From Thermoplasmata archaeon (GTDB lineage Archaea; Thermoplasmatota; Thermoplasmata; Lutacidiplasmatales; UBA184): a stretch of DNA of 44,838 nt. Under the pieces are notes generated by a model. It saw nothing but the letters and a program-made list of their open reading frames with translations. It did no database searches and had not been told where the DNA came from. Shown one piece after another: positions 1 through 44,838 of this stretch (positions are counted from its first letter, which is position 1; every line of letters begins with the position of its first letter). The stretch covers positions 1-44,838 of the forward strand of contig JAKAWP010000007.1 of the NCBI GenBank assembly GCA_021816955.1, given 5' to 3'. Position numbers and translations under genes: made by a program.

Positions 1-2
1 AA

Positions 3-110
3 CGTCGCGTGTGGCACCTGAATCTGCTGAAGGGGACGAGGGAGGATCTGAAGAAGCTCGGCTACGGCGGGCTGTTCCGCGAGGACGCGAGGTCAGGCTC
101 GCCGCTGTAA
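3..110 (+). CDS. 3' end of a gene running in from the window edge, possibly a transposase C-terminus
   Basis: Open frame RRVWHLNLLKGTREDLKKLGYGGLFREDARSGSPL ending TAA at 108-110; looks like natural protein sequence; next to IS debris; family assignment is only a guess. Confidence 0.3.
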   Translation, partial: RRVWHLNLLKGTREDLKKLGYGGLFREDARSGSPL

Positions 111-126
111 CAGGTGGCGATAGTCG

Positions 127-850
127 CTATCCAGGTCGTGAGATTCTATTACGCTCGGCCTCCCGATTCGAGCGACTGCCTCCACTTACCTTCCGCGCGA
201 TCACCATTGGACGGAGCGCGCGTTCGTCGCGGTTGTTTGTCGCCTCGACCTGCGGGTCAGCCACGAACCGAAACATCCACCCCCGGGCATTCCGTTCCAG
301 CAGGTGCCGCACGAACCGATACGACCCGAGCCGCTCCTCGAGGCTCCGCTCCAGTCGCGCGGCCTTCTCCATCGATCTCATCCCGCGACTTGCCTCGATT
401 CGGGGTAGATCGCCTGTAGGAGGGGCGGGACCCCCGCTCCCTCCGCCCCCAAGAACTCCGCCAGCTCCCTTGCGTCCCGCAGGAGGTGCGCCCAGCCGTC
501 CGGTTGCGGCCGCTTCGTCTTCCGCGCCAGGGTCGCGAACGCCGAGTGTCGGTCGTTAACATCCGTCCCGACAGCCTGCTCCCCCACCAGCCCGAGCGGC
601 CCCTCGTGCCCGTTCGACGTCGTCACCGGATAGATCGCTTCCGGCCGCGTCGTCACGGTCCAGCGGCGGCGGTTCTCCCCCTGCCGCCGCCACGACGGCG
701 AATCCAGGTGACGGGTCGGCGCGTGACGCCTCGCGACGACCAGTTCCACGTAGAGCGATCCGAACGCCTCCGTCAACTGCTCGAGCGTGTGGGTTCTCTC
801 CCCCTCGCTCACCCGCAGCCCTCGCCGGCGTACGGCGGTGGGGGTAGCCA
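127..850 (-). pseudogene. IS66-family transposase remnant, frameshifted
   Basis: Two frames carry IS66 motifs: HLDSPSWRRQG (degenerate H.DET.W), VNDRHSAF, WAHLLRDAREL, and ATNNRDERALRPMVIARKVSGGSRS (TNNxAERxLRxxVIxRKxSGG); frame break near 380; upstream boundary approximate. Confidence 0.85.
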
Positions 851-1144
851 CCCCACCCGTTTCCGGGAAACGCCCGGACCGTGTCCCGCGTAGGCGATAG
901 ATTTCCCGACATCCGACCTGCCGTTGTAGTCCGTTTCGCTGGTCGAACTGATATCCATCTTCATGATGGTTCGGCGCGCGCGCGAGAGACTGCGAGGCGG
1001 CCGAAGCCGGAATCGAGGGAAGGGTTGCGTCATGGAGGGGCGCACCGGGCAACGGGCCGGGACAAGACGGGATTGCATGGCCCCGACCGGGTTAATCGGT
1101 GGGCCTGATTGGTGGCCTTCGTCGGGCGGCAGGGAATCGTGACG

Positions 1145-2371
1145 ATGGAGGCTTTGGCCAACACCGGCACGTACCGCCTTCGGATCGCCATCGTGAGCGT
1201 CGTCATGGTACGAACGAAGTCAGGACCTCGTCTGCCGGGTGGCGAAGGAGGAGGGCTCCTCCATTTTGCTCGGTTGGCCGAGGAGTGGGTCAAACAGGGT
1301 CACGATGTGGCCGTTTATACCAATCTGCCGGGAGCCTTTGAAGGGAAGTGCACGGTAGTCTACCCGCTCGAAGTCCCAAACGAGCGCCCCGGCAAGGCCG
1401 GGTCCATCACCCACGCGCTGAGGACGATGCTGACGGGTCTGCGCACTAGACCGCGGGGATTGGAACGTGCCTCAGAGACCGAGGGAGATGGTTGGAAATC
1501 GATCGTGATAACCGCTTCTCCAAATCCCCCCGACTTGTTGATCGGGCGCTCTCTGGCGCGTGCCTCGGGATCACCGCTGGTCGTGGCATTTCACCACATC
1601 ACACCCCCTCCATGGTGGTTTCCATTCCGACGGGGAGGTCTGATCCGGTGTACCGGGGCGTGGGTCCTTGGGCAGGTCGGACTGGCCGTGACGAAGGTCG
1701 GGGGTCACACCCCCTCGATCGACCGACTGAGAATCCTGCAGGAATCGGGGTGGAGATTTGCTGGGCCCGTACTGACCGATGATGAGTTTCTAGACCCGGC
1801 CTCCTTAGGACGCAATCCGCCTAATCCCAACCGAACTGTCGAGGTCTGCCATATCAGTCGGCTTTCTCCGATGAAGGGGATTTTCGACGTTCTCGCCGTC
1901 TGGGATAGGGTTCACAAGTCCCTGCCGACTGCCAAGCTGCTTATCGGCGGCGACTTCGAGTCCGAGTCGGTCGAGCGCAAGGTCGACAGAATCTTGAGCC
2001 AGAAGGGCTTGAGAAGATCGGTCACGCTCTTGGGTCCTCTTTCGCAGTCGGCCAAGACCGAGGTGCTCGAGTCGTCCCGCCTATTCCTTTTCCCAAGCTA
2101 TGAGGAAGGCTGGTCGCGTTCCGTCATGGAAGCGGCTTCTCATGGTTGTGTCCCTGTCGTCTATGACCTGCCCGCGTACGACTATTTGGGTACGGACTTG
2201 CCCCGGGTGCCCCCGGGGAACACATCGGAGATGTCCTCCGTCGTCGAGTCTCTTCTCCGCGACCCGATCCGGCTGCGCAGATTGGCGCTCACCCTCCAGC
2301 CGATTCCCGCACGCTACGCTGCGTCCACCATCTCCCGATTTCAAGCGGCGTTCTTATCACGGCTCCGTTGA
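1145..2371 (+). CDS. Glycosyltransferase family 4 (GT-B)
   Basis: N-terminal RIAIVS...GG...GHDVAVYT; SRLSPMKG; FLFPSYEEGWSRSVMEAASHGCVPV (E-x7-E); start taken at ATG 1145. Confidence 0.9.
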   Translation: MEALANTGTYRLRIAIVSVVMVRTKSGPRLPGGEGGGLLHFARLAEEWVKQGHDVAVYTNLPGAFEGKCTVVYPLEVPNERPGKAGSITHALRTMLTGLRTRPRGLERASETEGDGWKSIVITASPNPPDLLIGRSLARASGSPLVVAFHHITPPPWWFPFRRGGLIRCTGAWVLGQVGLAVTKVGGHTPSIDRLRILQESGWRFAGPVLTDDEFLDPASLGRNPPNPNRTVEVCHISRLSPMKGIFDVLAVWDRVHKSLPTAKLLIGGDFESESVERKVDRILSQKGLRRSVTLLGPLSQSAKTEVLESSRLFLFPSYEEGWSRSVMEAASHGCVPVVYDLPAYDYLGTDLPRVPPGNTSEMSSVVESLLRDPIRLRRLALTLQPIPARYAASTISRFQAAFLSRLR

Positions 2372-2817
2372 ATGAAACGGGCCGACGTTCCCGTCATCCC
2401 CAGGCGTGATGCGCCGCCGGAATCTCCCCTCGGTTCACGCCAACCGCCAGTAGCCGACCCGGCTCAAACCTCCTACAGGGGATCCCCTCGGTCGAGGCGG
2501 GATCCGACAGGTTAGAATGACACCACAGGTGCCAAGTTCCGGGAGAAATTCAACTGGGACGAGGAAGATGCCCGGTCCTGACGGGAGGGATGCACTGTGA
2601 AGGAAGAGCTCCCCGGCGGTCGACGCTCCGAGGCAGACCACAACAGACCACAAAGCTGAACGCCTACGTCCCTTCGAGGACAGGGTCCGTCTTCCACTGG
2701 AGCGGAGGGGTCAGGCTCAAGTCGAGGCGTTCTACGGGTTTTGCGATGAGAAGGCAAGCCTGCCTGCCCACTGCGGGCGATCGATCGAAGAGCGGGGACC
2801 GAGGGTCGGCCCACACC

Positions 2818-3531
2818 ATGAAAACTCGAAGTGCCGCGTGTTGGGCGAGAACGCTTCTCGGGGAGGTTATCGATCTCCTCCGGCGGCCCTCTCCCCGCCG
2901 GCTCCAACGATGGAAGGCGCTGATTCTGCTCGGCCTCTCCTTCGGGAAATTGGCGTCCTTACGACTGTTTGTCGAAGCGCCGGTACACGCCCGTACCAGA
3001 CTTGAGTTCCTCGAGAGCGCGGTGAGGGCGGCGTCGCTGCCCGGACTCTGGCTCGAGTTTGGCGTGGCTCGAGGCGACTCAATCAACTTCATTGCGGCCC
3101 AGATCGACCCGCTGGCAATCCACGGTTTCGACTCCTTTTTCGGACTGCCGGAGGACTGGAACCGGCTGTTTCGAAAAGGCGCTTTCTCGCTGCAAGGGGC
3201 GCTTCCCGCGGTCCGCCAGAACGTCACCCTGCACGTGGGACTCTTTCAAGAGAGCCTACCCGCCTTCCTTCTTCGAACGCCCGGCATCGTGGCGTTCGCC
3301 CATATCGATTCCGACCTGTATTCCTCGGCATCTTTTGTACTCGACCGGCTGAGCGATCGCTTGAGTCGGGGGACCGTTCTGGCCTTTGACGAGTTCATCA
3401 CACCCTCCCCCATGAAGAATGAGGCGCACGCGTTCTCCGAGTTCCTCCACCGAACGGGATGGAAGTACGAAGGGGTCGCCACGCACGTCGGTGAGATGGG
3501 AGATCTGAAGGTAGCGGTTCGCATCCGATGA
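2818..3531 (+). CDS. TylF/MycF-like class I SAM-dependent O-methyltransferase
   Basis: WLEFGVARGDS, HGFDSFFGLPEDW, HVGLFQESLP, FAHIDSDLYSS, VLAFDEF motifs; start taken at ATG 2818 (ORF-track N-terminus looks non-coding). Confidence 0.85.
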   Translation: MKTRSAACWARTLLGEVIDLLRRPSPRRLQRWKALILLGLSFGKLASLRLFVEAPVHARTRLEFLESAVRAASLPGLWLEFGVARGDSINFIAAQIDPLAIHGFDSFFGLPEDWNRLFRKGAFSLQGALPAVRQNVTLHVGLFQESLPAFLLRTPGIVAFAHIDSDLYSSASFVLDRLSDRLSRGTVLAFDEFITPSPMKNEAHAFSEFLHRTGWKYEGVATHVGEMGDLKVAVRIR

Positions 3532-3811
3532 CTCTCGGGTCTTGCCGACCTGCACCCCAATGAGAAGAGGACACCGTACTCCAGACGAGGCGGAACCCGG
3601 AAGCGCGGCGTCGCCTTTCGTCTCCATCGAGACGCCGCGCATCCCCTTTCGCAGCCCCGAGCGGAAGGATACGTAGCATCGCACAATCGCGTTCGCAGAC
3701 ACGGTTTGCATCGGTCCGGCGTTCGACCGATCCGATGTCGGGCGATCAGTTCATCGGACCGGGAACGCAGCTGCCTCTCGCTTGTCCCCCCCCTTCGCTG
3801 TCGTTCCTCGC

Positions 3812-5371
3812 TCACGGCGTCAGCCACCGGAGCAGCGGGCCGACCACGTACTTCCAGCGCGGAGCGGAAATCAGGATCGTATCCACCATTTCCGTCGTGA
3901 CGCCCCGGGTCCACCGAAGGAGGACCAGAAAGAGGGCGAGGCCGACGGCTACCCCCGCAACGGCACCCAACGGCCCGGCTCCCGGCACCGCAAGGATCAC
4001 GCCGATCGTGGCGGCCATGGCGACCGACGCCGTCCAGATGGAGAGGAGGGGCCGCCACGCGATCCGAATCAGCCCGGTCCCTCGCAGCCCGAAGTAGAGC
4101 ACGACCAGCGGCACCCATGCCATCGCGGAGTTTCCGATCGCGGCCCCGGTGAAGCTGAAACGCGGGATGAGGACAACCGACAGGGCGATGTTGCTCAAGA
4201 GGGCCAGCGCCGAGGCGTACATCACGAGCGGGGTGCGCCGGATGCCGAAGGCCAGGCTCCCGAGCACGGTGTACGGGATCGCGGCGGCGGTGGCGAGGAG
4301 GAGGATCCTCAGCGGCTCGCTCGCCGAGACGTAGGCGGGCCCGACGAACAGCCCGAGCGCGACCGGCGCCACGGCGCTCAGCAGGAGGGCGGCCGGCACG
4401 TAGACGAGCACCACCAGGGCGATGGAGACCCCGACCACGGAGCGGATCCCCTCCGCATCGTCGCGCCCGAAGAGCGCCGAGAGGCGGGGAACCAGGACGG
4501 TGCCGAACGGGTTGACCAAGTAGGCGGCCGCGCTGGCGGCGAGAATGGCATAGGTGTAGATGCCCACCGCACTGAGGTCTACGAACGCCGCGAGGATGAG
4601 CCGGTCCACGTAGAACGCTCCCGTCCCGAGCAGGCCGGCCACGTAGGCGGGAAGCGAATAGCGGAAGAGTTCCGGGAACATGCGGCCGATACCGGTCGGT
4701 GGTCGGCCGCGGGCCGGCGAGCGCTCGAGGGACGCCGTCTGTCGAAGCACCACCCCGAGGCAGAGGCTCGCGCTGACCGCCATCCCGAGGCTCCACCCGA
4801 CGACGACCGTCACGGGAGTTCCTGGAAACGCCCGGAGAAGGCCGACCGTCCCTCCGTACATCACGATGGTTTGCGCCATGGTGATCGCCGAGAGCGCCAT
4901 GAACCGCTGCAGGCCGGCGAGCAGCGACTGCAGCACGCCGACGGCCATCGATAGGCCGGCGAAGATGGCGAGGAGGTCGAGCAGGGCGGCATAGCTGGCC
5001 GTGTGGAAGAAGAGGCGGCTCCATTCCGCGGCGAACCCGACGAGCAGGACGATCGCGGCCCCGGCCAGCAGGAGCGCAACGCCGAGCGCGAGCCGGGCGA
5101 GCCGGCGCGCCCGGATCGCATCTCCCTTGCCACGATAGTAGGCGAGATAATGCTGGAAGCCGTTTCCGAGCCCCAACGAGGTGAATCCGACGACCACGGT
5201 GGCGATGGCGGCCAGGAGGGAGATCGTTCCAACCTCCGCCGACGAAGCGGTCCGGGCGAGATACAGGTAGAAGAGGCCGCCTCCGAGGGCGAGCGCGACG
5301 GTGCCGGCGTAGATCCAAGGGACGCTCCCGCTCGGAGTGGCAGCGGGATCGGTGGAGAGGGGGTTAGACAA
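3812..5371 (-). CDS. Wzx-type oligosaccharide flippase (MOP superfamily)
   Basis: About 12-14 hydrophobic segments; YLART...EVGTISL, FRYSLP, VDRLIL...AVGIY, LIPRFSFTGAAI patterns; sits among glycosyltransferases. Confidence 0.88.
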   Translation of the reverse strand: MSNPLSTDPAATPSGSVPWIYAGTVALALGGGLFYLYLARTASSAEVGTISLLAAIATVVVGFTSLGLGNGFQHYLAYYRGKGDAIRARRLARLALGVALLLAGAAIVLLVGFAAEWSRLFFHTASYAALLDLLAIFAGLSMAVGVLQSLLAGLQRFMALSAITMAQTIVMYGGTVGLLRAFPGTPVTVVVGWSLGMAVSASLCLGVVLRQTASLERSPARGRPPTGIGRMFPELFRYSLPAYVAGLLGTGAFYVDRLILAAFVDLSAVGIYTYAILAASAAAYLVNPFGTVLVPRLSALFGRDDAEGIRSVVGVSIALVVLVYVPAALLLSAVAPVALGLFVGPAYVSASEPLRILLLATAAAIPYTVLGSLAFGIRRTPLVMYASALALLSNIALSVVLIPRFSFTGAAIGNSAMAWVPLVVLYFGLRGTGLIRIAWRPLLSIWTASVAMAATIGVILAVPGAGPLGAVAGVAVGLALFLVLLRWTRGVTTEMVDTILISAPRWKYVVGPLLRWLTP

Positions 5372-5589
5372 CTCGCTTCCTCCTTCGAGCCGAAGCCGGT
5401 CCGGGCTGAGCCAAGTGGGGCGGCTTCGGGCCCCCTAGGCTCCTGCGACCTGAATGCCGCCTGCACCGTTCGCTCGGGAGAAGGGTTGTTCCCCGTTCAG
5501 GCTCGGGCGCGAAGCGGGGCGTCCCGCGCAGCCGAGGACAGCCGGAGGCGTCGTTTCGAGCGGCGACTTCGCCATGGCGTTGATACGGG

Positions 5590-5621
5590 CGATTGCCCTG
5601 AGTATTAATCTACTGGGCAGT
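5590..5621. promoter_or_regulatory. AT-rich TATA-like box (AGTATTAAT) flanked by an imperfect inverted repeat, between the divergent flippase and GT2 genes
   Basis: GATTGCCC...AGTATTAATC...GGGCAGTC; the only AT-rich patch in this intergenic region. Confidence 0.45.
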
Positions 5622-5880
5622 CGGTAGCTCGTTCGATGCGGGAGGCGTCGCCGCGACGGCACGGCACCTTTGCGACTTCCCGGCGTGGCCCGGTCACGAG
5701 CGAGGCATCGCGGCCCTCCTCTCGGTTGCCCCGCGTTCGAATCGGGCGGAGGCGTCGGAGCGGCCTGTCGGGCCGGAGGCGCGCCCTCATTCGCCTCGCA
5801 CCCCGGGAGGGGCCGACCGGGTCTCGCGGCCCGGGGCGCGATGGTTTTCCTCCCTGCCGCGGAATGAACCGGGCGGAGGG

Positions 5881-6960
5881 ATGAGAGCGCCCGACCCCGC
5901 CCCGACGGCGCCCCGCCGCCCTCCGTCCGCCGAAGCCTGGATCGTCCACTACGGGGACCGGGCGATCCTCGAGCGCTGTCTCTCCTCGTTCGAGGCGGAG
6001 GGGGCGCGCGACGGCCTGAGCGGGATCACCGTCTGGGCGAACGAAAGCTCGCCCGACTTGCGCCGGTCGATCGCGCACGACCACCCCGGGGTGAGGGTGC
6101 TCGGGAGCGCCGAGAACCTGGGATACGCCCGGGCCGCCAACGAGGCGCTCACGCGAAGCGACGCCGATTTCCTCGTGCTCCTGAACAACGACGTCGTTGT
6201 GACTCCCGGATGGTTGCCGCCGATGCTCGCCCTCGCCGAAGGCGATCCGTCGGTCGCCCTCGTGCAGCCGAAGCTCCTCTCCTCGCGTGATCCGGAGCTC
6301 TTTGACGCGGCCGGCGCCGCGGGGGGGTTTCTCGACCGGTTCGGCTTTCCTTGCTGCCGGGGCCGGATCCTCGAGACGCGGGAAGCCGACCTCGGCCAGT
6401 ACGACGATTCTCGGGAGGTCTTCTGGGCGTCGGGCGCGGCGCTCCTGATGCGGAGATCGGCGGTCCGGGACGCGGGCGGGTTCGACGAACTCTTCTTCAT
6501 GTGCCACGAAGAAACGGATCTCGCCTGGCGCCTCCACGCCCGCGGCTACCGAAGCGTGGCCTGCGGCGAGTCGAAGGTCTTCCACGAAGGCTCGGCCACC
6601 TTCTCGAGCCGCCGGGAGTTGCGACGGCTTCAGCGGTACCTCCGGCACCGCAACAGCCTGCTCCTGGTGCTCAAGAACTGCGAGGCACCCGAGCTCTTGG
6701 TCCGAGCGCTTCCACGCCTGATGCTCGAAGTGGCGAGCTGGCCCTACTTCTTCGTGCGCGACCACGGCGAGCTGCGCGCCTCGATCGAAGGATTGGCCTG
6801 GATCGCGACCCATCCCCGTTCGATCCTCCGCGTGCGAAGAACGGCCCGGGCCCTGCGGACGCGCCCGCGCCGAGAGTACGCGCACCTCTTCGTTCCGGCG
6901 GTCGTGCCGATCGCCTACTTCCTGCAGGGCCGACGACGGTTTTCCGACCTCGCGGAGCAG
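5881..6960 (+). CDS. Glycosyltransferase family 2 (WbbL/GT2-like), first half of the 5881..8238 open frame
   Basis: IVHYG, ENLGYARAAN, LLNNDVVV (DxD-like), FWASGAALLMRR, GGFDELFFMCHEETDLAWR, VFHEGS; no stop codon after the domain, so the end is approximate. Confidence 0.85.
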
Positions 6961-7323
6961 GGGCCGAGAGCCACTCGGGCCCCTTCCGCGGTCCGTCCCG
7001 CCGCCCGGCCGACGCCCTCGGATCCCTCCCAAGGAACTCGGGCAGGGCCGAACGATACGTGGCGGTCACACAGTACCCGACGAGGGGCCGGGTTCGCTCC
7101 CTTGCTCGGAGGAGCGGCAACGGGGTGGTCGCCCCCTCCGGCTGGCCGAAACGACGAGGCTTTACCGGACCACCCGTCCCGAGCGCGGAACCCCAACCGC
7201 CGGCCTCCCGACCCGGTCGGCAACGGCGTGGCATGCGTCCTACGACCCGTCCTTGCAGGGGGCGCAACGGCTAAACAAGGGCGCCGGGATGGCTCGCCGG
7301 GTGAGCCGTTCCGCTGGCCTCCG

Positions 7324-8238
7324 ATGTCCCTTCTCAATGGAAATGGGGCTTTCCGCCAGGTCCCCGCCGGGGAACGGGGCGACCGTTCGGCGGATACGAA
7401 CGAACTCCCCGGGCTCTCCATCGTGATCCCCACGTTCAACGAGGCGGCGTCGCTGCGACCGCTCCTGCCCCGGCTGTCTGAGGTGGTCCAGCAATGTTCC
7501 CCGCTGGTGGCGGAGCTGATCTTTGTCGATGACGGGAGCCAAGATGGGACCCGCCAACTGATCCGACAGTACGCGGAGGAATTGACGACCGTGCCGGTTC
7601 GATTGCTGGCGCGAAGCCGTCCTTTCGGCTCGGCAAATGCCGAATTGTACGGCTGCCAACAGGCCCGAGCGCGCTGGGTGGCTAAGCTCGACGGAGACGG
7701 TCAGCATGCCCCGGCCCTGATCCCGCGGCTCCTCGAAACCATAGACGAGGAGGTCGACATCGTCGTGGCGTCTCGGTACTGCGAGGGAGGGGGAAACCAC
7801 TGGCCGGCGGTTCGCGGAGTGATCAGCCGGTCGGCTCGATTCTTGGCCGGTCTAATCCTCCCCCCGGCGCGACGGCTGTCGGATCCGATCTCCGGATTCT
7901 TCCTTGTGCGTCGATCATTAACTTTGGGGCTCGACCCGGCGCTTGCCCGCTACAAGCTCCTGCTGTACCTCCTTGCGGCGAATCCCCGGGCACGCGTGCG
8001 CGAGGTCCCCCACCAGATGCTGAACCGGACCGGGGGAAGGTCCAAGATCGCTGGGTCGGATCTGATGTTTGTCCCGCGGTTCTTGGCCGAGCTTCTGTCG
8101 TATGGTCGAGTGTACCACGCGCACGGTCGCCTTCGGGACGCGCCCACCGGAACATCGCACGCGAAAATGCAAGAGACGAACCCCGCCCCGCACGGCACGT
8201 CCCCCCACCGCTCGCAGCCCTCGACCCTCGAACGATAA
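7324..8238 (+). CDS. Polyprenol/dolichol-phosphate mannosyltransferase-like GT2 (DPM1-like), second half of the open frame
   Basis: LSIVIPTFNEA, ELIFVDDGSQDGT, KLDGDGQHAP, IVVASRY, DPISGFF, EVP...RTGGRSK; own ATG at 7324. Confidence 0.85.
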   Translation: MSLLNGNGAFRQVPAGERGDRSADTNELPGLSIVIPTFNEAASLRPLLPRLSEVVQQCSPLVAELIFVDDGSQDGTRQLIRQYAEELTTVPVRLLARSRPFGSANAELYGCQQARARWVAKLDGDGQHAPALIPRLLETIDEEVDIVVASRYCEGGGNHWPAVRGVISRSARFLAGLILPPARRLSDPISGFFLVRRSLTLGLDPALARYKLLLYLLAANPRARVREVPHQMLNRTGGRSKIAGSDLMFVPRFLAELLSYGRVYHAHGRLRDAPTGTSHAKMQETNPAPHGTSPHRSQPSTLER

Positions 8239-8273
8239 TACCGCGCACGACTCCGGAGCCACCGTACCGCGCG

Positions 8274-9443
8274 TTACCGACGAACGGTGGCCTCGTGGAA
8301 GGCCCCGTAGAAATCGGAGAATACGTTGTCCCACGTGTAGTCGATGAATCGGTTGCGAGCTGCCTCCGCAAGACGCTCGAACCGGCGCGTGTCCGCCGCG
8401 AGATCGACCAACGCTTGGCGGAGGGCTCCAAGATCCCCGCTTGGGACCAGGACCCCGGTTTGACCGTTCCCCACGGAATCGCGTATCCCGGCAACGTCGT
8501 ACCCCACGACCGCGCAGCCAAACGTCTGTGGCTCCACGGCGCTCAGCCCCCAGCCTTCCTTCTCGGAAGTGACCAGCGCCACCTTCGCCCGACGATAGAA
8601 GCCACGCTTGATCGGCTCGGGAACGCGGTCCGTGAAGACCGTGCGACCGGCGATTCCCAGCCGGGCGGCTTCCTCGAGGAGGCGTCCTCGGTACGTCGCG
8701 TTCTCGAATGGCCCAATCACGGCCAGCCTCCAGTCGGTGGGAAGCCCGGCGAAGGCGGCAAGGCCGTGCTCGACTCTCTTCCACGGACGCAGGGGCCCGG
8801 TGATGACGGCCAAATTCTCCTTGACGTTCCCGCCGAGTTCGGCCTTGGTGGGTAAGTCCACCCCTGACCGAACCACCCGGATCGACCGGAAGCCAAGAGT
8901 GCGGAGTTCCGCCTCGGTCGAGCGGCTGTTCGTGATGACCGGCCGATCCCGATACAGTCGAGGCGAGATTCTGTTCTGCACGAATTCGAGCAAGAGGCCG
9001 AGCCCCCCCACTTTTCGAACGAAGGTCTCTCTCGGTATGACATGATGAACCATCGAAAGGGTGGGTTGATGAGTCAAGAGCGGGGTGAAGTACGGAATGC
9101 CGCTGATCGACTCGAAGATTACGGCGTCCCGATACCTGCCCACCACTCGGGCCATCGCGTGCAGAAACGTGGTGGGTTCGGACCCGGCCCGAACGATCTT
9201 CACGCCGTCCAGATCCTCTTGGATCGGCGCGCCGGGAAACCGTGCCGAGAGCCACGTCACCCGGTAACCGGCAGCGACCAATCGTCGCGCCATCTCGAAG
9301 CAGTATCGTGGGGCCCCGCCTGATTTGGGATTCTGAGGGTCGTCGTAACAGAGGACGAGCACGTGCGTGGCGTCCGGAACACTCCGCGTGCGACCCGGCC
9401 GCCCTGCTTGGGACGGCGATCGCCGCTGCTCCTCGCGGTACAT
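8274..9443 (-). CDS. Glycosyltransferase family 4
   Basis: PKSGGA, GYRVTWL, GPLRPWKR, TSEKEGWGLSAVEP (E-x7-E), DSVGNGQTGVLV, YTWD. Confidence 0.9.
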   Translation of the reverse strand: MYREEQRRSPSQAGRPGRTRSVPDATHVLVLCYDDPQNPKSGGAPRYCFEMARRLVAAGYRVTWLSARFPGAPIQEDLDGVKIVRAGSEPTTFLHAMARVVGRYRDAVIFESISGIPYFTPLLTHQPTLSMVHHVIPRETFVRKVGGLGLLLEFVQNRISPRLYRDRPVITNSRSTEAELRTLGFRSIRVVRSGVDLPTKAELGGNVKENLAVITGPLRPWKRVEHGLAAFAGLPTDWRLAVIGPFENATYRGRLLEEAARLGIAGRTVFTDRVPEPIKRGFYRRAKVALVTSEKEGWGLSAVEPQTFGCAVVGYDVAGIRDSVGNGQTGVLVPSGDLGALRQALVDLAADTRRFERLAEAARNRFIDYTWDNVFSDFYGAFHEATVRR

Positions 9444-9562
9444 TTCAGCACCCTCTGCGCTTCGATTGGGTGGTCCGCGTCACCCCGCCTTTGCGTTCGC
9501 TAAACGCTGGATCGCATTTCGCGAAAATATTGACCGCCCTTGCGAGTGCATGTTTCCGGTGA

Positions 9563-9677
9563 GGTACGGCGGGCCTCGAAAGTGAAGGAACCGGCCGCGC
9601 TCCAGCACCCGGTCCAAGATCGCCTCTGCCAGATCCGGGGCGTGCAGCACGCGTCCCCACTCCTCCACCAATCGATT
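9563..9677 (-). pseudogene. IS21-family IstB ATPase C-terminal remnant
   Basis: NRLVEEWGRVLHAPDLAEAILDRVLERGRFLHFRGPPY matches the IstB tail SN.P..EW..V.....A.AILDRL.......L.G.SYR. Confidence 0.75.
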
Positions 9678-9772
9678 CCCCTGAACACCATCGGTCGCCG
9701 ATGAAGGTGGCGCTCGTGACGGGCATGACATGGTGAAGGTAGCCCGTCCCTATCGGGACTGGGGGCGACCCG

Positions 9773-10787
9773 ATGCACCTGGGAGTGGTCATCCCCACGG
9801 CGTTCGGTCAGACCACCGTCATGGACGAGAGCGGGCCGATCGTCGAGCGGGCGAAGGTGCCGACCGACCGTGAGCACCGGAGCGAGTTCTTCCGGCGTCA
9901 CTCGGGAAGTCGGGCGGTCATCGAGTCGAACCCGGTCTGGGAGTTTGTCTATGACGAACTGCGCTCCCTCGGGATCGATACCATCTTGGCGAACCCGCTT
10001 CAGGTCCGAGCCATCGCGAAGAGCAAGACGAAGACCGATCGGGTGGACTCGGCCACGCTGGCCCACCTGCTTCGGGCCAACCTGATCCCGGAGGCCTGGG
10101 CCGGGCCGAAAGCGACTCGGGACCTCCGAAAGGACGTTCGGGCCCGCCCGGGGTTACGCCGCCTCTCCCCCTCGTTGAAGCACCCGGTCTACGCCGAGTA
10201 CATCCGCACCGGCGTGCCGTACGCCGAAGGGTCGCTCGGGAGTAAGAAGGGACGGGAGCGAGCGGTTGAGTGCCTCGGCACGGATCCCCGAGTTTCGACC
10301 CGACGGGAACGGTTCGGCGCGATCGAGGAGAAGATCCAAGAGTTCCATCGCAAGCTCCGGCTCCCCAAGTTCGAGGAGAACCGGAAGGCCCAGCTCCTCG
10401 CCCCCATCCCCGGTGTCGGGTTCTATACGGCCCTCACAGTGGTCGCCTTCGTCGGCGACGCGGATCGATTCCCCGACCGCAGCACCCTCGTCTCCTCGCT
10501 GGCCTCGCGCCATCCATCCACCGATCGGCCCGCGTCACTCGCCTCGGTCCGATCCCCAAGGCCGGACCGCACCAGCTGCGTTGGGCGCGCGTCACGGCCC
10601 GGCTCGGGAGACCGGCCCGCGCTGGAACCGCTACCGTTGACGGGTTTGTCGACGAGGAAAGCACGTGGCGATGACCGCCGCGGCCGCGAAGCTCCTGCGC
10701 GTGATGTACTGGAAGCTCAAGGTGAACCAAACGTATCGGCCCCAAGGGAGGGAACCTCGAGGGTACACTGAGGGCGAACCTCGGTGA
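9773..10787 (+). pseudogene. IS110-family (DEDD) transposase, decayed
   Basis: AVIES, LANP, KTKTDRVDS, IPGVG..TAL; C-terminal GLAPSIHRSA...GPIPKAGPHQLRWA and AAAAKLLRVMYW lie in two other frames; the first catalytic Asp (GxD) is replaced (HLGVVIP). Confidence 0.88.
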
Positions 10788-10911
10788 CGTGGGTGAGGCG
10801 ACCTCCCTGGGCATAGGGCGTAGAGAGCCATCGTGGGGGACGAACCCCGGATCAGGTGGTTGCCCGCCGATCGGTCGTGACCTTTCGAGGAACCATATGC
10901 GATTTCGAACT
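10788..10911 (+). ncRNA. Candidate seekRNA/bridge-RNA region of the IS1111-type element
   Basis: Non-coding interval between transposase stop and right sub-terminal repeat, with short hairpins (GGGG-ACGAA-CCCC, CCGATCGG, GGTC-GT-GACC); assignment by position only. Confidence 0.4.
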
Positions 10912-11108
10912 GGGCTACCTTCACCGAGGGGGACCCAGCCCGGAGTAGACAGGAGGGGTCGAGCGAGGGGACTCCCGAGGCATCGGGCCCCGTCCTCCGT
11001 GCGCCGGCGTTGCCCGGTTGCCAAGGCACCGCTTCCCGCCGGGGTGCGCGTGGGGGAGATCGACGACGCGCTCGACCGGCGGCGGGCCGGCGCGCGCCGA
11101 CCGGCGCG

Positions 11109-11489
11109 TCAGCCGAGCCAATTCCAGAAATCGTCTCTCCAGAAGTCGACCGCTTCGTGCAGGTGGCGGAGCGCGACCGGCCGGAGGCCGTCTCGTTGCG
11201 CGGCTTCGAACCGGTCGCGCAGCTCGTCGACCGTTGACCGGGAGAGAGCCGAGAGCACGCGCTCCACGTGGCGTCGGAACCCGAGGTCGAGCGGGCGGTC
11301 CGGATGGCTCAGCAGCAGGCGGAAGTGATGGTCCGTGGCGCCGTCGACGCGGACGACCTGCCATCGCAGCGTTTCGCCGCGTTCCCGGCCGACCTCGAAG
11401 GCCGCCAGGTTGCCGAGGGCGAGGCCGACGAAATTCTCGTCGGAGAGCCCGGGAGCCAGATGAAGCCCGATCTCGAGGCCGCGGTGCAC
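11109..11489 (-). CDS. Hypothetical protein with Trp/Phe-rich C-terminus
   Basis: 126 aa, natural amphipathic composition, directly downstream of and co-oriented with the GNAT gene; ends DFWRDDFWNWLG. Confidence 0.65.
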   Translation of the reverse strand: MHRGLEIGLHLAPGLSDENFVGLALGNLAAFEVGRERGETLRWQVVRVDGATDHHFRLLLSHPDRPLDLGFRRHVERVLSALSRSTVDELRDRFEAAQRDGLRPVALRHLHEAVDFWRDDFWNWLG

Positions 11490-11538
11490 GCCATGGAAAG
11501 GCCCGGCGGAGAGAAGAGGTGATCGGCGGAGGCCCCGG

Positions 11539-12078
11539 TCACGGCAGGAGGAGTTCGAAGTAGCGGACGTCCTCGCGGTACAGCCGGCGGTGGAGGAGGC
11601 CCGCCGGCTGGAAGCCGAGGCCGGTGAGCAGCTTCGCGGCCGCCTCGAACTTGGCGAGCGGGTCGACCCAGATCGACGACGCGCCGTTGTGCTTCGCCCA
11701 CTCGATGCCGGTCGTCACGAGGGCTCGGCCGATCCCTTGCCGGCGCGCCTCGGGATCGACCGCGAGGCTGACAATATGGCAGCTGCCGTGCGCCATCTCA
11801 AGGCCGACCACGCCGACCGTTCTTCCGTCGCGGCGCGCGGCGAAGTACGTGACGCCCTCCATCTCGCTGGTGAACTCGAGCGGCGTCGGCTCGAGCGTCT
11901 TCAACAGTTCGGGCGGCAGCTCCGATCGGTGGGGATCCCACACGCGCTTGTAGAGCGCGCAGACGGACGGGATGTCGTGATGCGCGATCCGCTCGACGGC
12001 GAGAAGTCCGGTCCCCGGGGCCCCTTCGCGTTCCGCCGGGCGATGGTTCCCGCGTTCGGGTGTTGACTCTGTTCCCAC
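11539..12078 (-). CDS. GNAT-family N-acetyltransferase
   Basis: Acetyl-CoA motif A: LAVDPEARRQGIGRAL; AAKLLTGLGF. Confidence 0.88.
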   Translation of the reverse strand: MGTESTPERGNHRPAEREGAPGTGLLAVERIAHHDIPSVCALYKRVWDPHRSELPPELLKTLEPTPLEFTSEMEGVTYFAARRDGRTVGVVGLEMAHGSCHIVSLAVDPEARRQGIGRALVTTGIEWAKHNGASSIWVDPLAKFEAAAKLLTGLGFQPAGLLHRRLYREDVRYFELLLP

Positions 12079-12146
12079 GCTCGTGGCTCCCCTGAACGCG
12101 CGGAAGCGGCGAGCGCGTTCGGGCTCTTGAACCTTACCCCGACCGG

Positions 12147-12797
12147 TTACCGCACCCGGCCCGGGAGCGCGGCCCGACGCGGCGCGGGGCGGAGGCGATA
12201 CTCCATCCGACGCGCGACCTGGCGCGCCAGCGGCCGGCCGCCCAACCGCTCTACCAGGTGGAACGCGAGGTCGATGCCCGCCGAGATCCCGGCCGAGGTG
12301 AGCACCGACCCTTCATCGATCCAGCGGGCCCGGCGCACCGTGATCGTCCGATACCGGCGGAGTTCGGCGAGCGCGCGGGTGTGGGTCGTCGCCACCCGGC
12401 CCTCCAGAAGGCCCGCTTCGGCGAGGAGGAACGCCCCGGTGCAGACCGAGGCGAGGCGGGTCCCCCGGTCGTGCAGACGGCGCAGCCGCCGGAGGAGGCG
12501 GGCGTCGTGCATCGCTAGGCGGCGCCCCGGGCCGCCGGGGATCAGCACCAGATCGGGCGAGGGAAGGCGATAGAAGCTCGGCAGCCCGGCCCATCGGAGG
12601 CCGAACCGCGCCCGCACCGTGGATCGGCCGACGGTGACCGCCCGCACCTGAATCGCCTCGGGGCGGAGGAGCTGCGCCTGAGAGAGCACTTCGTACGGAC
12701 CAACCACGTCGAGTTCCTCGACCCCGTCAAACAGAAGGAGGAAGACCCGCGCGGGGCGACGCCTCGGTCGCGGACGGACGAGCCGGGGTGCCGCCAT
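12147..12797 (-). CDS. DJ-1/PfpI-family protein
   Basis: FDGVEELDVVGP, LIPGG, nucleophile elbow SVCTGA, ATTH, TSAGISAGID; ATG 12797, 14 nt after the asnS stop. Confidence 0.9.
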   Translation of the reverse strand: MAAPRLVRPRPRRRPARVFLLLFDGVEELDVVGPYEVLSQAQLLRPEAIQVRAVTVGRSTVRARFGLRWAGLPSFYRLPSPDLVLIPGGPGRRLAMHDARLLRRLRRLHDRGTRLASVCTGAFLLAEAGLLEGRVATTHTRALAELRRYRTITVRRARWIDEGSVLTSAGISAGIDLAFHLVERLGGRPLARQVARRMEYRLRPAPRRAALPGRVR

Positions 12798-12811
12798 CGT
12801 CGGACCCACCG

Positions 12812-14116
12812 CTACGGCGTGTGCCGGCTCGGCGTGCGGGGGAACGGCGTCGTGTCGCGGATGTGCTCCCGACGCGCGAACCAGCGGAGCAGGCGCTCGA
12901 TCCCGAGCCCGAAGCCGGCGTGGGGCACGCTGCCGTGCCGCCGAAGGTCGAGGTACCACTCGTACGAAGCGAGGTCGTTGCCGGTCTCCTGGATCCGCCG
13001 GGTGAGGCGGCCGAGATCGGTCTCGCGGCACGACCCCCCGACAACCTCCCCGAACCCCTCCCCCGCGAGGAGATCGACCGCCTCGACGGTCCGCGGGTCG
13101 CCCGGTGTCTCGAGCATGTAGAACGCCTTGAGCTCGCGCGGGTAGCGCGTGACGAACAGCGGCGACATCGACTCCACGGTGAGCGCGCGCTCCTCGACCG
13201 CGCCGAGGTCGGAACCCCAGTCGACGGCAAAGCCGCTTTTCTTGAGGCGTTCGATCGCGTCGGCGTAGCTCAGCCGGGGGAACGGCGCCCGGATCGCCTC
13301 CAGCTCCGCGGGCGGCCGACCGAGCGCTTCGAGCTCGCGCGGGCGGCGCGCCGCGAGCCCGTGGGCGAGGTGCTCCACCATCCGCTCGATGAACCGGATC
13401 AGCTCGTCGAGGTCGCACCAGGCGAGCTCGACTTCGAGGTGCAGGTACTCCGTGAGGTGGCGCGGGGTGCGGGACTTCTCCGCCCGGAACGACGGCGTGA
13501 GCGAATAGACCCGCTCGTGCGGCGCGAGGAGCGCTTCGAGGTAGAGCTGCGCCGTCTGCGAGAGATACCCCGGCCGGCCGAAGTAGTCGAGCTGGAACGC
13601 CTCGGCGCCCCCCTCGGCCGGGTTCCCGGTGAGCACGGGCGGGGTCATCTCGACGACGTCCTCCTGGTCGAGGAACTCCCGCGCGAGGCGCAACAGCTCC
13701 GCCTTCAACCGGAACGTGTCGACGAGCTCGCGGGAACGGATCGCAAGGTGGCGCTTGTCGAGACGGAACTCCTCGGTCTGCTCCGCGAAGATCGGGAACG
13801 GCTCGCCCGAATCGACCACGTCGATCCGGTCGGCCCGGATCTCCCGACCTTCAGGGGCCCTCGGGTCCCGGACGACCGTCCCTTCGACCACGACGCTGCC
13901 CTCGATCTGGACGTGCTCGACCGCCCGGAACGCCTCCTCGCCGAGCGCGTCCTTGCGCGCGGTCACCTGGATCGACCCGGACCGGTCCCGCAGCCGGAGA
14001 AAGACGATCCCGCCGGAGGAGCGCGAGCGGAGCACCCAGCCCCGGACGCGCACCCGCTCGCCGAATCGTTCGCCGACGAGGACGCCACCGATCGGCTCCG
14101 GAGCGAGAGGGCTCAT
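12812..14116 (-). CDS. asnS: Asparagine--tRNA ligase
   Basis: N-terminal OB fold (VRGWV..FLRLRD.SG), EGGA..F..DYF, YLSQTAQLYLE, motif 2 FRAEKSRTPRHLTEY, motif 3 HGSVPHAGFGLGIER; start overlaps the tfs stop (ATGA). Confidence 0.9.
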   Translation of the reverse strand: MSPLAPEPIGGVLVGERFGERVRVRGWVLRSRSSGGIVFLRLRDRSGSIQVTARKDALGEEAFRAVEHVQIEGSVVVEGTVVRDPRAPEGREIRADRIDVVDSGEPFPIFAEQTEEFRLDKRHLAIRSRELVDTFRLKAELLRLAREFLDQEDVVEMTPPVLTGNPAEGGAEAFQLDYFGRPGYLSQTAQLYLEALLAPHERVYSLTPSFRAEKSRTPRHLTEYLHLEVELAWCDLDELIRFIERMVEHLAHGLAARRPRELEALGRPPAELEAIRAPFPRLSYADAIERLKKSGFAVDWGSDLGAVEERALTVESMSPLFVTRYPRELKAFYMLETPGDPRTVEAVDLLAGEGFGEVVGGSCRETDLGRLTRRIQETGNDLASYEWYLDLRRHGSVPHAGFGLGIERLLRWFARREHIRDTTPFPRTPSRHTP

Positions 14117-14421
14117 TGGTACTCGCGCCACTTGTGCCCGCACTTCGTGCACTCGAAGATGCGCGTCTCGGGCTCGTCGGCGCCGCGGGTCTGGCGCAGG
14201 ACCCAGTACGCTTCCCCGTTCCCGCACTTCGGACACGTCTCGGCGGCCGTCGGCAGCGTGGAGCTCTTCCCGTCCACGACGGCGACCTCCCGCTGGGCGG
14301 GGTCCGACCGGCCGATCTCGCGGGCCGCCCCGAGGGGCACGGTGGCGCCGCACGCCGAGCACCGCCAGCGGCGGGCCGCGGTGTCCGGACGCATCAGGCG
14401 TTTGCACTTCGGGCAGAACAT
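14113..14421 (-). CDS. tfs: Transcription factor S (TFS / RpoM-like)
   Basis: MFCPKC...CSACG and CPKCG...QTRGADEPETRIFECTKCGHKWRE: two Zn ribbons with the acidic ADE hairpin. Confidence 0.95.
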   Translation of the reverse strand: MFCPKCKRLMRPDTAARRWRCSACGATVPLGAAREIGRSDPAQREVAVVDGKSSTLPTAAETCPKCGNGEAYWVLRQTRGADEPETRIFECTKCGHKWREYQ

Positions 14422-14499
14422 CGGTGCCGAACGAGCGGTCGCCGTGTATTTGAGGCTTGACGGGGCGAACCGCCCGACCGTCCGCCGCGGTCGGCCGGT

Positions 14500-15903
14500 C
14501 TAGGGGACCTGATCCGGTCGGGCCGCGCTCGACGGAGGCGCGTCGGGCGGCGCCACGCTGAGCGGCAGCGGCGACGGCTTCGCGCCGGGGGCGCGCAGCC
14601 GGCGCAGATGCTCGGTCCGGCGGTCGAGGTCCGGCTTCGTGCCGATGTCCGGTCGGACGTAATAGTCACCGTGCACGTGCGCCAGCGCCGCATCGACCCG
14701 GGCGCTCGCGGTGTGGATCGCGCTCGCCTCGCCGACGAGGGCGACGCCCCGGCTCGTGCCGAGCCGGACGCGACCCGGCCCGGCCGCGTCGACCGCGGCG
14801 TAATAGACGTGGACGCCCTCCGCCTCGATCGCCGGCTCGTCGACGGTGAGGACGCCGCCGGGGGTCGGCTTGCTCCCGTAGCCCGGCGGCACGAGGTACT
14901 TCACGACCGTGGCGCGGAGGCGGAATTCCACGAGGTTCGGGTCGACCCGGCCGGTCGCGACACCGGCGAGGAGTTCGTCGAAATCTCCCTCCTCGTACAG
15001 CGTGAGGACGTTCATCGCCTCCGGGTCGCCGAAGCGGGCGTTGTACTCGAGCAGCTTCGGGCCGTCGCGCGTGAGCATGAAGCCGCCGTACAGCACGCCC
15101 CGGTAGTCGAGCCCCTCCGCCCGGAGCGCCGCGTGGGTCTCGTTCAGGATCGCGACCGCGGCGTCCCGGTCCGCGGCCGGGAGGAACGGCAATAGATGAT
15201 CGCGCTGCGAGTACGACCCCATCCCGCCGGTGTTGCCGCCCCGGTCGCCTTCGAGCGCGCGCTTGTAGTCTTGCACCGCCGGCATCGGGTAGACGCCGCT
15301 GTCGGTGACGAACGCCATCAGGCTGAACTCCTCGCCGTCGAGGCGCTCCTCGAGCACCGCCCGGTCGCCCTGGACGAGGAGGCTCTTCGCGTACGCCGCG
15401 CCGTCCCGCGGGTCCGAAAAGTCGAGCCCTTGGACCCGGACGCCCTTGCCCCCCGTGAGGCCGCTCGGCTTCACGACGAACGGGACGGACAACTGCGCGA
15501 CCGCGGCATCGACCTCCTCGATCGTGGCCGGGGCGACGTAGCGGACCTGCCCAGCGACCCGGTGGCGGGCGAGGAACTCCCGGCAGAACTGCTTCGACGT
15601 TTCGAGGCGCGCGGCGGCCCGGGACGGGCCGACCGTCGGGATCTCCGCGGCCCGAAGGGCGTCGGAGACCCCGCTCGCGAGCGGCGCCTCGGGACCGATA
15701 ACGGCCAAGTCGACCGCGTGCTGCCGCGCCACGCCCACGACCGCCTCGGGGTCGGTCGGGTCGACACGGTGGGCGGCCGCCGCAAGTCGGTCGAGTCCGG
15801 GATTCGCGTTCATCGAGGCGACGATCACGGTCGCCTCCGACCGGGCGAGCGCTTGGGCCAAGGCATGCTCCCGGGCCCCGCCGCCGACCACGAGTGCCTT
15901 CAT
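14500..15903 (-). CDS. purD: Phosphoribosylamine--glycine ligase
   Basis: LVVGGGAREHAL, IGPEAPL, KPSGLTGGKGV, QDYKRA.EGD.G.NTGGMG, EYNARFGDPE. Confidence 0.96.
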   Translation of the reverse strand: MKALVVGGGAREHALAQALARSEATVIVASMNANPGLDRLAAAAHRVDPTDPEAVVGVARQHAVDLAVIGPEAPLASGVSDALRAAEIPTVGPSRAAARLETSKQFCREFLARHRVAGQVRYVAPATIEEVDAAVAQLSVPFVVKPSGLTGGKGVRVQGLDFSDPRDGAAYAKSLLVQGDRAVLEERLDGEEFSLMAFVTDSGVYPMPAVQDYKRALEGDRGGNTGGMGSYSQRDHLLPFLPAADRDAAVAILNETHAALRAEGLDYRGVLYGGFMLTRDGPKLLEYNARFGDPEAMNVLTLYEEGDFDELLAGVATGRVDPNLVEFRLRATVVKYLVPPGYGSKPTPGGVLTVDEPAIEAEGVHVYYAAVDAAGPGRVRLGTSRGVALVGEASAIHTASARVDAALAHVHGDYYVRPDIGTKPDLDRRTEHLRRLRAPGAKPSPLPLSVAPPDAPPSSAARPDQVP

Positions 15904-16213
15904 GAGCGACGCGCCGGGAAGGGCGAACGGCCGAGAGGTATAGCCGTGTCGGGACCGGGCCGTTCGGAATCGTGGGGAGCGGGCGGAGGCGGTTCGAGGC
16001 GCCGCCGGACGATCCGAAGTCGGGGGAACCCCCGACGAGCCAGCGGTCGACCGGTGGAGGACGAGGCGAAACCGCGGGTCCCGTCGGCTCGGAGACCGGG
16101 AGGCGAACGCGCGCGAGGCGGCGAGCCGCTCCCGGGCCGGAGGCGGGCCGGGGGGGCCGACGCGTCCGCCACGCTTATGAACCGAGCTTCGGTGCGCACC
16201 GTCCGGTCGACCG

Positions 16214-16501
16214 ATGGACGTCCGTACCGTAGAGAAGGGACACGACGTGCTCCGGCTCGAGCTGCCGAAGGGCGAGGAGACGCTGTTGATCCCGCTCGTC
16301 GAGGCGCTCCAGAAGGAGGAGCGGGTCGTGGAAGCCCGCTACTTCCTCGGGCACCCGTACCTCGACCGACCGACGCTCCTCCTGCGGACCAAGGGCGAAA
16401 AGCCCCAGCAGGTACTCAAGCGGGTCCTCAAGGACCTGGCCGACCTCTACGGCGACCTCTTGACCGACTTCGACAAGAAGGCGGACAAGATCCCGTCGTA
16501 G
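16214..16501 (+). CDS. rpoL: DNA-directed RNA polymerase subunit L (Rpo11)
   Basis: 95 aa; LRLEL..GEETLL..L...L.....V..ARY..GHP..D.P.L...T pattern; TATA-like CTTATGAA near 16174. Confidence 0.85.
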   Translation: MDVRTVEKGHDVLRLELPKGEETLLIPLVEALQKEERVVEARYFLGHPYLDRPTLLLRTKGEKPQQVLKRVLKDLADLYGDLLTDFDKKADKIPS

Positions 16502-16523
16502 GAACGGTGGTATCGGAGCCCCC

Positions 16524-17195
16524 ATGCTGAAGGAGTGCGGCCAGCATGGCTACTTTCGCGCCGACGTCTGCCCGAACTGCGGCGCCATGGGCAAAGTGCT
16601 GCTCAGCGACCGGGAGCTCGACCACCTCGGCCGGATCTTGACCGGGACGCTCCGCCACTTCCCCGACCGCTACGGCGTGGCGATGGACGCTCACGGCTGG
16701 GTCGACCTCAACGACCTCGCCCGGGCGATCGCGACCCGGCAGCGAGGGTATCCGTGGTTGCGCCCCCACCACCTCGCCGCCATCGCGGAAACGGACGGCA
16801 AGGGCCGCTACGAACTGCGCGACGACCGGATCCGCGCCACCTACGGCCACACGCTCGAGGTCGACCTCGACCTCCCGACGGACCGGATCCCCGAGACGTT
16901 GTACTACCCCGTCACCGCCGAGGAGGCCGAGCTCGTCCTGGAGACCGGGCTGAAACCGTCCGACCGCAAGAAGGTCCACCTTTCGAAGACCCCGGAGGAC
17001 GCCCGAGCCGCGGGCAGCGTCCGACGGCCGAATCCGGTGATCCTCGAGATCGACGCGAAGCGCGCGCAGGCGGCCGGCCACGTCATCCTCCGGGCCGGCC
17101 GGACGGTCTTCCTCATCGATGCCGTTCCCGCGGAGTTCCTCCGCCGATTCGATTCGGGCCCGGCCCCGTCGGCCCCCGGCTCCTCTGCGGAGTGA
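16524..17195 (+). CDS. kptA: RNA 2'-phosphotransferase (KptA/Tpt1) with N-terminal Zn ribbon
   Basis: C..HG.....CP.CG; LRHFP, MDAHGWV, KGRYE, IRATYGHT, GLKPSDRKKVHLS. Confidence 0.93.
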   Translation: MLKECGQHGYFRADVCPNCGAMGKVLLSDRELDHLGRILTGTLRHFPDRYGVAMDAHGWVDLNDLARAIATRQRGYPWLRPHHLAAIAETDGKGRYELRDDRIRATYGHTLEVDLDLPTDRIPETLYYPVTAEEAELVLETGLKPSDRKKVHLSKTPEDARAAGSVRRPNPVILEIDAKRAQAAGHVILRAGRTVFLIDAVPAEFLRRFDSGPAPSAPGSSAE

Positions 17196-17237
17196 CCGGA
17201 CGACGCGCCGTCGGCCCGAGAGACGGGCGCGCGCGGG

Positions 17238-17840
17238 TCAATCGAAGACGACGTTCGTGTTGTACGACGTGGCGACGTACGCCGTGACCACGAGCGACGT
17301 GCCCGCGGGGTACGGCGTGGAGAAGACGAAGAAGTAATCGTCGGTGTAGAGCGGGCTGAAGATGATCCGGCCCGAGGGGGCGGGAGCGATGGCGTACTGG
17401 TGGGCCGGGTCGCCGCCGTTCAAGAACGCCACGTACTCGCTCGAGTTGTAGACCGTCAATTCGAGCAGCAAGCCGGGCGGATTCATCACCGTGAAGTTGC
17501 CGAGGATGTAGTCTTCCCCGTCGATCTCCCCGCTCAGGACGGTGTAGTTGCCCGCTGGGATTCGCATCGTCCCCGATGTCGTGAGCGGGTCGGGCACGTT
17601 CGGCGGTCCGGCGAGCACCGTCGTGAGGAGCGTGTAGGTCAGCAACAGCGCCCCGACGACGACGACCAGGACGCGGCCGAAGTGCAGCGCCCGCACCCGG
17701 CGGCGCACCGACCGGCTCACGGTCGTCGCCGCCCCCGCGCGGATCGGGCCGTCGGCGCCGCAGATCGGGCAGGTAGCACTCTGGGGCGGAACGGCAACCC
17801 CGCAGAAGCGGCAGTTCCCCCAGCGTCCGTCCGCGACCAT
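17238..17840 (-). CDS. Hypothetical membrane protein: Zn ribbon, one TM helix, extracellular beta-rich domain
   Basis: CRFCG...CPICG, basic patch, hydrophobic VLVVVVGALLLTYTLL, then beta-rich segment with NxS/T sequons (NYT, NFT, NSS). Confidence 0.75.
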   Translation of the reverse strand: MVADGRWGNCRFCGVAVPPQSATCPICGADGPIRAGAATTVSRSVRRRVRALHFGRVLVVVVGALLLTYTLLTTVLAGPPNVPDPLTTSGTMRIPAGNYTVLSGEIDGEDYILGNFTVMNPPGLLLELTVYNSSEYVAFLNGGDPAHQYAIAPAPSGRIIFSPLYTDDYFFVFSTPYPAGTSLVVTAYVATSYNTNVVFD

Positions 17841-17966
17841 CAGCGCCTAGGGGGAAGGGGGGACTTTTCCCGTTTCGTACGAACTATCGCCTCCCCGCGC
17901 CCCGCCGGACCCGGGGCGGACGATGCCGGGGGAGGCGCTCCTCCCGAGCCGAAAGCAGGACCGGGG

Positions 17967-19451
17967 TCAGCCCGAGCGCTTCTTCGACCCGCCGAGGTGG
18001 ATCGTGACGTTCTTGATCCGGGTGTACGATTCGACGACGAAGCGGCCCTGTTCGACCCCGAGGCCGCTCTCCTTCACGCCGCCGAACGGGGTCTGCGGGA
18101 ACGTGATCGGCGCCTCGTTCACGGCGACCATGCCGGCCTCGAGCCGCCGAGCGACCCCGTGGGCCGTCGCCAGATCCCGGGTCCAGACCGAGGCGAACAG
18201 CCCGTAGCGGGTGTCGTTCGCCCGACGGACCGCTTCGTCGGGATCGGTGAACTCGAAGACGGCGAGGACAGGGCCGAAGATCTCCTCCCGTACCGCCTTC
18301 GACTCCGGCGGCGGGTCGACGACGACGGTCGGCAGGAGATAGTTCCCCGGGGCGAGGGCCGGCGCCGTGGGGCGGGTGCCGCCGACCATCACCTTCCCTC
18401 CGTCCGCGCGGGCCGCCTCGACGTAGCCGAGGACGGTCGCCAGATGCTCGCGCGTGACGAGCGGGCCCATCTCCGTGCCCTCGTCGACGCCCGGCCCGAG
18501 CCGCAGGGCCCGGGCGAGCGCCGCGACCTTCTCGAGCAGCGGCTCGCGCACGGAGGAATGGACGAAGAGACGGCTCGCCGCCCAGCACATCTGGCCGGCG
18601 TTGCCGAAGATGCCGTACACGATCCCCCGGGCCGCCCGCTCGAGGTCGGCGTCGGGAAAGACGATCGCGGGGCTCTTCCCGCCGAGCTCGAGCGTCATCG
18701 GGATCGACCGACGACCGGCGATCTCGGCGATCCGGGCGCCGACCGGACCGCTACCGGTGAACGAGACCGAGCGGCACCGAGGGTCGGCCACCAGCGCCTC
18801 CCCGACGGTTCGCCCGTCCCCGGGAACGACGTTCAGGACCCCGGCGTGGAGCCCGGCCTTCTGGCTGAGCCGGGCGAGGGCGATCGCCGTGAGCGGGGTC
18901 CACGTCGCCGGCTTCAGCACGACCGTGTTCCCCGCCGCCAAGGCCGGGGCGACGGAGCGCATCGCGAGCAGGAGCGGATAGTTCCACGGGGCAATGTGGA
19001 CCGTCACGCCGAGCGGCTCACGCACGGTGTAGTCGAACCGCGGCCCCGGCACCGGGATCGTCGCCCCTTCGATCTTGTCGGCGAGGCCGCTCACGTACTC
19101 GAGCGTGCGGACCACGTAGCCGATGTCGACGCGCGCTTCGCGGATCGGCTTGCCCATGTTGAGCGTCTCGAGCCGGGCGAACGCCTCCGCGTTCGCCGCG
19201 AGCTCGCGGGCCAGCGCCCGGAGCGCCCGGGCCCGCTGCGTCCCGTCGTCGTCCGCCCAGCCGGCGTTGTGGAACGCGCGCTCCGCGACCTCCATCGCGT
19301 GCCGAGCGTCCTCGGCGGTCGCCCGGGCCACGCGCGCGATCGGGGTGTTGGTCGCCGGATCGAGCACCTCGGTCTCCCGGTCGGCGCCGACGAACTGTTC
19401 CTCGCCGTCGAGGAACAAGCCGAAACGGGCGAGCGAAGATGTCGCGGCCAT
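17967..19451 (-). CDS. NAD(P)-dependent aldehyde dehydrogenase
   Basis: PWNYP, KPA..TPLT, FTGS, LELGGKSP, catalytic Cys in NAGQMC, EEIFGPV, PFGGVKESG; start ATG 19451. Confidence 0.95.
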   Translation of the reverse strand: MAATSSLARFGLFLDGEEQFVGADRETEVLDPATNTPIARVARATAEDARHAMEVAERAFHNAGWADDDGTQRARALRALARELAANAEAFARLETLNMGKPIREARVDIGYVVRTLEYVSGLADKIEGATIPVPGPRFDYTVREPLGVTVHIAPWNYPLLLAMRSVAPALAAGNTVVLKPATWTPLTAIALARLSQKAGLHAGVLNVVPGDGRTVGEALVADPRCRSVSFTGSGPVGARIAEIAGRRSIPMTLELGGKSPAIVFPDADLERAARGIVYGIFGNAGQMCWAASRLFVHSSVREPLLEKVAALARALRLGPGVDEGTEMGPLVTREHLATVLGYVEAARADGGKVMVGGTRPTAPALAPGNYLLPTVVVDPPPESKAVREEIFGPVLAVFEFTDPDEAVRRANDTRYGLFASVWTRDLATAHGVARRLEAGMVAVNEAPITFPQTPFGGVKESGLGVEQGRFVVESYTRIKNVTIHLGGSKKRSG

Positions 19452-19478
19452 CGACCGGCGTCGACACCGGCCGTCCAC

Positions 19479-20657
19479 TTAGCGGTTGGGGCGCCCGCCG
19501 ACGGGGGAGAGGTCGTCGACCGTCATCCGATACCAGCGCCCCTTCCACGCGACCGGCGCGCCGCGCATTCCCCGAACGAGCGACGTCGCGACGAGCGCGA
19601 GGTAGAAGCCGACCGCGATCGGCCAGAGCAGCCCCCATCGCGCCCCGGCGCCGAGCTCCCGCGCGAAGCCGACCATCTTGCCGAACAACGCGACGTAGAG
19701 GAACGCGCCGACGGCGATCCACAGCGGGGTGCCCGTGACGACGCCGAGCGGGAGGAGGCCGAGCGGAAGGAGATAGAAGCCGATGAGCGCCGCGAGAAAC
19801 CCGACCTGGCGCGCCGCCGAGAACGTGAAGCCGTGGACGTTCTTGAGGAGCCCCTCGAACATCTCCGCCCGATCCCGGTAGAGCCGGGTCGTCGCCAGCG
19901 TCGGGGCGTAGGCGATCCGCAGCCGCTTTCCGGCGGCCCGGAAGCGTCGGGCGATCGCCACATCTTCCAAGACGAAGGCGCGGACGGCGGCGTGACCGCC
20001 GACCGCTTCGTACGCGGCCCGACGGACGAGCAGGTACTGGCCGTTCGCCATTGCGGCCCGGCTCCGATCGCGATTGACGCGCGGCGTCCGGAAGTACGTC
20101 AGGATCAGCTGGGTCATGAGGGGGAGGACGAGCTTCTCCCACGGCCCGACCATCTCGACCCTCGGGGCGATCGTGACGAGATCGGCCCGCTCCTGTTCCG
20201 CCCAGTCGACGGTCGTCCGGACGGCCGCCGGATGGAGGCGAACGTCGGCGTCGACGAACAAAATCCACGGGCCCCGGGTCGCCTCGGCCCCGAGGTGGCA
20301 GCCGAAGTTCTTCCCGACCCAGCCCGGGGGAAGCGGCGGTTCCGCGATCCGCCGCACCCGGGGGGCGCGGGCGTCGATGATCGACGGGGTCGTATCGGTC
20401 GACCGTCCGTCGGCGACCACGATCTCCAGGTTCGGATAATCCTGGGCGACCAAGCTGTCGAGCGCGGCCGGTAGGTCGATCTCCTCGTTGCGCGCCGCCA
20501 CGACGACGCTGACCAGCGGAGCGTTCGGGTCCCTCGCCTGAGGCGGCGCGGGCGCCAACGGCGGCACCTGGTAGGCGAAGACGATCGCGATCCCGTGGTA
20601 GACGAGGACGACGAGCGCCGCGACGACGACGAGCGCGACGGCCCACAGCGGGATCAT
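19479..20657 (-). CDS. Membrane GT2 glycosyltransferase (HpnB/CrtQ-like, probable lipid acceptor)
   Basis: N-terminal TM, VSVVVAARNEE, DGRSTD, LPPGWVGK, FVDADV, ANGQY, GGH......LED, C-terminal TMs and WKGR. Confidence 0.88.
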   Translation of the reverse strand: MIPLWAVALVVVAALVVLVYHGIAIVFAYQVPPLAPAPPQARDPNAPLVSVVVAARNEEIDLPAALDSLVAQDYPNLEIVVADGRSTDTTPSIIDARAPRVRRIAEPPLPPGWVGKNFGCHLGAEATRGPWILFVDADVRLHPAAVRTTVDWAEQERADLVTIAPRVEMVGPWEKLVLPLMTQLILTYFRTPRVNRDRSRAAMANGQYLLVRRAAYEAVGGHAAVRAFVLEDVAIARRFRAAGKRLRIAYAPTLATTRLYRDRAEMFEGLLKNVHGFTFSAARQVGFLAALIGFYLLPLGLLPLGVVTGTPLWIAVGAFLYVALFGKMVGFARELGAGARWGLLWPIAVGFYLALVATSLVRGMRGAPVAWKGRWYRMTVDDLSPVGGRPNR

Positions 20658-20677
20658 CGGCGCTTCGTAATCCGAGC

Positions 20678-20688
20678 CTTATAAAGGA
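20678..20688. promoter_or_regulatory. Bidirectional TATA box between the divergent GT2 and hef genes
   Basis: CCTTATAAAGG, the only AT-rich patch in a 65-nt divergent gap. Confidence 0.65.
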
Positions 20689-20722
20689 GTGGCCGTCCGT
20701 ACGCGGACGAGGAGGATCGCGC

Positions 20723-22351
20723 GTGCCGACCGTCGAACACCCGCGGATCGCGCCGGGGGCGCTCGAGGAGCGGGCGTACCAGGCCGAGATCGCCCGGATC
20801 GCCGCCGACCGCAACACGTTGGTGGTGCTGCCGACCGGCCTCGGGAAGACGGCGATCGGCCTGCGGGTCGCCGCCGAATGGCTCCGACGAACGCCGACCC
20901 GTTCGATCCTCTGGCTGGCGCCGACTCGGCCGCTCGTCCTGCAGACCGCGGAAGCCGTCCGCCGAACCCTGCTCGCGCCGCCGCCGATCGGGCTGACGGG
21001 AGCGGTCGCCCCGGAGCGCCGGCGGGCGCTGTTGGCCCCGCCGCAGGTCGTGGTCGCCACCCCGCAGGTCATCGCCCACGACCTCGCGGCGGGCAACATC
21101 GACCTCGCGGCGTTCTCGCTGCTGGTCTTCGACGAAGCGCACCGGGCGACCGGCGATTACCCGTATGTGGCGATCGGCCGCTCGAACGCCGCCGGACCCC
21201 GGCGGCGGGTCCTTGCGATGACGGCGTCGCCGGGGGACCGGATCGAGCGGATCCGCGAACTGTGGGCCAACCTCGGCCTCGAGCATTTCGAGTACCGGAC
21301 CGACCGCTCGCCGGACGTGCGGCCGTACATCCACGGCTTTGATCTGGAGCCCGTGGTGGTGAAGGTTCCGGTCGAAGTCCAGCGGCTCGGCATCCTGCTA
21401 CGAACTGCGATCGCCCGGCCCGTCAACCGGTTGCGCGAGCTCGGACTTCTCGACCGCGAGGAAGGAAGCCGTCGGGCCCTCCTCGAAGTCGGCGAGAAGC
21501 TGCGGCGCGCGAGCGCCGCCGCCCGGTCCCGGGGCGAACGCGGCGACGCCCGCCTCTGGTCGGCCGTCACGGCCCAGGCCGTCGCCATGAAGGGCCTCCA
21601 CGCCCTCGAGCTGGCCGAAACGCAAGGCGTCGGGGCGTTGCGGGAGTTCTTCCGACGCCAGGCCGAGCTCGCCTCGGGCCGCCCTAGCCCGTCGCTGCGG
21701 GCGTTCCTGAACGACCCGGACGTCCAAGCGGTGCGACAGACGCTCGAGGCGCTCGAGCTCGAGCACCCGAAGATCGAGGCGGCCGTGCGCGTCGTGCGCG
21801 AGACGCTCGAGCGCACGCCGACCGCGCGGGCGATCGTCTTCAGCCAGTACCGCGACACCGTCGACCGGCTCGTCGAGGAGTTCGGCCGCCAAGCGCCGGG
21901 CGTCGTGCGGGCCGCCCGGTTCGTCGGCCAGACGTCCCGCAGCTCGCACGATCCGGGCCTCTCGCAAAAGGAGCAGGCGGCGCTCCTCGACCGGTTCCGG
22001 TCGGGCGAGATCAACTGCCTCGTGGCGACGTCGGTCGCCGAGGAGGGACTCGACATTCCGTCGACCGACCTCGTCGTCTTCTACGAGCCGATCCCCGACG
22101 TCGTCCGGACGATCCAGCGTCGGGGCCGGACCGGTCGCGCACGGACCGGCCGGGTCGTCGTCCTGGTCGCGGAGAACACCCGGGACTCCGGACTCCAGCG
22201 GGGCGCCTCCGCCCGCGAGCGCCGGATGCACGCGATGCTCGAAGCGGTCGCGGCCGAGGCCCGCCAGGGCGGCGTGCGACCCGCTCCGCCCCGGCCGCCG
22301 GTCCAGACAGTCCTCACCGAGTTCGCGGCCGGTTCGACCGACCCCCCCTAG
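20723..22351 (+). CDS. hef: Hef/FANCM-type SF2 helicase, no ERCC4 nuclease domain
   Basis: RAYQ, LPTGLGKT, DEAHRATG, MTASPG, HPK, RFVGQ, GLSQKEQ, ATSVAEEGLDIP, IQRRGRTGR; ends at 542 aa. Confidence 0.92.
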   Translation: MPTVEHPRIAPGALEERAYQAEIARIAADRNTLVVLPTGLGKTAIGLRVAAEWLRRTPTRSILWLAPTRPLVLQTAEAVRRTLLAPPPIGLTGAVAPERRRALLAPPQVVVATPQVIAHDLAAGNIDLAAFSLLVFDEAHRATGDYPYVAIGRSNAAGPRRRVLAMTASPGDRIERIRELWANLGLEHFEYRTDRSPDVRPYIHGFDLEPVVVKVPVEVQRLGILLRTAIARPVNRLRELGLLDREEGSRRALLEVGEKLRRASAAARSRGERGDARLWSAVTAQAVAMKGLHALELAETQGVGALREFFRRQAELASGRPSPSLRAFLNDPDVQAVRQTLEALELEHPKIEAAVRVVRETLERTPTARAIVFSQYRDTVDRLVEEFGRQAPGVVRAARFVGQTSRSSHDPGLSQKEQAALLDRFRSGEINCLVATSVAEEGLDIPSTDLVVFYEPIPDVVRTIQRRGRTGRARTGRVVVLVAENTRDSGLQRGASARERRMHAMLEAVAAEARQGGVRPAPPRPPVQTVLTEFAAGSTDPP

Positions 22352-22794
22352 CGGCCGGTGCTCCCGAACCCTCCACGGCGGGATCGCATCGGGCGAACCC
22401 GGCCGCGGCGGACGGACGTCCCGAGGTCGGCGACGAGGTGGATCTGCGCGATTCGGTCCCCCGCCCGGATCCGGTACCATCCCGAAAACAGGTAAGTGAG
22501 CGGAACGCGCACTTCGCCCGCGTAGTCTCGATCGATCGTGCCGGGCGCGTTCACCATCAGCACCCCCCGGCTCGCGAGGCCGCTGCGGGGCCGAACTTCG
22601 AGGAAGGTGCCGGGCGGCGCCCGCATGCGAAGGCCCGTGCGAACGAGTTCGACCTTGCCCCGCCGCAGCTCGACGTCCTCGATCGCCGCGACATCGAGGC
22701 ACGCCGAGCCCCTGGTCGCCCTCGCCGGAAGCTTGGGAACGCGCGCGGGATCGACCGGCTCCACGATCACCGCCGTTCGCCGCCGCCCGACCAC
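22348..22794 (-). CDS. dut: Trimeric dUTPase
   Basis: All five motifs: GSACLD, PRSGLA, GTIDRDYAGE, GDRIAQ, RRGGFGSTG. Confidence 0.93.
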   Translation of the reverse strand: MVGRRRTAVIVEPVDPARVPKLPARATRGSACLDVAAIEDVELRRGKVELVRTGLRMRAPPGTFLEVRPRSGLASRGVLMVNAPGTIDRDYAGEVRVPLTYLFSGWYRIRAGDRIAQIHLVADLGTSVRRGRVRPMRSRRGGFGSTGR

Positions 22795-22818
22795 GGCGGC
22801 GCGAGCGGCCCGGGGGCT

Positions 22819-23550
22819 TTACACTTGCCGCGCCGGCTCGGCGGGCCGGGCGTCGGGCGGGCGATCCGACGCGCGGGCGAGGTACGCCAGCGCGAGCCGG
22901 CCTTCGGCCCGGCGCAATATCTTGCCGACGGCCGGGGGCGATCGCCCCAGATGGCGCGCGAGCCGCGTGAGCGTGATCCGCCGGGGAATCGCGTAGTAGC
23001 CGAGCGTGACGGCTCGCGTCAGCACGTCGGCTTGCAGCCGCGTGAGGTCGGCCCGGTCGGGTTCGGCGAGGTACGGCCGCCGGGAGGAGCGGACGACCCG
23101 GTAGGCGAGCCCGACCCGGTCGAGCCACTTCACGACCCGTCGGAGCGACCGTTCGCCGCCGAGGAACGTCGCGAGGACGGTGGTAGCGGTGAGCCGGAAC
23201 GGCGCGGTCGGAGAGATCTCTCCGCCCGCGAGCTCGAGGACTTCCTTGAGCGCGGGGGGATTGCGCTGCCGCACGAGGACGACCAGCTCCCGGGTCTTCG
23301 GGCGACGCTCGACGACCTCGACGCTTTCGAGCCCGTAGCGGCGGCGGAGCCGCCGGGTGTCCCGACCGAGGTCGTCGGAGGCGGGGAGCGGTCCGTGGCG
23401 GCGCAGGCGCAGCAGCTGCACCCGGCGGTCGCGCTCGAGGCGGACCGTCTCGAGGAGCTCGACCTCCTCGTAGCGGTCGAAGACGCCCCGGGGAACGAGG
23501 CCGAGCTGTTCGAGCTCCGGGGTGCGGAACTCGATCGAGATCGTCTGCAC
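22819..23550 (-). CDS. Transcriptional regulator with C-terminal bacterio-opsin-activator-type HTH (HTH_10)
   Basis: LTRLQADVLTRAVTLGYYAIPRRITLTRLARHLGRSPPAVGKILRRAE; start taken at GTG 23550. Confidence 0.85.
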   Translation of the reverse strand: MQTISIEFRTPELEQLGLVPRGVFDRYEEVELLETVRLERDRRVQLLRLRRHGPLPASDDLGRDTRRLRRRYGLESVEVVERRPKTRELVVLVRQRNPPALKEVLELAGGEISPTAPFRLTATTVLATFLGGERSLRRVVKWLDRVGLAYRVVRSSRRPYLAEPDRADLTRLQADVLTRAVTLGYYAIPRRITLTRLARHLGRSPPAVGKILRRAEGRLALAYLARASDRPPDARPAEPARQV

Positions 23551-23628
23551 GGCCGCCCGAGGAGAGGTTCCGCTATGAACCCTTGGGGGTGTTCGTCGGT
23601 TAAATACGCGGCGCCGCTCGGGCCGTCC

Positions 23629-25110
23629 GTGACGTTCGGTTCGCTCGGCGAGTTCCTCGCCGCGCTCGAAGCGAAAGGCGACCTCGTCCACATCCGGACG
23701 CCGGTGAGCCGGGATCTCGAGATCGCGGAACTCACCCAGCGCGCCGTCCGAGCGGACGGCCCGGCGCTCTACTTCGACCAAGTGCCGGGCACCGACATCC
23801 CGGTGGTGACCAATCTCCTCGGCTCGCCGCGCCGGATCGCCCTCGCCTTCGGCGCCGAATCGATCGAAGAAACGGCCGACCGGATCGCGCGGCTCGTCCG
23901 CCTGCGACCGCCCGCGGGCGTCCTCGGCGCCGTCCGGGACCTCGCCGGCACCCTCGAGATGCTCGGGACCCTCCGCAGCCTCGCCCCGAAGCGGGTCAGT
24001 CGGGCGCCGTGCCAGGAAGTGGTCGACGACCGCGTCGACCTGGATCGCCTCCCGATCCTGCGCTGCTGGCCGGGCGATGGCGGACGGACCGTGACGTTCC
24101 CGGTCGTCATCACGCGCGATCCCGACACCGGGGAGGCCCACACCGGCATCTATCGGCTCCAGCAGTACGGCCCCGACACGCTCGGCTTCCACGCGCAGCT
24201 CCACCGGGTCGGCCGCCGCAACTACGAACGGTGGGCCGCCCGCGGCGAGCGGATGCCCGTGGCGGTCGCCCTCGGGATCGACCCGGCCACGATCTTCGCC
24301 GGCCTCGCCCCGGTGCCGGAAGGCGTGTCGAACTTTGTCTTCGCCGGGTTTTTACGGTCCGCCCCCCTCGAACTCGTCCGGGCGACGAGCGTCGACCTCG
24401 ACGTCCCGGCCCAAGCGGAGATCGTGCTCGAAGGGTACGTCGACCCGACGGAGCGCCATATCGAGGGGCCGTTCGGCGACCATACCGGCTACTACTCGCT
24501 GCCGGAAGAGTTCCCGGTCTTCCACGTCGAGCGGATCACGCACCGGGAGCGGCCGGTCTACCTCGGGACGGTCACGGGAAGGCCGCCGACCGAGGATTCG
24601 GTGCTCGGAAAGGCGGTCGAGCGGGTCTTCCTGCCGGTCGTACGGCTCGTGCTCCCCGAGATCGTCGACATGAACCTGCCCGAGGAAGGGCTGTTCATCA
24701 ACGTCGGGATCGTCTCGATCCGCAAGTCCTACCCCGACCACCCGCGCAAGGTCATGCACGCGCTCTGGGGGCTCGGGCAGCTGATGTTCGTCCGCTACCT
24801 GATCGTCGTCGACGCGGACGTGAACGTCCACGATCTCTCGGAGGTGCTCTACCGCGTCGGCCTGCAGGCCGACCCCGATCGGGATCTCGAGCTCGTCCAC
24901 GGGCCGGTCGATCAGCTGTCGATCTCGAATCCCGAGCCGAACCGGGGAGCGAAGATCGGGATCGACGCGACCAAGAAGGGTCGGGACGACGGGTTCCCCC
25001 GTCCCTGGCCCGAGGAGATCCGGTCGGACCCGGCCGCCCGGGCCGCCATCGACCGACTGATCGCCGCCGACGCGACACTCGCCCGGTGGTTCGCGCCTCG
25101 GCCCCCGTGA
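23629..25110 (+). CDS. UbiD-family decarboxylase (MqnL-like)
   Basis: GPALYF, CWPGDGG, GIYRLQ, EIVLEG, EGPFGDHTGYY, HALWGLGQLMF, KIGIDAT; GTG 23629 with TTAAATA about 25 nt upstream. Confidence 0.92.
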   Translation: MTFGSLGEFLAALEAKGDLVHIRTPVSRDLEIAELTQRAVRADGPALYFDQVPGTDIPVVTNLLGSPRRIALAFGAESIEETADRIARLVRLRPPAGVLGAVRDLAGTLEMLGTLRSLAPKRVSRAPCQEVVDDRVDLDRLPILRCWPGDGGRTVTFPVVITRDPDTGEAHTGIYRLQQYGPDTLGFHAQLHRVGRRNYERWAARGERMPVAVALGIDPATIFAGLAPVPEGVSNFVFAGFLRSAPLELVRATSVDLDVPAQAEIVLEGYVDPTERHIEGPFGDHTGYYSLPEEFPVFHVERITHRERPVYLGTVTGRPPTEDSVLGKAVERVFLPVVRLVLPEIVDMNLPEEGLFINVGIVSIRKSYPDHPRKVMHALWGLGQLMFVRYLIVVDADVNVHDLSEVLYRVGLQADPDRDLELVHGPVDQLSISNPEPNRGAKIGIDATKKGRDDGFPRPWPEEIRSDPAARAAIDRLIAADATLARWFAPRPP

Positions 25111-25979
25111 GCGACCCCCCCGCTTTCCGGCGGTCGCCCGCGCGGGAGATCGGACGGTTCCTCGAGATCCAGAACCTCGGGCTCAACCTACCGTTCGCCG
25201 TCGCGTTCCTCTTCCTCGCCGCCCACGGGCTCCCCGCGCCGCTGACCACCCTCGATATCGTCGTGGCGTTCGTCGCCGCCCGCAACGCCGGCCACAGCTT
25301 CAACCGCTACGTCGACCGGCGCGACGATGCCGCCAATCCCCGGACCCGGGATCGGGCGATTCCGGCGGGCCGCCTATCGCCCCGCTTCGCGCTCGCCTTC
25401 GCGGCGGCGAACGCGGCGGTCTTCGTCGTCGCGGCGTACCTGCTCAACCCGCTCGCCTTCGCGCTGTCGTTCGTGGCCCTCGTGCTCCTCTTCGGCTACA
25501 GCTATACGAAGCGCCTCACCCCGGGGACGACCGCCTTTCTCGGGCTCGTCGAGGCGATCACGCCCCCCGCGGTCTACATCGGGGTGACCGGCGCGTTGCC
25601 GGTGGTCGCGTTGGTCGCCGGCGGGGCGCTGTTGCTCTGGGGGACCGCGTTTGAGACGATCCACAGTCTCGGCGATCTCGACAGCGACCGCGCGCTCGGC
25701 CTCCGTTCGCTGCCGCGGTCGCTCGGCGTCGAGCGCTCGGTTCGACTGGTCGCCGTCCTCCATGCGGCCGCCCTGGCGACGTTCGCGGCGTTCGGCATCT
25801 TTGTCGGGCTGCGCGCCCCGTACTTCGCCGCACTCGGCGCGATGGCGATCGTCGCGCTCGTCACCGATCGCGCCCTCGCACGGGCCCCGACCGAGGCGCG
25901 AGTACCGTTCGAGCGGCACTTTCTGCTGAGCGCGCTCTACCTGGCGGGAGTCGTCGCCGCGCTGTTCGTGATCCGCTGA
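25107..25979 (+). CDS. UbiA-family prenyltransferase (MqnP-like)
   Basis: FNRYVDRRDDAANPRT..RAIPAG, YSYTKR, second Asp motif GDLDSD; GTGA overlap with the UbiD gene. Confidence 0.9.
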   Translation: MSDPPAFRRSPAREIGRFLEIQNLGLNLPFAVAFLFLAAHGLPAPLTTLDIVVAFVAARNAGHSFNRYVDRRDDAANPRTRDRAIPAGRLSPRFALAFAAANAAVFVVAAYLLNPLAFALSFVALVLLFGYSYTKRLTPGTTAFLGLVEAITPPAVYIGVTGALPVVALVAGGALLLWGTAFETIHSLGDLDSDRALGLRSLPRSLGVERSVRLVAVLHAAALATFAAFGIFVGLRAPYFAALGAMAIVALVTDRALARAPTEARVPFERHFLLSALYLAGVVAALFVIR

Positions 25980-26036
25980 TCCGGTCGCTCCGGGTCGGGC
26001 CAAACCGCTATCTTCGACGCCGCGCATCGCGCCGGC

Positions 26037-26390
26037 ATGCCCCAAGTGATGATCGGCCTCTCGACACGCGATTACCGCACGACCAGCGAGGTCTGGCGAA
26101 TGGCCAAACGCCACGTGAACCCGGCGGTCCGTCGACGGATCGGATGGCGCGGGCGCTCGAGCTTTTTGCGCGAGCTGATGCTGTACGGATTCGAGAAGGC
26201 GAGCGACGACCCCCAGGCGTTCCTCGCCGAAGTTCGGGAAACGCACGACCCGCTCTTCGGCCGCCGAGGACGGGGCGAGGCCGGAGCCGACCGACGGGAA
26301 GCGCTGCTCGCGAAGTGGGAAGCGTTCTTCCCTCGCCCGTCGGCCGGCCGGGGCCGACGCCGCGCGCCGCCGACCGAGCCCGCGCCGTAG
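26037..26390 (+). CDS. Hypothetical small basic protein, possibly ribbon-helix-helix-like
   Basis: Fills the gap between the UbiA gene and arcS, same strand; N-terminal strand VMIGL, then RSSFLRELML helix. Confidence 0.55.
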   Translation: MPQVMIGLSTRDYRTTSEVWRMAKRHVNPAVRRRIGWRGRSSFLRELMLYGFEKASDDPQAFLAEVRETHDPLFGRRGRGEAGADRREALLAKWEAFFPRPSAGRGRRRAPPTEPAP

Positions 26391-26423
26391 CGCGCGGCCG
26401 TCGCCGCGGGAGCGTCGAGGCCG

Positions 26424-28310
26424 ATGGTCCGCGAAGCACGAACGATCGGAAACGGCCTTGCGATCGCCGGCACGGCCACGATCGGCCGCCTCTCGCTTTC
26501 CACCCCGATGCTCGCGGAGGCGGTCACCGCGGGGGACGGTCCGACGCCGGCCGACGGCGGCCGGATGATCGTCCGCGCTCTCGAATCGGCGTCGATCGCC
26601 GCCCGACGGCTCGCCCTCGAGCAGGACGGCACGACGGTCGAACTCACGTTTCCCGTGCTGCGGCCGCAGATCACGGGCGCCGAGTCTGCGCTGGTCGAGG
26701 TCGCGGCCGGGGTCGGGTACGCCCACGGCCCGCTCAACACCGAAGCGCTCTCCCGGCTCGCCGAGCGCCCGATGGAGCTCATCGTCCTCGGCAACGCCCG
26801 AGCCCTTTGGGAGTCCGGTCGGCCGTTCCTCCAAGCGGTCGGCGAGATCCGCCGGGCGGCCGGACCCGAGCCGTTGCTCTGGACGCCGCGGGTCGCGCTT
26901 CCGCACCGGCTCCCTTGGCTCGCCTACCTCGGAGTCGACCTGATGGACACGACCGAAGGACGAGGGCTCGCCTCGGAGGGCCGCTACCTCGATGCGGCCC
27001 TCGGGGTGCTCGACGGCCGGCCGGTCGGCGGAGAATGCCGATGCCCCGGCTGCGCGGAGGAAGCGACGCCCGCGGCCCTCGATCGGCACGCCGTCTACGA
27101 GTACCGGACCGCGCTCCGCGAGACCCAGCGCGCCATCGCCGCCGATCGGCTCCGGGAGCTCGTCGAGGCCCGGCTTCCGAGCGAGCCCGCGCTCGGGGAG
27201 GCGCTGCGGCACGCCGACCGTGACCTCGCCGATCTCCTGGACGAGACGGCGCCGGTCGTCGCGCGCGAGGCACACTCGTACGTGGTCGCGGAGGCCCACC
27301 GCCGACCGGAGATGCGCCGATTCCGCCGGCGGCTACGGGAACGGTACCGGCCCCCGGCCTCGAAGCGGGTCCTTGTCCTCGTCCCGTGCAGCCGGACGAA
27401 GCCGTATCGGCTCTCCCCGAGCCACCGGCGGTTCCGACGGGCCGTTCAGGGTCTCGACGGAATCGAGCGGCTGCACTTCGTCTCGGTGAGCTCGCCGATC
27501 GGCGTGGTGCCCGCCGAGCTCGAAGACGTCCCTCCCGCCCGGCATTACGATATTCCGGTCACCGGCGAGTGGACCCGGGAGGAACAGGAGTACGTGCTCG
27601 ACGGCCTCGACCACCTCCTGAGGCACGGGGCGTACTCGGCGATCGTCGTCCACCTCGACCCCCGGGAGTACGGTTTCCTCGTTCCGCTCTTCGCCCCGCC
27701 CCGAACGGCGACGTGGACGGCGACGGACGGCCACGAAGGTTCGGACGCGTCGCTCGATGAGTTGCGGCGAGCGGCCGCTCAGGCGCTCGCGGCCGCGTCC
27801 GCCGAACCGATCGCGCCTCTCGCCGTCGTGAAAGAAGAGCTCCGGGAGGTCGCGGCGATCCAGTTCGGCCGGGACGCCGCCGAACGGCTCTTCGCCGGCC
27901 CGCTCCGACTCGCGGGACGGCCGTGGTTCCAGCGGTTGGTCGAACCCGGCCAGGGGGAGATCGCGACGTGGCGGGAAGAGCGCGGGCTGTTTCACTTGAC
28001 GGTGCGGGGCGCGGAACGTCTCGGGCGCCCTGCGCCGCTCGAAGTGGAGGTCGGCGCCGACGTGCCGCTGACGGGAGATCTGTTCGTTCCCGGCGTGCGA
28101 CGGGCCGATCCGGCGATCCGGATCGGCGACGCCGTCGTGCTCGTGCGCGGCGACGAGCTGCTCGGAGTCGGCGAAGCAGCCCTACCGGGTCGCTGGATGA
28201 CCCGACTGCGCCGCGGGCTCGCCGTTCGGGTCCGGCACCGACGCCGCGCACCGTCCGATACGGCCATGACCGACGGCGCCTCCGTGCTTCGTGACGGGCC
28301 GGTCGTCTAG
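26424..28310 (+). CDS. arcS: Archaeosine synthase (ArcS/TgtA2)
   Basis: Degenerate TGT-like N-terminus (TP, LAYLGVDLMD, CRCPGC, LRELVE), signature VPCSRTKPYRLSPSH, SSPIGVVP.ELE, YDIPVTGEW, C-terminal PUA domain (FVPGV..AD..IRIGD). Confidence 0.92.
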   Translation: MVREARTIGNGLAIAGTATIGRLSLSTPMLAEAVTAGDGPTPADGGRMIVRALESASIAARRLALEQDGTTVELTFPVLRPQITGAESALVEVAAGVGYAHGPLNTEALSRLAERPMELIVLGNARALWESGRPFLQAVGEIRRAAGPEPLLWTPRVALPHRLPWLAYLGVDLMDTTEGRGLASEGRYLDAALGVLDGRPVGGECRCPGCAEEATPAALDRHAVYEYRTALRETQRAIAADRLRELVEARLPSEPALGEALRHADRDLADLLDETAPVVAREAHSYVVAEAHRRPEMRRFRRRLRERYRPPASKRVLVLVPCSRTKPYRLSPSHRRFRRAVQGLDGIERLHFVSVSSPIGVVPAELEDVPPARHYDIPVTGEWTREEQEYVLDGLDHLLRHGAYSAIVVHLDPREYGFLVPLFAPPRTATWTATDGHEGSDASLDELRRAAAQALAAASAEPIAPLAVVKEELREVAAIQFGRDAAERLFAGPLRLAGRPWFQRLVEPGQGEIATWREERGLFHLTVRGAERLGRPAPLEVEVGADVPLTGDLFVPGVRRADPAIRIGDAVVLVRGDELLGVGEAALPGRWMTRLRRGLAVRVRHRRRAPSDTAMTDGASVLRDGPVV

Positions 28311-28368
28311 CGGTTAGGACATCGCGCTTACAACGCGGGAATCGGCGGTTCGAATCCGCCCCGGCCCA
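28296..28368 (+). tRNA. tRNA-Val(TAC), no intron, CCA not encoded
   Basis: Cloverleaf: acceptor GGGCCGG/CCGGCCC, D arm GTCT/GGAC, anticodon arm TCGCG-CTTACAA-CGCGG, T arm GGCGG-TTCGAAT-CCGCC, discriminator A. Confidence 0.95.
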
Positions 28369-28407
28369 TTCCAGTAAAGGTGTTAGACCACTACATCGCC
28401 CATTTCG

Positions 28408-28700
28408 ATGCCTCCGCGGCGCACACCCGGCCGACCCCGCCTCGCCATATTGGAAGACAAGGACCTCGCGCGATGGTACACGAACGTCGCCCGGGGCTCT
28501 CCGATCACCGCCGACGTCTATGACCGACGGCTCGCCGCCGTCTGCGAACAGGTCGCCGTTGAGCCCTCCGCCTTACCGGAGCCCACGGAACGAGAGCTCC
28601 GCGACCTCCGGCTCGACGTCATCACCGCCGAGGAAAGGAGGAAACGCCCGGAGTCGTACATCCAAGCTCGGTCAAGGCGGTCAAGTCCTGTCGGGTCCTG
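28408..28700 (+). pseudogene. Site-specific integrase N-terminal remnant
   Basis: LEDKDLARWYTNVARGSPITADVYDRRL...SYI, then VKAVKS in a shifted frame, resembling the N-terminus of Thermoplasmata tRNA-adjacent tyrosine integrases (recalled, not searched); no catalytic domain follows; starts 39 nt after the tRNA. Confidence 0.7.
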
Positions 28701-29295
28701 CGTAAGGCGATTGACCAACGGTGAGGGAAACCGGCGAGAGACGAGGGCGACGCATCCAAAGATCCGGTCGAACTCAGGAGAGCAGAGGTTCTGCTGTCAA
28801 GCGGGCCCGGGTGCAACCCGAGCGCGGATGAACGACGGTGCTCTCCTCGTCTGGGTTCCCGACCGAGGATCGACAAGCACTGGGGTGGCCGTCGGCCAGG
28901 CGCGAGCCTCCGTTGCTTCCAGGGGAGGGATCGGGGCCCAACATCGCAGGATCGCGGCAGACGGTAGAGGTGGCCGGGGTTCCTGGGGGCTTGGGAACGG
29001 ACGAGCGCTGTCGGCACGCGCAACCTCGGCAGACGAACCTGTCCGATTCGACCTCGCCGGCAGGTTCCCCGCCGGGAGGGCCGGACCGACGTTGCGATCC
29101 GGTCTCGGCCGTCAATCGGTGGGCGGGGTCCAATCCCTCCCGACCGACCTTCGTGCATGCGGTACGCGGCCGGAGGGAGGCCCGTACCCGAGAGAATGCG
29201 TCCAATCGAAATCGGATGAACTCGCCTCGTCGGGAGACGGTAGAAGCGCTGTCGGGAGCTCAAAAATATATCACCATCTCGTGCTCGGGTTCCCC

Positions 29296-32200
29296 ATGGC
29301 CCTCACGAGGCGACGCGGGGCTAGGTTGTGGGACGAGAGAAAAGGACACGCGCACCACGCCGTCGTGGTGGGCGTTTTGGGCCTTGCGCTATTGTTGGTT
29401 CTCCCGGCGGGGTCGTGGATCTCCTCTCCGGCGAGTGGGGGCGGGCTGACGCCCCCCGCCGGCGGGCCGGTCTCCTCTTCGTTGTCCCTTTCGATGCTTC
29501 GGTCCGCGCCGCTTGCGCCGGTGGACCTCCAAGCGGCCCATCCATGGACGGTGCCGGTTCGGGTCGGTCCGGCGCCGAGCGCCCCTCTCCTGGTCGATCT
29601 CAGCTTCCCCCCGGCCAACGAGACCCGATTGCTTTCGTTCCTCACGTCGCTGGTCACACCCTCCTCCCCGGCGTACCACCACTACCTCACGCAAACAGAG
29701 TTTGACGCGGAGTTCGGAGGCCCGACGGCGGCGTACACCGCCGCCGAGGCGTACGTCCAGTCATTCGGAGCGACGATCGTTCAGACGATGAGCGATCGCC
29801 TGCTGCTTCCGATCGAAGGTTCTCCCGCAGTCTTGGGGAAGATCTTTCACACCTCGTTCGCGGAGTATCGTGCGGGGCCGAGGACGTATGTCGCTCCCAC
29901 GTCGGTCCCGGAACTTCCGGCACCCCTGGCCGGTTCGATTTCGGGCGTGATCGGCCTGAGCACCTACGGTTCTCTTTCTCTCGCGCCCCTCGTATCGAAG
30001 ACGGCGGTCCTGCCCCGCTCGGCGGTACCGCTGTCCGCGCCGACGAGCGGGCCGGCGCCCGGGTTTTTGCCCCCTCCCACACGCAACGGTACCCAGTACG
30101 AGTACGCGCCCGACTACCAAGTCGCATACAACGAATACAATCTGCTTCGTCAATACGGATATCCGACCAACGTAACGATTGGTGTGGTGCTCTGGGCGGG
30201 AACGAACGCGAGTGGCCAGCCGGTGGCGCCGTACAACCCCTCGGACGTCTATGCGTACTACAACGAGACCCTCCCACCGTATGAACTCCGCCCGGTGTTC
30301 CGACCTCTGCCGCTGCTCGGCGCTCCCCGGCCCGGGCCCAGCGCGCAATGGGACAACACGTCAGCGGCGATAGAGATGACTCTTGATCTTGAGATGGCCG
30401 GGAGCACGGCGCCGGGCGCTCAGATCGTTCCCGTCTACGCTCCTCGCCGGTTCCAAACGGTCGCCGGATCGTTCTATGCCATTTCGGTCCTCCTGAACCC
30501 GAACAGCTCTCAGCCGTACCTGCGCCACCTGGCAGTCGTCACGAATTCTTTCGTCACAACGGACGTCAATTACACGGCATACTACTATGCCGCTCAGGAG
30601 GCCCAAGCCCGCGGCATATCGATCCTTGCCGCCAGTGGGGATGATGGATCGAGCAACGCGAGCCCCAAGCGCGTACCCAACAACTTGGATCTTGTTGGAG
30701 CACCGGCCTCCGCCGCGTGGAACACCTTCGGAACGGTCGCGGTCGGGGGTTCGGTCGATACCCTCTCCAACGATACCACGTCGCCTCTCTATCTCCATCT
30801 CGTGAACCAGACGGTGTGGTTCCAGAACACCTCGGCCGGCCCCTATGGAAGTAGCGGGGGAGTCTCGCACGTCTTTCCGGAACCGATCTGGCAGAAGCAG
30901 AGCCTGGCCAATGGGGTCATCCAATCCACGGGCGAATCGGGACGGGGTGTACCGGATATCTCGGGCTTGGCCAACAACACGCCTATCACCATCACACATT
31001 TTGGGTACTTCTACAAGGCGACCAATGCGAGCGTGCCCGGGGGGAAAATCGTGCCGGAAGCCGGGACAAGTATTGCTTCGCCCCTCCTGGCCGGTGTCTT
31101 CGCGACGATCGACTCGGTACTGACTCGGTTGGGCCAAGGATGGATCGGGTTTCCGGATCCGGTCCTCTATCGCCTCGGGACGGCCCAGTATGCCGCTCCT
31201 CCCTTCGTCCGCGCCGGGCCGTCGCTTCGAGGGTACAACACCTTGGGTTACGGCCCGTCGCAGCTCCCGAACTTGGTGTTCCTCGACGTGAAGTACGGAG
31301 CGAACGCGCTGTACCCGGCCCTCCCCGGCTATGACCTGGTGACGGGTTGGGGCGCGGTCGACGCGTACAACTTGACCGAATATCTCGGGTTATCGTCCCC
31401 GCTGGGTAATTGGGGGACCCTGGGTGGGATTCGGGCGAACGTGACGCTGGCCGGGCTTAATGCGACGACCTCCGCGTTGTCCCCGGGTTCGACCATCCGC
31501 TTCAATGCCAGCGTCGAATTGACGGGGGTGCTGGCGTCCGCGTTGGGGACGCCGTTGTACGACGTGAAGAACCTGGTCCGCTTCTACGCGGAGGGGACGA
31601 GCTGGTTCGCGAACGAGAGCGGTTGGGCGGTGTATCCGTCGCCGCTCACCTACCTGGGCTCCGATCTTCTCTCCACATACAACTTCACCGGCGAGACGAT
31701 TCCGGTCACGTTCCCATTTGCCGTCAGCCTTTCCACGACGCTTGTCCCAGCGAACGGGACCACCCCGGCCGGGCTCGTCTTCCGGTTCGACAACCAGTCC
31801 GTGACGCTACCGGTCCCTGGGGCCTCGTATTTCATTGGGAGCGGGAATTGGACCTATTGGTGGGGAGGAAGCCAAGTCCCAGCCCCGACCTCTCTTGCGC
31901 CGGAATTCACCCTGACCGCAGGCACGGTCGGCGGGACCGCGTTCTTCGGTCCCCCGACGGCCGGTCGTGTCTCTCTGGCGGTCCAGCCGAGCGGATCGAC
32001 GCAGTACCTTCCGGCGAATGTATCGGTGATCAGCGCGACGAGCCCTGCCCAGGAGTCCGCGGTCAACCTTTCTTGGACAGCTCTCCCCGGGGGCAACGCC
32101 ACATTCGGTTATGCCGCGGGTGGCAGCGACCAAGGGGTTCAGTTCACGGAGCCAACGGGCGTCTACCCGCTTCGGATCCAGCTGTTCCAGCATCCGGCGT

Positions 32201-33135
32201 ACCTGCGCTGGACCGCTGACGTCGTGAGCGTGAAACCGAATCTGGTCGAAACCACCACGGGGAGTGACATCGTCTTCCTCTTGCCGAACGGTACCTATCT
32301 CCTCTCGTTTTCGAACGCCGGCGAAGAGGGCACTGTCGTCGCGGGACCTTTAGGGAAGTACCTACAGGCGACCATCGACGGCGTCGGGGTGTCGTACATC
32401 GTTACTTTCGTGGGCCCTACGGCCGCGGTTGCGTTCGACGAGAGCGGCTTGCCCGCGAACCTGACGTGGGGCATCCGTTTCACGACGAGTTTGCCCTCCC
32501 TAAACTACACGCAAACCTTGAACAAGACCTTGCGGACAACGGGAGGCCCGGCCACCCTTCAATTCCCGCTCTTTATCCCCACGATGCCCGCCTTCCTGCC
32601 TATCCTCTACACGTATCGAATCTCGGACATTCCCGGCTGGCACCAGACCGGAGTGCCGTACGAAGGGCGGCTCGCTGTGCCGCTGAACTCGAGTCTCATC
32701 ACCGTGTCGTTGATGTACCATCCCGTCACCTACGCCATCACATTTAGGGAATCGGGTCTTCCGACGGGAACGATTTGGCTGGCCGCGATCGGGGGCGGCG
32801 GCCCGGCCGCTTCCGGCACCTCGTCGACGCTCGTCCTGGCGGAGGGAAACGGCTCGTACGGGTTTGTCGTCGGGTCCTCCGGAGGGTACGCGGCCGAGCC
32901 CGGGGCGGGAAGCATCACGGTACAGGGAGCCAACGTGACGGTTCTGATCGCCTTCTCGGCGCCCCCCTCTCCCACGGCGTCGTCCGGGTTCCTCGGCCTG
33001 CCGGGAAACAGCGGGTACGTGGTCTTGGGCGGGGCGATGGTGGTGGTCGCCGTGGCGGCCGTCGCGCTGCTCCGTCGGCGTCCACGGACGCCCCGCGCCG
33101 GGACCGGGGACGGAGTTTCCCCGATGAACCGCTAG
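29296..33135 (+). CDS. Secreted, membrane-anchored S53 (sedolisin/kumamolisin) protease with long C-terminal extension
   Basis: Signal-like N-terminus; pro-domain (SPAYHHYLT..EF..EFG); EMTLD (E-x3-D), AASGDDG, RGVPDIS, GTSIASP, GYDLVTGWG; ESGLP repeats; C-terminal TM plus RRRPR; AAAAATATAT about 25 nt before ATG 29296. Confidence 0.92.
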   Translation: MALTRRRGARLWDERKGHAHHAVVVGVLGLALLLVLPAGSWISSPASGGGLTPPAGGPVSSSLSLSMLRSAPLAPVDLQAAHPWTVPVRVGPAPSAPLLVDLSFPPANETRLLSFLTSLVTPSSPAYHHYLTQTEFDAEFGGPTAAYTAAEAYVQSFGATIVQTMSDRLLLPIEGSPAVLGKIFHTSFAEYRAGPRTYVAPTSVPELPAPLAGSISGVIGLSTYGSLSLAPLVSKTAVLPRSAVPLSAPTSGPAPGFLPPPTRNGTQYEYAPDYQVAYNEYNLLRQYGYPTNVTIGVVLWAGTNASGQPVAPYNPSDVYAYYNETLPPYELRPVFRPLPLLGAPRPGPSAQWDNTSAAIEMTLDLEMAGSTAPGAQIVPVYAPRRFQTVAGSFYAISVLLNPNSSQPYLRHLAVVTNSFVTTDVNYTAYYYAAQEAQARGISILAASGDDGSSNASPKRVPNNLDLVGAPASAAWNTFGTVAVGGSVDTLSNDTTSPLYLHLVNQTVWFQNTSAGPYGSSGGVSHVFPEPIWQKQSLANGVIQSTGESGRGVPDISGLANNTPITITHFGYFYKATNASVPGGKIVPEAGTSIASPLLAGVFATIDSVLTRLGQGWIGFPDPVLYRLGTAQYAAPPFVRAGPSLRGYNTLGYGPSQLPNLVFLDVKYGANALYPALPGYDLVTGWGAVDAYNLTEYLGLSSPLGNWGTLGGIRANVTLAGLNATTSALSPGSTIRFNASVELTGVLASALGTPLYDVKNLVRFYAEGTSWFANESGWAVYPSPLTYLGSDLLSTYNFTGETIPVTFPFAVSLSTTLVPANGTTPAGLVFRFDNQSVTLPVPGASYFIGSGNWTYWWGGSQVPAPTSLAPEFTLTAGTVGGTAFFGPPTAGRVSLAVQPSGSTQYLPANVSVISATSPAQESAVNLSWTALPGGNATFGYAAGGSDQGVQFTEPTGVYPLRIQLFQHPAYLRWTADVVSVKPNLVETTTGSDIVFLLPNGTYLLSFSNAGEEGTVVAGPLGKYLQATIDGVGVSYIVTFVGPTAAVAFDESGLPANLTWGIRFTTSLPSLNYTQTLNKTLRTTGGPATLQFPLFIPTMPAFLPILYTYRISDIPGWHQTGVPYEGRLAVPLNSSLITVSLMYHPVTYAITFRESGLPTGTIWLAAIGGGGPAASGTSSTLVLAEGNGSYGFVVGSSGGYAAEPGAGSITVQGANVTVLIAFSAPPSPTASSGFLGLPGNSGYVVLGGAMVVVAVAAVALLRRRPRTPRAGTGDGVSPMNR

Positions 33136-33441
33136 TAACCGCTAGTGCGGGAGGGCGGGGACTTTTCCTCGGCTCCAAGCCCGTGGGCTTCCCCTTCCTC
33201 CCTGCCCTTGAACGCCACAAGGTCCGCGGGGGCCCCTCTCTCGTTCGGGCGATCGCCCGGACCGTCGACCGCGCCGATCCCCTCGAGGTTGGCCCACCGT
33301 TCGCCGACGTTGCCCATCTGCGTCGAAGCGGATGCGCCGCTCCGTTCCTCCCCCTGCGAAGGTGTCGACGTTCCACGAACCCCGGTCCTCAGCGGGCGAC
33401 CAGCGACGCCCTCGGCCCGTCGAACGGGCGGACGTCGATTC

Positions 33442-34854
33442 CAGTGCTTGGCAACCGGCCGCCTGACGTGACTTGCTGAGTTCTCGGGGGGTGCGGCATA
33501 CTCCCTTCCGATGGAGATTCCTGTTGAAGAGGGAAGCACCGCGGACGACTCGGTGTGTACCCCAGACGCCGCGGCGGCGGTCTTGCGACCGCAGCGAAGG
33601 GAGCTCGTCACCGAAAGAAATACTCGCCGCCTCGTCGGACCCGCTGGAAACCGCGAGTCCTCTCGGACCGACAGGTCCGCTCGGCCGCCCTCTTCTGGCT
33701 CCTCCCGCTCCTGAAGAGTGCCCTCTGTCGAACCTTCCGCCCACCCACGGTGCGCGACACGGCCGACCTACTGCTGAGGGCCGCCGTCCTCCGCGCCTCC
33801 GTCCATCGAGCCCGGGCCCAGAGTCGACGGGGACACTCCGACCGCACCGCCCGATGGCTCTTCGCTCACCTCAGTCTCGGGCGGACCCAACGGGCCCTGA
33901 CCTTCATGCTCCGCCGCCCGATCCGTGGCCGCGTCCCGAAGGACCCGGTCGATGTCGCCATCGACTTCCACGACCGACCGTACTACGGCCCGCCTCAGGA
34001 TGCGCGTCGGCGCCAAGTGGTGAAGACGAAGGAGGAGCGGGGCACCCACCGGGCCCACCGCTTCGCTTCCCTCTCGATCCTCCTGCCTCGCTTCCGTCTC
34101 ATCGCCTCGCTGCGGTTCCACCCGAGGAACGGCGGCACCCTCACCGCCGTTCGTGCCGCCCTCCACGACTTCCAGATGGCAGGCGGGAAGCTCCGCGCCG
34201 TCTTCCTCGACCGGGGGTTCTACAACTATGTCGTCCTCTCGTGGTTGAAGGCTCCGGGGATCACCGCGGTCGTCCCCCTCCGCCTCGGCTCCCGCCAGCG
34301 CAAGAAGTGGGAGCGCGGGAAGCGCTCCTACTCGACCACCCACACGCTGAAGGGCCCCCGCCGAGGAGATCCTCCTCTGGAAGTGACGATCCATGTTGTC
34401 GTCCGCTACCAGATGGGTCGGAAGTGGGACCGCCACGGCAGTCAGTACCTGATCTACGCCGTGCTCGGCGACAGGTCGCTGAAGGAGGTGGCCGACCGCT
34501 ATCGGGGGCGCTTCGGCATCGAGTCTAGCTACAGAATTCTCGGCCAGGCAATGGCCCGCACGTCAAGCCGCTCCCCGGCGCTGCGCCTCCTCCAGGTCGG
34601 GGTGGGAATGCTCCTCCAGAACGAATGGGTCATCCTCAAGCTGCTCTACGCGAGCGAAGGTCGGCAGGGTCCGGTCGGGTTCCGCATCCGCGAGGAACTC
34701 CTCCGCTTCGAGGATCTCCTCCAGATGCTGCTGCGGGCCGTCGGGTATCGCCTCGGGAACGTCTGCGCGGTGGAGAATCGACGGAGACTACCGACTCGCC
34801 TTCGTCGGCAGGGACTTACGTTGCTCTGACGGAGGTGGTCATTGCCAAGTACTG
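33442..34854 (+). mobile_element. ISH3-family insertion sequence
   Basis: Terminal inverted repeats CAGTGCTTGGCAA (33442-33454) and TTGCCAAGTACTG (34842-34854), 12 of 13 matching, around one transposase. Confidence 0.85.
33555..34829 (+). CDS. ISH3-family DDE transposase, apparently intact
   Basis: VAIDFHDRPYYG, GT......FASL, FLDRGFY, YRGRFGIESSYR, ARTSSRSPALR. Confidence 0.88.
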   Translation: MYPRRRGGGLATAAKGARHRKKYSPPRRTRWKPRVLSDRQVRSAALFWLLPLLKSALCRTFRPPTVRDTADLLLRAAVLRASVHRARAQSRRGHSDRTARWLFAHLSLGRTQRALTFMLRRPIRGRVPKDPVDVAIDFHDRPYYGPPQDARRRQVVKTKEERGTHRAHRFASLSILLPRFRLIASLRFHPRNGGTLTAVRAALHDFQMAGGKLRAVFLDRGFYNYVVLSWLKAPGITAVVPLRLGSRQRKKWERGKRSYSTTHTLKGPRRGDPPLEVTIHVVVRYQMGRKWDRHGSQYLIYAVLGDRSLKEVADRYRGRFGIESSYRILGQAMARTSSRSPALRLLQVGVGMLLQNEWVILKLLYASEGRQGPVGFRIREELLRFEDLLQMLLRAVGYRLGNVCAVENRRRLPTRLRRQGLTLL

Positions 34855-35360
34855 GAATCGCTCTCGCGCATCCGCATGGACTTCCGCAAGTCCGGCTTCT
34901 CAAGCTGCTTTGGCTCGCCGAACTCAAGTACTACGAGCGGACCGGAAGGAGGCTGACGCGGGCAAAGTGGTGGCGGTGGAACTACGGCCCTTACAGCAAG
35001 GACGCGATCAATACCGTGAAGCGGGACACGAAGACCTTCCGGGTCGAGCGGCAGCAGGATGAGAGCTGGCAAACTGGCCGTGTCATTCATGCGAATCCCC
35101 GGGCGGTGAAGGGGCCCTCCGACCGCGAGGGGCTTCGGGCCATCGACGACGTCCTGGCGACGTACGGAGAGTACACGAACGAGGAGCTGGTTCAGGAAGT
35201 CTACGCCGACCCGTTCTTCGAGGCGACGCCGTTCAGCGCCGACTTCGACTTTGCGAAGCTGACCGACTACCGTCGAACTCTGCCGGAGTCCGAAGAACGA
35301 CGGCTGCTCGAACTCCCGACCAAACCCGTAGCCACCCTCGCCGAGCTGTTCGCTCCCTAG
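34842..35360 (+). CDS. Panacea (DUF4065/SocA-like) antitoxin, 5' end replaced by the IS end
   Basis: LLKLLWLAELKYYERTGRRLT.......YGPYS core; VLATYG......LVQEVY...F; TTG start lies inside the IS terminal repeat. Confidence 0.8.
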   Translation: MPSTGIALAHPHGLPQVRLLKLLWLAELKYYERTGRRLTRAKWWRWNYGPYSKDAINTVKRDTKTFRVERQQDESWQTGRVIHANPRAVKGPSDREGLRAIDDVLATYGEYTNEELVQEVYADPFFEATPFSADFDFAKLTDYRRTLPESEERRLLELPTKPVATLAELFAP

Positions 35361-35369
35361 CGGATCCGG

Positions 35370-35680
35370 ATGGCCGACCGGACTCCCGCCGCGGCGTGGC
35401 GCCTGGAGAGGACCGATGAGTTCGAGGAGGAACTCAAGCGGGCCTGCGGAAAGGACGGCGCCCTACGATCGCGAGTCGCGAAGAAGATACGGAAAATCCT
35501 CGAGGACCCTGAACATATTGGCGAGTGGAGGAGAGGAGCGTTGAAGGGATTGAAGTCGGAGTACGTGAACCCGTTCGTCATCCCTTTCAGCTACGAGCTG
35601 ACAATAGACAACCCCCCGGGGTCGTCTACCTGCGAGGGTTCTGGCACCACAACGACCGCCGTTACGATCCGAGCCGATGA
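35370..35680 (+). pseudogene. RelE/ParE-like toxin with a frameshift near the C-terminus
   Basis: WRLERTDEFEEELK...KKIRKILEDP..G...G.LKGL; the expected tail VVYLRGFWHHNDRRY...TGA (35678-35680) is out of frame after the C6G4 run at about 35612-35621. Confidence 0.75.
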
Positions 35681-36258
35681 GGCGGGGACTATTCGGGCCC
35701 CGCGGATGTAGAACCATAAGCGTTCGACTCCCTTCCGACCCGTTCTGATACCGGCCGTGCTTGGCCCGTCCGTCCTAAACCTTCGTAGGGGGGGACGGGT
35801 GGGGCGATCCCAGGGTTACCGTCCGCCCACGGGCGAGAGGCGGGCAGAGACCGAGTCGAAGGAAGGGCCGCCGTCACCGTTGCTAGTCCGGAGCTGGGGA
35901 ACGACCGGCGCGACGTTCCCCCAAGGGCTCGACCCGTCGTCAATGGGCTCGCGACCGTTGGCCGATCCTCGCGCCAGGAACTCCGGATGCGATTCGAAGG
36001 GCCACCAACGGCGTCCCTTCGGTCCCTCACGCGCTTTGGTCAAATCGAGTAACTGTCAGCGTGCTTCGCACGCGAGAGGGGAACCGCCGAGTGGGGCGAC
36101 GGAACCGTCGTGACGAAGGAGAGGGACGGTCGATGACGTCGGTCGGAAGACCCCGCCGAACAACCCGCTCGCGGGAGTGTGTATTTTAAGGGCCCAACCC
36201 CATGTCGACCGCGAAGGTCACCCTCTCGAGGCGAAGGGTCCGAGAGAAGGAACGATCG

Positions 36259-36528
36259 ATGCTGAAGGTCCGCCTCGACAGCTGGCTGAGCGAGTTTGGT
36301 CCCCGAGGCCAAGAACGGGTGGAGGCTCGTAGCATCGAGCAACTGATCGAAGCGCTCGAGCGGAAGTACCCCCGCCTCCGTTTCAAGCTCCGCGACGAGA
36401 CGGGCAACCTCCGACGTTTCGTCCGCGTTTTCGTCGACGGAGAGGACGTAAGCGGAAGGGCCGGGGTAGCGACCCCTTTGACGGGCTCCGAGACCATCGA
36501 TATCCTCCATTCGATCGCGGGCGGCTAG
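36259..36528 (+). CDS. MoaD/ThiS/SAMP ubiquitin-like protein
   Basis: 89 aa beta-grasp pattern (LIEALERKYP, FVRVFVDGED), C-terminal IAGG; alternative start at 36202. Confidence 0.92.
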   Translation: MLKVRLDSWLSEFGPRGQERVEARSIEQLIEALERKYPRLRFKLRDETGNLRRFVRVFVDGEDVSGRAGVATPLTGSETIDILHSIAGG

Positions 36529-36561
36529 TCCCGGCCGGTGGGGAAGGGGAGCAGGGGGAAC

Positions 36562-37692
36562 ATGACGAAGAAGGGAGTGGTCCGGGTGCTGCTCGGGACG
36601 AGAAAAGGAACGTACGTCGTCACCGGCGACCTGGCCCGACGTCGCTGGAAGGTCGGTCCGCCGGCTCACGTGGGAAGCGACGTCTACCACGTCGTCGCGG
36701 ATCCGCGACGGCCGGGAGACCTCTATGCGGCCGTGAACGACAACTTTTGGGGCCCGATGGTACAGCGCTCGGACGACTGGGGCCGGACCTGGCGGGAAGT
36801 GGCGACCCCCCTTACCCCGCTCAAGAAGCAGCGGAACCCGACCTTCGATGCCGATCATCCGACCGCGTCGGTCCCTCGTCCGCTCAACAACCTCTGGCAC
36901 ATCGAACCGGGACGAGCCGAAGAATCGGAGACGCTCTATCTCGGGGCCGATCCGCACTATCTGTTCCGCACGCCGGACCGAGGGGCGACCTGGGAGCCGG
37001 TGGAGGCGATCAACCACCACCCGGACCGAAAGAACTGGGCGCCCGGTGCCGGAGGTCACTGCCTCCACACGATCCTGCTGGACCCGCGGGACGCCAACCG
37101 CCTCTACGTCGGCCTGTCGGCCGTGGGCACGTTCCGCTCGGACGACGGAGGCCGATCATGGACCCCCAAGAACCGAGGGGTCCGGACACCGTTCCTCCCG
37201 GAGAAGTACCCGGAAACCGGCCAGTGCGTGCACCACGTCGCGATGGACTCGGCCGATCCCGACACATTCTACCGCCAGGACCACGGCGGGATGTACGTCT
37301 CCCACGACCGCATGGATCATTGGACCCGGATCGGAAGGCCGCTCGGCGACGACTTCGGCTTCGGGGTCGCCTCCCCTACCTCCGCCCCGGGGCTCGCCTA
37401 CTTCGTTCGGCTGGACGGACGGGCGCGGGTGACGGGCGAAGGGTACCTTCAAGTCTGGGAGTGGAACGGCCGTCGGCGGCGGTGGCGAGGGCTCCTCAGG
37501 CCGAACGATTTCCCGGGCCACTTCGGGGTACAGCGAGAAGGGATCGCGACCGACACCTTGACCCCGCACGGGGTGTACGTCGGTACGACGACGGGCCAGT
37601 TATTCGTGAGCGCGAACGGCGGCACGACGTGGAGCCAGGTCCCGTTCCAATTCCCGGGGATCCACTCCGTGAGCGTCGCAGCTCCGACGTAA
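36562..37692 (+). CDS. BNR/Asp-box beta-propeller protein (sialidase-like fold), no signal peptide
   Basis: Asp boxes SDDWGRTW, TPDRGATW, SDDGGRSW, SANGGTTW; LLGTRKG N-terminus; GGHCLH, GQCVHH, QDHGG. Confidence 0.9.
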   Translation: MTKKGVVRVLLGTRKGTYVVTGDLARRRWKVGPPAHVGSDVYHVVADPRRPGDLYAAVNDNFWGPMVQRSDDWGRTWREVATPLTPLKKQRNPTFDADHPTASVPRPLNNLWHIEPGRAEESETLYLGADPHYLFRTPDRGATWEPVEAINHHPDRKNWAPGAGGHCLHTILLDPRDANRLYVGLSAVGTFRSDDGGRSWTPKNRGVRTPFLPEKYPETGQCVHHVAMDSADPDTFYRQDHGGMYVSHDRMDHWTRIGRPLGDDFGFGVASPTSAPGLAYFVRLDGRARVTGEGYLQVWEWNGRRRRWRGLLRPNDFPGHFGVQREGIATDTLTPHGVYVGTTTGQLFVSANGGTTWSQVPFQFPGIHSVSVAAPT

Positions 37693-38148
37693 GAACCTGA
37701 CGGCAGCCCTCGCCTCGGTTTGACGCGGCGACCCGAGAGTTCCTTTTGTTCGGATCGAGCCGTCCGAATCCGAAAGTAGTTCGTCGAATCGGTCGACCCG
37801 CGGACACCGACCTTCCTAGGCCGGCCCCCGGGCGAATCGGGCCGGCGCGAACGGCGGCCGAGCCGCTTCCCTTCGTCGTTCGCGGGACGGTAAGACCCCC
37901 TCCCCCCGTCGTGAGCGCTCGATCGAACGGACCTGGCCGCGATCGAACGCGGGAAACAGCCGCGGGTGCGCCGATCGAGACGCCGCCCCGACGACCTTCG
38001 CGGCCTTGAGCGTGTTCCCCGTCGCCCTCTACCATCGGAGTCGGGCGCCGGACGAAGGCTCTTCGGTCCGGCGGGTCAGACGCCTTGCCGCAGATACTAG
38101 CTTTCCTCCAAAACACTAAGCGCGAACGCACCTAGCGGTCCGACGAAC

Positions 38149-38973
38149 ATGCGGCAGTCGACGCTTTCACTCCGAGGGTTGAATCGAGAACTCGAAGCGT
38201 TCCTCGTCGAGCCGGAGCGGGGCAGCGGACGCGGGCCTGCTATCGTCGTCATCCACGAGATCTTCGGCCTCGACGATCATATCCGGGATGTCGCGACGCG
38301 CATCGGCCGCGAAGGGTACACGGTGCTGGCGCCGAACCTATTCTCCGGTCCGATCGCGAAGCTCCTGACGCCCGCCAACGTCGCGCTCGCGATGGCCGCG
38401 CTCCGCGACGCGCCCCCCGATCTACGGGCGCATCCCGAGCGGTTCCGAGCGTTCGCCGCCTCTCAGCCGGCCGAGCGACGACCCGTGCTCGAGGCGTTCG
38501 CCCAAGTGACGAGCCCGGACCAGCAGGACCGGTTCGCGGAAGAGTTGAAGTTGTGCCGAGAACACCTCGGCCGGCTCGATTTGGTCGACCCGAGCCGCAT
38601 CGGCGCCGTCGGGTTCTGCTTCGGGGGCGCGATGGTCGGCCGCTGGGCCACGATCGACCCGGGGCTGGCGGCCGGGGTCATCTTCTACGGTCAGGCCCCG
38701 CCGTTCGAACGGATTCCGGCGATCCGGGCCCGCCTCCTCGGCTTGTACGGCGGGGAGGACCCCGGCATCACGAACGGCGTGCCCGCCTTCGCGCAGGCGC
38801 TACGGGCGGCCGGAAAGTCGTTCGACTATCACGTCTATCCGGGCGCTCGGCACGCCTTCTTCAACGATGCCCGACCCAACTATCACCCTGACAGCGCCCG
38901 CGATGCGTGGCGCCGCGTCCTCGAATTTCTGGCGGCGGCCCTGAAGGACGCGCCGCCCCCCTCGGTCGCCTGA
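38149..38973 (+). CDS. Dienelactone hydrolase family protein
   Basis: IHEIFGL, nucleophile GFCFGG, FYG, GGED, YPGARHAFFND. Confidence 0.93.
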   Translation: MRQSTLSLRGLNRELEAFLVEPERGSGRGPAIVVIHEIFGLDDHIRDVATRIGREGYTVLAPNLFSGPIAKLLTPANVALAMAALRDAPPDLRAHPERFRAFAASQPAERRPVLEAFAQVTSPDQQDRFAEELKLCREHLGRLDLVDPSRIGAVGFCFGGAMVGRWATIDPGLAAGVIFYGQAPPFERIPAIRARLLGLYGGEDPGITNGVPAFAQALRAAGKSFDYHVYPGARHAFFNDARPNYHPDSARDAWRRVLEFLAAALKDAPPPSVA

Positions 38974-39091
38974 TTGCGCTCGATCGCCGCGAGGAAGCGG
39001 CCGCTCGAACGGCGCATCGCCGCGCCCTCGGGTCCCTCCCACTCGAGGAGGCGTCGATGCGGGTGCCTCATTCGGGGCCCCGGAGCGGCCG

Positions 39092-40276
39092 CTACCGCGC
39101 TCGGTCTCCGCCAATCTCCGCCGTTGGGCGGGGCAACGGTTCTTCGGGAGAGACGCGGGATGCCCGAAGGCGATCCGGCTCTTCCCCGGGCGCCCGGGGG
39201 GCCGAATGCGATCCCAGGTAACGGGCAATGGTCACCAATCCGAGAAGGACCGGGACCTCCACGAGCGGTCCGACCGTCGCGGCGAGGGCGACGGTCGAGG
39301 TGATGCCGAACACCGCGACCGCGACGGTGATCGCGAGTTCGAAGTTGTTGCTGGCCGCGGTGAGCGACAGCGCAGCGTTTTCTGGGTACTCCGCCCGAGC
39401 CCAGCGGCCGAGGCCGAAGCTCAGGAAGAACATCACGACGAAGTACGCGACCAGCGGAACAGCGACCAGCACGACCTCCACGGGCGACGCGAGGATCGCG
39501 GAACTCTGGAACGCAAACAGCAGGACGATCGTGTAGAGGAGGGCGCCGAGCGACACGGGCGCGAGCGCCGGTCCGATCCGCCCATCGAGGTCGGCGAGCC
39601 GTCCGGCCGTTCGATGCGCCCACCGGGTCAAAACCCCGGCGGCGAACGGCAGCCCGAGGAATACCACTACGCTGTACGCGACGAGCGCCGGTGACACCGG
39701 GACCGGGAGGGCGGGCGCGCCGGCCGCCGGCAGAAATATCGTCACGAACGTGTAGACGTAGATCCCGTAGAACGCGACCTGGAAGAGGCTGTTGAACGCC
39801 ACCAATCCGGCCGCGTACTCTCGGCTGCCGCCCGCGAGTTCGTTCCAGACGAGGACCATCGCAATGCATCGGGCGCTTCCGATGAGCACGAGGCCGACGA
39901 GGAGCTCGGGATACCCGCGGAGCAGCAGGAGCCCGAGTCCGAGCATGACGAACGGGCCGACCCCCCAGTTGAGGAGGAGGGAGAGGGCGAGGAGCCGGGT
40001 GTTCCGGAAGACCCGCGGAAGCTCATCGTAACGAACCCGTACCAGCGGAGGGTACATCATCAACACCAAGCCCGCTCCGATCGCGGCGGGGACGGGAGTG
40101 CCCGGCAGATCCCAACCTCCGATGGCTCCGACAATCGAGGCGGGTGCCAGACGCCCGAACGCCAGTCCGCCGACCATCGCCGCGGCGATCCAGAGGGGGA
40201 GGAATCGGTCCCCGGCGGCGAGGGTTCTTCGGGTCGGGCACGGATCGTTCTCCGAGCCTTCGGGACCGTCCGTCAC
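39092..40276 (-). CDS. acr3: Acr3-family arsenite efflux transporter
   Basis: DRFLPLWI, MMYPPL, LNW.VGP, ARCIAMVLVWN, NSLFQ, SNNFELAI, VGPLVEVPV. Confidence 0.95.
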   Translation of the reverse strand: MTDGPEGSENDPCPTRRTLAAGDRFLPLWIAAAMVGGLAFGRLAPASIVGAIGGWDLPGTPVPAAIGAGLVLMMYPPLVRVRYDELPRVFRNTRLLALSLLLNWGVGPFVMLGLGLLLLRGYPELLVGLVLIGSARCIAMVLVWNELAGGSREYAAGLVAFNSLFQVAFYGIYVYTFVTIFLPAAGAPALPVPVSPALVAYSVVVFLGLPFAAGVLTRWAHRTAGRLADLDGRIGPALAPVSLGALLYTIVLLFAFQSSAILASPVEVVLVAVPLVAYFVVMFFLSFGLGRWARAEYPENAALSLTAASNNFELAITVAVAVFGITSTVALAATVGPLVEVPVLLGLVTIARYLGSHSAPRAPGEEPDRLRASRVSPEEPLPRPTAEIGGDRAR

Positions 40277-40749
40277 CTTCGTGGTCCGTCGTCCGTTCCC
40301 GGCCGTTCGCCGGAGAGCTCGCCGACGAGGCGGACGACCCGCCGACGGATCTCGTCACGAACTTCGCGGAATCCGGCGTCCGTCAATGGCGCCGGATCCG
40401 GCAATCCCCAATCGATCGTCTTCTCCCGGCGAAGGAAGCGCGGACAGCTCGCGTCGTCCAAGCAGCCCATGGTGATGATCAGGTCGGCCCGCTCGACGAG
40501 CGACGGCGTGAGAAGCTGCGGAGGATGGGGTGGGAGGCGGTAGCCGATCTCCTCGAGAACCGGTCCGGTGCGCGGATTCGGCTGGGCCGCGGGCTGGGTG
40601 CCAGCGCTCTCCGCCCTCCAGCCGGGGGGCGCCTCATGATTGAAGATCGCCTCGGCGATGAGGGAGCGGGCCGAGTTCTGGACACAAACGAACAGGACGA
40701 CTCCGGAAGCCCCGACCTTCTTTGCCGGGCGGAGGGAAGCCGACGTCAT
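40273..40749 (-). CDS. arsC: Arsenate reductase ArsC (LMW-PTP fold)
   Basis: P-loop FVCVQNSARS (C-x5-R), SAGT, TMGC.....CP resolving Cys pair, DWGLPDP; GTGA overlap with acr3. Confidence 0.92.
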   Translation of the reverse strand: MTSASLRPAKKVGASGVVLFVCVQNSARSLIAEAIFNHEAPPGWRAESAGTQPAAQPNPRTGPVLEEIGYRLPPHPPQLLTPSLVERADLIITMGCLDDASCPRFLRREKTIDWGLPDPAPLTDAGFREVRDEIRRRVVRLVGELSGERPGTDDGPRR

Positions 40750-41097
40750 CCGTGCCCCCTTCGTACGCCCTTCCGAGCGGAATCGACTCGGCGGATCGCC
40801 GGACGATCCTTGGGAGGTCGGTCCTCGACGCACGCAAGGAGGAGGTGACCTCCTCCTCCGTCCGGGGCGTCCCGGAACGGTTGGGTACCAACCCTCTCCT
40901 CCATTCCGCGCGCCAATCGTCCCTGCCGATGGTCGGCCGCCTGCTGGAAACGGACCGCCCTGGTTTTGGAATGCGTCGGCCCACCCCGGGCCGCCCGGTC
41001 CCGATCGTGCGTCGAGAGCTGAGTCGTCATGCCCCGGCCGACCGATCGCTCCAACGATTGAACTGATATGAACCCCGACTCTCTCGCTACGTAGGAA

Positions 41098-41436
41098 ATG
41101 GGGCCCTCGGAAACCCTCGAGTGTCCGTGCCCGCCCGCCGGAGCGATCGACATTGCCGGCAAGAAGTGGGCGGTCTGCGTCGTCACCTTGCTTGGACGAC
41201 ATGGTCGGCTTCGGTTCTCCGAGCTCCAACGCGGGTTGCCGAACGTCACCCCCGGCACCCTCGTCGCCACGCTCCGGGAACTCGAACTCCACCGGTGGAT
41301 CTCCCCGGAGGTCGTGGACTCCGACCGGCGCGGGCGGAGGTATCGGCTGACCGCGGAGGGAAGCCAACTCTACCAGTCGTTGCTGCCGTTGGCCCGTTCG
41401 CTTCGACGACCGGACGCCGAACTCCGCGCGCTCTGA
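41098..41436 (+). CDS. HxlR-family winged-helix regulator, Cys-rich N-terminus
   Basis: CPCP...AIDIAGKKW, LRFSELQRGLP.VT...L...LRELE, YRLTAEG..L. Confidence 0.88.
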   Translation: MGPSETLECPCPPAGAIDIAGKKWAVCVVTLLGRHGRLRFSELQRGLPNVTPGTLVATLRELELHRWISPEVVDSDRRGRRYRLTAEGSQLYQSLLPLARSLRRPDAELRAL

Positions 41437-41549
41437 CCCGGGCTTCTCGTCCGACCCCTTCCTCCCCAGCCACTGCTCGGGGGGGGGTCCTGGTTCCCGT
41501 TTCTCAGGCCCCAGCGCCTCGGCAGCGCTTCGCACCGACCGTCTCCCCC

Positions 41550-42119
41550 TCACAACCGGGAGACCGCCCCTCGGTGCCGGCGATAATGCCGGGCGACGCG
41601 CACTCGGTTTCCGCACCCGGTCGGAGAGCACCAACGCTGCGACGGGCGGACCGAGAAGAGGTAGTGGCCGCACCCCGGAGCCCCGCACCGCCGCAGACGA
41701 GAGCGGGCCGGTCCGCCGAGCAGGGTCACCGCCGTGCGGGCGAGATCGCTCCAGATAACCGCCGTCGGTGCCCGCGCCGGCGTCACGGCCAACGACCAGC
41801 CCCCGCGGTCCGTGTAGCGCAGGGTCGGGATCTTCGGTCGACGCCGGGCGAGCGCGTTGATCGATCGAAGGTCGGTGGGGTTCGGCGCGCGGTGGTCGAC
41901 GGCCGCTTGGAAGAGCCGGTCGAACAGACCGCGAAGGCGTCGGGCCGACCGTGCGACCTTCGGGCTCACTCTCCCCGCTCGCGTCCGCGGAACGAATCGG
42001 AGGGCGGGCGGGATCCGCCCGCGAGCCGCGAGGCCGTCGCCCGCTCGGCAGGCGGGGCACGGCGAGGTGTTGACGAAGTCGATCAACGTTCGGATCCGAC
42101 CGTCAGAATCTAATGGCAT
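41550..42119 (-). CDS. ABATE / CGNR zinc-finger domain protein
   Basis: LIDFVNT at the N-terminus; RLRRCGAPGC...F......RWCSPTGCGNRVRVARH; start ATG 42119. Confidence 0.9.
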   Translation of the reverse strand: MPLDSDGRIRTLIDFVNTSPCPACRAGDGLAARGRIPPALRFVPRTRAGRVSPKVARSARRLRGLFDRLFQAAVDHRAPNPTDLRSINALARRRPKIPTLRYTDRGGWSLAVTPARAPTAVIWSDLARTAVTLLGGPARSRLRRCGAPGCGHYLFSVRPSQRWCSPTGCGNRVRVARHYRRHRGAVSRL

Positions 42120-42139
42120 ACTGTCAGTTGTGCCATTAG
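42110..42139. promoter_or_regulatory. Candidate operator: perfect 9-bp inverted repeat with 12-nt spacer
   Basis: CTAATGGCA-tactgtcagttg-TGCCATTAG, AT-rich in a GC-rich background, overlapping the CGNR gene start codon. Confidence 0.7.
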
Positions 42140-42145
42140 CCTCCG

Positions 42146-42153
42146 TTATATAG
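42146..42153. promoter_or_regulatory. Shared bidirectional TATA box
   Basis: TTATATAG (reverse CTATATAA), centred about 28 nt from ATG 42177 (+) and about 30 nt from ATG 42119 (-). Confidence 0.7.
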
Positions 42154-42176
42154 ACTCTCGGCGTCCACCGGCCGAC

Positions 42177-42323
42177 ATGACGAAGGAGCGAGACCCGATC
42201 TGCGGGATGTCGGTGGAATCGACGACGGCGAAGTGGCACGTGCGCGAGGCCGACCGGACGGTCTACTTCTGTTCGGAAGGGTGCCTCCGCGCGTACTCCC
42301 AGCGGGCGGCTCCCTCCCGGTAG
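42177..42323 (+). CDS. 48-aa YHS/TRASH-domain protein (CopM-like metallochaperone), absent from the ORF track
   Basis: Hand translation MTKERDPICGMSVESTTAKWHVREADRTVYFCSEGCLRAYSQRAAPSR*: DPxCGM...YFCSxxC. Confidence 0.88.
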   Translation: MTKERDPICGMSVESTTAKWHVREADRTVYFCSEGCLRAYSQRAAPSR

Positions 42324-42352
42324 GCGGCGGTCCGCCGGCCCCGCCCCGTGCC

Positions 42353-44458
42353 ATGGCGACCGATCCCGTGTGCGGCATGTACGTGGCGGAAGGCCCAGAG
42401 GCGCTTCGCCTCGTCCGGGGCACCCGTACGTATCTGTTCTGCTCGACGGCCTGCCGACGAACGTTCGACAACCCGGAACAGGAACGCCGGTCGCTCGGCC
42501 GTCGGCTCGCCTTCGGCCTTCCTGCGACCGCGATAGTCGCCGGCCTCACTTACGGCGTATCCGCTGTCTGGGCGACGGGGATCGTGGCGCTCCTCGCGAC
42601 CGTCGCCCAAGTGTACTTGGGAGCGCCGTTTTACCGCGGGCTCGTCGACGCGCTACGGCACCGAAGAGCCAACATGGACGTCTTGATCGCGGTCGGCACC
42701 ACGGCCGCGTACGCCTACAGCGTGAGCGTCCTCGCGCTGCCGGGCCGCCTACCGCCGGCTTTGTACTTTGACGCATCGACGGCGATCCTCACGTTGATCT
42801 TGGTTGGCAACTACTTGGAGCAGCTCACGCGGACGCACGCCACGGACGCCCTCCGCGCACTGCGAGAGTGGGCCCCGCCGACCGCGCACCGGATCGACGG
42901 CGATCGCACATCGGAGGTGCCGCTCGCCGAGGTGCGGCCGGGGGATCGACTTCTCGTCCCGCCCGGGGAGCGGATACCGGCGGACGGGATCGTCCGCCAG
43001 GGCCGCTCGACCGCCGAAGAGGCGCTCGTGACCGGGGAGAGCCGACCGATCCCGAAAGGCCCGGGAGACCGAGTGCTCGCCGGCAGCGTGAACGGGGAAG
43101 GCGCGCTCGAGATCGAGGCGACCGCGGTCGGGGAAGCGACGTTCCTCGCGCACATCGGCGAGCTCGTCAGCGAGAGCGAACTCAGCCGGATCCCCCTGCA
43201 GGATCGGGCCGACCGGATCGCGGCCGGCTTCGTTCCGTTTGTCCTCACGTTGGCGGTCGTCGCGAGCCTCGGCTGGCTCGCCTTCGGCCGCGCGGCGTTC
43301 CCGATCGCCGTTCTGGTCTTCGTCAGCGTGACGATCATCGCATGTCCGTGCGCCTTCGGCATGGCGACGCCGGCCGCGCTCGTGACCGGCGTCGGACGAG
43401 CCGCGCGGCAAGGGATCCTCTTCCGGGGTCGGGATGCGATCGAACGCGCCGCTCGGGTCGATACCGTGCTGCTCGACAAGACGGGCACGCTTACCGCGGG
43501 CCATGCCCGCCTCGCCGACGTCCTCGTCGAACCCGGACACACCCGGGCCGAAGTGCTCGGGCTCGCGGCCGGTCTCGAGCGGACGTCGACGCATCCGCTC
43601 GCCGACGCGGTCGTGTCGGCCGCCCGGGCCGAATCGATCGCCCCGGTCGAGCTCGCCGAGGTCACCGCGCGACCGGGACTGGGCCTCGAAGGGCGCCTCG
43701 GCTCCGAGATCGTCCGGCTCGTCCGCACCTCCTCCGGCCGAGCCGCGAGCACTCCCGGGGGGTCGATGTCGGCTCGGATCGACCGATGGCTTGCCGAGGG
43801 GGCGACCGTGAGCGTGCTTGAGCGCGGCGACGCGAGAATCGGCGTCCTGGTCTTCCTCGACCCGGTGGCACCCACGGCCCGCGCCGCAGTGGCCGCCTTC
43901 GCCGCGGACGGGCTCGAAGTGACGATGGTGACCGGCGATACGAAGGGCGCGGCGCTCCGGGTCGCCCGGGAGGTCGGCATCGCCTCGGTTCGCTCCGACG
44001 CGACGCCCGACGAGAAGCTCGCCGCGATCCGGGAGCTCCAAGGGAGAGGGCGGACGGTAGCGTTCGTCGGCGACGGCCTCAACGACGCCCCGGCGCTCGC
44101 CGCCGCCGACGTCGGGATCGCGATCGGCACGGGGACGGACGTCGCGAAAGAGGCGGGCCACATCGTGCTCCTCTCTTCGAACCTCGTCGATGCGGCGCTC
44201 GCCCTGCGCATCGCTCGGCGGACGGTCGCCAAAGTTCGGCAGAACCTCCTCTGGGCGCTCGGTTACAACGCGGTCCTCCTCCCGATCGCGGCCGGCCTGC
44301 TCGTCCCGCTCTGGGGGTTCTCGGTCTACGCGGTGCTTCCGATCCTGGGGGCGTTCGCGATGGCGATCAGCTCGACGCTCGTTCTCGTGAACTCGCTTTC
44401 CCTCCGCTGGATCCGCGTGGAGCACCGGAGCCGCTCGAGCGTCCCGTCGGTCGGCTGA
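42353..44458 (+). CDS. copA: Cu(I)-type P1B ATPase with N-terminal TRASH/YHS domain
   Basis: DPVCGM...YLFCSTAC; TGES, CPC, DKTGT, HP, TGD, GDGLNDAPAL, YN and MAISS (P1B-1 signature); start ATG 42353. Confidence 0.93.
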   Translation: MATDPVCGMYVAEGPEALRLVRGTRTYLFCSTACRRTFDNPEQERRSLGRRLAFGLPATAIVAGLTYGVSAVWATGIVALLATVAQVYLGAPFYRGLVDALRHRRANMDVLIAVGTTAAYAYSVSVLALPGRLPPALYFDASTAILTLILVGNYLEQLTRTHATDALRALREWAPPTAHRIDGDRTSEVPLAEVRPGDRLLVPPGERIPADGIVRQGRSTAEEALVTGESRPIPKGPGDRVLAGSVNGEGALEIEATAVGEATFLAHIGELVSESELSRIPLQDRADRIAAGFVPFVLTLAVVASLGWLAFGRAAFPIAVLVFVSVTIIACPCAFGMATPAALVTGVGRAARQGILFRGRDAIERAARVDTVLLDKTGTLTAGHARLADVLVEPGHTRAEVLGLAAGLERTSTHPLADAVVSAARAESIAPVELAEVTARPGLGLEGRLGSEIVRLVRTSSGRAASTPGGSMSARIDRWLAEGATVSVLERGDARIGVLVFLDPVAPTARAAVAAFAADGLEVTMVTGDTKGAALRVAREVGIASVRSDATPDEKLAAIRELQGRGRTVAFVGDGLNDAPALAAADVGIAIGTGTDVAKEAGHIVLLSSNLVDAALALRIARRTVAKVRQNLLWALGYNAVLLPIAAGLLVPLWGFSVYAVLPILGAFAMAISSTLVLVNSLSLRWIRVEHRSRSSVPSVG

Positions 44459-44838
44459 GCGGGCGTCCGCTCGGCCGGAGGGCCGGGGAGGTTTCCCGCC
44501 GTTCGACCCAGCGAACGACCGCCTCGTACGCCGCCCGACGGTCGACGTCCGCAAACGTCCACGGATCGAACGACTCCGCCGGGACGGTCTGCGCCCGGCC
44601 GTCGGCGACCAACGTTTCGACCAGGCGGTGGAGCGAGCCGTGGCGCTCGAGGTGGCGCTTCACCTCCGCGAGCGGCACCGAGTACGCGGCGTGGAGGACT
44701 TCGAACGTCCCCCGGGACCATCGCGGAACGACCGATCGCCCGTCGAACAGGTCGGCGAGGCGGCGGAGCGCGGCGGGGTCGATCGTCGGCATGTCGCCTC
44801 CGACCAACACAAGCGGCCCGGGCCGTCGTTCTAGGATC
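44367..44838 (-). CDS. MobA-like NTP transferase, 5' end outside the window
   Basis: LVGGDMP, VVP....FEVLHAAY, FADVD (cf. MobA DMP / EPLHA.Y / FxNxN); frame stays open to the window edge. Confidence 0.75.
   Translation of the reverse strand, partial: ILERRPGPLVLVGGDMPTIDPAALRRLADLFDGRSVVPRWSRGTFEVLHAAYSVPLAEVKRHLERHGSLHRLVETLVADGRAQTVPAESFDPWTFADVDRRAAYEAVVRWVERRETSPALRPSGRPLSRPTGRSSGSGAPRGSSGGKASSRERASS

Follow-up and report, generated by a model that had tools for sequence, protein, structure and literature searches.

What controls copper export at a locus where the place of the regulator is taken by a protein family that is so far without a function? The copper control of copA operons is a well-understood task. 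Bacterial copA operons are controlled by CsoR, CopY or CueR, and to our knowledge all described archaeal cop regulators are HTH-TRASH proteins. A crystal structure of the ABATE/CGNR family has existed since 2009, yet we know of no ligand, target or function assigned to it, and a literature search returned no paper that gives the family a function. The locus analyzed here is located in a stretch of 44,838 nt, which as a whole we call the window (Thermoplasmata archaeon, lineage Lutacidiplasmatales; UBA184; assembly GCA_021816955.1, contig JAKAWP010000007.1, positions 1-44,838). The genome containing it is 1.42 Mb in size and 93.5% complete. Our analysis indicates that the ABATE/CGNR protein probably controls the neighbouring copM-copA copper-export operon as its local transcription factor, acting as a repressor that is relieved by Cu(I) through a Cys2His site.

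The cgnR-like gene (41550-42119, minus strand, ATG at 42117-42119) encodes a protein of 189 aa with an ABATE domain and a CGNR treble-clef zinc finger, identified by Pfam, which we propose to be a copper-responsive regulator. A gap of 57 nt (42120-42176) separates it from the head-to-head copM-like gene (42177-42323, plus strand). Its 48-aa product is a stand-alone TRASH/YHS protein according to translation and Pfam, and a putative Cu chaperone. The copA gene follows (42353-44458, plus strand) and encodes a TRASH-fused P1B-1 Cu(I)/Ag(I) exporting ATPase of 701 aa, assigned with Pfam and TIGR01511. A preliminary description of this DNA had reported the CGNR/ABATE gene 57 nt away from, and head-to-head with, the 48-aa TRASH gene and the TRASH-fused Cu(I) P1B-ATPase, and all of these parts lie where it had placed them. 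It had also pointed to an extra CxxC after the FVNT motif of the regulator; the segment FVNTSP-CPAC-RAGD is indeed found at residues 15-28. Transposase and arsenic-resistance genes are located close to the locus. The only two sequencing runs that contain the locus in full are DNA runs labelled mine drainage metagenome, which might represent the source sample; no RNA run containing it was listed.

The copM product reaches 22.2 bits for YHS, under the Pfam cut-off of 30.3, and has the cysteine pattern C9-x22-C32-x3-C36. The gene is located upstream of copA in all relatives. The N-terminal YHS/TRASH region of the copA product (residues 3-43) is marginally below the same cut-off with 30.2 bits. 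Its E1-E2 ATPase domain is matched by Pfam at 5e-53, and TIGR01511 (copper P1B-1) gives 518.7 bits, well over its cut-off of 397. The CPC, YN and MxxSS motifs can be read in the translation, where we take CPC, N-x6-YN-x4-P and M-x2-SS to define the P1B-1 class. A second P-type ATPase (contig C64) was considered as a metal exporter and rejected, since it is KdpB and adjoins KdpA.

The regulator belongs to the ABATE/CGNR family as judged by comparison of both sequence and fold. Pfam detects ABATE (PF07336) at residues 12-137 (4e-14, 53.8 bits; cut-off 24.4) and zf-CGNR (PF11706) at residues 141-182 (2.1e-12, 47 bits; cut-off 24). The zinc finger (41613-41687, minus strand) was delineated by alignment, with Cys145, Cys150, Cys164 and Cys169 as ligands and the CGNR motif at residues 169-172. 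The four cysteines and G170-N171-R172 are invariant in the alignment of the regulator's clade. The cysteines match the Zn ligands Cys147/152/168/172 of the family member Jann_2411, as given in the available text of PMC2954205. An AlphaFold2 model of the regulator (pLDDT 83.9, pTM 0.76) has the Jann_2411 structure 3h0n as its sole Foldseek match with E <= 0.001 (E 7e-7, TM 0.61), and the profile match between the two proteins is 1.8e-5. Searches of the regulator gave no HTH family (Pfam, NCBIfam) and no YHS/TRASH or PF02583 match (Pfam). The family as a whole comprises 8070 cluster representatives at E <= 0.001. JGI names relatives of the regulator 'predicted RNA-binding Zn ribbon-like protein'.

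Could a canonical CopT/CopR elsewhere in the genome control this promoter, as the preliminary description had asked? Searches of the genome, which is 93.5% complete, gave no HTH-TRASH, CsoR (PF02583) or Cys-motif CopY regulator, and TRASH/YHS matches are limited to copM, copA and ribosomal protein L24e. A lone BlaI/CopY-family protein (contig C35) was rejected as a copper regulator; it does not carry the Cys motif and is followed by a BlaR1-like HExxH peptidase. The HxlR gene close to the locus (41098-41436) was rejected as well, because tblastn gave no homologue in related cop loci, and here the gene faces an arsC-acr3 pair.

The linkage between the regulator and the operon extends to its relatives. 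In a first scan, a TRASH gene and a TRASH-fused copA were divergent from the homologue in 9/9 archaeal loci with upstream DNA. The co-occurrence of the CxxC with divergent copM-copA, a check that had been suggested for this locus, was assessed in a wider scan of 80 loci. The arrangement is above chance on this comparison, because it is found at 24/26 archaeal loci with CxxC and His but at 0/51 bacterial loci without CxxC; three more loci end at a contig edge. The clade is linked to Cu(I)-type ATPases only. Within the genus, the gene has a patchy distribution, with presence in only 5/24 sampled species, and the other sampled species keep copM-copA without the CGNR gene. As most sampled species thus run the operon without it, the regulator is dispensable for cop function, a point against the proposed role. 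Among the 25 ORFs scanned in the divergent slot of sister species, 10 encode a rhodanese and 5 are HTH_45 genes. Displacement by a known copper regulator was considered for these species, and none was seen in the divergent slot.

The additional cysteines are part of a larger conserved feature. The CxxC knuckle (Cys21-Pro-Ala-Cys24, codons at 42048-42059, minus strand) is located in the first ABATE beta-hairpin. It is always accompanied by His152 (codon at 41664-41666, minus strand), two residues past the zinc ligand Cys150, which the preliminary description had missed. Cys21, Cys24 and His152 are invariant in 35/35 aligned clade sequences, so that the proposed conservation of the CxxC is borne out. 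His152 is present in 36/36 CxxC proteins, compared with 0/80 proteins that lack the CxxC and whose finger is readable. Of the 150 best cluster representatives, 48 are full-length with CxxC and His, none has the CxxC without the His, and the CxxC is absent from those outside the clade. Tree and alignment comparison shows a single origin of the CxxC+His clade, in which both features are invariant: the clade falls on one side of a branch with an SH-aLRT of 96 and is confined to one Thermoplasmata family. The co-occurrence counts are therefore non-independent events. His178 is also invariant in the clade, yet it is common to many non-CxxC members and thus not clade-specific. We infer that Cys21, Cys24 and His152 constitute a Cu(I) sensing site.

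A palindrome, the proposed operator, is located at 42110-42139 (no strand) and overlaps the start codon of the regulator gene. It was identified by genome scan and comparison as CTAATGGCA-N12-TGCCATTAG, with the core CTAATG-N18-CATTAG. In the 1.42 Mb genome it is unique at <=1 mismatch, and the reversed-pattern control gives 0. The palindrome is found at <=2 mismatches in 23/24 copA-linked loci, while the 24th has an N19 variant. Within the same genus, it is present at 5/5 copA loci with the CGNR gene, compared with 0/22 without an adjacent one. A second copA locus of the regulator-containing genome G005 does not have it. Two genomes have the regulator gene unlinked to the operon, and in both the palindrome directly precedes copM elsewhere; the G047 copM site has 2 mismatches, with a background at 1 mismatch of about one site per genome.

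The palindrome also extends to bacteria. It occurs within 700 nt upstream of 35/51 bacterial ABATE/CGNR genes and therefore looks like the operator of the entire family. The 497 kb of bacterial DNA (71.5% GC) contain 17 perfect palindromes, against ~0.001 expected from a rough composition estimate. Bacterial members with the palindrome sit by unrelated neighbours, among them PNPOx-like, glyoxalase and CMD genes. Across the genomes compared, the candidate operator accompanies the regulator both in cis and in trans, and it does so in archaea as well as in bacteria.

A TATA-like box, TTATATAG (42146-42153, no strand), was read from the sequence next to the palindrome and is a putative promoter element. 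A/T-rich octamers adjoin the palindrome in every relative. The center of the box is 27.5 nt from the start codon of copM and 30.5 nt from that of the regulator gene. As it is near-equidistant from both, it may be a shared bidirectional promoter. The palindrome occupies the interval from the TATA box to the copM start codon in 22/27 distinct sites, ending 0-2 nt before the ATG. At 4 sites, the window included, it is located on the opposite side of the same TATA box, and with respect to the genes on either side it is found in both orientations.

The preliminary description proposed a new type of regulator in the cop slot. The linkage of the clade, the palindrome that tracks the regulator and the lack of a rival regulator among those searched for support this view, and all of its suggested checks that were carried out favour it. 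In our model, we infer that the regulator binds as a dimer, that it represses instead of activating, that its signal is Cu(I) and that the Cys2His site is the sensor. The regulator probably acts as a dimer, which the palindromic target would fit. Its zinc fingers would recognize CTAATG-N18-CATTAG, adjoining the one TATA box in the divergent promoter of 57 nt. In the absence of copper, the regulator would remain on the site and keep off TBP, TFB and RNA polymerase, and copM-copA as well as the regulator's own gene would therefore be repressed. Cu(I) or Ag(I) would be bound by the clade-specific site, formed by Cys21-x2-Cys24 of ABATE and His152 of the finger domain. Metal binding might move the domains relative to each other, resulting in release of the DNA and expression of the operon.

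Other explanations can be considered, and they concern the signal, the direction of control and the function itself. It is possible, though unlikely, that the protein is the cop regulator but that the CxxC and His152, perhaps together with His178, bind Zn(II) at a second site with a structural or regulatory role, or act as a thiol-disulfide redox switch. The response to copper would in this case be indirect, via oxidative or thiol stress, metal transfer from CopM or another part of ABATE. The CP-x-C knuckle is similar to those of structural zinc sites and rubredoxins, and the invariant His178 could provide a fourth ligand. The metal is assigned from gene context rather than directly, and for the ABATE domains of other members the available text of PMC2954205 considers organic ligands likely. 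However, His178 is shared beyond the clade, and the ATPases linked to the clade are of the Cu(I) type only. The clade-specific Cys-Cys-His trio matches the three-ligand pattern of CsoR, which binds Cu(I) by two Cys and one His.

The direction of control is less evident from the position of the operator in the window. Here and in three relatives (L041, L043 and L044), the palindrome is located 5-8 nt upstream of the copM TATA box, which would suit an activator too and counts against a repressor. Archaeal activators bind upstream of the TATA box. The protein might be a copper-dependent activator or a dual regulator that is DNA-bound and, when metal-loaded, aids TBP/TFB at the copM promoter, the mode reported for CopR of Saccharolobus and Pyrococcus. 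In the available text of PMC7830388, HTH-TRASH CopR is an activator in some species and a repressor in Thermococcus onnurineus. We consider activation improbable, since a protein bound at the 22 sites between TATA and the copM start should instead block initiation. It would take a far less plausible scenario for the protein not to be a cop transcription factor at all, but for example an RNA-binding zinc-ribbon protein linked to the operon by hitch-hiking on a mobile resistance cassette. While the RNA-binding label of JGI, the patchy distribution in the genus and the nearby transposase and arsenic-resistance genes would agree with this, the palindrome accompanies the gene in archaea and also in bacteria with unrelated neighbours, and remains at copM where the gene is unlinked. 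Its occurrence in both orientations fits recognition of DNA over RNA.

The preferred reading, a Cu(I)-relieved repressor, bears on the family as a whole. The preliminary description expected that the locus would give the family a function. This can be upheld for the CxxC clade but not for the wider family, where the data support sequence-specific DNA binding but no ligand. A broader proposition, for which we see the chances as evenly balanced, is that ABATE/CGNR proteins are a large family of one-component transcription factors that share CTAATG-N18-CATTAG from Actinomycetota to Archaea, and that one Thermoplasmata family made a Cu(I) sensor of its member through an added Cys-x2-Cys and His that together link the ligand domain to the zinc finger. 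If true, the family would gain its first function, its first operator and its first effector, and the Cu(I) sensor would form a structural class not seen before, a copper regulator related to none of the known metal-sensor families. Because the same operator precedes bacterial members, the family, with thousands of clusters and common in Streptomyces and relatives, would be open to regulon prediction and DNA-binding assays. The locus offers a testable set, consisting of the regulator, a 30-bp candidate operator and three candidate sensor residues.

Major similarities and differences with known systems can be observed. The archaeal CopR, CopT and CopY proteins (Lrp-type HTH and TRASH; Saccharolobus, Pyrococcus, Thermococcus, Ferroplasma and Halobacterium) occupy the same genomic slot, either divergent from the chaperone and copA genes or next to them, and presumably carry out the same task. 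A further likeness is that they are likely to regulate their own genes from a shared promoter, as described in the available text of PMC7830388. In contrast to them, the regulator has neither HTH nor TRASH, and the proposed sensor is Cys2His instead of TRASH. Their extended Lrp-type wrapping by an octamer also differs from a discrete 30-bp palindrome. The proposed logic resembles that of CsoR (PF02583), an apo-repressor on a copA-operon operator that is released by Cu(I), but the CsoR fold, an all-helical tetramer without a zinc finger, is unrelated. The closest likeness in build is Jann_2411 (PDB 3H0N), the type member and only solved member of ABATE/CGNR, with the same two domains, fold, four-Cys treble-clef finger and CGNR-type helix. 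The available text of PMC2954205 describes a dimer, and its authors suggested that the finger binds DNA and that ABATE senses a ligand. While Jann_2411 is without known ligand, target or function, the regulator is placed in an archaeal clade whose members have an additional CxxC knuckle and a His past the zinc knuckle, and both its neighbour operon and its candidate operator are defined.

The proposed copper-responsive regulator P0001, a 189-residue protein, is encoded on the minus strand at 41550-42119. Pfam places an ABATE domain at residues 12-137 (4e-14) and a zf-CGNR domain at residues 141-182 (2.1e-12), and the FVNTSP-CPAC-RAGD motif spans residues 15-28. A 229-residue form from a GTG at 42239 was rejected, since it would run into the neighbouring gene and the alignment with homologues begins at the ATG at 42119. 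On the plus strand, 57 nt away, lies copM (42177-42323), a 48-residue TRASH/YHS gene, with copA (42353-44458) 3' of it. The latter encodes a 701-residue ATPase that has an N-terminal TRASH/YHS domain and reaches 518.7 bits with TIGR01511, the copper P1B-1 model, whose cut-off is 397. The ORFs, Pfam and TIGR01511 confirm every element of the arrangement claimed in the preliminary description: a CGNR/ABATE gene with a CxxC after FVNT, a TRASH gene and a TRASH-fused ATPase. The contig (C3, 68.8% GC) belongs to a 1.42-Mb genome in 82 contigs, with an estimated completeness of 93.5%. DNA of the window is present in public runs X1-X3 only, all labelled mine drainage metagenome and from one study, two of them perhaps from the source sample. 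Such a label suits a metal-resistance locus but adds no independent evidence.

C-x2-C directly after FVNT is found in 35 of the best 120 matches from a search of 5.8 billion proteins. These proteins make up nearly all top matches to P0001 (31-44% identity), and several are named Thermoplasmata; the other named matches among the 120 are mostly bacterial. In 35 aligned clade members N17, C21, C24, R63 and P79 are invariant, as are all four zinc ligands (C145, C150, C164, C169) and H152, Q161, W163, S165, G168, G170, N171, R172, R174, R177 and H178. The CxxC is thus conserved, and H152, two positions beyond the second zinc-binding Cys, is added as its partner. This histidine occurs in 36/36 CxxC proteins (window counted) versus 0/80 non-CxxC proteins with a readable finger, a count that leaves out five further proteins without one; H178 is common to both groups. 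When 1.84 billion cluster representatives were searched with a profile, 8070 belonged to the family at E <= 0.001. In the top 150 of these, CxxC and His occur together in 48 full-length proteins, CxxC never occurs without His, and His occurs without CxxC in only three entries, all N-terminally truncated. A maximum-likelihood tree, built from 49 CxxC sequences and 70 others with the columns of the trait kept in, places the CxxC group entirely on one side of a branch (SH-aLRT 96); the Cys-Cys-His trio has a single origin. The clade is narrow: among 200 other genomes sampled from the class, it is present in 6 of 23 genomes of the window's GTDB family, in two genera, and none of the 177 from 29 further families yielded it. 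Only 5 of 24 sampled species of the window's genus carry it. That most sister species manage without a P0001-type protein is one of the main caveats to the regulator reading.

An AlphaFold2 model of P0001 built from the clade alignment has a mean pLDDT of 83.9 and a pTM of 0.76, with local pLDDT of 88-93 in the CxxC hairpin and 91-93 in the finger. The CxxC takes the place of a portion of the ABATE domain's first beta-hairpin. Its form, C-P-x-C, resembles metal-binding knuckles. The sole Foldseek match in the PDB at E <= 0.001 is 3h0n (E 7e-7, TM 0.61), in agreement with a sequence-profile search. This protein, Jann_2411, is described in the structure report's account as a dimer in solution with zinc held by four Cys ligands, and its authors suggest there that the finger binds DNA while the ABATE domain senses a ligand (PMC2954205).

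Loci with CxxC + His are linked to copper-export genes. A first scan found two TRASH matches and copA (52-58% identity) divergent from the homologue in 9/9 archaeal loci with upstream DNA; two other loci end at a contig edge, and two Ktedonobacteria loci have neither TRASH nor copA next to the homologue. A wider scan retained 80 loci, three ending at a contig edge. The divergent TRASH and TRASH-copA pair is present in 24 of 26 CxxC + His loci with at least 4.4 kb of upstream DNA, versus neither copA nor TRASH in the flanks of 51 bacterial loci without CxxC or His (mostly Actinomycetota), bearing out the proposed co-occurrence. The two exceptions, L036 and L039, have unrelated neighbours (GH15, ATP sulfurylase, an RNase PH-like gene). 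The clade arose only once, so the counts do not represent independent events.

The intergenic regions have in common a palindrome, CTAATG-N18-CATTAG, which adjoins an A/T-rich TATA-like octamer. The window's copy, CTAATGGCA-N12-TGCCATTAG at 42110-42139, is a candidate operator; it is the sole match at <= 1 mismatch in its genome, where the reversed pattern has no match. At <= 2 mismatches the palindrome occurs in 23 of 24 copA-linked loci, always intergenic; the 24th, L024, has an N19 variant, and L025 has a second copy near the first.

Four tests (same-genus loci, unlinked regulators, a genome-wide scan and bacterial relatives) point to an association of the palindrome with the protein, not with copA. 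In all 27 same-genus copA loci copA matches TRASH at its N-terminus, and 26 of them have a small TRASH match outside copA as well. The palindrome is present in 5/5 of those with a CGNR gene and 0/22 of those without; one of the five, L118, comes from the unpublished genome G019 and has a site identical to that of the public L041, and without it the count is 4/4. In two genomes with an unlinked regulator the palindrome stands directly before the TRASH start codon of a copM-copA located elsewhere (L135, one mismatch; L134, two). Genome-wide at <= 1 mismatch, G004, G013 and G048 have a single palindrome each, in every case at cop; the two of G005 are likewise at its cop locus, and neither of the two in G047 is at cop; the reversed pattern gives about one site per genome. 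In G005 cop genes flank the regulator gene on both sides. Within its locus L109 (contig C24, 435-1500) the second palindrome, with one mismatch, directly precedes a SHOCT-motif membrane ORF, which together with a 197-residue membrane ORF precedes the first copA. Upstream of the unlinked regulator of L036 (about 4900-4960) a degenerate CTAACG-N17-CATTAT, read by eye, adjoins a TATATAT box, which suggests that autoregulation is kept.

The palindrome also lies upstream of bacterial members without the CxxC, with 55 matches (17 perfect, 18 with one mismatch, 20 with two) in 51 loci (within L042-L097; 497 kb, 71.5% GC). At least one is present in 35 of the 51 loci, and one at <= 1 mismatch in 21. 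Base composition predicts about 0.001 perfect copies by our rough estimate, versus the 17 observed. Measured upstream from the N-terminal region of the gene, 51 of the 55 are no more than 700 nt away and one more is about 750 nt away. They often come in pairs 34 or 48-59 nt apart, and the span is about 25-750 nt upstream of each gene. Divergent neighbours, tallied for 20 palindrome-bearing loci, are PNPOx-like (8), glyoxalase (4), CMD (2), LysR (2), HPP, epimerase and MOSC (1 each), and one without a match. These findings make the palindrome the most plausible target of the CGNR finger across the whole family. A full-text literature search found no description of it as a family-wide operator.

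The promoter geometry was compared for 27 distinct palindromes with copM oriented rightwards. In 22, a TATA-like box is immediately beside the left arm, and only 0-2 nt separate the right arm from the copM ATG, except that the N19 variant of L024, counted among the 22, overlaps this ATG by 2 nt. The L134 palindrome ends 14 nt before it. Four others (window, L041, L043, L044) have the TATA box 5-8 nt downstream of the palindrome and the start of copM a further 25-30 nt beyond the box; here the palindrome touches or contains the start codon of the regulator. The two arrangements mirror each other, with a single TATA box and the operator to one side of it. In the window, the centre of the TATA-like box (42146-42153) is 27.5 nt from the ATG of copM and 30.5 nt from that of the regulator. 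Archaeal TATA boxes usually lie about 26-27 nt from the transcription start, so copM and the regulator are probably leaderless and served by one common TATA box. A protein bound at the operator would be expected to obstruct TBP/TFB or the polymerase whichever of the two genes is transcribed.

Other candidate copper regulators were considered. As for a canonical HTH-TRASH regulator elsewhere, in the 93.5%-complete genome the YHS/TRASH matches are copM, copA and ribosomal protein L24e only, and neither Arc_trans_TRASH nor CsoR was found. A lone BlaI/CopY-family protein has no Cys motif and precedes a BlaR1-like peptidase. The adjacent HxlR-type gene (41098-41436, plus) has no counterpart in related cop loci. 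It belongs to an arsenic module (39092-41436), facing acr3 (SBF family, 39092-40276, minus) and the LMW-PTP-type arsC (40273-40731, minus), which overlap by 4 nt; with C-P-C-P-P at its N-terminus, it may be an As(III)-sensing regulator. The second P-type ATPase of the genome, considered as a metal exporter, is KdpB. In the sister copA loci without a CGNR gene (L105-L131), where the palindrome is absent, the divergent slot usually holds a rhodanese gene (10 of the 25 ORFs scanned), with a winged-helix HTH_45 gene of about 110 residues often coming after it (5); the operon may there be under another kind of control, likewise undescribed. A DDE transposase (33555-34826) lies about 4 kb before the metal-resistance genes, beside a SocA/Panacea antitoxin-like gene (34842-35357), so an accessory island may carry the genes for copper and arsenic resistance. 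The 1575-residue ORF at 28408-33132 has a single Pfam match, to the pro-kumamolisin activation domain (residues 389-519).

Every comparative test put forward in the preliminary description (CxxC conservation, copA linkage, search for a rival regulator) came out in favour of its regulator interpretation, and the partner histidine and the family-wide candidate operator extend it. From these comparisons P0001 is likely a sequence-specific DNA-binding regulator of copM-copA. That it is in addition a repressor released by copper seems fairly probable, and the chance that Cys21, Cys24 and His152 form a Cu(I) site is about even or slightly better. The single evolutionary origin of the clade is another of the main caveats. 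A full-text literature search, covering articles without their supplements, found no function, ligand or operator assigned to CGNR/ABATE proteins; it returned the 2009 structure paper, DUF reviews and otherwise passing mentions. The archaeal cop regulators described so far, Ferroplasma's included, are HTH-TRASH proteins (PMC7830388).
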